Part shown: positions 1 to 64,000 of the stretch, piece after piece
How positions within the stretch are numbered: the stretch's first letter is position 1
Layout: each line of letters starts with the position of its first letter
Assembly: GCA_038496445.1 (NCBI GenBank)
Contig: JALMLS010000017.1
Coordinates: 62,001-126,000 of the forward strand
Reading direction: 5' to 3'
Origin: Trichosphaerium sp. ATCC 40318
Lineage: Eukaryota; Protista; Tubulinea
DNA: 64,000 bases
Made by a program: the position numbers and the translations under genes
The notes under the pieces: generated by a model
What the model was told of the DNA's origin: nothing
Databases searched by the model: none
Seen by the model: only the letters and a program-made list of their open reading frames with translations

Positions 1-1529
1 ATTTCCCTTTTAAGTTCTTGTAGATGCTCCACGTGTTACAGGAGGGAGTAGTGGAGGTAGTGCAGCGGCTGTAGCCTCATCTAGTTGCTTTGCGTACGTT
101 GTCACTAAGTCCTTTCTCTCTTTGATTTTGACAATTCTACAGTGCTCTTGGAAGCGACACAGGTGGTTCTGTGCGTATGCCAGCAGCACACTGTGGAGTA
201 GTTGGACTTAAACCATCTTATGGACGATTATCTCGGTAAGGGCTTAACACTAAGTTTGGTGTAATCATGATAATCTTTTAGTTATGGTCTAATTTCTTAT
301 GCGTCGTCTATGGATACGCCTGGAATAATGACACGGTCAGTTGAGGATGCTGCTTATATGTTAGGTATGTTATCTTCAATGGTTTCATGTAACCCTTATT
401 AATATTTATTCCAAACAAACAGACATTTTAAGCGGACATGATCCAAATGATCCTACATCAATTAATGTACCCAAAACGGAGTACTCCCAGAGTTTAACAC
501 AAGATACACAAATAGACTTGAAAGGCGTTACCGTGGGTATACCTATTGTGCGTACATTTTACAAGTAAGAGAATGCTAATATAGTCAAGGAATATAATAT
601 TGAAGAGCTTGATGACGAGATAAAACAGGCATGGGAAGGAGCTATTGAGAAATTACGTCAACGTGGAGCAAGTATTGTAGAAATATCTTTACCACATACA
701 AAAGATGCATTATCAGCATACTATATCTTGGCACCAGCTGAAGCAGCATCAAACCTATCAAAATATGATGGCGTTCATTTTGGTACAAACTAATCTTGCT
801 TTTTTCTTGTTTTGTTTATTCTTGGTAATACAGGTCATCGTGAAGAAGGCAAGACTTATGAAGAAATTGTACGCAACACGCGAACAGAAGGATTTGGATC
901 TGAAGTAAAGAGACGTATCATTGTGGGTAACTACGTACTCTCCCGGAAGTACGCTGTCACGTGTTCAAAAAAAAGCAAGTTTGTTGACCTTTGGAATTTT
1001 ATAGGTTGTATGACTCTTATTACAAACAAGCACAAAAAATAAGACGCCTTGTACAAAACGACTATACGCAGGCATGGGAAAATGGTGTCGATGTCATTCT
1101 AGGACCTACAACTCCTACAACTGCTCCATTGCTAAAAGATGTCACAACAGTACGTTTTACAGTAACCAAATTAATGAGCATAACTAACTTGGGTGATAAG
1201 GCTAGTGAAGCTAATCCAGCCTCAATGTACGAAATGGATATTTTTACTGTTCCAGCAAATATGGTAAGCAAGCAATTACATAGCTCCGAGTTGTTTAATG
1301 CTTTATGTAGGCAGGTATACCTGGTATATCTGTACCAGTAGGATTGAGCGCTAATGGATTACCAATCGGATTGCAATTACAAACAGAAATGCTTGGTGCG
1401 TACAAAAGAATCTTATCATGGTTAGCTGACATTTCTGACTTATTAGGTGAGGACAAGTTATTCAATCCTGCACGTGTTATAATGGAAGATTGGAATCAAG
1501 ACCACTATACGCGGCTTGCACAATTATAA
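1..1529 (+). CDS. QRSL1: Glutamyl-tRNA(Gln) amidotransferase subunit A (amidase), 5'-truncated, multi-exon
   Basis: Spliced exons give amidase signature [44 protein letters not shown], and GatA-specific [52 protein letters not shown]. Confidence 0.93.
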
Positions 1530-1650
1530 TAAAAACAGGAACATTTGAAAAGTCCATCCTTTTAAGTGTCTGGGAAATTTACTGAAAAAAAGCCGTTAAG
1601 TGTTGTTTTGGTCGTAGTTTTGACTTGATTGCCATCAAACACTTGTTATT

Positions 1651-2815
1651 ATGGCATCTAACAAAGGTTCACGCCTAATTACTGCTTTCCAGCTCTAAAT
1701 CATCCTAGTTGACTTTCACTCAATGGTTGTACTCTACGGTGGTAGGGATAACGTTAATATAGTCAAATTAGCGCCTAGAGAGATATTTAACAATAAACAT
1801 GGACATTTTCATCACGACGACATTGTCAACTGTAATTTCGGGGACAGAGTATGTAAAAACGCTATTACCAAAGGATAACAGATTATAGTTAGAACCAAGA
1901 AAAGGAAAGGGTTGGCTGGTCATTTTGCCACTCTCGCCGCTTCTTTGGCGCCTTGGATGCAATCGGCGCACCGAAATATTATACACAGCGGATATTGGCA
2001 TGATTGTCATGCGTCTTGGTTTGAAACCCGGCAGCAAGGTCATAGAATCCGGTACAGGCACTGGCGCATTATCATTTGCGATTTCAAATGCAATAGCACC
2101 AACAGGTCAACTACGCACCTATGAATATCACGAAGCGCGTGCAAAGAAGGCAAAGTACGTCGCTTGCCGTTTTTTCCGACTGAGAAGTTAATTCTGTTGT
2201 AGAGAAAACTTCAAAGAGCTCGGCTTGGATTGCATAACATCATTTCACTGTGACGCTTACAAGGACGGATTTGGCGTAACAAATTTTGCAAATGCTGTGT
2301 TCTTGGACTTGCCACAGCCTTGGTTAGCTCTACAAAACGCTAAAGATGCTATGAAGAGGAGAGGAACTCTTTGTTCTTTCTCTCCTTGCATTGAACAAGT
2401 TCAACAAACTGTTGTAAAGCTAGTACGTTGACAACATATCTCAGAAAATTATTTCAATGTACTTCGTTCCTAAAAAACTGACTTTCTCTTGTCTTCTAGG
2501 AGGAGCTTGGGTTTAAGGATATTTCTACACTTGAGTGTATTGTTCGCCCTTTTGATGTCCAATCTCATGGATGGATGAAGATCGCTCTTAACGCGGATGA
2601 AGAAGCAGAGTTATTGGCTAAAAAAGAAGAACTCAAAGAAAGAAAAAGAAAGCGTAAGAGATCAATTAATCCTGAAGGCAATGTCTACACCAAGCCTGTG
2701 CCAATGATAAGGTATGTTGTATTTTCATAAATTATAGCTTTGTATTTTATTTATACATTTGTGTAGAAGCCACACTGGGTTTCTAACATTTGCATCTCTA
2801 TGCAAACAGCCTTAA
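1651..2815 (+). CDS. TRM61: tRNA (adenine-58-N1)-methyltransferase catalytic subunit
   Basis: RRTEILYTADI, VIESGTGTGALS, AVFLDLPQPW, CSFSPCIEQVQ, terminal HTGFLTFA. Confidence 0.92.
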
Positions 2816-2969
2816 ATAATGTGACGCACAATTAAAAGAAAACACGAATAAATAAATAGGATTACAGTCACGTGAAAATTAGTAATATGCAAGCAACAAT
2901 TGTGTCATGAACTTACCCAAATAATTACCGTAATTGAACAGCTAACAACTCGTCACATCTTGCAACGAT

Positions 2970-4546
2970 ATGGTAGAGAATACTCGAGGATTGAATTCAT
3001 TGAATAGTCAGAGTACTCGCGTGCTCAGGTAGATCGCTATATTAAGCCTTATTTCTACAGTTGTGCACGTACATCACAACTATTACGATCATAATTACAA
3101 TATATCCTTGATTTCAAGGCCGTAGAAAGCTTAGCAAGCATGACAAACTGCATGACAATAGCCGAAACTGCGCTTGCCAAATATGCCGTAAGCGACCCTA
3201 CGAACGCTATGCACTGGGTTTCGTTTACAGTATGCTTTGAGGAGTGTAGATTAAACATAAACACGCTAAAAAATGCTTTTATGGCGGTGGTGTGCTCACA
3301 GGACAACTTGTGCGCGAGCTACAGTAAAACAAAGGATGGCACTTTACAAAAAAAATTTAATAACATAGATAGCATCAAACTGAGTGTAAAAGAGTTGCAC
3401 TACGACACAGAAGCAGAACTAGAGGCTCAACATGAAATATTACACAACGAATTATTACACTACACGCAATTGCCCCTTTTTAGGACATGGGTTTCGTATT
3501 GCGCGGAAACAAAGGGCTGTGCATACTTTAGTGTTGATATTCATCATCTTATTTGTGATGGTTTCTCCGTCCCGATGCTCATTTTCTACGTATTTAAGGT
3601 TTATAACCTTTCCAATACGTATTACATACCATCATGCGCTCTGAAAGGCCTTGGAATGTTGGCTGGACGGTTTTCTAGTCTATCAACTTTTTGTGCTGAA
3701 GAACGCAACGCTGTGTCGCGTATGAGCGAAAACGGCGGTAAACTCTTTGATAGTACTGATATTCAAAAGTACACTTCTTCCACGTGGGCCACCGATAGTA
3801 CTGTGTATGCAGAAGATGATTTTATGGTTACAACAATAGAACCGAGCAAGGAGATGATTGCAAACGCTAAACGGACTAGTATGACATTCAAACTTCCTCT
3901 GAATATTATCATGCTTTGTGCCCACCTATTGGCGCTACATAGGCTCTCTGATGACTCAAATAAAGAAAGAACTATGGCGTTCAGAATACCAGTTGCCCGA
4001 AGAGATAAAGCTCCTTACCAAATTGGGTATATTGTTGGGAATGTCATTGCCCAAATAAAGGTTGTACCAGGGATGAAATTGGGTGATATTCTTCAACACG
4101 TGCGAGACAGATTGAAGGAAGCAATGACGTATACAGTGATACCACACTGTCATATTGTAAAGAGATTAGATAAGACACAACCAAACTTGGAATTCAACTA
4201 TGTTCGTTTTGGAGCAACTAAGACTTACCTTGGAGATAAACCTTTCGGTAATTTTCTTGTCTTTGTCATTCTCTTTCATGCTTATGTGTATGTTTTAGGT
4301 TTTAAGCTTCGTCAGAATGTGGTTATGCTTGAAGATGGTCACAGGAAATCTTGGAGAGGTGATGAATACGAGATTGATATTTCTTTGATGGTGAATAACA
4401 GCGTACACCTCAACAAAATTATGTTTCAATACTGGACACGTAGAAATGCTTTCGTAGATGGCATGGCCAGACGTTTATTTGCAGTTATGGAAGAGTTGTT
4501 ATGCAGCTTTGCAAGTCAGTGTGACATACTACCTAGCAAGCTTTAG
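2970..4546 (+). CDS. Stand-alone NRPS-type condensation-domain / CoA-dependent acyltransferase, copy 1, C-terminal SKL
   Basis: 468-aa ORF with DIHHLICDG motif, PLFRTW, RIPVARRD..IGY; small upstream exons (ATG 2970, 8-nt exon 3061-3068) splice in frame; ends PSKL*. Confidence 0.8.
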
Positions 4547-5581
4547 TAATTAGCGCCAATTACAATGGTTAAAGTTCAGAGTAAAGTATATGTAGCGTAC
4601 TTGTAAACTACTTAGCCAAAACGTATTAGCACTCCTAGTGGTGCCTTATACTACAAACTGATTTTGAAATGTGAAAATAAAGTTGTTTATTTGCTTGGCA
4701 CGTGACTTAATTCAAACCAATGGGTGTACAATATCTCTGTGCGCTGAATAGCTAAAAGGGAATTTCTGCCACTCCAAATAGTGTCAGCCAACTTAAAACA
4801 TACTACAGAACACCAACTGTAAGTACAGCTCATAGTATAGAGAATTAAAAAAACGGTTTTGTTCGCACGATATGTTATGATACCTTTGACATGCTACACT
4901 ATTAACAAGTAACTCTGCCTGGTACTTGAAGGAGCACATACGCATGTAAGCTTTGCACTACATCATCAATTGGGTTTTTAACTACTTGTATTTGACACTT
5001 AGTTTTAGGTGTAACAGACTAACGAGATACTAAAGTTGATGTGCAAGTGCTATTCTCTACTTTCAAACAAATATGACCAAGTCTGTGCTTTGGCAGCCCA
5101 AATTCAATAGTAGTAAATAAGGCACGTGCTTGCTATTCATGACACTGTAGAACCAACAATAATACTACAGCATTACTTTAGTCTAAACACCTGGAATTAT
5201 CTCATGTCGGATAGTAAATGCCACTCGTATGGAAGCACAGCATATACCACATCGTTTTACAATATGCAAGTGTACATCGTTTTATTTTGCCTTTTTTAAG
5301 CAACCACAGGCACCTTACAATTGAGTTAACTCATAGCAAAGCTTCCAAAGCCAAACGGCAATACCCCAAAGTTAAGTTTTTCCAAGAGATGCAAAAGCAA
5401 CTCTTGGACACGCTAACCTGTCCATACGTTCTTTTTGACTATAGTTGCTGGTATTTCTTAAAGGGTTTTTGGGTTTGACAGGTAAGTAGCAAGACACCTC
5501 TACGCGAGTTACAATTGTCATGAACTTACAAAATAATTATCGTAATTGAACAGCTAACAACTCGTCACATCTTGCAACGAT

Positions 5582-7150
5582 ATGGTAGAGAATACTCGAG
5601 GATTGAATTCATTGAATAGTCAGAGTACTCACGTGATATAAATATAGCCTTATTTCTACAGTTGTGCACGTACATCACAACTATTGCGATCATAATTACA
5701 ATATATCCTTGATTTCAAGGCCTTAGAAAGCTTAGCAAGCATGACAAACTGCATGACAATAGCCGAAACTGCGCTTGCCAAATATGCCGTAAGCGACCCT
5801 ACGAATGCTATGCACTGGGTTTCGTTTACAGTATGCTTTGAGGAGTGTAGATTAAACATAAACACGCTAAAAGATGCTTTTATGGCGGTGGTGTGCTCAC
5901 AGGACAACTTGCGGGCGAGCTACACTAAAACAGAGGATGGCACTTTACAAAAAACATTTAATAACATAGATAGCATCAAACTGAGTGTAAAAGAGTTGCA
6001 CTACGACACAGAAGCAGAACTAGAGGCTCAACATGAACTATTACACAACGAATTATTACACTACACGCAATTGCCCCTTTTTAGGACATGGGTCTCGTAC
6101 TGCGCGGAAACAAAGGGCTGTGCATACTTCAGTGTTGATATTCATCATTTGATTTGTGATGCGTTATCCGTCCCGATGCTCATTTTCTACGTATTTAAGG
6201 TTTATAACCTTTCCAATTCGTATTACATACCATCATGCGCTCTGAAAGGTCTTGGGATGTTGGCTGGACGGTTTTCTAGTCTATCAACTTTTTGTGCTGA
6301 AGAACGCAACGCTGTGTCGCGTATGAGCGAAAACGGCGGTAAACTCTTTGAGTGTACTGATATTCAAAAGTACACTTCTTCCACGTGGGCCTCTGAGAGT
6401 ACTGTGTATGCAGAAGATGATTTTATGGTTACAACAATAAAACCGAGTGATGAGATGATTGCAAACGCTAAACGTACTTGTGCGAGATTTAAACTTCCTC
6501 TGAATATTATCATACTTTGCGCCCACCTATTGGCACTACATAAGATCTCCGGTGACTCAAATAAAGAAAGAACTATGGCGGTCAGAATACCAGTTGGCCG
6601 TAGAGATAAGGCTCCGTTTCAAATTGGGTATGTTGCCAGCAATATCATTGCCCAAATCAAAATTGTACGTCGGATGAAACTGGGTGATATTCTTCAACAC
6701 GCGCAACAAAGGATTAAAGAGGCAATGACTTATACAGCGATACCACACTGTCATATTGTAAAGAGGTTAGATAAGACACAACCAAACTTGGAATTCAACT
6801 ATGTTCGTTTTGGAGCTACTACTAACAATTACCATGGTAATAAACCATTGGGTACTTTTCTTGTTTTGTTTATACTCTTTGCCGATCACGTGTATGTTTT
6901 AGGTTTTAAGCTTCGTCAGAATGTGGTTATGCTTGAAGATGGTCACAGGAAATCTTGGAGAGGTGACGAGTATGAGATTGATATTTCTTTGATGGTGAAT
7001 AACAGTTCACACCTAAACAAAATTATGTTTCAATACTGGACACGTAGAAATGCTTTTGTAGATGGCATGGCCAGACGTTTATTTGAAGTTACTGAAGAGT
7101 TGTTATATAGCTTTGCGAGTCAGTGTGACGTCCTACCTAGCAAGCTATAA
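5582..7150 (+). CDS. Stand-alone condensation-domain protein, copy 2, C-terminal SKL
   Basis: Near-identical paralog of 2970-4546; DIHHLICDA; ends PSKL*. Confidence 0.8.
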
Positions 7151-7583
7151 AGTACTTGTTGTAGTGTCGTGTGACAAGGTTAGCTAAATAAATAATCGCC
7201 ACTAGTGCTTGTGTTAGCGCCACCTAGCTTATATACCAACTCCAAACAAGTCCAAGACTCCTGTCCCTCTACAATAACCCTCATGTAGCATACTTACGTT
7301 TTTCTGTTTTCAACCGGAATAAATAAATCCGCCGGCTTATTCGTAGTGTTTGCAATTTTTGTATTATTATCGTAACTAACCCACTACGTCATTGCGCTCA
7401 TTTTAAGACAAATTCAACGGAGAAAAATGTCCGTACCTATCTCCGTCGGTTCGTATGGACCGTGACTTAAACTCATAATTTCGTAAAGTTCAGCCTTTAC
7501 GGATCAAAAGCAGACTTTATAACACCTTAAAATCTCATTTCGACCATTGTATACGCGTATCTATCACCTCAAACGCTTTAACG

Positions 7584-9898
7584 ATGGATCTACATTCGAG
7601 AAACTTCATGATGCTCTTAATTGCTCTTATAATCGCTTGTACCATACCCACACATGCGTCTACGCTTTCATGGCAAAGTGTAAACCTGCTAGAACAAGAA
7701 TTCAATTCTACGTCAAACTCAACTGAAGAACTAGTATACTGTACTAGCTATCGTACTTGCGAAGAAGGCGAAGCATGTTTTAATAACACGTGTAGGCAAG
7801 TACCCATTTTATAACAAAGTCTTTTCTTCTTAAACTAGAGTAGCGTTTGCTTGAACGACGAGATGTGCAAAGCAGACAAGTCTGTCAACAGATGCTTCAT
7901 GCCATCAGATGGGAACATATGCAGTCATAAATATCTATTTACTGATGTACGTTCTCTACTCTTTAACAAAAAGTCACCTTTAAAAAAACTATTTATCAAA
8001 AAGTGGGAAACAGGCAACTTTGTTTGTCACGTGTCCTGGTGAGCATACGCCACTATTCCATCAATGAGTGGTAAATATTTTCAAGTTGGTTGCTCAAGTG
8101 GGGAACTGTTCACGTGGCAATAGCCCTTTGTTTTGGTTGTAGAAAACGATCATTTCTAGTATTGCGGCAACAACCTTTAACCCCAGTTTTAGATATCATG
8201 GCGTGATTTTATGACTATGTTCTTAGCGGCAGTAGGTGGCGCTGTTGCTAGTGCAGGAGGTACGCTTTTATATTTATGAATTTCTATCCGAGAAATTTCT
8301 ACGCGAAAGTAGTTAGAACTTTCACGTGACCGAAAAGGCGTTTTTGTAAACTAAGCAAAACTTTAAGGTATTGGAGGTGGTGGCGTGTTCGTACCAATTC
8401 TAATTATGGTGGCCGGATTTAGCGCTAGAGAAGCTGTCCCAATATCCAATGCAGTCATTCTTGGCGTTGTAATTACTAATAATATTCAAATGATGCGCAT
8501 GCATCACCCTACAGTAAGTTCTTGTGATAAATTACCTTACGTTCTTACACAAAAAAAGGCTGATAGACCTCTCATTGATTACGACCTCGCACTTGTGTTA
8601 CAACCGCTAGCACTGAGTGGTACTATAGTTGGTGTAGTTCTGAATCAAATATTCCCAGATTGGTTGACTCTCGCTCTTCTCCTTATCACTTTACTGGTGG
8701 CAGCCTATAGATCGTTTATGAAGGTAACCTAGAATAACACGTGATCAGTTTCTAATAATCCTAGGGCTTGGGGATGGCCAAACTAGAAAATCGTATAAAT
8801 AAACAAGGAAAGCAAGGCGACACTGAACTAGAAGATAAATCGAAAGGAGAAGACCCTGACACTGAGTCTGGTAGTACGCAATCAGACGCTTCAGATGAAG
8901 AAGCCGAGACAGAGCCCAAAGTAGCAAAGAGATTGCAAAAAATCCTTAAAGCAGAATCCATTCAGTACCCAATTGTGAAGATATTGCTTATGCTAGCCAT
9001 CTTGGCTGTATTGACTATTCACTCATTTATGAGCGGCGGAAAGAGAGGTTAGGGCATCACTCAGCAAAAAAATATACTAACGCGACTATTGTAGGTGGTA
9101 GTATTGTTGGCATAAAGACATGCTCTGCGGTGTACTGGCTAGTATACTTTGGTATATTTCCTGTCTTTCTAGGTTTTGTGTTCTTTATTGGTTTGTATCT
9201 CATCAGAAAAGAGAAGACGAAGAAAGCTGCAATAGAGTACAGCCACGCAGTATGCTATTGAAACAATCATTGTAATAATTAACTAAGTCTTTGTAATAGA
9301 AAGGAGACTTGAAGTGGACGATTGGAACAACAGTGCTTGTATCAAGTCTAAGCATAACAGTTGGTTTACTTGCTTCTCTTCTTGGTCTTGGCGGTGGTGC
9401 TATATTGTCACCTATTCTTGTATGTCACGTGACATAAGAACTATTTAATATTAACCATTATATAGTTCGAGTTGGGAGTTCTTCCTGAAGTCACAGCTGC
9501 AACATCCAGTTTCATGATTGTAAGTCTTCACAGTTTTTCTACCTTGAATCTTGTCCCTTATTTTTTTGTAGTTGTTTACAGCTAGTGCTGCATTAATACA
9601 GTTTGGTGTATACAAACGCCTAGTATGGGATTATACCTTGGCGTTCATTTTTGTAGGATTGATGGCGTCTGTTATAGGTACTGATATCACATGATGGATG
9701 ATCTTTTCTTATTTTTTATCAGGGCGCGTTGGTATCACTTATATCATCAAGAAATACAAGAAAAAATCCTGGATTGTTTTTGCTGTTGTAGCCATCCTTA
9801 TCTTGAGTGCTATATTACTCGTTGTAGTAGGACTTATAGATCTTGTTCAAGACATCAAGATTGGCGGACATCTCGGATTCACAGACTTTTGTAGCTAA
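7584..9898 (+). CDS. Sulfite exporter TauE/SafE family membrane protein with signal peptide and Cys-rich N-terminal domain
   Basis: ASAGGIGGGGVFVPILI, RPLIDYDLALVLQPLALSGTIVGVVLNQIFPDW, SLLGLGGGAILSP, GVLPEVTAATSSFM. Confidence 0.88.
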
Positions 9899-10029
9899 TC
9901 TATCATGGCGACTATCTAAAACACATTCAACTTTACCTGTACATAAAATTTTAGAGCGTAAATAAAGAGTAGAAAACAGAACTTAAAACAAACCGACGTT
10001 AAGTTTTTGTTAATCCCAAATACACCTAA

Positions 10030-11090
10030 ATGGCGGAAAGAAACCATCACAGTTGTAGAGATGATCACCATGAACACCATGGGCACTCCCATGGAGAGCA
10101 TTCACATGGCCATGGACACTCACACGGTTATTGCGATTAAATAATTAACCGACGCTCAATATCATTGTAGGAGGTGATGGAGACCACGATCATGATAGTC
10201 CTTACAGAGGCGCTGAATTCTCACTTTACAGGCGTGTATTCATTACTATTGCAATAAAAAGCTTCAAAAAGGCATAATTAACGAACGACTAGGCGTATTC
10301 ACCTAGATTCAGTCATTTGTTACAACGAAGAAACAAACGGCTCCGGAAAGACTGTTTTTAAGTCATGGGATGATCGTTTGGACAGAACAAAGGTATAAAA
10401 CGCTGTTTTAATTTATTTGTTTAACGAAATTCTCCAAAAGTTTGTGGAATCAGACGCTGACGAAGAATTACTCTTTTACATCCCGTATGAACTATAATAA
10501 GGTTTTATCCACTCTCATGTCATGAATAGATTCACAGGAGAAGTCAAACTCAAGAGTATTTGTGTAATAGGAGGTGGTGGCGATCAGAGTCCTTCCAAAC
10601 TAAGCGCGTAAGTTAAAGTTGAAAAAACATCATTGACTAAAGATTCGGTTAGTTTTATCAATAACGATCAGCTTGACTTTGACAGTGTTGAGGATACTAA
10701 GCCTCTACAAACATGGGATCTTAACCAAGATGGTACAGGTGCTTTGGAGTACCCTACACAGTGCGTAGCTTTTAAAGTCATTTGTTAAGCGAAAGTACAT
10801 CACGTGATTTGGATTTTTTTTGTTAATACCTTATGTTAGAATGGCAAAATTTGCCCGTGTTCGTAGTTTGACATTACACTTTAGCGCCAATTTTGGTGCT
10901 GAAGTAACCAAGATTTTATACATTGGCTTGAAGGGAGAGTATCGTGAGGTATGTTATTGGTTTTATACTTTAGAGGCTTACACGCGATTAGTTCAAGCGA
11001 CAAGCGGTTAATGTGACGTACGAGCTTCGCCCAAACCCAGCGGATAATAAAAATGTAAATATTGACGCAACAGGTCGCGCAGTACAATAA
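10030..11090 (+). CDS. PITHD1: PITH domain-containing protein
   Basis: His-rich N-terminus, FVESDADEELLFYIPFTGEVKLKSI, SLTLHFSANFG..TKILYIGLKGE, YELRPNPAD. Confidence 0.9.
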
Positions 11091-11219
11091 ACACAAAAGG
11101 TTCCTCTTATATGGGTTTTAAACAACGATAACAACATACCACTGAATTTTCCGGGTGGATTGACAGGTGTCACTATTCACGTGCACTTTATTTTTGTTCA
11201 ACAAGAGAATTGTTGTTGT

Positions 11220-12268
11220 TTACATGAATTGTTGTGTGTTAGATTTAGGTTGTGGTGCCTGAGTGTTTCCACGCGGGGCAGGCGTATTATTATTATTATT
11301 GTCTTGCGCACGTAACTTAGGTACCTAGAATAAGGTTAAAACAAGAAATAAACGTGGATAAATATGGAGGTTAGTATAAGTCAATACTCAGTTTTGATTA
11401 CCTGACGTCTTCGCGCGTTTATGAACCAATTGGAAATTTGATTTGATGTTAATTTTGTTTGTTTACATAAGTCTTCTTTTTCAGTTTCTGTAGGGTAAGG
11501 GTGATCCAGGTGCGCAATCAACCAATTTTTAAGTACATCTGTAGATTCCTGAAAAAACGAAAATATTAAAATATTTTTAACCCAATTCTACACTCACCTT
11601 TGGCAGGTTACCTCTACGTTTCTTGTGTGCTACTGGTACGAAATCTACATTAAATTGCTGGTAAAGAGGGCTCTTTTCTACAGTACCCTAAAAAGCTTGT
11701 TAATAGTAAAGCAGAAATTTCACAAAAACCCTTATTTGGTTTCCCTATACGCACAGATGCATTAATTTCATTATTCCACTCTACTTCTTCTGCGTCCAAG
11801 TAACTCAAATAATTTTGCTTGAAAGTATTACATGCTCTGAAAATATCCTAAACACAAAATCGAAAATTAGATTAAAAAAATCAATCGTTTTTATTTCCCC
11901 ACTATCACGTGCTTACTTCTTGAAGTTTTATACCAGTGTAAACGCATTGAAAATGCTGTAAAAGATAGTTTTGTCCTTCTTCACGATCCAGAATGGTTTC
12001 AACGTTTTGCTAGGTTTTGTATTGTTAACAGAATAAAACAGTCTGTGAAGTTCGAATAGAAAAAAAAAAAAAAACTCTAAATAACAAAAAGGAGAACAAC
12101 AATTTGTTTTTTCTAATTAACACAGTGGCCATCACTTACTCTGATTGTATCCAAAGCACCTCCATCATGTAGATTTGGTGGTGGTAGGTTTGAGATACCG
12201 AGCCTTTTATATCTATCAACAGCTTCAACTAGTAGCCTTGTAGTGTCTGCAATGTTTACGTTGGTCAT
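11220..12268 (-). CDS. TALE-class homeodomain transcription factor
   Basis: Reverse-strand exons give KKRRGNLPKESTDVLKNWLIAHLDHPYPTETEKEDLCKQTKLTSNQISNWFINARRR. Confidence 0.92.
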
Positions 12269-12663
12269 TTAATTTTTTCGCCTTTCTATTGAAAGAGTGA
12301 GCCGTTTATATTACTACTAGCGTCATCGATTTTTTGTTCACAGTAAAGGTGTAGCTAAGGTTTGTCGTTACTTGTGGCCGACATAAATTGTATACGCCCA
12401 TCAAACGTATACGTGATTAATGATTGAGGAAAAATGATGTGGTGACAGAATAGTGGACACTGCGTACCAGTTTTGATAGATGGGTGACTTTTGTATTTAT
12501 TTTGTAATTGAAATTACGAAAATTATTTTTTCCCCTGCCTTAAATGGGTAAAAGGTTAAGTGGTTGTATTTGTTGCTGTCGATTTAGTAACGGCACCAGA
12601 AACACATGATTTAGACAGTTCTTGGCTCAAAACATCAAAAAACAACAAATAACATCAACAAAA

Positions 12664-15600
12664 ATGTCTATAAGAAATGCTTTTGAGGGAAAAGTATTTT
12701 TCCTGACCGGAGTCACCGGTTTTGTGGGTAAAGTAGTGTTGGAGAAGATATTACGCAGCTTGCCAATGACAAAAAGTGTTTACTGCCTTATTCGCCCTAA
12801 ACCTTCCAAAAACCTCAATGTTCACCAACGGTTGGACATTGCGCTCAGTACGTACTGAAAAAACGCTTTTGCACCACGTACAAAAAATCTTCACTATTTC
12901 TAATGTTGAGAACGCGTAACAAACGTCCCTTACCATTTTTACTAACGTATGTAACAAGAAACCGCGCTTTTTGATCCTTTGCGCAAGTCTCGTCCTGATT
13001 TCCTCGCGTGGGCAAAAAGTAAAGTAATTCCAATAGAGGGAGATGTAAACGAAGAGTTTTTGGGTATATCTGAGGTACAAACTAATGTCTAGAGTACTCA
13101 AGTGTAGCTTTCCAATTTTGACCACATTTGCCAATCTAATCACTAGCTGTAGAGAGATCAAGCAACACTCATACGCGAAACAAATTACATTATTCACATG
13201 GCTGCAACTATCGATTTCGAAGTGAGTGAAAACATATCTCTATGGCCTCTATAGCTAATATTACGCTCAAGGAACCTCTTGCTACAGCAATAAACATGAA
13301 TGTCAACGCACCATTGACTATGCTTGAGTTCGCAAAACAAATGAGCCAGTACGCACTTTATTACACGCTTGAGGGTGCGTATTAACATTTATAGGCTCGA
13401 TGTTTTTATGCACATGTCTACTGCGTTTGTAAATTGCAATCAAATGGGAAAAACAGATGTGGATGAACGTCTATATCCTCTAGGATTTGACCCTGATGCA
13501 ATGATGTATAGAATTTCCAAAATGAAGCCTAAGCAGCTTGAGAAGGAGACTAAAAAGCTTATTGCTCCGTATCCAAATACCTACACGTTTACAAAGGCTA
13601 TTGGAGAGCACTTGCTTGTTGAAAGGAAGGAGGTGCGGAGAATTCGATATATTGATTGAGTCGCGTTAAATATGGTGTAGAATGTACCTTTGGTTATTGT
13701 AAGACCTTCTATCGTCGGTGCATCAATGGAGCAACCGTTTCCGGGATGGTAACGCAGAATACCATTTATTACTATCTAGTAACACTTTTATTTTTAAAGG
13801 ACTGACACAATATCTGCTGCTGGCGCTATTTACGTTTTCTGTGGTGTTGGTATTGTAAAACTTCTTCCAGCAGACCCTGATAAGGTACTACACATTTTTT
13901 TAGGTTGGTTGTTTGCACAGATAGTTTATTACGCTGCTTTTTACCAAAAGCGATAAAAAAAGGTCTAAAAATTTTGCTTACGTGTTTGTAGGTCGGTGAT
14001 ATTGTTCCTGTTGATTTTGTAGCAAATCAATGCTTAGTTTGCTGCGCTCACCATCACTTTAAAGGCCCAGAGGTATAAAGCCGTTTTGTTTTTATAAATT
14101 ATCAGATTCGAAAAATTTTCTAATATCTTTGTAAGAGTATGCGCGAGGTTCCTATCTACCATATCGCTACTTCAGCTGTGAATCCTCATCACTGGATTTA
14201 TTCTGCAGAGTCTGTTAAGCCTTATTGGGTAAAGAACGTACCAAAAAAGAGGTAGGAGCATTAGATTCTCTTGTTTGTGACAACTAATCTTTTATTTTTT
14301 AGTATTGCTAAATGTGACGTCACATTTGTCCCAAACTACGCCAATTACAGTGCACAATTTTTTGTCAAGTACCAGCTACCTTCTTACCTTTACCTTGCAT
14401 CCGCAAAGTACGTTCTAGGGTTTTTTTTATTTTTCTGTGTTTTTCTATTTTTCTAACTGTAAAATAGATTAATGAGGTCAAAACTACATCAAAAAGAAGC
14501 TTCGCGCTTAGCTAAAATCATTGAGCGTTGTTCTACACTCATGAAAACTTTTTGGCACTTCTTTAACAACGAATGGTTTTATTCAGTCCGTAGAGGCTAC
14601 GAGGTACGTAAAATGGCTTAGGAATTATCTATATTAGTATGAGACGTGTCAACTAACAAATGTCACTAGGTCTTCAATGGTTTGTCAAAAGCAGACCAGA
14701 TCGACTTTAACTATGACTACAATACTATTGATTGGCATCAATACCTATACCACTTTGCTTGGGGTCTTCATCGCTTTATTCTTAAAGAAGACATAGATTG
14801 TCCTACCCAACGCGAGATTGAGTACGTTCTTCTTCGAAAATGTTTGCGAGACACTTTTTGGAGTTTTTGTTTTGACTTTGTTGTAGAAATGCAAGACCAA
14901 AATTACGTGATATTGCTGGCACAAATAGACTCATTCCTACTTGGTTCCCAGATACAACATTTGCATTGACTTCAAGTCGTAAAGTAAAGTTTCCAGCTTC
15001 CTCAAAATATCGCACACTTCGCAGATCTGTTCTTCACAGCGAGAGAGTTCTAGACTCGATCCAGAGGTATTTTTATTATGGTTATTTTCTTATGTTTGTT
15101 GTTATCATGTTCGTATTTGCTCATACAAGTTGTTTAGAGTGTCTGAAGAGACTGGAGAGTCTACTGAAACATTGAACAAGCGTGCCACACAAATAATGGA
15201 TAGAATGGCATCTCGCTTGCATATGCCTGTTGTACGCTTTATGGCATATTTCTTTAGAAAAGTATGGAGAAATCTTTACTCTCAAGTTACAGTGAACGAA
15301 GAACAGCTAATGAAGGTATATCCTGGGCAATCAACCAACAAATGTTTATAAAACCCAAAATCAAGCCTAACTCTTGTTTTAGCTACGAGGATTAGCTGAG
15401 AAAGGACCTCTAGTTATTGTTCCATCTCACAGAAGTTACATTGATTTCTTGATCATCTCTTACATTTTTTTCACTTATGACATCACCATACCCCACATAG
15501 CAGCAGGTAAGCATCTTAGCATATGATTTAAATACAACAAACTCTATACTAGTGAAACCTTTTGATAAACTTTTTTTTTAGGTGAAGACTTCCTTAACAT

Positions 15601-17802
15601 GCCAGGCGTCTCTCCTCTTCTCCGCCGTTGTGGCGCATTTTTTCTCAAGCGCTCATTCAAAGTACGTTCTATAGATTGTGTTCAATTGGAATATAAGTGT
15701 GCTTACTGTATTTGTTAGGGTGACGTACTCTACAATGCTATTTTCACAGAGTATGTTCAAAAGTTGTTAATGTTGAACTGTCCTCTCGAATTTTTCATTG
15801 AAGGTACACGAAGTCGCTCAGGAAAGATGTTACAACCTAAAGTTGGTTTATTATCAATGATTACAGGTAAATAGGAAAACGAAGGAATTGAAAACAAAAA
15901 AAACGATTGACACTTTTTTGCCTTTAGAGACTTACTTCGATGGACAAGTTGATGATATAAATATTGTACCTGTAAACATCAACTACGATAAGATCATTGA
16001 GGCTGAGATTTATCCAAATGAGCTATTGGGAGAGCCAAAGACTAAGGAATCCTTAGAAGGTCTTGTAAGAGGCAGCTATATATTTAGAGTACGTTTACTG
16101 AGCTCTATGCTCTCTCTTTTCGCCCGTATAAAAGGTGTTGGTATTCTTATGTTTTGCTTGTCGCTTGTGGACTATTGCAAAATCGGTTCATTTACGGTTA
16201 ACCATTAGAATCCATGAAAGAATTTATCACCAACTTTCAGTTCTTTACTTTTCATTTTATTTATGTCTTCTCTTGTAGGAATCCTGGGGTAAAATTATGC
16301 TTAAAGTTGGTGAACCTATTTCACTCAATGATTACGTTGGCGGCTTCGTAGGCTCTAATAAATCTCTTGACCCTTTCAAAAACAAGAGGGACAGAAAGGT
16401 AAACTTAAAGCAGAAAAAATCCTCAACAAATAGTTAGTGCATCATACTTACTGTTTTAATGTAGCCTGTCAACATGGCTTTATCGCACCAAATTGTTTAT
16501 GACATTAATGCCCACACAGTATGGCCAGGATCAACTCTAGTGTCTGCAATTCTACTTACATATCGTCTTGGCATATCAAAGTATGTTAACAAGCTTTTGT
16601 TTCTCTACTATTTGTGGATTGACTTTCTAATGCTATTGACTTAGACAAAGTCTTATTGAGAAAGTCGGTTGGCTCCAGAATGAGATTTTAACAAAAGGAG
16701 AAGGTCTTGATGATTGGATCGTTGGTGAGAAGCCAGAAAAGCTTGTATCACAATGCCTTATGCACTTGGGCAACTGTGTCGATGTAAGAAAGGAGATGGT
16801 AGTCGCTAACGATACTGGTATCATTCCTCTTGCATTCTACCGGTACGACATTTAAAAATACTCTTAGTAGTCTTCGTACGCTTACAATTGCTCTTAGTAA
16901 CAAACTGGTTCACTTGTTTGCACAAGATGGTTTTGTAGCTTGTGCAATGGCACGTCATGGCAGCAACGAGCTCCTTAAGACAAAGGTAAGTAACATAACG
17001 AATAATATCTTCAAGATAAAACAAAAAGTCACGTTTTGCTAAATTCTTGTACAGGGTATCGAACGTGATGCTGTTATTCAAGATGCACACTTCTTGAGCG
17101 ATTTACTCGCTGTTGAATTTGTATACAGACCTAATCCACAAGATGCTGAGGTGCGCTGATTTATTTTTTTTTTTGGATTTTTTTCAGTCAACTTACTTGT
17201 TTAGGATTTTAACATCGTTATTGATAAATTATTGTCCTCAAATGTCCTCTCTCAAGATCAAAATAGTATGCTCATCTCTGAAGGCGCTGATACGACATTT
17301 TACTTCTATTGTGGCCTACTATGGCCTTTTATTGAGTCGTATTGGATTTGCTGTGTTGTGTTGTTATCTTTGAAGCCTCACAACTTGAACAAAAAGAATC
17401 TCATGTCTCGTATGCAATGGCTTGCTGAGACTTTGCATCGCGAAGGTAAGATTACATTCCACGAGAGTTGCAGTATAGAGACGTTAAGGAACGCAATTGG
17501 AAGGTACGACTAGACGACCGATTTAACCTTTTTTTTTCTTCTTTGCTTGTACTGCTTTCAAATCCCTTTCAAATCAATATTTTCGGCGTATACTCACTTA
17601 TACTTGTAGGTTTGGTACTTGGGGTATCGTGACAACTACTAAGGAACATATTTCATTGTCTCCTGACTGGAAGAATGTAGAGACAAAGTTGACAGCATTG
17701 TATGAACGACTTTCGTCTTTCAGAAAGAGCTCTCATAAAAATGGATCAGAAAATGGGTTACGTGGCGTTATCGCCGACTTTCCTTTGTTAAGCCGAATGT
17801 AA
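12664..17802 (+). CDS. Bifunctional fatty acyl-CoA reductase / DHAP acyltransferase (FARAT-like), peroxisomal (ends SRM)
   Basis: N-terminal FLTGVTGFVGKVVLEKILR, PNTYTFTKAIGE, IVRPSIVG and sterile domain; C-terminal PSHRSYIDFL, PHIAAGEDFL, EFFIEGTRSRSGK; one continuous splice chain; ends LSRM*. Confidence 0.9.
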
Positions 17803-17948
17803 ATAAACGGTTTAATGTGACACGGTCCAAGTTTTGCAACAACAAGCACTCTGGAGGATTGTTTATCTTCTTCTAGTGTGAAGAATTTTTTTGACTTTTA
17901 TTGGCTACTTTTTCTGGCGTACCAATTTAGAGTGATTGGTTCTTGCGT

Positions 17949-19349
17949 ATGGCAACTTGTGGGGCATTCACTATAAGCTGTCCTTGCTCGTCAGCCAATC
18001 TAGGGCCTGGGTTTGATGTTCTTGGTGTAGCATTTAATCTTCACTTGGAAGTCACTGTACGCGTAACAGATACACCCAAACGGAAAATAACATGCAGTGG
18101 AGCATATGCTGAGAATGTACGGGTGTTGGCTAAACTGTTATTGTGAACATAACACAATTTTCGATTAGATACCCGCAGATGACTCTAATTTAATTATAGT
18201 CGCTGCCTTGAAAGCGGCAGAACTGCTAGGCAAAACGCTGCCCCAAAATTTAGAAATACATGTCACCTGTAACATTCCACTTAGTAGAGGCTTAGGAAGC
18301 AGTGCTGTACGCCAAATACGCTAAAATAATCCTAAAAACCTTATTTAGGCAGCTATAGTAGCTGGGGTTCTAATGGCCAGCAAAACATGCCTAAACGCCA
18401 TCAATAAAGATGATCTACTACCTATTTGCGTTGAAATAGAAGGCCATCCTGACAATGTAACGCCTTGCCTTATGGGTACGCTCCAACACTTCAACCGTTA
18501 CAAGTGTAGGCTTACATTCAATAGGTGGAGCGACAGCATGCTGTAAAGGGACCTCAACACATCCAGAGCATGGAAAACTTAAATCAATTTATTCGCCTTT
18601 AACAGTACATCCAAGCATCAAGTACGCTGTTAGTAAGGCCAAAAAACCAGTCAGCTAACTAAAATACAAGTGCTGTTGTGGTGATTCCTTCTTTTAAGAT
18701 GTCTACAGAAAAGGCTAGAGCAGTAATGCCTAAGCAATTGCCTATAGGCGATGCAGTACGTTATTTTTTTCGGGTCAAAAAATAATGTAATGCTATTTCA
18801 CATGTGACACGTGTCAAAATGATTTTCTCCGAAGAACAGATTGACATTACGTTGAAATTGAGTTTGTGCTTTCGCACTCTTTTTGCTTCTGGGTCGTTCT
18901 TGCTAACTACCCTTTTGTTAGGTTTATAACCTTCAACGGATATCTACATTAATACATGGACTTGCCACGGGTTCTGCTGCTCATATTCATCACGGTCTTG
19001 GAGATAAACTTCATCAAGATTATCGGGCTACCTTAATGAAATCATTGCCAGCTGTTCTTGCTTTGAATAACCAAGTATGTAACAATGGAGTCTATTCATA
19101 ACTTATATTAATATTAGGGAATCAATGGGCTTTTAGGAACATGTTTGAGTGGTGCAGGACCTACAGTATTGGTACCTTATAACATGTTATTATTTTGGAT
19201 TTCTTCTAAGAAATTATAAGGCGTTGGTGAGCAAGGAAGGCAAACAAATTGGAGATAAGATAAAGAAAATCTTTTCTGATGACGGCGTTGAATCTACTGT
19301 TAAATTCCTAGATATTGATAACGAAGGTGCCACTGTTAAGGACCTTTGA
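17949..19349 (+). CDS. THR1: Homoserine kinase (GHMP kinase)
   Basis: PCSSANLGPGFDVLG, IPLSRGLGSSAAAIVAG, EGHPDNV, DKLHQDYR, CLSGAGPTV. Confidence 0.93.
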
Positions 19350-19598
19350 AATCATGAGATGAGTACACTAGTTTTCAATGAAAAAACAGCAATAAATAAG
19401 CTTAAGTAATCTTTACTAAGCAAAACTTTACGAAAGCTAAAACAGCAATAAAACGGCTGATTTTACTTTTGTATATTCAATAATACAGTGAGGGCATAGA
19501 ATAATATTCGTTGGGCTTATTGTAGTGGAGTCATGTGAAAATTAATAAAAAATAAGCTATGCTAAAGATAAAGCAGTTCTTCTTTTTGTGATGTTTTT

Positions 19599-22500
19599 TT
19601 ATATAGCTGGTGGTTGTTTCTTTAATACATTAACTATTGTTTTTGTCTTCAATACAAAGGGTGGTTTAGATGTGCTTGCGTCATGGAGATAATGCTGTCC
19701 AAACAAAATTTTACCCTTATACAAACTGTAAGAAAAGTTGTTCACTGACAGAGAAAAATGTGATTTGCAGTACATACCTTTTTTCTTCTTGTACGTGCAA
19801 GTGTTAGTAATGGTTCAGATCCAAAAGTTCCTGACTCTCTATTTATACAAACCATTTTACACCTGTTACATGGACCCATAGATTCAAAAACGTGATCACC
19901 TTAAAAAAAACAACAATTAGATTTTTAATTTTGTTTTTTTTTTCCTAATACCTATTTGAATCTTTGCCCACGTGTCCTCATCAAATGGTTTATTGTGATT
20001 TAACACTATATTAGGCCTAAAGTCTTTATACGTCACATTCTTTTCAGTCACTTGCTGAACAAGAAAGTAAGAACGAAGGAATAAATAAAAGGATTTTCAT
20101 TTAAACAATTACCTGTCCTATGAATTCTACACTCGAATGAGACACCAACAAAAATTGACTTTCATTGGCAAATGATATAGTAGCATTTGAAACCACAGAA
20201 GATTTATCAGCAGTTTTCGCTAAGTGTCGCATTCGTGCACCCTAAATCCAAATTTAATGTTTTAAAGCAACAAAAAAATGCAAGACAAATGCTACTTACC
20301 TGCCTGTTGTGGGCTGTTGATTTTCGCACAAGGTCTGCTGAACGACCAAGAAACGTTGTAAACCATTCTGAAATCTTTCCACCATACCTATCGCCAACAC
20401 ATCTAGAAACAGTATTAGACAGGTCCCATTGTTGTATTTTACCTGTCGCCACAAACCCTCAGTTTCTGTTGTGTTCGCGGGTGCTCTGAGAGCGATAGTG
20501 TAAGTGTAGACATACCAGGTGCTGTTATTGTTATATTCCCTTTATCAAGGTGGATAATGGGTTTGATCATACATAGCTTGGGCTCCTAGCGACATAAGGA
20601 AAAAACATTTTACAACAAAATAAGTACTTTTTTCTGATTAAGGTAAGCTCCTGTGTCATCTACAACTGTCCATTCCCTATCGTACAAAAACCCTAGAAAC
20701 AAGAGTAAGAACTAAAATAAATGATTCTCGAGACCATTTACCTTGATGACCAATCTGCCAACTATCAACCTCATAACCAGCACAAGATTTTAGCGGATAT
20801 ACAATTATTTTATCAATACAAGACTCTAGAAACAATTAGATCTGCATACACCACCATCAATGATTACCTGAGCTAATATCGGGTTTTCCTTGAGGCGAAA
20901 TTTGTGTTTTTACAACAGGGGCTTCACGTGGGACAAAATAAGATCGCACAAAATCAAGAAATAACTGGAGTATTGTTAGTTTTAGGAGCTAAAAAAAAGC
21001 AATTTGAGTTTATACTTACGTCTACGTCACTTTTAGTTGATACTGATGTTGGAGAAACCCTTATAGCTCCTGTTGGAATACCATCAATTATATCTTTATC
21101 ATCCCAACAAACATGACCATCTTCAAAGTTTTGCTGTACATCTCATTAAAAAAAACCCAGAAAACAAGTAGTTGGTTTGTTGATAAGAACAAGTTATGTT
21201 TGGTACCTTTATTGTTTCAGAAGATAACCCAAGCCATTTCTGACATGCACCTGGATTACAAAAACAACCTGCCTAGAGAAACAACATGAGCGGGTAGTCA
21301 GAAAATTGTGAACAAATAGACAACTTTATCGATGAAAAATCTATCTTCACTGAATTGATAAAAAAATAGCTTACCCGAAGATGTATCTTATTGAGTGAAG
21401 CTAATTTTAAGACTTCATTATAACCGTAAAATTCTCCATTTGGTCTCTTTAAATTCATTGATATAATAGGCCCTTGTAAAGTACAATCTTTTGTTTCATG
21501 ACCATATACAGAACAAACATCTTTTCCATTCATGTGTTTTAGAGATCGTAACTCATTTACAAGGTACTGCGTCAACTTATGTGTATGTGATTGTATACTT
21601 TTCATGCCACCAAGTCGTTCTATAAATTTAAAGCCTTCTTCAAGTCCCATAATACCCATAAAATCAATTGTACCTGTTTTGATGTAAGCGAATAAAAACA
21701 AGATCAGATTGACTTTTTTTACACTTACCATCTTCAAAACGCTCTTGAAAGCTTTCACGCAGTTTTCTATAGTCCTCTCCCGGCAGAGAAGCTGCAACTG
21801 TTCCACCGGCAAAAAACTTTTTGTCAAGTATGCTACACGCCTCTAAAACCATGATAAACAAAGGAGAATAACAATGTTAGAAAGCAATATTACTATTTTT
21901 TTGCTTGTGTTTGTTAGTACAATCAATCACAACGAAGCAACTGTAAATTCCAAAAAGAGAAAAAAATGTGTCACTTTTTGCAATGATCGAAAAAATTTGT
22001 CACGTGACAAGTTTGTTATTCGTAAGAACAGTTTTTTTTTACCCAGCAAGGTTTTGTACTACCCGTACCATTTTTCACTACTAGGGCACCCAAACCAGTA
22101 GGCCATCCGAATATTTTATAGAATGATAAACAAACAAAATCTGGAGTATACTTTGATAGATCCAATGGTGATGTTGATAAATAAGAAGCTGCATCTAATA
22201 GAACAAAACATTTTTCTTTTGTGTTGTTGTATTTACTACTGCACTTGATATAATCTACCAAGTCCAAGGAATGCTTGACACCAGAGAAGTTACATTGTGC
22301 TGGAAACGCAAGTAGGTTAAATACACTCTCACCACCTATAGGTTTTAGTCATTGTAGTGAAGAGCTGTGAGACTATTTTTACCTTTTTGGTCAGTTTTAA
22401 CAAACGAGGAAGGTACTTTTAATTCTTCATCAGAGAGGGCTTTAAAAGATGCCCCATGCATCTTAGCATACTCTCTTATACCCAATACTGAGTTGTGAGA

Positions 22501-23060
22501 TCTTATAGGCTTGTTAGAGCGTTGTGTAGTTTGTAATAAAAGACGAATTCGCACCCTTGTGAATAATAAAACTTCGATTCGTTTGACCACGGGAAAGTTT
22601 CCCCTACGCATTTTAAAGATGCCGTAGCGCCTTTTTTATCATTTTTAGCATTATTTATATTTAAAATGACACTTTACCTGCTGTGAATACTACGGTGTAG
22701 TGTTTTGAGTCTGTATTAAAGAATTTTAGCAATCTTTCGCGTGCTCTGTCAACACAGTCGGTTGACAGTTGACTACTTGGGTTTATGCTGTCTAGGTCAT
22801 CTTTGAGTATTGAGGGCGCGAAGGAGTAGTACGTGGGTTTCCAAGGAGTGATGTTTGGTACAATGAGAATGTATTGGCTAATTGAAGTTCAGAATAGAGT
22901 GCCGCGCCAGTATTGTCAAGATACGCAATACCTACATGAAAACTGTAAACAAAAAATTCTCTACGCTAACAAGACAGCTTCAAATACCTTCAATACGCTT
23001 AAATTCAGTTTCTCGTATCGCTTTGATGGTACTTTCGTACGAAAAGTCACACTCAGCCAT
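19599..23060 (-). CDS. MOCOS: Molybdenum cofactor sulfurase (NifS-like + MOSC domains)
   Basis: [65 protein letters not shown]; MOSC part [29 protein letters not shown]. Confidence 0.92.
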
Positions 23061-23298
23061 TATTACGTAAAAATACTCCGAAGACTTAGAACCCTACCTT
23101 AAGCTATTCACTAAAGCAGTCTGCATAAGCTACTACATCCGGCATCACGAATTAGAGTTTATTCAGAGAGTACCAAAAATACTTCGTATCTGACTACAAA
23201 CCCTTTCATACGTTTCTGGAATTTCAGAATGGACGCTTCTGTACGCAATGACAATAGCGCACTTTAAAAGGCCCTGACAAAGATAGGAGCGCGGGTCT

Positions 23299-25742
23299 AT
23301 GACTGCCTTATCTCGCTCAGCTTTCCAACGCCGTAGGCCTTCCAAACCTGTATCATATGGCCATAGGCCACCCAATAACCCAACAAGCCGTAAGACAATT
23401 CTAAAAGTTTTTAAAATAACACGCTACAGCCGTAAGAATACGCGGAGAGGAATCACCAAAACGCAAACCGCCTGTTCCCGCACCTGTACGTTGTTTTGGT
23501 AATAAGCTCCCAATAACAATTTGTTTTTAGCATGGCCAAAACCAGCACACAGGCTTCAATTTCGCGCACCGCTCGAGTAGTGATCCTAACCTTGTTAGAA
23601 AAGTTATACCTAATAGTACGAGCCCTACAAAATATTGTGGTGATGTTCACAGCGTTTCCTAGGAGCTGTAAGCCCAGAAATCAAACGTAAGGATTTGCCG
23701 GCGAAACGTCCTGAAACAAAGTTTACTCCGCCACCAGTGCTCTATCATCACCATATTAACCTCCCTGACGAGCTTACAATAAGTGACTCGTCTCTTGACG
23801 ATTCTAGCTCGCTGTACGAGTCAAGTACGGTGTATCCACAACCTCAAGTGCGCAATCCAACGGCACCACCGTCATCGAGCCTATACAAGTATAGCAGCGT
23901 ACCAAAATCATTGCAAAAACCGCAATTTACAGCACACTCCGAAAATGCGCCTGAACGGATGGCGCAGAGTGTTTCTGCGCCAAAGAGTTTGTCAATGAGT
24001 GCGCAGGTACGGAAAAAATAAATACAATTTTTTTTGGTTTTTCGGGAATTTGTAGATTTGTTTTCGCTAACGGTTGACGTAGAGAAGCATCCCAACCAAA
24101 TTCTTGGAGTCTATGCAGTTCAAACAATGTTTACAACAACTGGTAGAAGCTGGATACAGCCATCACTCAGCCACACGCGCTCTCTGGCTAACTTGTATGT
24201 GTCAAACGTAATGGGGTTATTTTTTTTGGGTTTTTTTTACTTGTTTGCTAATTGTTTTCTATTAGCTTGTGACTTGAGTAAAGCTTTAGAAATATGTCGG
24301 TCGATGTCTACAGGCTTTCATAATACTGGTATGCTATATATTGCTTTCTTTATTATTTACTAAAAGGAAGAATTAGTGGAGAGCCCAAAAGATATACCAA
24401 TAAAACAGGTTTTAAGCGAAAACCACGTTGTTAGAGAGCATATGAGAGTAACAATTCCAGATAAAGTACTATGTTCATGCTATATCCCAAAGAGGGACGA
24501 AGTATGGCTTGGAACAAATAAGGGTCAAGTGTATGTGTGGTCTATTAAGGTAAGAGTTATTTTCCTGTTTTGTCAAAAAAGGAAAAGCAATTACTATTTT
24601 ACGATGGTTGACGACTTTGTTTTTGTAGAAAATTAGGGTAACTTCATTCCGTGCACATTTAAAAGGAACACCAGTATATACAATGAAATATGTATCAGGT
24701 AATTTAGCTGTTAAATAATACTTTAGAACGAATGACGGTTTTCTACGCGCGTTTTTGTTTGAAAAACTTTTGGAGTTTTTTTTTTTTGCTTTTTATTGCT
24801 TTTGTATTACTCTTGTTCTTAACTTATCTGTAGGTGATGTTTGGACTTCAGGAGAAGATAGGATTATAAAAATATGGAAACCATCTACAGCTCGAAGAGG
24901 TCAACCAAAACAAGTCCTAGAAAAGCACAAAAACGCTGTAAAGGCTTTCGGTATTGTTAAGTTAAAAATTGATAAACTACAAGTTTGGAGTGGTGACTCT
25001 GGAGGACGTATTCACGCTTGGCGTGCAGATAATACAAGCATTAAAATAGACGCACGAGAATTCAAGCATAGAAAAGGTAAAAGGCTAGTAGGCGAAGGCT
25101 ACGATGTAGAGTCTATTCAGTTTGTTCATCAGCAGTTCAAAACACATCAAGTATGGATTGGATCTAGAAATCGCATCTACGTTTTTGATGCAACAGAGAT
25201 GGCTCTTTTATTCTATTGGGAAGCTCATGATGGGCCTGTATCTTATATGATATCTATGGGCCATAATGTATGGTCTTGTAGTGGTAAAGCCATTAAAATA
25301 TGGGATACTACTTTAGCTACGCGCATAAAGAAATATGCGTTGGACGTACGTGTTGCCTCCAATTTTTTTACTGAAAAAGTTGATAATGGCTCTTGGTGTT
25401 AACCTTGTTATTTAGAAGCGTTTACCTCTTCAACAGTTAATGGGCACAGGAAAAGGCATAAAAATCATGGTGTTGGCGTCAAGTCTACAATTTCGTCATG
25501 TATGGTGTGCTGCTCCTGGTGAGTCTGATATTACAATATGGGAATCTCAGGTACGACAAGTTTTTTTTTGTATGGATTTCTCTTGATAGGCTTGAAGGTG
25601 CTAACTTAGTCATTAGGATTTTAAGTCAATCCAAACTCTAACGGAGCACAAACACAAGGCACACTTAGTAGTGCCCTGTAAGGCGGGTACAGTGTGCACT
25701 ATAGATAAATCAAATACTGCCATATGCTGGAACTACGTGTAA
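23299..25742 (+). CDS. Pro/Ser-rich N-terminus plus WD40-like beta-propeller protein
   Basis: Repeated VWLGTNKGQVYVW, VWTSGEDRIIKIW, VWSGDSGGRIHAW, VWSCSGKAIKIWD blades. Confidence 0.7.
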
Positions 25743-25929
25743 CTCTAACATTACACCTGCAAACGGCAAGAAAAATAATTATTGAAAGATGAAAATAATA
25801 AAAAAAAAGTGGAGCTATCGCTCCATAATGTTAATTAAATTGAACAACTTGGAATTGAAGGACTTGAAATTTGCGATTGTGCGTTTATATATACATAAGC
25901 ATCGACCACACAAGCAGTAGTTTGAATAG

Positions 25930-26951
25930 TTATCTTTTTTTCAATTTTTGTTTTTGTACACCCTTAACATCAGCATCATCAGCTTCTCCGACATGAGCAG
26001 TGATTTCCATATCATCATCTTCAAGTTGGTTACCATCTTCGTCCAAATCATTATCAGATGCAAAGAATTTATACGCTGGTAAATTGTGTAGTTCGGTGCC
26101 CATGTATTTATCTCTTGGGTCTTCGTAGACATCATCTGTTGGGTTCTCTCCGTCATCTGTACCAACACCTTCAAGCAGAGCCCATTGAGGCCAAGTGCTG
26201 GGATCAAAACCGTTTACGAGTTCGTTGTGTTTATGTCTCTATAATAACGTGTAAGTAGGTAATTCTACGTTATTGTGGTAGTCTTACGAGAGGAGATTTG
26301 CCTTCTCGTGGATCGTATTCCATAAAGTCGATAGAAAGAGGATAGTGATCGCCAGGATTAGCATGTACACTGTGAGCTACAACCTCATATGTCCTGCCAT
26401 CTTCTAGGTTCTAATGTACTTGGTTAATGGCTGTCCATAAAGCGAGGGTAGTCACACGCACGAGATTATAGCGACGACCAATAAATTGACCAGTGCCAAA
26501 GGGATCTTGAAGGTGACGTATTTTCTGCGATTCCATTTCAAGGCGTATCAATTGGGTCTCTGTCTTTACGCTAAGTGATGCTGGTATCAAGCCTTTGTTT
26601 CTTAAATCTCTGTTGTATTTGGCTTTATTTGACACCAGCGGACGAAATTTAGCGTGTAAGTCTCTGGCAGGACTAAATTTGGGTTAGTTAATGCCTACAG
26701 TGTCAAATTGAGCCGTACAAATCATATTCTGCGGGATTTTGCCATTGTTCCCACCCAATACGCATACCCATCGCAGGATCTTTTGGACTCTGTGGTACTT
26801 TTCTACCCCACTTTTTTTTCCTTTGCTGCCTTCCATACCTCATCTGTCGACTATGCGACCTCTTTGCTACGGTCACAGTACCAACAGGCTTAGAAGCTGA
26901 CAGCACTGTAGACGAGCGCGCCAATACACTCGCTCTAGTACACAGAAGCAT
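25930..26951 (-). CDS. Mitochondrion-targeted ribosomal protein bL25-like, acidic tail
   Basis: Arg/Ser-rich presequence; RDLRNKGLIPASL and VVAHSVHANPGDHYPLSIDF resemble the L25 core. Confidence 0.65.
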
Positions 26952-27073
26952 GTGCGGTCTATCTCTGGCGTATTTTACCTTTGAAGGAGAGTGACTTTAA
27001 TCGGTGCTTTAGTGCGCACTTTATCAGCCTACTAAATCGGCAAAAAGCTTAAGGAGTCTGTTTTTATCACACC

Positions 27074-27810
27074 ATGGCACAAGTGACAGTACAAGATGGC
27101 GCCCAAGTGCAAGAAGGTAAGAAAAAGAAAAAAGCTGTAGTAGCGCCGTAACGTATACAAGAGCCCCTTCTCAGTCCTGCAGATATTCATTTCAGCAATG
27201 ATATTGATTTAGGGCAACCTGTGTACCAAACCCAAGTGGATACCGTACAAGGTCAACCTGCCGCACCGGTACTGTACTTGTTCTGTTGCACCGGTTACTT
27301 ACTTCACATAGATGGGACCAACTATAACAACCACAGTTGTGCATACTCCATCAGGCGTTAATCCTCATACCGTAGTAGTGCACCAAGGACATGATAATAA
27401 AGGTAAACCAATTCTCATTTTAAATGTAGTAATTGATCACTGACAACTCCAATAGGTAACGATAAGGATTTCATATGGGGGTTCATACTGGGGCTATGTC
27501 TTAACATAATCGGTCTTTGCGTTGGATTACTTGTATACCGCAAGAACGAAAAGGGGTACGCTGGGCGTATACAGCCTTTTTTACGCTGCACAGATGGACA
27601 TAAGCCCGAAAGTCTCCGTGATAGCGCCAACGTCTTTTTTCGATTTTCCAAAACAATCCCTCGTACACCACTAGTAAATACTCACAATACTATAGACGTC
27701 AAGGTTCCTTGCTTGGGTTTGGTTTAAGCACTTGCTTTATCATTTTCATGGGTATAATAGCAATTATCATATTCTTTACACCACTTGGAGAAAATGTTAG
27801 GATATTCTAG
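27074..27810 (+). CDS. Small protein with two C-terminal transmembrane helices, unknown function
   Basis: Spliced ORF with Pro/Gln/Val-rich N-terminus then GNDKDFIWGFILGLCLNIIGL and RQGSLLGFGLSTCFIIFMGII. Confidence 0.6.
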
Positions 27811-28035
27811 TGCACTAGACTACAGAAATGTACTCGAATCGATTGTAATATAAATTTGACTAGACACAAATAACACACTTGCACGTCACCGTCATCTAAG
27901 TAGTCGTTCATTGGCCTAAAAGTGGCGTAGTTTGCCCTGTTTAAAAGCAATTTTGTCTGAAATGCATGGTTGACTTAACAACTTGTGTACTCTTGTTTTT
28001 CGTGTCCCCACAGCAATAACAAGTGCAGATAAACC

Positions 28036-29561
28036 ATGGAAGTTGTGATTGACTCCTTTGTGGAGTATGTAATGCGCCCATTGTCACCTTGGCAATTTGA
28101 CTATGAAAATAACATAGGGCTACAGTTTTTTGCCACTTTCCTAGTACGTGACGTCATTTTTAAACTTCTTGTTCTCACTTTAATCTCTAGGTGCACTATA
28201 TTGGCGCTGTATTATTGTATTTCGCTTTTGCCGGCTTTAGTTACTTCTTTTTCTACAGGCACGCGAACATTCGTGTATCTTTTGTCACAATTGACTCTCT
28301 AACAGATGGAACGCAAAAACATTTCGCCCAGACACGCTACCAAAGGATCTCACTGCTCAAATTACAACGGAAGTGGTAATAGCTAACTTCTCTTTCCCAC
28401 TCATGGCTGTATTATATACGCCTTTTTCGCTTGGTGTACGTCTAAATATTAACCCCAGACAGATAGTTTAACGCTGTATACCCAAAAACTTTCGTATTTT
28501 ATTTTCCACGTTTCCGCGTAAAAAAAGACGTAAGTCGTAAAGAACTCGCGTTTTTGTACATTTTTACGTGGGTATTGACAACTATTTTTTTTTAGATTAA
28601 ATGGGGTTATTCTCAAATGTACACTGATATAAATGAATACGGATGGGTGTGGGTTATTGCAGTATGCCCAATCTTTTTATTTGTGACTGATATGATGATC
28701 TATTTTATTCATAGAGGTGAGTGAGGTTCATTTTACAAAAAAAAACAGAAAAAAAAATTGATCAGCCGGATAAATTAATTGCCGTCTCTCTAACTTTTTG
28801 GTGTTTTACAGGATTACACTTACCTGGTGTATACCATTACATTCATAAGCCACATCACACATACCGTTATACAACACCTTTCAGTTCCCATGCTTTCCAC
28901 CCTCTAGACGGATTCGCACAGGTATATTATCACATGGGACCTTTTGGTGTTCATGCAAAAAATCAAGACTCAAGTCTTCAACTTCCTTGTTTTTGTGTTA
29001 ATACTATCCCAGTACACTAACCAATAATAGGGCTTGCCATATTACTTGAGCACATACATGTTCCCTATGCACAACATTCAGTTTCTGGTACGTTTTCTTT
29101 AGTATTTTTTTTGGGTTTTTCTTTGTTTTTTTTTTACAATCTTGTACTTACCGTACCTCAGTGCTTGTTTGTATTTGTGAATTTATGGACAATATCAATC
29201 CACGATCAAGTTGATTTCAACGGATTTGACTTTAAATTTCTCAATTCCACTGGACACCATACCCTCCATCATACACGTTTCCGATACAACTACGGTCAAT
29301 ACTTCACTCTTTGGGATAAGATTTGCGGTACTTACTTGTACGTCTTCTACACCTTATAGCCGTATACTAATTAAACTACCTAGGGAGGGCGTACAGACCC
29401 ACGATTTCGCTGGAAAACGCATCCAACAAAGTTCAGGGTAAGTTAAAGGCAATTTTTGGTCTACAGTTTTTTTTTCTTTCCTTTGTTTTTGACACATTGC
29501 TGTTTTTAGGAAGGGTAAGATTATCTCATCCACTACGTCTTCTTCTAGAACACCATCGTAA
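28036..29561 (+). CDS. ERG3: Sterol C5-desaturase (lathosterol oxidase)
   Basis: His boxes [55 protein letters not shown]; 3' end is 29441 or 29561 depending on the last intron. Confidence 0.9.
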
Positions 29562-29886
29562 AATTATGTACACTGAGAGCAGCGCAAAAACAATGCGAGT
29601 AGCTACAGTTTGTGGCTATTATAAAAAATGTTCAAAAAAAACCAAGCACAAGTTGTCTGTTGAAACCATTTCCCCCATACAAGTTTCTGGCTAGGTGACT
29701 AAAGATGGAGGCTAGATCCAGCTTTTTAAAAAATACAAAGTTGTAAGGTTTGTAGTCAGTTGTGCAATATTATTCTTGTCTAAGCAAGGATATCTGCAGT
29801 ACAAAATAGGCTGAGTTGTAAAATATTCGAGTTTTCTGAGGATGGCATTACCGTCGTTTCACATTAATTCAGCAAGTTCATAGGCT

Positions 29887-30354
29887 ATGAAGAAGAAGCG
29901 CGTACATTATAGTCAACAAAAGAACCCTTCCGTTATTCCACCAGATTATTTCGTACCTCCGATTGGCCCCCTACGACTAAATTTTACCTACAGGTTATGG
30001 ATGTTTGTTTTAATAAGCATTAACACCATTTAGTTTAACAATAGGTGTAATGATACATACGTGTTGCTAATTTGCTCTCAGAATGGTGCTCAGTTTCATT
30101 ATAGACCAATACGGGCTATAGAAAGCAGCTCTGGTTTTGCACGTACCAATCAAAGGCCAATACACATGAATACAACTCCTCAGACAGTTGAGGCATTCAG
30201 GAACTTTGTTGTGAATGTCGTTAATAACTCACAAACAGTGGAACGGAGGACAAAAGGAAATGGATTAGTGACAATAAACAACGGAAAAACTGTAGTACTG
30301 TCTGGTCAAGCAACAAATGCAATAGCTTCCAAGTTTCACGAAGTATTCCGCTAG
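29887..30354 (+). CDS. Hypothetical protein (start uncertain)
   Basis: Two exons joined by a short GT-AG intron give an open frame ending KFHEVFR*; no recognised motif. Confidence 0.35.
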
Positions 30355-30813
30355 TGAAATGTAAATAAATTCTACCTCCTTGTCATTACATAGTGGATTA
30401 TTCTTACTCATACACGTGCTGAAAACTCGGCATCACATAAAATGGACTTGTAAGTTCAGAGTGTTTTATTGTGCTACAAAGTCATATGTAACTAAGAAAA
30501 GTGGTTCTTTGGTACTTATTGTATATGTGATAGTCGAATAGGACAGGCTTTGAATCCTTAAAGGAGCAAAAAAGTGATGTCAAAAAATTGAAACGACACA
30601 CGAATTAATACAGTATTTTTTTTTTTGTGTTCTTTACTTTAATACTACAACATTGCTCAATGCGAAAGTATGTTTAAAAAAAAAGTGTTGGAGGATCCAT
30701 CAAATGTATACCATTTTCGTTCATTCTTGCTATTGTTGGATAGATAAAAAAGGAAAGTTTTGATTTCTTTGGATCTTTTTGTCTTCCCTATCCAAAAAAA
30801 AAAAAAAAGGTTA

Positions 30814-32765
30814 CTACCGATCTCTTCCCAATACAGTCTCTGTGAGATCAATCAATGCAGTAACAAAAGGTGAGGGTGTCAATGTAGATAATGCCTCAAC
30901 AGCTTTTTTACAATGATCTCTTGCTAGTTCGCGTGTACGTTGTAGTCCATCACTAGACATAATTATATCCTTAGCCTATTGTAAAGATAAGCTATGAGCA
31001 AAGAGCACGTTTAAAATTAAAATAAATTTATGGAGGTTCAGGAGTTTCTTATTCACCACAAAGTTTCAGCGGAAGCCAAAAAAAAAAAGTCTCAAATAAA
31101 AAAAAAGTTGGATGCTTACCCTTGCGTAATCCCCGTCATTAGAGAATTTACGTTCTATCATATTACGTAATTCTGGTGAATTCTCAGCAGCGAATATAGC
31201 TGGAGCAGTAATAATGTTGTGTGTCAAGTCATTGAAAGCTGGTTTACCAAGAGTTTTTTCAGATCCTGTGTAATCAAGCAAATCATCAATGTACTAGCTT
31301 ATATTAGATCAAAAAACAAACAAAACCTTATTCGGATAGTTACACTCCATGGTCACTTACTTGAAATGCTAAACCAATATGTTTGCCGTAAGCAGTGCAA
31401 CTATCTATTATAGCACGGGAAACACCGCCTAGTACAGCAGCAGATCTACAGCCGTTCTCAACTACACAATGTGTTTAGTTTTTTGGGATTGTTCTTTTAT
31501 GAATCAAACATGTTTGAGTTGGCGTTCGGTAGTTTGTTAGTGAGTAAAATACGTACTTAATGATGCTGTTTTAAAGTAAGTTTTTTGTTCGTAATATTCA
31601 AAATCAAGTGCTGTCTTCCTGGATGCCTTCATTTGCATAAATTCACCTTCAACTAAATCTGACAAAATTTGTGACATAAGACCAGTCACTTCATGATTCT
31701 CAAGCCTTGCAAGGTTGATTGATGCTCTAGCGAGCAAAAAATCACCTCCCAGGATAGCTGCGCGAGCACTAGAATATAGTGAGCAAAAAAAAAGGTTAAT
31801 CAAGCTTAATAAACGAACCTGAAGGCTAGATTTATCGATTTCTGGCCACGTCTTGAGTCAGCATCATCTAAAACCTACAAAAATTATTATTGACATCTCA
31901 GCGTTGTATTGTACATCATCATGAATAAGTGAAGCCGTGTGGACCATCTCCAGAATTTCTGAAAGTTGACCTTGTTTTGCTGATATCTGAACATCAAAGT
32001 CATCCTTTGGCTGGTATCGCAGTTAGCCAAGGTACCGTCTAGAGCATAAAAGAAGGTTGTATTTTGGGGCAAAGTGTCAGATTTAATTTACCTTTTCTTC
32101 AAGCGTCTGCATGTGGTAACTGACAGCTTTTGACACTAGAATTACAAGCATAGGTCGTAAGCGTTTACCCTAAGTGAGCAATAAGCATTTTTTAGGTGTA
32201 AAGTTCTCTGTTTTTTTAAACGACAAGTACTACGCACGCCCAGGTCGAAATAGTATTGTGCTAGTGATGACAACATTGGGTGTTGTGTTTGTACGAGTTC
32301 TTTTACATTTCCTTTTAACTTCGCCAAATCTCCTTCGCATAGTGCCAAAGGGTTTTTTTCAGGGTTGTCTGAGTAATATTAGCAAGCTCAGACCAATTGG
32401 GTTACAAAAGAACGGGAGTGTATTACTACGCGTGCCTTTATATTTATCTAGAGGTATTTGCTCTTCAAGGTAAAACGCATGGTCATTGAGCTTAGAAGCT
32501 AGTCTTTTTGCTGTCTTTGTTACTTCAATAAGCTTATCTACCTTTGACACCAGACCATATGAGCGTATTACGTTGCGTAGCGCTACCTGATGCTTGGGTA
32601 AGGTGGAGAAAAGTACAAAAATGAAGTTGTAGCTCTTACATTGCTCTGTGGTGACGCTTTTACTACTCGGGCGAGATCTGATGGCTTGTGAGTTCTTAGG
32701 CGCCCCGCTCTTCTTAAACGAGTTCTTGACGCTACCCGCATACAGGTACTTGCAGTTGGGAGCAT
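30814..32765 (-). CDS. PDSS1: Trans-polyprenyl diphosphate synthase (ubiquinone side chain), mitochondrial presequence
   Basis: GKRLRP, EMVHTASLIHDDVLDDADSRRG, AILGGDFLLARAS, LVEGEFMQ, YFKTASL, DDLLDY, LGKPAFNDL. Confidence 0.92.
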
Positions 32766-33013
32766 AGCGAGTGTATTTCGTAAGCTTCTCTTCTGTTTTA
32801 AAAAATTTATTTTGCTGATTTCATTTACTTATTCATGAACGCTGAAACAACATCTCAAATACGTGTACGCATTATATGAGCATGTTATCAAAATCGCTAT
32901 CAAATGTGACACTTTAGGAGTGAGTTTATAAAATGACATTTTCCCCTTTGAGTCTTCGTTTGTTCTTATGAAAAAGAACTTTGCTCAAAAGGCTATTTTA
33001 CAATGTGACTCAA

Positions 33014-34568
33014 CTACAATAGGTTGCAGTTGCCTTGAGACTTTTTGATATGGCCAAAGTCGTAACGTTTAAGGAGAGATGAACCAGTGAATAGTCGTGA
33101 TTGATCAAACGCAAGTGAATAGATTGGCTCTGGTGTTGATATACGTGCAAGAATTTTTCCTTGGTCAATGTGCCATATTCTAGTTGGTAAAGTTAGCACG
33201 TGGGAGGAAAAGTGAATATCTCAAACAAAACAAACAATTCATACCTCACATCAGTATCTTTAGACCCGGAGACAATTTTCCAATGATCAAAATGTAAAGC
33301 GCGAATCGATCCCTATCGATAAACATTAATCTCATTTATAGCATATTATGTACTATTACCTTATGTCCTTCCAATACATTCCTACATTCGTAACCCATAC
33401 GTCCATCCTGATAACCGTTAGTTAGCAAAAACTTGAACACAACAAAACTTTTCTTACCCAAACGCGTATAGTCTTATCTTTGGAACCTGACACGGCTATT
33501 CCATCGTGATACTCTAAACAATGTATCAAATGTTCGTGACCCCTTTTTTGATGATTGATTAGCACATAGATAAATTAGTGCTAAAAACACTCACCGTAGT
33601 GTGAACAAGCGGTTTCCAGACTTTGAATCCCATATTCGAACTTTTTTGCCTTTATGAGTAGACGCAATGAGGCCATCGTCAAACTTTAAACAATTCACAA
33701 TACCGCGCTGCTGCTCACTCAGCGACAGCAACTCCTTTTGTGTCTCTACATCATACATGGTAATTTGTTTTGATCCAGCAATAATTTTTCCGTCATCGTA
33801 GCACACACATTGAATAGGCTCTGTACTAGCAGTAAAACTAGTTTTAAGTTTTCTACTGGCAACCTCATAAACCTTGAGTTTTGTCCAGTCTGACCCAGCC
33901 ACGCAAGCGAGGTGTTCTCCGTTACACTGAAACGACTTTACATAAGCAGAGCCTGTACATGAAGTAAGTACATGGCTTTTGAGTGAATATGGCAACAATC
34001 TACAAATTAGGCAAATGATAATCGTACCTGGGCGTAGAGTAAATATACGTTGTTGACTGTCCAAATTCCAGACCTACAAAATATTTTATATTTTCGTAAA
34101 TTTTAAAATCAGAGTGATTGTGACAGGGCTCTTACTTGTATATTAGATCCGCACGAATTTATCAGTACATTGTTGATTAATTCAAGTTGGCGTATCGTGT
34201 GGTGAAACCCGTTCAAAATACTACATTTCGCTTTTCCTTGCAGCCAATTGGAATGCACGCGGTGCTATAGTGATTTAGTGAGTACTGATTAAAAGGTGCC
34301 CTAATAAAGCACTCTGAAATACCGTTGTCCAGAAGCTTGTTTTCCACATGATATCTTCTGCTGAGCAACCCATGAGCTTTTCCGGGCTATACCAATGATG
34401 AAATATTCTTTTGTACATTTGCTTCCATATTCTCCCTTGATTAAGTATAACGTGCCAGTTTCTGCATACAGAGCGAGCGATGAGCAAGTCGTACTCATCG
34501 AGGAACGCAAACACGTATAATACTAGCTCCAGCGGCAGCTCAGCAAATACAGCATCCTCGTTGTCCAT
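33014..34568 (-). CDS. F-box/WD40 protein ending in CaaX (CNLL)
   Basis: FAELPLELVLYVFAFLDEYDLLIARSVCRNW; WD blades (LHFDHWKIVSGSKDTDVRIW); C-terminus SQGNCNLL*. Confidence 0.88.
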
Positions 34569-34982
34569 GAGAGCGAGACAATGGGCTAAATTATTTACTC
34601 CTGTCTTAACTGTAATAAAAATACTTGACTCAAAAAAGAACTAATAATAAAAAGTACAATTGGTCAAAACAGCACTACGACGCGATAATATTTAGAAGCA
34701 AGCAAGTACCTACAAACGATCAGAGATAATTTAATTTCTTTTTTTTCAACAACACTGAACTGCACGCAGTTCACGCGCTAGTGCGTGTAGTGAAAATACG
34801 ACTTCGATCGTTTTGATCACCCACGTGCGTTTTAGTTGGAGCTAATTTCTTACTCAAGAAACCTAGCAATTTGATTATATTTGATAACAACCGGAAGGTT
34901 ACGAAAGTCGACTCGAGTACACCAAGATAAATGTCAACATTAGTCCTCTCATTATTTTTTGTTCCAAAAACAATCAAGTGAC

Positions 34983-35682
34983 ATGCCAGCTTCAAAATCC
35001 AAGCCAACTACGCTTTTTCAGACGCTACCTTCTGTGCTCATTGTAGCAGGTAATTTTAAATCCCATTTTACGCTTATACCCGCTAGTTGCGTTCACCTTT
35101 GTTGTGTTTATGTTTGACGCTACTTCCTTTACTGGAGTAGCAGCAGAGAGGTGGTTTACAGAGGAAGAGATCGCTGAATTTGATGGGTAATTATTAAAAA
35201 TTATACGTGATACCTCTAACGAGCCCTAAGTACCGATGACACCAAGCCAATCTACTTGTCTATTCTAGGACGCGTCTATGACGTTTCAAAGGGTAAGTTT
35301 TGCGTTATGCATACGTGTCGTTTTTTACATTGTCTCAGGCAGACAATACTACGGTCCAGAGTCAGGTTACCACTTTTTCGCAGGCAAAGGTACAGTCGGT
35401 ATTATTGTTTTTTGTCTCATTGCCCTAGACGCCACAAGATCTTTCCTTACAGGTTGTTTTAACGCCGAATGTTTTGCCGAGCAACCAAAAGGTGTAGAAG
35501 GTAAAGATTAAACATCACATGCCATATTGTAACAATACCGCGGTTTAGGTCTTAGCAAGGATGACATTCAAGGTGTATACAGCTGGGTAAAAGATTACAA
35601 CCAGAAATACGTCTTTGTTGGATTCTTGAAGGGCTACTATGATCCAAAACTCGACCCAACACCAACTGCAGAAGAATTATAA
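34983..35682 (+). CDS. Cytochrome b5-like heme/steroid-binding protein (MAPR/neudesin-like)
   Basis: N-terminal TM, FTEEEIAEFDG, IYLSILGRVYDVSKGRQYYGPESGYHFFAGKDATRSF, KYVFVG; ends AEEL*. Confidence 0.88.
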
Positions 35683-35755
35683 ATGCCAAAAAGGTATTGA
35701 AGCCCAAAGCTTTACACTCACAGTGTAGTTATGTTTTCGCCAATAAACTTTTATT

Positions 35756-37222
35756 TCATTTTTTTTTTCCTTGTTCTTTTTTCTCCTTGTCACATTTGTC
35801 GCACCCACAAGAAAACGCATAAAAGTCCAATAGTAGTTTTTGTCGCTCGGCAACAGGTAATCCAAGTTGACTTTCCGATATGTATGAAATTGTTATCTCT
35901 TCACCAGCCTAAAAAAAAACTTCAAAAAAATGTGATTTTTTTTATTTACGCACTTTAATATCACGTGAAGCCATGACAGTGAGTGTATGATCATTAAATG
36001 GGTATGTGACAGTTGCGTTTGGTTCACAACTATGGTTCATCATAGAGGCGAGTGGAAACAACCCAGAGCCATCACATACTGTGTACTGTCCACTGTGTTC
36101 CATCATAGCTTCCGCTACAACAGAAGCAGTTGTAAGTGCAGTATCCTTTTCTTCGCTTTCCTCTAAATCGTACAAGTTTTGCATGTATTCATCGAAAGCA
36201 CTAGTGCCAATACCTGCGTACAGTAAGACATTTAAAAAACCTCATCATAAGCTAATAATAAGATAACGTACCAAGTCCATTCAAACCCACTACTGACAAT
36301 AACATGTAAAATCCTTCTAAATTTCTTTGTTAACTCAATCGAATATTTGACACGTGTTCATCTAAAGTAAAGCAACACGTACCTTCTTCAAATAGCTCTT
36401 TGATTCTTTCGTCGTATAAAATGTCTTTGATCATTACACGTAATTTATCAAGCTTTGTTTTTCCTTCTGCTCTCAAGAACTTTGCGTTTGAAACTGTACC
36501 TGTTGTTGCATCTTTAGTGCTTCCAGCAGATGTCAATTGTGTAAAATCTTCCATTGCTTCCTCTTTTGAGAACCCCTGGTCTAATAAACACAGAATTCTA
36601 CATATCATAAATACAACCAATGTAATTGTAGTTGTCTCAGGAGGATAATGCATTGCTTTCCATTCCTTACAAAGGGCCGTGTATTTTTTTACTTTTTCAG
36701 CATCCTACACGACGTCAGATTTGAGAAAAACGCGCTATGTACCCGAAATATGTACTGAAGCATCAACCAACCATTTTCTTGACATTCTGGGGAGCAAAAC
36801 TTTGCCTTACACAGTGTAGAATCCTCACAGGCGATAGGCTCGCACATCTGGAAGTGTTAATAATTGAAAAAGCCTCTATGACCGTACTTCGTAAACATCA
36901 TCCAGTGGTAGTGCCTCCAGGGTAGAGATATTGCTTTTTAGGCGTAAATAACATAAATGTAAAAACTGTCAAACCTTAGCCGCTTAGCCATAGCATGTGG
37001 GGATTCTAGGGACTTCATGCAATACGCACAAGCCTGAAAATAGTCTTTATTCCACTCAAACTGCGCACAAACAACTGGTGTATCTTGCAAAACGTCCTCA
37101 TCCGCCTCAATAGCCTCTAGAGCAACAACCCCTTTCCCTTTGCCCTCAAGTTTTTTTACAGCTATGGGAAACTCGCTTACTAGCTCTTGGTAGTACTTTA
37201 AATCGTTTCCAGCCTCGCTCAT
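35756..37222 (-). CDS. SMYD-type SET-domain lysine methyltransferase (SMYD5-like)
   Basis: GKGKGVVA, CAYC, GLFPLASMMNHSCEPN, GEEITISY, post-SET FSCGCDKC. Confidence 0.88.
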
Positions 37223-37281
37223 GGTTTCTCAACACAGTGTAATTAGCCACAGTCAAGAAGTGTCAAAATTTTTGAAGCGAC

Positions 37282-39927
37282 ATGGCGATGGACATGTCAA
37301 CGTACCAAACAGCCAAACGGGGTGGCCCCGTGAAGGAGCTGTACATAATGGCTCACAATCTAGAAAAAGAGCTCAGTGAGTATTTGAGCTACAATAAACC
37401 GGAGGCCTACCATTTGAACCTCATTGCGAAAATGTTTAACAATTTGGGTTCAAAGATCGAAACGGCGACCAAGGCGCCCGAATTTTCCTCGCTTGTCAAA
37501 GGCGACAATGACTGGGAGCTGTTGTGTAAAAACATGAAGCATTACGGACGCCAAATTAGACAGCTTCAAAAAGAATTTAATGAATGGTCAGAACACACCG
37601 ACGAGCATTTTAGCGTACCAAATGGAGATGGTAAGTGTCATTGTAACATTTTCTTTTCGAAAGTTTTAGTAAAATTACTTTATCGTTGTCCAGAAATCGC
37701 TAAACTAGGCTTAATTTCTATTTTGAATACTATGCTGTAACTGTACTAATCATGACAGATAATGATTTGGTTGGCGTCAGACAGCCCACTAACAAGATCA
37801 AAATAAGCGCGCTTACTGTGTGGGAGGATTCTTTGCGTAATAGTATCCCTACAGCTGAGGAGAAGGTCAACGTTGCTGATTACGACGAAGGAGCGCTAAA
37901 GTTCCCGTATCGAGCAGATATAAACAAAAAAGTCATCCTATGGCATGTCACAGGTTTTTTAGAGCGTACAGTAACGAAAAAACAGGTTAGGGGACATCTG
38001 TAACGTAGAAAGTGACGCAATCGTAAACTCCACTAATGAGAGCATGCTTGACGTTTCTGGTCTCTGTGGACGGATATTATCGAAGGGTGGTCCAGAACTA
38101 AAGGAAGAAATAGAAAATCTTGAAGCTTGCCGTACTGGTGAAGCTAGATTGACTAAAGGTCATTCTCTCCCTGCAAGGTGAGGAACTATCTTTACACATT
38201 TCCATGTTTCTCTGTGAATATGTTGCATCTCTTCTCACGCTACTAGGTACATCATACATACTGTTGGGCCACGATACAATGAAAAATATCGCACAGCAGC
38301 AGAAAACGCGCTACACAATTGCTACCGTTCATCAATGCAACTCCTAAAAGAACACAACCTATCTACTATGGCATTTTCAGTTATCAATTCGGAAAAACGC
38401 GGTTACCCTCCTAGTTCTGGCGCTCATGTAGCTATCCGTATGTCCGATTTTCATTTCCATTCCATCATATGACATTTTCTGTCATACAAAAATTGCTGCT
38501 AACGGAAAAACCACTTGTGTATTTGTATTTGCTTTTAATTGCACCACTTTGTAGTAAGCAATATCTTTACACTGTCATAGGAACCGTAAGAAGATTCCTT
38601 GAGAAATGGGGTACCGACATTGAACGTGTTGTATTTTGTATGGACGATGAAGAGAATTTCAAGCTTTACAAAGTATGTCTTTAGATGCAATTTTATATTC
38701 AATATGTCACTAAAAAAAATTCAAGGAGCTTTTACCATTGTACTGTCCTCGATCCAAGCAAGAAGCCATGAGATCACAAACTAAATTACCAAAGGATACA
38801 GGTACTCAACTAGAGATTATGGCTTTTATAATAGTGCTTACCACTGATAGGCAACGATCTTGGAGAGACTGTTGTTGAAGAGAGGAAAATTAGAATTAGC
38901 GCTTTTCCAAAACCCTGTACAGAGTGCAGAAAGATAACTTTCCTGACACGTTTTAGTTGGCGAACAAGAGGAAGATGAGTCTGTAGAAGACAGCGATTCA
39001 GATAGCGATAGTTTATTGCCTGGTGAGGGTCCTGCTCGTTTATCTCAACTCCCATCGTATGTGACATTCAAGCAGCTATGTGTTTACACTGAATCATAGA
39101 GATCGTGATGAAGAACGAAGGCGAAGAGTGGCTGCTTCAACACGCGCAGATAAAGATGTACTGGTTTAAGGCTGCAAACATACGTTGACATGTCCCTAGG
39201 CTGCGATGCAAGCACAGCAATACCAACGTGCACTAAGAGAAGCCAGAGAAACAGATTTAAGTGACATTGCTAGATTAAACTTACTCTACCAATCTGGTGC
39301 GTTGTTTTACTGGGGAAGTTACTTCTAAAAATTAGAATATAGGCACAGACACGAGTGGTCGTCCTATTATGGTTTTTGTAGCAAATAGACTTCCTGAAAA
39401 CAATCAAGAAATGCTGGAACGTGTTTTCTTGTACATAATCAAACAAATGGACTCTATTGCAAACAAACCTTACATTATGGTGTACTTACACACAAACATG
39501 GGTGTACGCCGAAGACCACAATTTGCTTGGCTGAAGCGCATGTACTTAATTATGGACGCCAAGTACGCTTTTTCGGGGTTTTTTTTTGGTGTTAAGTGAC
39601 TAATGAACTTTTTTGTAGATACGGAAAGAACTTGCGCGCTTTCTATATTCTACATCCAACTTTCTGGTTGAAGGTTTGGCAAAAAATTTTTTCTACTTTC
39701 TCGCAATCTGTCTTTTGGTCCAAGATTATTTATTTGACAAGGTATGTTACTGAGAAATGAATGCGTGATGGCGCTATATTTTTGTTTGTTAGGAAAATAA
39801 CGTTTTTTGTAGACTCCTTGAACTGTATGAACATGTTGAGCAAGAGCAGTTAAAGATACCTGATGATATATACCAATATGACCACGACGTTTATGGCTCT
39901 GTTTCTCAATCTACTTATTCAAAGTAA
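37282..39927 (+). CDS. GDAP2: Macro domain + CRAL-TRIO protein
   Basis: FPYRADINKKVILW, DAIVNSTNE, CRTGEARLTKG, IIHTVGPRYNEKYRTAAENALHNCY, RTVRRFLEKW, IGNDLGE, CRAL-TRIO KNLRAFYILHPTFWLK. Confidence 0.92.
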
Positions 39928-40125
39928 GAAGTTTTTTTTTTTTTTGATGTTTGTTTCCGCTTTAGGGATACTAACTGGCTTTTTTTTTAAATAGTGCGCG
40001 TAATGCTCGTATAATGAAAGAGGATTATGGTCAGGGATTGTGATAACATATTTTTTTTTCTTGAAGCAATTTGTAAAATGTAATAAAGTTCGTTGGCCTG
40101 TAATAACGTTAGATCGCGGTACATT

Positions 40126-43100
40126 ATGTTTCTTGATGATTATATCCTCCAAGGAGGTTAAAAAACGGTTTTGGAACCGTTTCCACGTCGCGCGCAAGTT
40201 TGACTTTTTGAAAATACGCATTATCTTTACTGCTGGTCCATCTATAATAGCGTGTTGGTGAGAGTGAGCATTGGTTAAAAGTAGGATATGGGGTACGTTT
40301 TATGCTTTTTTTGTATTCCGTATTTGAAAACAATTGTTTGTATTGTACACTCGCGTGTTTAGAGTACCTTCCAGTATATTTTACGTCTTTGTAATTTAAT
40401 TGTTTAGAAATACCGTGAGTACGGTGGACACAAACGCGAGGTACGTGTGCCAGCGTAAAAGGTAAATTGTAAAACTCTCAACTAACAAAAACTAGTATTG
40501 TTCTTGAAAGTCCCTTAAAACTCCAAAGCGAGTGGTTAAAGGCTTGGAACAACCGCTGGCTACAATTAACAGTGCAGGATCTTCGTTATTACCGTTATTT
40601 CACAGACCTGAAAGACAAAGATACTGTATTACGTGGACAAGTTGCTATAAACAAAGTAGCGTCAGCTGCGTTAAAAAATAAGTGCAAAGTACGCCTTTTA
40701 ATTGAAAAACAAGCTAAACAAGACATAGGATGGATTATTTTTGTTTGAGATTGTGACGCCTAGCCGAAACTTTCTGTTTGGAGCCAAGACACTAGCTAGA
40801 GCGCGTTTGTGGGTTAGCACAATTAATAAGGTTAGAGATGGAGAGATACAGGCATGTCAATTACCTTTTTTTTGAATTATACTAATAATCTCTAGACTTC
40901 CGAAGATGCTTTCCTTACGACAACTTGTCGAACCAATAGTGATGGTCTTATTGTTGATCGAGATCTAAGAGTATTCCAGTCCCTCATACGTAGGTATTTA
41001 GCATGGCAAAAGCTTTGTGTATTACGCGAACAAAGTACCTCACGTGACTTATTGGTGATTGATGAACAACATAAAAAATCTGTCATTATTCAGAGTGTGT
41101 GGCGTGGTTATGCCGTAAGAAAGAGCCAAAAAGAACAGCATTTGGCTGCTTCAAGAATACAAAGTACTTGGCGAGGTGTAGCGATGCGAAAACAATTAAA
41201 TCAAGAGCACATTTCTGCAACTAAAATTCAATCAATCTGGAGAGGTCATAGCACTAGAACAAAACAGCAGAGTTACCGTGATGCAATAATTAAAGTACAG
41301 AGCACTTGGCGAGGGTACGTGGCTAGAATGCAGCGTTTAAGAGCAGAGAAAGCAGCAGCTAAGGTACAAAGAGCATGGCGCGCTTTTTGCGCTTGGCGCA
41401 AGTATAAACAAGAGAAACAAAAACTACAATCAGCAGCTGTCACAGTACAAAGTCTGTGGAAGGGTGTTATGACTAGGAAACTACAAACATCTAAACAAAA
41501 TGCTGCTGTGGTCGTACAGAACACGTGGCGTAATTATGTTTCAAGAAAAAAGAGTAAACGAGAACAACTTGCAGCTATTAAGGTTCAAAGTTTATGGCGT
41601 GGAGTGATGTCTCGTAATCTACAAAAAACTCAAAGTGGTGCTGCTATAAAGCTACAGAGTGTATGGCGTGGACACGCTACAAGGCTTGAGCAAAAGCGAG
41701 CGTCAAAAGCTGCATCTAAACTACAGAGTTTGTGGCATGGTGTGATGACACGGACGCAACAAAACTTGGAAAATGACGCTGCTATTAAAGTCCAAAGCGC
41801 TTGGCGTGGTTACTCAACAAGATCTGAGAAACAAAAAACAGATGAAGCTGTAACTAAAGTTCAAAGTCTATGGCGTGGACGAGCAATTAGAAAATTGACT
41901 GGTACACAACAAAAGGCAGCAATAGCTATACAACAAACTTGGCGTAAATACAAAGATGAACAAAAAGCTTTAGAGCAGGCTTATGCTGCAATACGGATAC
42001 AAGCAGGTATAGTTATATCATTCTTATGTTATTAGTATACTAATGATCATTATTAGCGTATAAGGGCTTCAAAGCACGTCAACAGTATGCTGCTATGCGT
42101 GAAGAAAATGAAGAGTTTGATTTAGAGGCTGAGCTTGGTAAGTAAATTGGTTATGTTTTAGGTTTGTTTTTTGCTTATCTCTAGTCGAAGATGATTCTTT
42201 GGTTGCAAACTTGAAGGTCTTGGATGAAGCCGCAGTTGATTCTGATGAAGGAAATTCTGTCGGCATGGATCAAGATGAGGATGATACCACTTATGAGGGT
42301 ACTCACCAAAATCACTTTTTCTTTTTTGCTGAACATGTCACTTACATTTGATGTTTAAGAAGAACAAGAGAGGCTTGCTTCTTTGTTGGAAGGTCTTGGT
42401 AGTAATAAGAGTAGAAAAGGGGGATCACATAGAAGTGTCACAAGTTTATTTGATCCACCTCCTAAACCTATCACTACAAAAACACCAACAACCCCTATAA
42501 GGATAAAAAAAGTTGCAAATAGATTTGATAATGTATTCCGACCTTTGACACCTCCTGTAAAGTCAAGTGCTCCAATTGATTCGGAAGAACCGTATGTTTC
42601 TACTTCTGTCGAATCTGGAGAAGGAATTGAGGAAGAGGAAGAGGAATTCTTTGATCTTGAAGATGAACTTGATGCTGCAGGCATAGATGGAGATAGCCTG
42701 AAAGAAGAATCTTTCCTCGAGAACTTACCAGAAATGAGCGATGTAAAAGCAGAAGATGATACAGGTATTGAAGACGAAGATCCTGTTGATGAAGATGATG
42801 CTGAAGAAGATAGTGGAGAAGAATACGAGGACTTTGATGATGATTTAGAAGATGGTCTAGATGATCCAGACCTTGATAGTCTTATGGCTAATCTACAAAC
42901 TATGAATGAAAATATCGAGGACGAAGAAGAGGTATGTCTTGTTGGTCAAGAAAAATAACCCAAGAACCATGTTTCTTCTTTTTGTGGATACACACAAACT
43001 CAAGCTAATTGTAGGAGGAGCTGTCTGATACAGAAGATCCTGAGGATGCTTTGGATGATAAACACACAAAAGAGTCTTTATTTCATGATGTAGGCGCAGA

Positions 43101-44214
43101 AGAAGCTCTTAATAAAATCGGTCTACGAAGAGCGAAGAAAGTAATACAACAAGAAGATGCCCATGCTATTGTTTATCCTTTTCACGATCATAAAGAAAAA
43201 GCTTTTATTGGAGTATTTGATGGTCATGCTGGAAAGGGTTGTGCTGAAGCTTGCGTAACACTAATGCCAGAGGTAATCGGTTGCTTTATTATTCTTAAAT
43301 AACATTCAAAAGACTTACTTGTTTATAAAGGTGTTTGGCGAGCATAGTCTTGGCGATACTTTACCTGACTATAGAGATAAATGGTTTGACACATTTGATG
43401 CAGCAGATTCTCGTTTGACTAGCTATGAGTATGAAGGGTAAGGCAACTTAACTTCGTCAAAATATTAACAAGTTTTCTTTTTCTTTAGTGCTACTTGCAC
43501 ATGTGTTTATTTATGGAAATATAAAGACACATATTTATGTCAAGCAGCAAATGTTGGAGATTCTTCTGCCTTCCTTTAGTACGGTTTTTGTTTTAGCTAG
43601 TTTAAAAAAGCACAATATTAACAGTATTTTCCTCAGCCGAGATGGTGAAGCAATACCATTGACAGTAGATCATAACCTTAAACGTGAGAGCGAAAAACAA
43701 CGTCTAAGGTCTCAAGGCATTCCTGTTCATGATGGAAAAACACGAATTGGGGGATTAGGCGTTAGTAGAGCTCTTGGAGACCATTTTTTAAAATTCCAAA
43801 ATTCTGGATTATCTAGGTACTTCGTTGCGGTTTACAACTTTTGAGCAATAGTTTCTTATGTAAATTAGGATACCAGATGTTTCACCTACCTTTAAACTTA
43901 CTGATAGAGACTCGTTTATAGTTGTTGCTTCAGATGGGGTACATTGAACATCAAAATAACTAAAGCACAGCTAACTTTTTGCTTACAGCTTTGGGATGTC
44001 ATGTCTGGTCAGCATGCTTACTCAATCATAAGTGAGATGGAAGGTAACACAGCAAAGGAGAGAGCAGCACAGCTTGTAAAAATCGCTGTCCAATCCAAGT
44101 ACGGAGGCATATTTCATTGAAATTATTTAATCACTTGACACTATTTGGTCTCGTATTAAGTCTTTATTTAGGAAATGTAGGGATAATGTAACTGTAATTG
44201 TAGTCATACTTTGA
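40126..44214 (+). CDS. PH domain - IQ-repeat array - acidic linker - PP2C (PPM) phosphatase; start uncertain
   Basis: PH: WLKAWNNRWLQLT..LRYY, FEIVTPSRNFLFGA..ARLWVSTI; 14 IQxxWRG repeats; PP2C: QEDAH, GVFDGHAG, ANVGDS, VSRALGDH, VASDGLWDV, DNVTVIVV. Confidence 0.85.
41085..42080 (+). repeat. Coding array of about 14 IQ calmodulin-binding motifs, mostly 23-aa period
   Basis: [IVL]Q[SRN]xW[RK]G repeats in ORF 41052-42035. Confidence 0.9.
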
Positions 44215-44701
44215 GTCATGTAAAGCAGTGTAGTGACGTAGAAAAAAGTCACCGACATAAACGACAAAGAGTTCATAATTTTTTGATGTTCATGGATAAA
44301 TACAAAGCCGGCGCTTGACTCAAGTGAAAACGACTTGTGGCGCACAAAAAAAATCTGAGGTTGTCATGTCAAGGAAACAAAACGTGTCTTGTACCTTCTT
44401 TTTCGCCTGTGACAGTTTATGACGTCGAACAAGTCTACGCAAACCCATTTCATTGAAATCATTTAAGCAGTTTACAACGAAAACTTAGGCGAAAAATGTA
44501 TTAGCGAACTGAAAACCAAATACGGCTATTCGGTTCTACGGTCAAAAGCGCTTCGAGAGCTATAACGAAAAGTGACATTTGTCAATTTTGCACTTTTTAT
44601 TCGGTCTTACCTTCAATGAAAATACATTAACCGCCACGACTAACGCTGACTGCAGGTACACGCAGTAACTTCATTTATTAAAACATAACAACACAAACAC
44701 A

Positions 44702-46872
44702 ATGGCAGGTCAAACACAATCAATAACTTTAGAGACACAGCTCGAATTTAACACAGTGTCTTGTGACAAAGTAGAGCAAGTTTTTGCTATGGGTAGTCTC
44801 AAAGCACCTTTCTTGGAGGCGAACAAAGAGAAAAGGGCACCAATTGATCTTGTTGCTGTTATCGACAAGAGGTATATATTTCTCTACCATTAAAGTACTA
44901 ACAATGTTTTGTAGCGGGAGTATGTCCGGATCTAAGCTACAAATGGTCAAAAAAACATGTGAATTTGTAGTAAAACATTTAAAGAAAGATGACTCTTTTT
45001 CACTTGTCACATACGATTCTGGTGTATCTACTGATATCCCTATTTGTAAAATGAACACAAAGAACAAGGTACGCAGCTGAGATGAGGAAGCCTTTCTTCT
45101 TGTGGATGGTGCCTCTAATTTGTCGTATCAGGAAAAAGTAATATCTGTTCTACGTAAAACCAAAGCTGGATCTTGTACAAACCTATCAGGAGGCCTTCTT
45201 GCAGGTTTAGATCAGATTGGAAAGAGCAAATCGTATGGGTTTTTTTTATTTATTTTTTAATCACGTGATCGTCAACGTAAACTAATGGTTGATAAGAGGG
45301 AATAAGGTTGCCAGTGTTTTCTTATTTACAGATGGCCTGGCTAATGAAGGAATCACAAGCGAGCACGGCATCAAAAAGGCAGCTAAAGATATGCTTAAAG
45401 CAATAGAAACAGCATGTTCTGTATACACTTTTGGATTTGGATCTGATCACAATCCTACAATGTTGCGGTACGTAAAACGTACTTCAAAAACAATTAGAAT
45501 TTACTTACTCATTCCCAACAGTGGAATAGCCGAGACAGGAGCTGGAATGTACTATTTTATTGAAACAGAAGATGATATTGCAGAATCATTCGGTGATGGT
45601 AAGGAGCGATTATTTCGCGTCTTGTTTTGTCTAACAATGATTAGCAATTGGAGGATTACTAAGTGTCATTGCACAAAACATGAAGTTGACAATTACGCCA
45701 GTTGGAGGTGCTAAGATCACTCAGTTTCTAGGCGTTGTAAAGGCTGTTGATGGCGAAGATGCAAGCGATACTGGAAACGATCAAACACTAAGCACAGAAT
45801 CTGATGAAGAGGAAGTAGTAGTGAAGAAACCATCCAAGTCAAAAAAGAGAACTAATAGAAACAAACAAGCTAAAAAAAGCCCACCTAAAAACACAGCAAC
45901 AAAACCAGAAAAGAAGCCATCCAAAGCTATTGAAGGCTCTACTTCTCCTCAATCGATCGATATGGGTGATTTATACAGCGAAGAAGCGCGTGATATTGTT
46001 GTCGGCATGCAACTACCACAAACTGATACTGAAGGAGGTACGAATTAACTCGGATTTCTTCGAAAAACGTCTAATTGATTTTTAGAATGTCCTATTTGCG
46101 AATTTACTCTTTCGTATTTTAACGTAATCACGTGCAATAACGAAACGATCACTGTTGTGTGTAACGCAAACAGATCTAAATCACCACCAAAAGACCAAGA
46201 GGTACGACATTCACATATTGTAAATTTTAAAAGTAAGCCTCTTATTAATGTTCTACCAATAGCGAGCATATGATCTTGATATTCAAGTAAACCGTTTGCT
46301 TACAACGAAAACAATGGATAACGCCCGTAAGTTTGGTGATGCAAGCAAGCTAGCTGAAGCTAGAGAATGCATCCAGGAGGCCATAGATACTATAAAATCA
46401 TCAGTGTCAGCATCTGACGCCTTGTGTCAAATGTACGTAACCGTAAAACATTTTTTACCATTTTACCTACTATTGCTATAGGCTTGTCGATGATCTTATC
46501 GATCTAAAAGGAGACTTCAATGACAAAAGGAGTTATGAAGTGAAAGCTAAGAAGAAAATAAACTGGAAAGGGTACGTGATAGACATTAAAGAAACAAAGT
46601 CTTCTTTAAGCTAAATCGCCTTTAGAGCTGCGCATAGTAAGCAACGTTGTGCTGGTAAAGCAGGAGTATCATACCAAACTAAAGCAAAAAAAGCAGCCCA
46701 AAAGAGCATATCAGCCTTTAACGACTATGATGACTGTGATGATGATGATATTGTTATGTCAAAACCAACAGCAACAAAGAGTAAACATAAAAAGAGAAAA
46801 CCTATAAACTCAAAACCTATGGCAAAAAAAATGCCACGCAAAACAAAAACAAAAACAATGAGTAAAAAGTAA
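44702..46872 (+). CDS. von Willebrand factor A domain protein with Lys-rich insert and tail
   Basis: RAPIDLVAVIDKSGSMSGSKL (MIDAS), TNLSGGL, FLFTDGLAN, TFGFGSDHN. Confidence 0.88.
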
Positions 46873-46967
46873 AACTAAATCTGAATGCAAGAAAAAATCG
46901 AGAAATAAACAAGACTGTAATTAGATAGAAAAACTTTATGTACATTGTTTGTTTCTTTTGTCCCTTT

Positions 46968-48160
46968 CTAGGATTTGATTCGTAGTAAAGAATGTATCTG
47001 TGTACGCAAGTACCTATTATGTGTGTTATTGTAGTATGGATATTGAAATTACGTACCTCTGCTTACCACCCTTATTTGATCTACTCAACGCCTTTGGTTC
47101 CCATTTTTCTTTCGGATATAATTTGCTCAGCAAATCTACCCATTTGCAACGTTGTATCAATGTAGAGTTTCCAGCAATGATTAATTCAAACCCAGAAATA
47201 TTATACCAATCACTAGGGTGCGATATATTTAGCCTACACTCAACATCTAATACTCAATGAGTAAATAACCACAAAAAAAAAAAAAACAACTGTCTCACGT
47301 TTACGAAATTGTTCCATAGTTTGACTTGTCCAGCTATTGCGCGGTACGTGGCTAAGAACATGTTAGACGTTAAAGTGCACAAGAACACTAACCTAAACTT
47401 GAATGTTTGCCATTCGTAATCCGGATAGAGAGTAGCAAGGCATCGTGAAATGGAATGGTTGTACCTACTCAATTTTAGAAATTACAAGAATAAAACTTGT
47501 TCACCACATACTTTCTCATGATGTAAGAACCACCGTGCTTATGTATCTCAGCATGACCGTGATTATACCACTCATCCAACGACTTTACACCAAGCCGTTC
47601 TCCAATATCATCAATCCTTTCCGCTTGATTGTTGACACTTTCCCAGTGATTGTTTGGAGAGTGCCTAGCTTAAATGTAAACGGCTAATTTGTTGTGATTA
47701 ATGCTTCTTGCCCAAATTTCCATGGCAGCCATTTAAAACTGGGGTAGATATTCTCCATTGCCTGAAGAATGCTAGCGTTGTATCTACGAGAAATTAGCGA
47801 AGTTTGTAACCAATTGTACTTGTGACATATTCCAGCGCCTCCGTGAGCGTTTATATCGCTTTGGGTAACACCATACCACTCATCAAGGTCTTTTACGCCC
47901 AACACTTCTCCTATGGAATCAAATTTGCGTTTTTGGTTACCCTCGCTGTTCCAGTGCCCAAGGGGGGCACGCCTTCAAATTTCTTAACGTGTTAGATTCA
48001 ATTTTTACGTACGACGCGCTAGATACCGCCAGCTTCATACAACGATCACATTCTTCGACATAACGTCAAAAACAAGCTTTCTACAATCAATTAGTGTCAA
48101 TACTGGTCAAGGACGTTGTTATCACCACTGGTTACCGCCACTACCCATTTTTCGCCATTA
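46968..48160 (-). CDS. Uncharacterised Trp-repeat protein B (start uncertain)
   Basis: Repeats of about 70 aa: PxxHW..N...LGVKxLDEWY...GG...YNxSI...YPxxxWxxWKF. Confidence 0.65.
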
Positions 48161-48425
48161 CAAACGGTTTCGCAGTGAAAGCTTTCCAAAGCCAAATCAC
48201 GTGGAGAATATTGTAATGACAGCGAACTTATTACATAGCTTTTATTACAACAGTCGAGAAGTTAACTCATTGACTCTACTTAGTGATGACTGTTGTGCAA
48301 CTTACTGACTTTGCCTACGCAAGCCATTGGTTGTGTCAAAGTCATTTAAAGTCGAGTCGCGTTTAAACTAACACCACTAACTTACTTTACAACCTGACAC
48401 TAAAATAAGTTTTTAGCGCTCGAGA

Positions 48426-49680
48426 TCAAGCTCCTATAATGAATAAGCATAAGTAGTCATGTATGTAATTACTTACGTTTGCTTTGCTCTCTTGTCCTTT
48501 TTTGCTAAAAGGTCCCAATCCCATTCCACTTCAGGGTGAAGCTTCTCTAAAATGAAAGGCCACCATATCAATGCCCCAGTACACCCAAGTTCGCGCAAAT
48601 CATTTACAGATGTAGTGTACCTACACGCATGTTAAAAAAACAATGTGAAATTTTGTTAGTATCATTTATTTGAAGTGCTGTACCATTTCTGGGGATCGTC
48701 AATATGTAGTTCTTTTATAGCTCTTTCGTAGAACTCAAGAGCATGGCTTTCTTTATGCCAGTATCCCTGTGGCGTTTTTCTACAGCATATAAGCTATTTA
48801 CCAACAACTTTGAAAACGCACGCAAAGCGTGTAACATCCCATCCGTAATCCGGGTATGCTGATCGTATTAAACCCACAGCAGAATTACTGTACCGAAACA
48901 ATAAACCAGAGCCACCAAATTCCGTTATATCGACACTGGTTAGTTTATAGAGATCCTGCAAGCACTTAAAGTTTTTCTTCTCCGCCAAGCACTCTATAAA
49001 CTTTATAATATTAGAGCCAGAACCCCAGTGATTGCGCGGTGCTGCAGAACTCAACAAATGTTAAGTATTGATTGGATCAAAAAATGTCGTACTGAAACTT
49101 CCATGGCTGCCATTTGTACTCTTTGAATACTTTCATTACCGCAGTTACAGGAGACGCAGCATACTTATAAATGACAAAAGCTGCGCCATCAAAATCCGCA
49201 ATATCCTTGGTTTAAACTTTAGCACCAACGTTGCAATAATACTCTATACTACGCACTTGCATTGTGACACTGTACCAGTCAGACATAAGTTTCCAGCCCC
49301 TACTTTTTGCCAACTCGGTAAAGAAAAGCTTGTGATTGTCCATGTCGTCCCAAAAGCTATGAGGGACGGAGCTACGAGGTTTTAGAGCGCGTATACGCCA
49401 AAAATTTACCTAAAACGCCAAGGATGTAATGTGTCACTCGAATAGTGCTTTAGTATAGCGCCAGGCATTCCATGCCTACAGTTCTGTTTGTAACTACCCA
49501 AAACATACCAAACTGGTACCGTTTGACAACAAAACCAGCGCCGTAATGATTTAGATCAGCGCGTTTAATATTACACCAGCCATCAATAGTCTTTACACCA
49601 ATTTTACCAGCAATTCGCTCCAACACCGCTTTTTCGTGGCAAATAAGCGTTCTGGACATACAAGGGCAGTCATACAGGAC
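48426..49680 (-). CDS. Uncharacterised Trp-repeat protein A (start uncertain)
   Basis: Same repeat type: PRNHWGSGSNIIKF..DLY..FGGSGLLFRYSNS..AYPDYGWDVTRF; WQPWKF. Confidence 0.65.
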
Positions 49681-49876
49681 GCAATGTTAACTAAAGTTTA
49701 ACAACAGCGACCAACTTTATTCCACAGCCGTTATTAAAGAATCGATAGATTTGACCACTCCACCACGACACTTGACAAATCACGAGGAGCGATAATACAA
49801 AGGTGCACAAAAAAATAACGGTAACATAACTAAAAAGCGGAAGCGCAAATACAAAGTGAGTTTGTAGCAATGAGGA

Positions 49877-49892
49877 GGTGTTAAAAAACACC
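49877..49892 (-). promoter_or_regulatory. Histone 3' stem-loop of H3
   Basis: GGTGTT-TTTT-AACACC (6-bp stem, 4-nt loop) about 20 nt after the stop. Confidence 0.8.
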
Positions 49893-49911
49893 AAAATTTT
49901 TATCCGCTTAT

Positions 49912-50937
<1,026 letters not shown>

Positions 50938-50957
50938 ACGGTTTAACCCTAAACTTT

Positions 50958-50973
50958 GGTGTTTTTTAACACC
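50958..50973 (+). promoter_or_regulatory. Histone 3' stem-loop of H4
   Basis: GGTGTT-TTTT-AACACC 20 nt after the stop; identical to the H3 element. Confidence 0.8.
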
Positions 50974-51075
50974 TCCTCATTGCTACAAACTCATTTCCTC
51001 GCCTTGTAATATTTTTTTGTCAAACTATACCGTTATTTTCGTTATTTGGTTTGTATCTTCACCTAAAAGCACTTC

Positions 51076-53850
51076 ATGCCAGTGACGAGTTTGTTTTGCG
51101 ATAGCCGTTAGGCGCGCTTGTTGTAAGAGCCGCACACAGGAAACTTTAATTAGGTGCGTTCGTTAGCTCGTTTTGGTTCGTGTTTAGTTTTGCGCCTTGT
51201 AGTTTCTGGCTGTCTCGTTTTTTCTTCAATAGTAATCGAGGCGTAACTCGAACGCATACATGCGTAAGGCTTGTATATGACTACCCCTTACTATATTCAT
51301 TTCGCACTTCCGCAAGGTACAGCAATTTTTGTACGTAACGCTAACGTTTCGACAGGCCTCGCCATAAACACGAGCATTGGGCAATTCCTGGCCATAAAAT
51401 TTCGCGTTCATGGAGTGTACGGAGCTACGATTGCTTAGCTTGCTAAATACTATCTAACTCGCACACTCAGGGCAGTGGTATGTAGCGTCGTTCAAGGTTA
51501 AAAAGGTATGCGTACACGCACTACGAATTTAGTTAAATCATTTTATACAGGCTGGTAACTATGAACTTGGTATCTCGTACAACGACAAGCGCTGTTGGAT
51601 GCAGCCCATTGTAATTATTGTTGGTACAAAAACGAAAATAGTTGTTGAAATCATCGCTAAATACTATAAAAGATAAACAAGGTGGCACCAGTTCTGCTGA
51701 TGTCTCATGCCTTTCTCGTCGTAGACGTAAAAAAAAAGAAAGGGAAAGTACAGTCTCGTTTGTAGCATCTAGACAATCATTTGATCCAATCTACGCTACG
51801 AGTGATACCTCTGACCCTCGCGAGCTATTATTAAGCGATTGCTCTGACAGCGCTGGCACAAATGAGCTTGCTCCAATAAAGTATGGATTTTCTGAGCCTG
51901 GAACACGAAGAAGGGTTGAGTTCGATAGTAATGTTGAAAAACAGTACGTACCAACCAAACTTGTGGCTTTTTTTTTTGTTTTTTTTTAACTCGTTTAGAA
52001 GCTCTGAAGATCCTATTGAGCAACAACCTCACTCTTGGGCAGGCACTGGTTTGGAACATGTTCCAGTAAGTTCCAGATCAGTTGTTGAGGCCAATTCCGC
52101 TACTACAAGCGGATATGTACCTGCAAAAGTATCAAAAGAACTTACACGTGCTTACACGTCGTTTTTAACGACAAGTTTTCGCAAACAAAAGTATAATCAT
52201 GGACGCTCTAAAAGCGTTAATTATTCTGCAAATTCCATAAAATCTCTTGGTTCAGGTCAACGTGTTGAACTAGCTTTGGACAGTATAGCTGATATAAGTC
52301 ATTCTACAACGTATTCACGAAGTAAGCGCCATACTATAGTTAGTCCAAAGCGAGCAGCTGCTCCTACGTCTTTTATTTGTACGTTGAACTTCTTCACTAA
52401 ATTTCTTTGGCTTACTTTTTTTTTCTAGCTCAACCAAGAACAACTCAATCGCCATTATCTCAACCAGCTACAAGAGAGCATATATCTAGATTTTTGAGTA
52501 TGGATGACGTGTTAGTTGGGCCTCCACCACAGCCGTCAATGCAAACTTCATTCCGCTCAGATGTTACTGGTGGTTTATTGCCTACAGCAGATACTACTGA
52601 GTCTGATTTAATAGAATTATCTGCACTTGCTAGTATGGCTGACTTGGACGCCATTGCCAAGTCATTACGTAGTGGTGCACCTGGTAGTGAAGCTATAAAA
52701 CATACATTTTCAAGTTCTGAATCGCCGGCATCCTCATCGAAAACTGCTGTAAAGGAATCTCGCTCTACGTCGACATTACCACAATTTAGACAAGTCTCAA
52801 GTGTACGAATCACCTCCTCAGTCAACTGTCTTTCTGCGTTTAAAAAAAACCTTTTCTCATCATTTTTGACATTTCGCTCATTTTTTTATGAAGGCGCCCC
52901 GTAGTACAGGTCCAATACGTTTTCCTGCCTCGAATGCTACTGGTTATAATGCAATGGCACCAAAAGTACCTCCTAAAAGACCACCAAAGGTTAGAGTATT
53001 CGGTCGTGCTTCTGTACAACAAAAAAGAGGCGGAAAGCAACCTAGGTTTATTGGAAAGCAAAGAACAAACTCATCTGTTCCTAAACGTCCTTTAAAAGGA
53101 TTTAACTATAAGCCACCTATGCCAAAACAGAAATCTCCAGGTACTCCACGGCCTATTGACAATAGCATTGCTTTAAGCCAGGAGAAGAAAACTAGATCTA
53201 TGAGTGGTAGTGGCACGACTATATCTGGAAGTGTCACATTGGGTCCTACACCAAAGGCTTCCTCTCCGAAAGTAGGTGGCTCTCCTAGGGCTGCTTCTAT
53301 CAAATTAAGTGGGTCAGCAGGGGCTAACCCTCCTAAACTGAGTCGGTCTCCTAGGGTTGCCCCTTCTATAGTTAGTAGCTTGCCTAAGGCGGGTCCTCCA
53401 AAAGTAGGTGTTTCGCCTAAAGGTGTACCAAAGAACAATTCTGTGCGATATTCTGCAAGTGTTAATGCTAGAGGAGAGTGAGAGTATATGAACTCTTAAG
53501 CTTGGAAATAAGAGCAAGACGAAGAAAGAAAGTGGCACTCGCAGAAAAGTTATCTATATCTCTTGCAGACAGCTTTTTTTTTTTAAAAGTGAGTCAAAAC
53601 GAAAAAAAGCGTTGGTGTACTATAGACTCAACTCTGGAATTACGAAAAAATGTACATTTAATGGTAACTCTAGAATGGATAACCAAAAATAATAATAAAA
53701 ACTTCAAACAAACTTTGACCTCATTTTACTACGAAAAGATGAACAAATGACGATTGTAGAATAGGTGGTAAGATGGGTGTCCTCATAGTAGGTAAAACGT
53801 GGGATGAAGCGAAGTTAGGAGATTGTGTTTCAGGCCTTTACTACGTAATT
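51076..53850 (+). CDS. Largely disordered Ser/Pro/Lys-rich protein, possible filamin/Ig-like N-terminal segment; both ends uncertain
   Basis: Chain of long + ORFs separated by poly-T introns; WYVASFKVKKAGNYELGISYN near 51475-51585; many SP motifs. Confidence 0.5.
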
Positions 53851-53964
53851 GTTTTTTTTTTTTTTGAAATGTGGAATTTGTGTTTTTTATTGGCATGTTG
53901 AACGTTGTTCTTTGTCTTTTTGGCTATTATACATGGTGTCCAGAATGAATGGGTGTTTGCAAGC

Positions 53965-54528
53965 TCATTTTGCGCCTGCAGCGGCTGACGCGTCAAAAAA
54001 ATCTCCAAAGTCGATCAAGAAATCATTGTTGCTTTTTGTTTGTTTTCCTGCAACTAGTTTTTGAAGTTCTGGAGTCGCAAATGATGTATCTTCCAAATCA
54101 GCAGGTAAAAACGGATTTACTGTAGTGCGCTTTTTAGCTGCTTTTGTACTCTTATCGGGGCGTATTGGCGCTGGTTTATACGTGGCTGTTGTAGCGGGGT
54201 TTTTATTTTCGGGTGTTTTTGTGATTCGTGGGGCTGTTTGTTTGTTTACTGGCTTGTTTTCCTCGTTGGTTACCTGTTTTGGTGTACTCACGCTAGTACA
54301 AATGTTGTTCTCTGGTTTAGGTTTGGAAACGATATCTACGCCTGATACAGCTCTTTCTGCTAATTCCAGTTCCCTTTCGATGTCATCTAGGTCAGGACTA
54401 AAGCTACTTTCTGCTTTATCGCCCTGTACCTCCTTCTTTGCGGCTGCATAGTCCTCTGCATACTTCTCTTCTTCTGTTTTTTCTCTAAAGGTGAATTTTG
54501 CCTTTTTACCTTTAAACAGCTTTGTCAT
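53965..54528 (-). CDS. Hypothetical hydrophilic protein with NPF and LIDF/DFF motifs
   Basis: Intronless ORF of about 190 aa; VNPFLP, FLIDFGDFFD resemble endocytic adaptor-binding motifs. Confidence 0.55.
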   Translation of the reverse strand: MTKLFKGKKAKFTFREKTEEEKYAEDYAAAKKEVQGDKAESSFSPDLDDIERELELAERAVSGVDIVSKPKPENNICTSVSTPKQVTNEENKPVNKQTAPRITKTPENKNPATTATYKPAPIRPDKSTKAAKKRTTVNPFLPADLEDTSFATPELQKLVAGKQTKSNNDFLIDFGDFFDASAAAGAK

Positions 54529-55081
54529 AGACTTTTTTGCTTTAATCATTGTTGTGTGCACTAATTGCACAACGTGCTAGGATGTCAGTTATATTTGACG
54601 TTTTATCACAAAACTGCCAATTTTTCGTAGTTTTCTTGAGGCTTTCAATGCAAGTCCAAAACAAGCTACTAACTTTGAGTACTGTACTACAACAGAAAAA
54701 TGATTGGGCTCAACTATTATGGAGATACTTGAGTCATATACCGTTTCGTTTCTGACAACGTGTTTATTTGTTGAAGTTGCTTAACTGATATTCTATTGGG
54801 CACTGTCTAGGTAATAGTACGCATTAGAATCAGGTCATAGCTACCTGGGCACCATCTGGATAGATCTTGCGGCCAAGTGGCAAAACAACACTGTTGTTTC
54901 TGCTTTAATGATGGACTCGCAGTTTGTGTTTTGATGTGTATAAGTTGTTTGTGTTCAATAATGACAGCGAGGATAAAGTGTTACAGGTTTATTTATTTAC
55001 AACTACAGTACGCTTATCGGGTATTTTTTGTGAATCAATAATGCGAAAAGGGGTTTGGAGATAGAGGTGGCTATATCCTTG

Positions 55082-55799
55082 TTACGTTGCGAATGCAACA
55101 GCAGTAACAATGATAAAGATTGCCAACAAGAATAAGATTGTCAACCACAGTATCTTTGTTGATGATTTTACTGCTACTTTATCGACTGTCCTAATAAAGG
55201 TTTTAGCACGTGCAACCTCATTTGTCGAAGACCACTTTAAAAAGTTCAAGCGGCAAAGCAACCCAGTTTTGTAGGAGGGTGTATGTTCGAAAAAAGGACG
55301 TTTAATGAATCAATACGTACTTTGTTGTGTTTTTAATGCGTACAGCAGAACGCATTGTTTTACCATCGATTTCATCGAGTAACACCATTTGTTCATCCGC
55401 TTCGCTATCTTTTTGTTAGTATTAAGGCGTTAACGCTAATTTTTGAGAAGACTTCAAATGACACCATGTTTTGAGCGAAATTTGAGTTATAATGCTTGGG
55501 GACTACGCACCGACTGATTTCTTTTCCGTAGAACATAGTTCTGGAAAGACTGCCATCGAGGTGATCTAATAACTCGTCCTGGTCTACGGTAGTTATTAAT
55601 ACCCAAAGAACGCGTACGGGGTATTATTTGTTGTTGTAATTCATTTTTCAAATAAAACCGGCTTTTAAGGTCACATACTGTCCAAAACACGCTGTTGATC
55701 AACTAATAAATCTTTGTTAGTCCATTGTGCTCGTGGGTCTTCAACATCTTTCATTTCCTCCTCCACTACACCCTCGTCATCACCGAATGGATTATGCAT
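55082..55799 (-). CDS. Qc-type t-SNARE (syntaxin 6/8-like)
   Basis: QDELLDHLDGSL..EADEQMVLLDEID heptads and a C-terminal TM (ILWLTILFLLAIFIIV). Confidence 0.8.
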
Positions 55800-55925
55800 G
55801 TTGGTTATGTTCGTATGGGTAACCGAATGCCTTAAAAAGGGAAATATTTTAAGTAAGAGAGTTCGATTGTTTTGTGCGTTTTTATCGCAGTGAAGAGTTT
55901 TTGACTTGCACAAGTACAACTCGCC

Positions 55926-56857
55926 ATGAACGTAACAGCCGGTGACGTATCATATGAATTGTTTGAGCTTACAGGCCAAAAACTGTTTGAGACGTGGGAG
56001 GTTATTGCAATAGAGAACCCTATCATGCGTTTTGTTTCCAGAAGCATGAGCAGCAAGCCGGTACAGCAATAAATAGCAAATTGTGCCTAACTCCTAGTAG
56101 GCAAAAGAGACTGCTCGTTTCAATGATTTGGGAACCACTTCTCGTGCATACAGTAGAGCCTCTAAATCCAGACCTGTTACAAATGCGCCTTCGCACAAAC
56201 TTTCTGCACTTGAAGCTGAACTGGCCTCTATGCGCCAACAAATGGCTATGCTACTTCAAGCAAGAAGTAATGCAACAAGTATGGCCCCAAGTCAAGCTAC
56301 AAGTCAAGCACCAAGTCAGGCGCCTAGTCAAGCGCCAAGTAAGGCTGCTAGCAGAGTACGAGCCCTCAAGAGTTGCGCAATAACAACTTACAAACGAAAT
56401 GTTTTAGGCACCTAGAAGCCCGCCATTACCAGCGCGTCCTCGCTACAAAGACCAAGTGCAACAGCACCAGTTAAAGCCAAGAACTCCAAACCGCGGTGCA
56501 CCTACAAGAGTTGAAAAAACAGATGACGAGCCAGTACCAGGATTAGCGCTCTCAGACGTATTGCTAGAGTTATCTCGTTCACCTTCAAAGTCATTGAAAC
56601 GTGTAGAAGGCGAAAGGTATAAACTACTTTTTTTGTATTTGATTTGTACACCTCTGCTCATAAATACGTATAGATCTCCTGGTGGCACAGTAAAAACACA
56701 ACGTAGCAATGACAAGATAAATGTCACATTTGAAGAGAACCCACAGCAATTCCTCACACAAGCACTCGAACGCAAGTTTAAGGTATAAAAACTAAAAGAA
56801 AGTAACAAAGAGAGGAACTAACCGACAATGTAGGATAAGGAAGATCCTTGGGCCTAA
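55926..56857 (+). CDS. Mitochondrial fission regulator MTFR1-like protein
   Basis: KLSALEAELASMRQQMA, Pro-rich middle, LKRV..RSPGGT, PQQFLTQALERKF. Confidence 0.6.
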
Positions 56858-57019
56858 AGTGGCTTGTCTACTTACTTGTTTCGCTTATAACGAAGCGAGG
56901 TGTTTCGATTCACTGTACTATAGACGCTGAGAGAGTCATTAAAACTTTTTACTAATAATACAACACAACAGCTTTGTTTCTTCTTCTTCGTACTTTTTCT
57001 TTGCGTTTTTTTTCTATCG

Positions 57020-60000
57020 TTATTCCTTGCCTCTACAAGCTTCGTTCAACATTTGTTGAGCTTGTTGATGTAAGTTTATTATCACTTCTTCATTGAGAGG
57101 TTGCGTTGCGAGGTCGGAAACAAGAGACATGAGCCAATCCTGTAGTGGAACCTTGTCTATCCGTTGAACCAGCCTTGTTGTAATACGATTTGGACCTTCC
57201 CAGACTAAAGCCAAAAATTCTAGAGCACGCCAAACCTCAAAGCTGTAGCAATCTAGTGAGAGCATAAGTAGTTGCAAACAAAAACCAAAACGTTTTTTCC
57301 CTTTGTAACGTACTGTTTTCAAGTGTGCGTATTCGGTTTCCTAGGTATCGTGCAAGGAGCGTCATACCATGTGACGATCTCCAAATTTGATTTAACACAA
57401 ATTGAGAAAATCTTGACAGATCTTTGCATCTGAAAAAACAAACATAAGCAAAAGGAGGAGACGAAATAGACTCAAAGTCTTTGAGAAACAAAAACAAAAC
57501 GTGAAGAAAATTCGACGTTAAAAAAAGAAGAACGTACTCTATGTGGTCTGGAATCTCTTCAAGATCATCTACTCCTCCTTTTGTTATATCTTCAATTACA
57601 ATATCAAATATATTTGAAATCAAAGTTTCCAAAGAAGGTCGTAATTTTGCAACAGCACAAATCTGAGCAATACGAACAAGAGATGTTTCGTCCTTTCTCC
57701 ACTCACAAGATCCGTACAACTTGATAGCTTGTAGGAACATATCTTGTGCCAGTTGTTGGGCATTATTAGGTAACCCAGGCGTTAAAATATGGAAAGCAAC
57801 TTTCCACCCACAAGCCACAACGCAATTTCCGAGTTCGACAACATCATCATCTGAACCCTCAATATCTTCAACTGTCTTGATGAGTGTAGTCAATAGATTC
57901 AATAGACTCTGCTGGAGAGCCAAGTCACCAATACCAAGAACGATATGATCCGTAAGGATAGGTAGGATCGAAGATATAACATGATAATGTAGTTTTTCAA
58001 GAGGTGACGTTTCTACCATACTCAGTAACCACGTGTAAGCTTCTTCAAATGGTGCAGATTTTTTTTTGCTTTAAGTGATTCCGTATGAATGAGTGCCTTG
58101 TAGTACATTGCCACTCCCTTGCAAAGACTGACATGTAATGGCAACACATTATCATAATCAGACTCTTCATCAATCTTGTTGACACAAGTTTGGAGTGCGG
58201 CCTAAAGTCTCATGAGTATGGAGGTGCTACTGGCTAAGGTTGTAGTTGATATAACGTACAATAACTTGTTCGAACTCGTCGCACGCCATGGCGGCTTTGC
58301 GTGTTACTTCACCTTCGAGAGTGGCTTGTAAGAGCATAAAAGACTTCTCTAGCTTCTGGATAGGCTTGAACGAAGACTTTTTAGCCTTCTCATCACCTGT
58401 ACCTTGTCTGACAAGGTGAGCGGTCAAGTTAAGAACAGATCCGAGTTGATTCCATTGAGTAAGACAATGCAACATCCCTTTAAGCAAAGACTTGTTGGAG
58501 AAATGACCAATACCTCTAAAATGGGACAAAAGTTATTTTTTTTGTTCCTTCGTATTGTTCTCTGTTGCTTACCTTTCTTTAAACCGAGATAGCTGTGTAG
58601 TAAGCTTTGTTATCAATTCGGGTACGTTTCCAGCATCCTGTAGACCACAAACGAGATAGAACGCATTCAACGTGTCTGTCTTTTCCTCAACATCTTGTTC
58701 TTCATCAGAATCTTGTAAAGCCTTTGCTACAACACCAAAAATGCGACACATTGAAATATCATCGACTTTCTCTTCCAAGTGCTAATGAAAAAAATATAAG
58801 TCAAAAACTCAACAAACTCTTCAAAAGTACCTCCAGCAACGGCTTGTTCTTCTTTAATGTTAATGCCTTTGCAATGGCATCCCAAAGTACATGTATGATA
58901 CCAAGTACACTCTTGACAACCTCAAAAGTAAGCGGCTCTGAGAAAGAAGAAAGTTAGTATTAAACCCTTTTTTTAAAAGTTTTTGTAAACTTCTGTATAG
59001 CTTGAAGCTTGTATTGTACCTTTGTTGCCTTTCCTACGTTTGGTTCTTGGTGCATCATCACCACTCGATTTAGTAGTATCAATACGCTTTAAAACAAAGT
59101 CCCAAAGATATGTCTAAAGAGGGAAAAAATTACTTTTTGCTTTTCTTGTAGGGAGTTTTGGTACGTACGATAAAAGGTACTACTGTGCCTATTGGAACCA
59201 TTGAAGACACACAAGCATAGAATGATAGTGTAGCATCTGGTTCACTCTTGATCATAGAAAGACAACGCTTGTTGAGATTCTTTGATGTCTTATCGGCAGG
59301 GAAGTAAGTGTCCTTAAGTAGTTGCACATATAGACGCTTTACTTTAATGGATTTCTCAACAGCGAGCTGTTGTAGAAGCGCATCAACTGGTGTAACATCC
59401 CAGAACTTTATAGAACGCATATTCTTGACTTCTAGCAATAACTTAATAAGAGCAACACGAACACGCTCGGATGTGTCGTTAATTAAGTTCTTTAACCGAG
59501 GCAAGTGCTGTGCCATCACTGCTCGGGATAGATGGTTATCCAGTATAACTGTAAGTGCTTGGCACGCACTAACCCGAACGTCTGCAGCGCTACGGTAGAA
59601 ATGAGAATCTTTCTTCAAGAACAAAAAAAGAGGAGTAAGTTGTTACCTTTTATCTCTTGCGAGACGGTCTGTTAATGTAAGGATAAGCACTTGAGCTGTA
59701 TGATGTGGAATAAGTTCCCAGTAGAGAGATAACACTCTTCCTATTGATTCTGCCGCCTGACTACGAACTTGAGGGTAGTCGTCCTTTAAAGCTTTTTGTA
59801 GTGCATCAAATTGTCGTTGTAATGCTGCCTCACGTTCTGGTACATTACAATTTGGATCCACCAAAGGAAACGCAGAGCCGAGTTGAATTACAGCGTTTCG
59901 GCGTACTACAAAATAAAAAATAAGAATAAAACATCCAAATATTCGATGCATAATAATGACGTACCAGCAGGGTTAGCACAAGTTAAAGCACGCCACAATA

Positions 60001-61351
60001 TAGGTTGATATAACCGTGCAAGCATCTCGTCAATAGTCATCAAGTTTGCTTTCTGTTCATGGAAGTGTTTCAAGATAATCTGGCACGCAGCAAGTATTGC
60101 CTTGTTTTGAGCATGAACAGCATAGTGAATGTAATCCTGAATGCAAATATTCTCCAAAGTAAGAAGAGGAAGTCCACTACAGTTCTTCCACGCTTTAAAG
60201 TAGATCTCAGCGTAAGCCTCTACTTGGTGGCGTTTACACGTTGTAAGCTAGTGTAAAAAAGTCAGATCTGTTTCATTATTTATGGCTTTCAGAAATCGAT
60301 GACGTACAGATGTTTTAATAGTAGTATGAAGGCGACTTATGAATTCAGGATGAAGCTCGAAAAGATAGGCCAAGAATCTCTTTCCATCATCTGAAATTAA
60401 GAGTCCTCCATGTATGAAACAGCGTTGTAACAAGCGTTGTAATGACTCTGATCTAAAGAACAAAAAATAATCAGAAGAAATAATGTAGTTAGTTTCTTAC
60501 GATTGATCCTCAAAGTCAATCAATGTGAGCGCTTCTCTAAAGCTGTACAATCGTTTTACGTCTAAAAAATCGTTAAGATAAATGACGACAAGCTCTATCT
60601 TTACCTTTGACCTTTATTGCGCCTGTTTGCTCCAAAACGTTGACAATAAAGAAGGATACTGTTTGTGGTACTAGTAATTCTCTGCCAGCTCGCTCTTGAG
60701 TATACCACAAAGCGCAAACCTCAGCTATTCTGCTTTGAATGGCACGTTCTCCTCCAAGAGAAAACATCAAGCCTGTAAGCGGTTAGCGCTGTTTTATTAC
60801 CCTTTGAACGTACTGTGCAAAGATACCAATACGTTGTATAGTTCTTCAGGTGCTGGTATAGGCCTTGTAGCATTGAGGAATGCATCTAACAAATCACAAC
60901 AACCAATAACGTATTTTTTTTGTAGAGCTGACACCTGATGCGTTGTTACGCGTTGATTGAATGTTTCACAAGGTTTGTACCTCTTTTAATGGTCTTGTCC
61001 CGTTAATGTTTTCTGGAATGTTTTCCTTGTCTGCGTAGTCGTCCTTTTCTTGAATACACTGTTGTGATTAATTCTAGGCGTGTTTTGGCATGAATGTACC
61101 TTATCTAGCTTGGTTTGTAGTCCCTCTCCCAATTTAACGTACATGGTCGCAGAAAGCGCTTGCACTACCTTGGCGAGTGGCATTTTAGCTTTTTTAGCTG
61201 TCTATTAATTGTCAATTCAAAAATTTGTACAAGTGGTCGTGCTTTTAGCGCACTACAAATAGCATACATGTCGTTTAAGGATGCTAAACAGCTCTTCATC
61301 GCCGTCATCATTTTCGAGCGCGTTAATAAGCTCTTTGCCTGCTTTCTTCAT
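57020..61351 (-). CDS. NCAPG2: Condensin II subunit G2 (HEAT repeats)
   Basis: DGKRFLAYLF, IDEMLARLYQPILWRAL..ANPAVRRNA, AFPLVDP, QRQFDAL, VLSLYWELIP, DTSERVRVA, IKFWDV. Confidence 0.9.
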
Positions 61352-61451
61352 TGCTGGGCTTTAAAAACTCAAACGTAGCTTCAATTTTTCTCCCGCCAAA
61401 TAACTTAAGGCAAATAGGCAATTAAGTTTGTTGTAAAATGTTATTCTAGTG

Positions 61452-62840
61452 TTACTCGTCAGTTTTAGTTGACATTCTGAAGATTCCATGCATTATCGGT
61501 CCTCTATTATTTTTGGACGCCATTGATATAACAAAGTACATGGCATCATTTTGGTAATACATACACTTGGTGTATTGAAGGTATGGAACGTTTGTTTTAA
61601 GATGTAAATTGTCATTAGAACCTCGCGATAGGTAGACTTTTACCACACCCTTGTTTTTGGGTACCCATAAATCACCTCGCTTGTCTAGCGCAAAAGCCTC
61701 AAGTCGTTTGAGAATAACAATTATGTAAATATGCTCACCTCAATTAGCTCAGTAGTGGTGTACACTACATCATTTTTATCACCTCGTATTCGTACAATCT
61801 CACTTAGATTGACGTTCATCTTCATGGCATCTCTATGATAACGAAATCCATCGTGATATTCACTACGTATTGAATATCGCAAAACATAAATATCACCTCC
61901 GTGACACCTCACAGTGTCCAGATACGAGTTACAATGCTCTTTTTCAAAAACAGGGTTAGGATTTCTTGGAAGGGTGTGAAGTATCTCTCCTGATGTATAA
62001 AAGAATGTGTTTGGTGATAGTCCTACACAAAATCCATGTGCATTAAATGATGGCTTGCCCCCTCGTGCGTTCAGAGTTTCGAAGTAGTATGGATCAGCGT
62101 TGCACACTAACAACTTATCGTTTGGTTGAGACAAGCTAAATTCTTGAAGCTTTTGAGCGTAGTACACAAGGTACACTTTTCCATCTGTGACATCAACAAA
62201 TTGGGGTTGCAACTGACAAAGATTTTAATGTACAATTGTACTTTGTTCAAAATGCGTACTTTCTTCAAAATGCGTACTTTCTTTTGGTTGTCTTGCTCAG
62301 GATCTGCGATCGCCACGATGCAGGCCGCGCTGCGGTCTAGAGGAATCTTATACAAAACACTTCGTGAGTTGTAGTAACCAGAGAACACAAAGAGTATCTA
62401 TAATTTCAGAATTAGGATCTGATTGTACTAATGAGCCACGTGACTATTTTTTTTTTGGAGGCCTTATTAAATGTTTTAAACTTACCTCGTCAGCGCTGGT
62501 TACAGCAAGGCTTCTTATTTTCTTTACAACATCAGTTTTAGTTAAAGGAGTTTGGCCCGCTGTTGGTTCTTTTAGTTACCATTAATGGTGTTTAGTGCGT
62601 ACCTGGGGATTCGATTGTTTCTGGTAAAACATCTTGTAGTTGGAAAACATTTAAACGGTCCTTGGGTATTTTAGCTTGTAAAGCTGTTTAATTTACCTTA
62701 ATTGGTTGTTTTGTATCAGCGATAGCGCAAAACCACGAACTGACGCGTCTCACTCTTCCTAGAGACAAAATATCTAGAAAATCCACTATTTCATTGACAA
62801 CATCTAATGGTAGTGTAGCAAAGGTCAATTGGTGTTGCAT
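61452..62840 (-). CDS. F-box protein with beta-rich C-terminal region
   Basis: N-terminus MQHQLTFATLPLDVVNEIVDFLDILSLGRVRRVSSWF. Confidence 0.7.
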
Positions 62841-62917
62841 TTAACGTATTTGGTTTTGGTTTGACAATCCGCTCGTTATGGCTTAATTGTTTGGCATTTT
62901 TTTTATCTAAAGCCAAC

Positions 62918-63971
62918 ATGCTCGCCCTCAGATCTTTCAGACGTGTAACCCCTTCATCCACGGTACTACCTTACAGCACGCATCGTGAGTTTATACTGTT
63001 ATAGAGAGTCGCTAGGACTGCACCTGTCCGCAGCTATTGCAAAGGTAGGTATCGCGTAGGAAACAGAGAATAACTAAAAAACACTGTAGCCACGAGAAAA
63101 AAGGTTTTCTTCGACATTGAAATCGCTAGGCAAAACGCTGGTCGCATTACATTTGAAGTACGTTTGATGACCAACAACTAAATGTTAACCCTTTCGCTTA
63201 GTTGGTACGTTTACTTTCGCTCTCTACACGCCACTAAATGACATAATTCAGTACGACGATATCGTACCAAAGACAGCAGAAAACTTTCGCGCTCTTTGCA
63301 CCGGTGAAAAAGGAAAAGCCCAAGGATTTGACTTATCTTACAAGGGCAGCAAGTTCCATCGTATTATTCCTCAATTCGTATCCTTAATCTACAAGTTACT
63401 AACGACACAGTGATTAAATTGATTATTTCTCTTTAATATTATCAAAGATGATCCAAGGAGGTGATTTTACGCGTGGAGATGGTACTGGTGGTCTTTCTGT
63501 ACGTTCTTTGTCATTTTTAATCAAACATTATCATTGTTCTTACTTTCCCTTAGATCTATGGCGCCAAATTCGCAGATGAGAACTTCAAGGCTAAGCACAC
63601 CAAACCAGGTTTGCTCTCTATGGCCAACGCTGGTCCAGGAAGTACGCAGTATTTATATTATGCAGTTTTTCTTTTTTTTCGTATTTTTTGAGATTTCTAT
63701 GAAGCTAATGTTGTTAACTCCTAGCCAACGGTTCTCAATTTTTCATCACCACTGTAAAAACACCATGGCTCGATGGCGCTCATGTAGTCTTCGGACAAGT
63801 AACTGAAGGTACTACTTAGTATTATTTTGGCTCCTTTTAGTTTCCTTCTACTGCAGTTTTTGCTAAACGGAGCTACAAGGAATGGACGTCCTAGAAAAAT
63901 TAGAAGCTCAAGGAACTGGTAGTGGCACCACAAAGACAGAATGCAAAATCAGCGACTGTGGTGAGTTGTAA
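62918..63971 (+). CDS. Cyclophilin-type peptidyl-prolyl isomerase with probable mitochondrial presequence
   Basis: [68 protein letters not shown]. Confidence 0.95.
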
Positions 63972-64000
63972 GCTCTAGATGTCTATCGCAAAGCGATAAA

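Follow-up and report, generated by a model that had tools for sequence, protein, structure and literature searches.

The elongation condensation (C) domains of non-ribosomal peptide synthetases (NRPSs) lie inside megasynthetases beside adenylation (A) and carrier (PCP) domains. C domains catalyse bond formation in non-ribosomal peptide synthesis, and most of those characterised need carrier-protein-bound donors. Free-standing enzymes of the condensation fold with the HHxxxD(G) motif include VibH of vibriobactin, SgcC5 of C-1027, and PapA5 and PapA2 of mycobacterial lipids. They couple thioester donors with soluble amines or alcohols, the donor of PapA2 being acyl-CoA, and are prized as simple catalysts of amide and ester formation; all are bacterial, cytosolic and encoded in biosynthetic clusters. 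The carnitine acetyl- and octanoyl-transferases (CrAT and CROT) are peroxisomal, PTS1-bearing, acyl-CoA-dependent members of the CAT-like superfamily; they have a catalytic histidine and serve acyl export as housekeeping enzymes. In fungi, the penicillin acyltransferase IAT, the siderophore enzymes SidF, SidH and SidI and the AK-toxin enzymes are PTS-tagged, acyl-CoA-using tailoring enzymes whose pathways are partly peroxisomal; there is no condensation-domain protein among them.

The window, which is the whole 64 kb stretch of amoeboid protist DNA that was analysed, encodes two proteins of 468 and 469 aa with the motifs HHLICDG and HHLICDA, in agreement with the original prediction of two HHxxxD(G) proteins of about 470 aa. 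They resemble VibH, SgcC5 and the PapA enzymes in being free-standing and in the thioester-dependent reaction proposed here, and both carry a C-terminal SKL. We consider it moderately likely that they are free-standing peroxisomal acyl-transferring enzymes of the C family, encoded by two compact paralogous eukaryotic genes. The original prediction knew of no described example. Indeed, no PF00668-type C domain with a PTS1 was found described in the literature searched, whereas the peroxisomal CrAT and CROT narrow the claim; these belong to family PF00755 and show no similarity to the window proteins in the Pfam scan. The features are as follows, with coordinates given as positions within the window and both copies on the + strand.

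2919-3139, + strand: upstream region of copy 1, candidate promoter and 5' UTR, common to copy 2 (repeats, identity)
3140-4546, + strand: ORF of copy 1, 468 aa
3140-4247, + strand: exon 1 of copy 1, residues 1-369 and the first base of codon 370 (ORF, Pfam, AlphaFold)
3542-3562, + strand: HHLICDG of copy 1, the C3 motif, residues 135-141 (sequence, alignment)
4248-4298, + strand: probable intron of copy 1, 51 nt (gap in relatives, divergence, pLDDT)
4299-4546, + strand: exon 2 of copy 1, with the stop codon TAG at 4544-4546 (ORF, sequence)
4535-4543, + strand: C-terminal Ser-Lys-Leu of copy 1 (agc aag ctt), a PTS1-type tripeptide (sequence)
5531-5740, + strand: upstream region of copy 2, common to copy 1 (repeats, identity)
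5741-7150, + strand: ORF of copy 2, 469 aa
5741-6851, + strand: exon 1 of copy 2 (ORF, Pfam)
6143-6163, + strand: HHLICDA of copy 2 (sequence)
6852-6902, + strand: probable intron of copy 2, 51 nt, GTACTT...TTTTAG (divergence, gap in relatives)
6903-7150, + strand: exon 2 of copy 2, with the stop codon TAA at 7148-7150 (ORF, sequence)
7139-7147, + strand: SKL codons of copy 2 (agc aag cta) (sequence)

The coding sequences most likely start at ATG 3140 in copy 1 and ATG 5741 in copy 2. An upstream coding exon from ATG 2971, which would have matched the start of the region first drawn at 2970, was rejected because the Pfam match and the bacterial relatives begin at about residues 1-25 of the 3140 ORF; this ATG lies in another frame, its candidate acceptors run into stop codons, and an in-frame TAA occurs at 3092. 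The direct repeats D3 and D1, which lie in the upstream region of copy 1, match 5531-5740 at 96-98% identity, and the upstream regions of the two copies share ~88% identity with indels, compared to 49% further upstream. At the 3' side, the DNA identity drops from ~92.5% in the exons to the random level of ~50% directly past the stop codon, just as had been described. Since the similarity begins ~221 nt before the coding sequence and stops at the stop codon, a conserved downstream exon is unlikely, and this exact end of the paralogous sequences argues against splicing past SKL.

Both copies, searched as read-through ORFs with the probable introns included, exceed the gathering cut-off of Pfam PF00668 Condensation (30.6 bits), with 54.6 bits (E = 9.8e-15) for copy 1 and 61.7 bits (E = 7e-17) for copy 2. 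Protein-language-model features point to Condensation clusters with a score of 0.99, and NCBIfam gave a single generic NRPS subfamily match, far under its cut-off. A PDB profile search with the subfamily profile retrieved TomB-C (1.9e-15), TycC (5.4e-15) and PvdL (3e-14), so that the solved structures closest to the subfamily are those of elongation-type C domains of NRPSs. These, together with C domains of Roseivirga, Flavobacterium and Paenibacillus synthetases, are the best matches in both sequence and structure, and share the two-lobed fold and the C3 and C5 motifs with the window proteins; however, the identity does not exceed ~24%, and the remaining core motifs are divergent. Affinities to WS/DGAT and PapA5, which had been suggested, and to BAHD enzymes were not borne out, as Pfam at E<=1 gives Condensation only. 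An identity as WS/DGAT, PapA5, BAHD or AATase was likewise rejected on the PDB profile search, in which PapA2 reached only 1.3e-4 and SgcC5 2.8e-3, no specific affinity compared to 1e-15 for the elongation C domains, and VibH and PapA5 were unlisted at E<=0.01.

The AlphaFold model built from a 71-row alignment has a pLDDT of 79.1 and a pTM of 0.82, and Foldseek matched it to solved NRPS C domains with a probability of 1.0 and TM scores of 0.70-0.75; the model from the single sequence was unusable (pLDDT 34). As the alignment is itself made of C domains, the model does not give evidence entirely independent of the Pfam match. In the model, exon 1 of copy 1 spans the N-lobe and most of the C-lobe, with pLDDT mostly 80-96, and the final helix, encoded by exon 2, corresponds in the alignment to the final helix of canonical C domains. 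Pfam, the PDB profile search and the alignment-based model with Foldseek agree, which confirms, at the level of sequence and predicted structure, that both are two-lobed condensation-domain (CAT-fold) proteins. Residues H135, H136, D140 and G141 of copy 1 stand in columns that are invariant, or almost so, in the 71-row alignment of C domains; in copy 2 the motif glycine is replaced by alanine, and the catalytic His and Asp are kept. By contrast with the canonical C domains, motifs C1, C2, C4, C6 and C7 are strongly diverged, and the substrates are therefore not predictable.

Only two specific relatives were found, both free-standing bacterial proteins: P0008 (497 aa, JGI metagenome 3300050212) and P0037 (550 aa, Logan SRR33375184, on a gammaproteobacterial contig). 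Like the window proteins, they are single-domain and of similar length, and possess the subfamily-specific motifs N-terminal DPxNxxH, RIP, IGY, QPNxEFN and WxGxxYxIxxS. Of the C3 motif, which reads SHxxxDG in P0037, at least the second His and the Asp persist. Their identity to the window proteins is only 20-24%; they lack the intron-sized insert and SKL, and carry C-terminal extensions of 30-70 residues, that of P0037 ending in a glycine-rich hydrophobic stretch. In a phylogenetic tree the four proteins form a clade with an SH-aLRT of 99 on very long branches. Among 1.84 billion representative proteins, none is over ~25% identical to the window proteins. A word-index search of proteins gave no match for copy 1, and for the subfamily profile it gave P0037 and, as the sole other match, P0153, an unrelated fragment of a canonical C domain. 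No further relatives came from pattern scans with the subfamily alignment over GTDB genomes, JGI metagenomes and IMG/VR; the JGI metagenomes were scanned once more after the bacterial member had been placed first in the alignment. The subfamily comprises four members among about 15 billion proteins; by exact look-up, the ORFs of the present genome are not in this collection, so that little weight attaches to the lack of close relatives among eukaryotes.

The bacterial relatives show a gap in the alignment exactly at the position of a 51-nt in-frame insert that is present in each copy and is a probable spliceosomal intron. In copy 1 it has phase 1, runs GTAATT...TTTTAG and is free of stops. The insert is ~78% identical between the copies, compared to the far higher identity of the exons; six of its 17 read-through residues differ, and its pLDDT in the AlphaFold model is 30-36. 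An intron of 55 nt occurs in the neighbouring GCD14 gene at 2712-2766. The two ORFs are the longest stop-free stretches in the window, with 484 and 483 codons, the next longest having 379. The early remark that the coding exons are unusually long for this window thus stands as regards length, yet each copy holds one probable intron.

The two proteins are 88% identical (415/469), and the dN/dS between the copies is 0.30 (43.5 synonymous and 54.5 non-synonymous differences over 281 and 1069 sites, respectively), with neutral-like divergence limited to the 51-nt intron. To judge from these substitutions, both copies are under purifying selection. These data bear on the alternative of decaying or silent genes left over from a horizontal transfer, or of genes for non-catalytic scaffolds like the X domain of glycopeptide NRPSs, without acyl transfer. 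Such a view could draw on the divergence of most C motifs other than C3 and C5, the HHxxxDA of copy 2, and the lack of orthologues in other eukaryotes in the protein searches of a collection without this genome's ORFs. However, the frames of 468-469 codons are both intact, the dN/dS departs strongly from neutrality, and the catalytic His and Asp persist in both copies, as does the second His in both bacterial relatives; we therefore regard this alternative as highly improbable.

The ORFs are flanked by intron-bearing genes, GCD14/TRM61 and TauE, and the GC and GC3 of both genes are like those of host exons. From these flanking genes and the host-like composition, the locus is genuinely eukaryotic. 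Contamination or a very recent transfer was rejected on the same grounds together with the intron-like insert.

When the whole 64 kb window was searched by tblastn at E<=1 with four giant NRPSs (containing A, PCP, C, E and TE domains), only the two ORFs matched, and no adenylation, carrier or TE domain was found, which bears out the earlier statement that the window encodes no adenylation or carrier domain. Unlike in a modular NRPS, the C domain is neither fused to nor beside A and carrier domains, and both ORFs are single-domain. The spacers 4547-5520 and 7151-8384 contain no convincing coding ORF, with no partner gene between or just after the copies. Alternatively, instead of using free acyl-CoA, the proteins may work in trans with a synthetase that contains a carrier protein and whose gene lies elsewhere in the genome, in the way that VibH does with VibB; SKL may in that case still target them to peroxisomes, with partners carried along piggy-back. 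Two points are in keeping with action in trans: the donors of most characterised C domains are tethered to phosphopantetheine, and the closest solved structures come from elongation-type C domains of multimodular NRPSs. Against it, neither A nor PCP is encoded within 64 kb, and the bacterial relatives are not beside NRPS genes on their short contigs. We consider this alternative unlikely, but not negligible.

Both proteins end in P-S-K-L with differing last codons and stops (ctt tag in copy 1 and cta taa in copy 2), exactly as first described. At the extreme C-terminus of both ORFs, SKL has the PTS1 form (S/A/C)-(K/R/H)-(L/M), and an exact C-terminal SKL is expected by chance at only ~5e-4. 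In the AlphaFold model of copy 1, residues 458-468 form a coil after the last helix, and inspection of the N-terminus by eye revealed no hydrophobic or presequence-like stretch. In the protist proteins the last helix is followed directly by a tail ...LPSKL that is predicted to be exposed. The original prediction stressed that SKL is kept between the copies; this is true, but as the paralogues are 88% identical it is weak evidence, and the low chance expectation is the stronger point. The SKL ends suggest acyl-transfer chemistry in peroxisomes.

SKL might instead be fortuitous or non-functional, in which case the proteins would be cytosolic stand-alone C-domain acyltransferases, or the transcript ends would differ from the ORFs. 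It is borne by only two close paralogues, in which conservation is expected from their identity alone, it is missing from the bacterial relatives, and an acidic residue (D) stands at position -7 or -8. These points are opposed by the low probability of an exact SKL, the predicted unstructured and exposed tail, the end of the paralogue similarity at the stop codon, and the precise truncation of the protist proteins, relative to their bacterial kin, to a short SKL-ending tail. A fortuitous SKL thus appears rather improbable.

In the preferred reading as peroxisomal acyltransferases, each gene would comprise ~221 nt of common upstream sequence, 1.4 kb of coding sequence and one 51-nt intron, and each product would be a free-standing member of the NRPS condensation family, predicted to be catalytically competent and belonging to a tiny, highly divergent subfamily. 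The proteins would be imported into peroxisomes by the PEX5/PTS1 route, as their termini suggest. The second His of HHxxxD would serve as the catalytic base or a positioning residue, and an amine or hydroxyl acceptor would receive the acyl group of a thioester donor, yielding an N-acyl or O-acyl metabolite. As no carrier protein is encoded nearby, the donor would most simply be peroxisomal acyl-CoA. The chemistry could be unusual, because the subfamily has so few members and its substrate-lining motifs are strongly diverged. Against this model stand the need of most characterised C domains for carrier-protein-bound donors and the lack of such a partner in the window.

If the preferred reading is true, these would be the first peroxisomal condensation-domain enzymes, so far as found in the literature. 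Peroxisomal compartmentation of specialised metabolism would extend past fungi, and NRPS-type chemistry would be tied to the peroxisomal acyl-CoA pool. The locus would also illustrate how a bacterial gene became a eukaryotic organellar enzyme via intron gain, tail trimming and PTS1 gain.

A horizontal origin had been proposed at the outset. The only specific relatives are bacterial, which fits an old bacterial origin with later gain of the intron and PTS1 but does not prove it, and the direction of transfer is not proven at 20-25% identity; at this low identity a transfer, if real, would be old. More tentatively, and with considerable doubt, we propose that the protist domesticated a rare bacterial free-standing C enzyme, gained the intron and PTS1, and duplicated the gene. 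It may thereby perform NRPS-type amide or ester formation in peroxisomes, with beta-oxidation acyl-CoAs as donors or by complementing a synthetase in trans, and produce N-acyl or O-acyl signalling or defence lipids. The contigs of the bacterial relatives are compact, with FeoC, RES-Xre and oligopeptidase A as neighbours, the last being 55% identical to gammaproteobacterial ones.

Two neighbouring ORFs encode free-standing condensation (C)-domain proteins that terminate in SKL, as the original prediction had stated. The two copies have the following features:

3140–4546, + strand, copy 1 ORF (468 aa)
3542–3562, HHLICDG motif of copy 1
4248–4298, + strand, probable intron of copy 1 (51 nt, phase 1, GTAATT...TTTTAG)
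5741–7150, + strand, copy 2 ORF (469 aa)
6143–6163, HHLICDA motif of copy 2
6852–6902, + strand, probable intron of copy 2 (51 nt, phase 1, GTACTT...TTTTAG)

The two proteins share 88% identity (415/469), and both match the Pfam family Condensation (PF00668) above its gathering score of 30.6 bits, with 54.6 bits (E 9.8e-15) for copy 1 and 61.7 bits (E 7e-17) for copy 2. Neither copy matched another Pfam family at E≤1, and an NCBIfam search of the ORFs returned only a generic NRPS match that scored well under its threshold. The predicted catalytic His and Asp are intact in both. Each copy ends in ...LPSKL, although the final codon and stop differ (ctt tag for copy 1, cta taa for copy 2). The stop-free stretches at the copies (484 and 483 codons) are the longest two in the window, followed by one of 379 codons, in agreement with the unusually long coding exons noted previously.

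The duplicated unit extends from ~221 nt 5' of the ATG (from 2919 and 5531) through the stop codon. Identity between the copies is ~92.5% in the exons and ~50%, the random level, directly past the stop and further upstream; the ~1 kb spacer separating them consists of unrelated, apparently non-coding sequence. As paralogue similarity stops at the stop codon, a conserved downstream exon is unlikely, and therefore so is splicing past SKL, an outcome named beforehand as counting against the proposal. Translation probably starts at ATG 3140 and 5741, because an in-frame TAA lies at 3092, and because similarity to the Pfam model and to the bacterial relatives sets in at this same position. The start originally proposed, ATG 2971, lies in a different frame and was discarded. 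A short frame with its own ATG (MVENTRGLNSLNSQSTR...) is conserved in the shared 5' region at 2971–3029 and 5583–5640, in a different frame from the main ORF; it may represent a uORF or just belong to a duplicated promoter and 5' UTR.

The copies differ by 43.5 synonymous changes over 281 sites (dS 0.174) and 54.5 non-synonymous changes over 1069 sites (dN 0.053). The resulting dN/dS of 0.30 is far from neutral, and thus indicates purifying selection on both sequences since duplication. Across the upstream region and the initial 180 codons dS is 0.08, against 0.24 for the remainder; the 5' part (2919–3680 versus 5531–6280) is much more alike than the 3' part, with the upstream 221 nt being 96–98% identical. 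This pattern suggests that the 5' half underwent gene conversion after duplication.

Each copy probably holds a single intron, since the alignment with both bacterial relatives has a gap at its exact position, and the segment is only ~78% identical between the copies, compared to 92.5% in exons, with conserved splice-site ends. Read through, it would encode a T-rich hydrophobic string that differs at 6 of 17 residues and has an AlphaFold pLDDT of 30–36. Its size also resembles that of the 55-nt intron (2712–2766, GTATGT...TGTAG) that is the last one in GCD14/TRM61, the tRNA methyltransferase gene located upstream. The query in all searches was the read-through ORF, including the putative intron.

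Structure prediction from the single sequence gave a pLDDT of 34, versus 79.1 (pTM 0.82) with a 71-row alignment built from the closest C domains, low confidence being confined to residues 210–225 and 359–405. Foldseek matched the latter model to solved C domains, including those of Txo2, TomB, TycC, MokA, CmnI, fuscachelin, LgrA and SrfA-C (probability 1.0, TM 0.70–0.75), a result not fully independent of the Pfam match because the alignment was itself made of C domains. A subfamily profile scored elongation-type C domains best (TomB-C 1.9e-15, TycC 5.4e-15, PvdL 3e-14), and far more weakly epimerisation domains (1.7e-8), fungal CT domains (9e-7), the X domain (6.5e-6), PapA2 (1.3e-4), heterocyclisation domains (6.5e-4), starter C (1e-3) and SgcC5 (2.8e-3); VibH and PapA5 were absent among the profile matches listed. 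Only the motifs C3 (HHxxxDG) and C5 (R...IGxxxN) are well kept, whereas C1, C2, C4, C6 and C7 have strongly diverged.

An exhaustive search of 1.84 billion representatives yielded 207 matches with E≤1e-3, none of which reached E≤1e-30; the best ten share 24–29% identity across the aligned segments. Most of the matches are very large NRPSs from bacteria, with scores summed over many C domains, the named ones coming from Roseivirga, Flavobacterium, Paenibacillus and cyanobacteria. When each domain is scored on its own, two free-standing proteins rank highest, both encoded on compact bacterial contigs: P0037 (550 aa; Logan SRR33375184, gammaproteobacterial) and P0008 (497 aa; JGI metagenome 3300050212). 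They share with the protist proteins the motifs DPxNxxH (near the N-terminus), RIP, IGY, P-x-C, QPNxEFN and WxGxxYxIxxS, which canonical C domains lack. In the tree they group with the protist proteins (SH-aLRT 99), though on very long branches. Genomes, metagenomes and viral contigs were also scanned and yielded no further members, and this subfamily looks very rare and divergent; missing eukaryotic orthologues are weak evidence, because the window's own ORFs are absent from the protein collection searched.

A RES-Xre toxin-antitoxin pair lies next to P0037, as does an oligopeptidase A that shares 55% identity with its counterparts in gammaproteobacteria such as Methylophaga and Methylomonas. 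P0008 adjoins FeoC; a 154-aa ORF without a Pfam match (contig L002:154–618) ends 12 nt 5' of P0008, is probably co-transcribed with it, and could encode a partner protein of the subfamily.

The protist locus sits between two eukaryotic genes that contain introns, GCD14/TRM61 on the upstream and TauE on the downstream side, and its GC of 0.41 and GC3 of 0.40 lie within the host exon ranges (0.34–0.49 and 0.26–0.43). These features exclude contamination and argue that any transfer was not recent. The data are compatible with a possible old bacterial origin followed by gain of the probable intron and the putative PTS1.

Compared to the bacterial pair, which lack SKL and carry 30–70 extra C-terminal residues, those of the protist are cut back to a brief tail with SKL at its end. 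P0037 residues ~500–550 (contig L001:1620–1774) form a glycine-rich hydrophobic end (...LPTLGTVAGAAVVGGLAARRLMR) with a weak DUF883_C glycine-zipper match (E 0.008), which may be a membrane anchor where the protist proteins bear SKL. An exact SKL is expected by chance at a C-terminus at ~5e-4, and the wider PTS1 consensus at ~3.5e-3. Residues 458–468, after the last helix, are predicted coil, and inspection of the N-terminus by eye showed no competing signal. SKL is indeed kept despite the differing last codon and stop, but this adds little, because the paralogues are 88% identical. Altogether, we consider it fairly likely that SKL acts as a functional PTS1.

A tblastn search of the 64-kb window with four giant NRPSs found no A, PCP or TE domain, consistent with the predicted stand-alone enzymes. 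They would catalyse acyl transfer from a thioester donor onto an amine or a hydroxyl group. Given the lack of a carrier protein nearby and the predicted peroxisomal address, acyl-CoA would be the simplest donor. Acyl-CoA is also used by PapA2 and starter C domains, and CrAT/CROT, of the same superfamily, are PTS1-bearing peroxisomal acyl-CoA acyltransferases. The main rival reading is that the enzymes work in trans with a carrier protein whose gene lies elsewhere. Peroxisomes also house steps of fungal natural-product pathways. Free-standing C enzymes are already known (VibH, SgcC5, PapA5/PapA2); as full-text searches of the accessible literature turned up no account of a condensation-domain protein targeted to peroxisomes, the pair looks like a new form of known enzymes.

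Elsewhere in the window, 41052–42035 is a long exon built from numerous calmodulin-binding IQ motifs (Pfam IQ, E 1e-48), part of a PH-IQ-PP2C gene.
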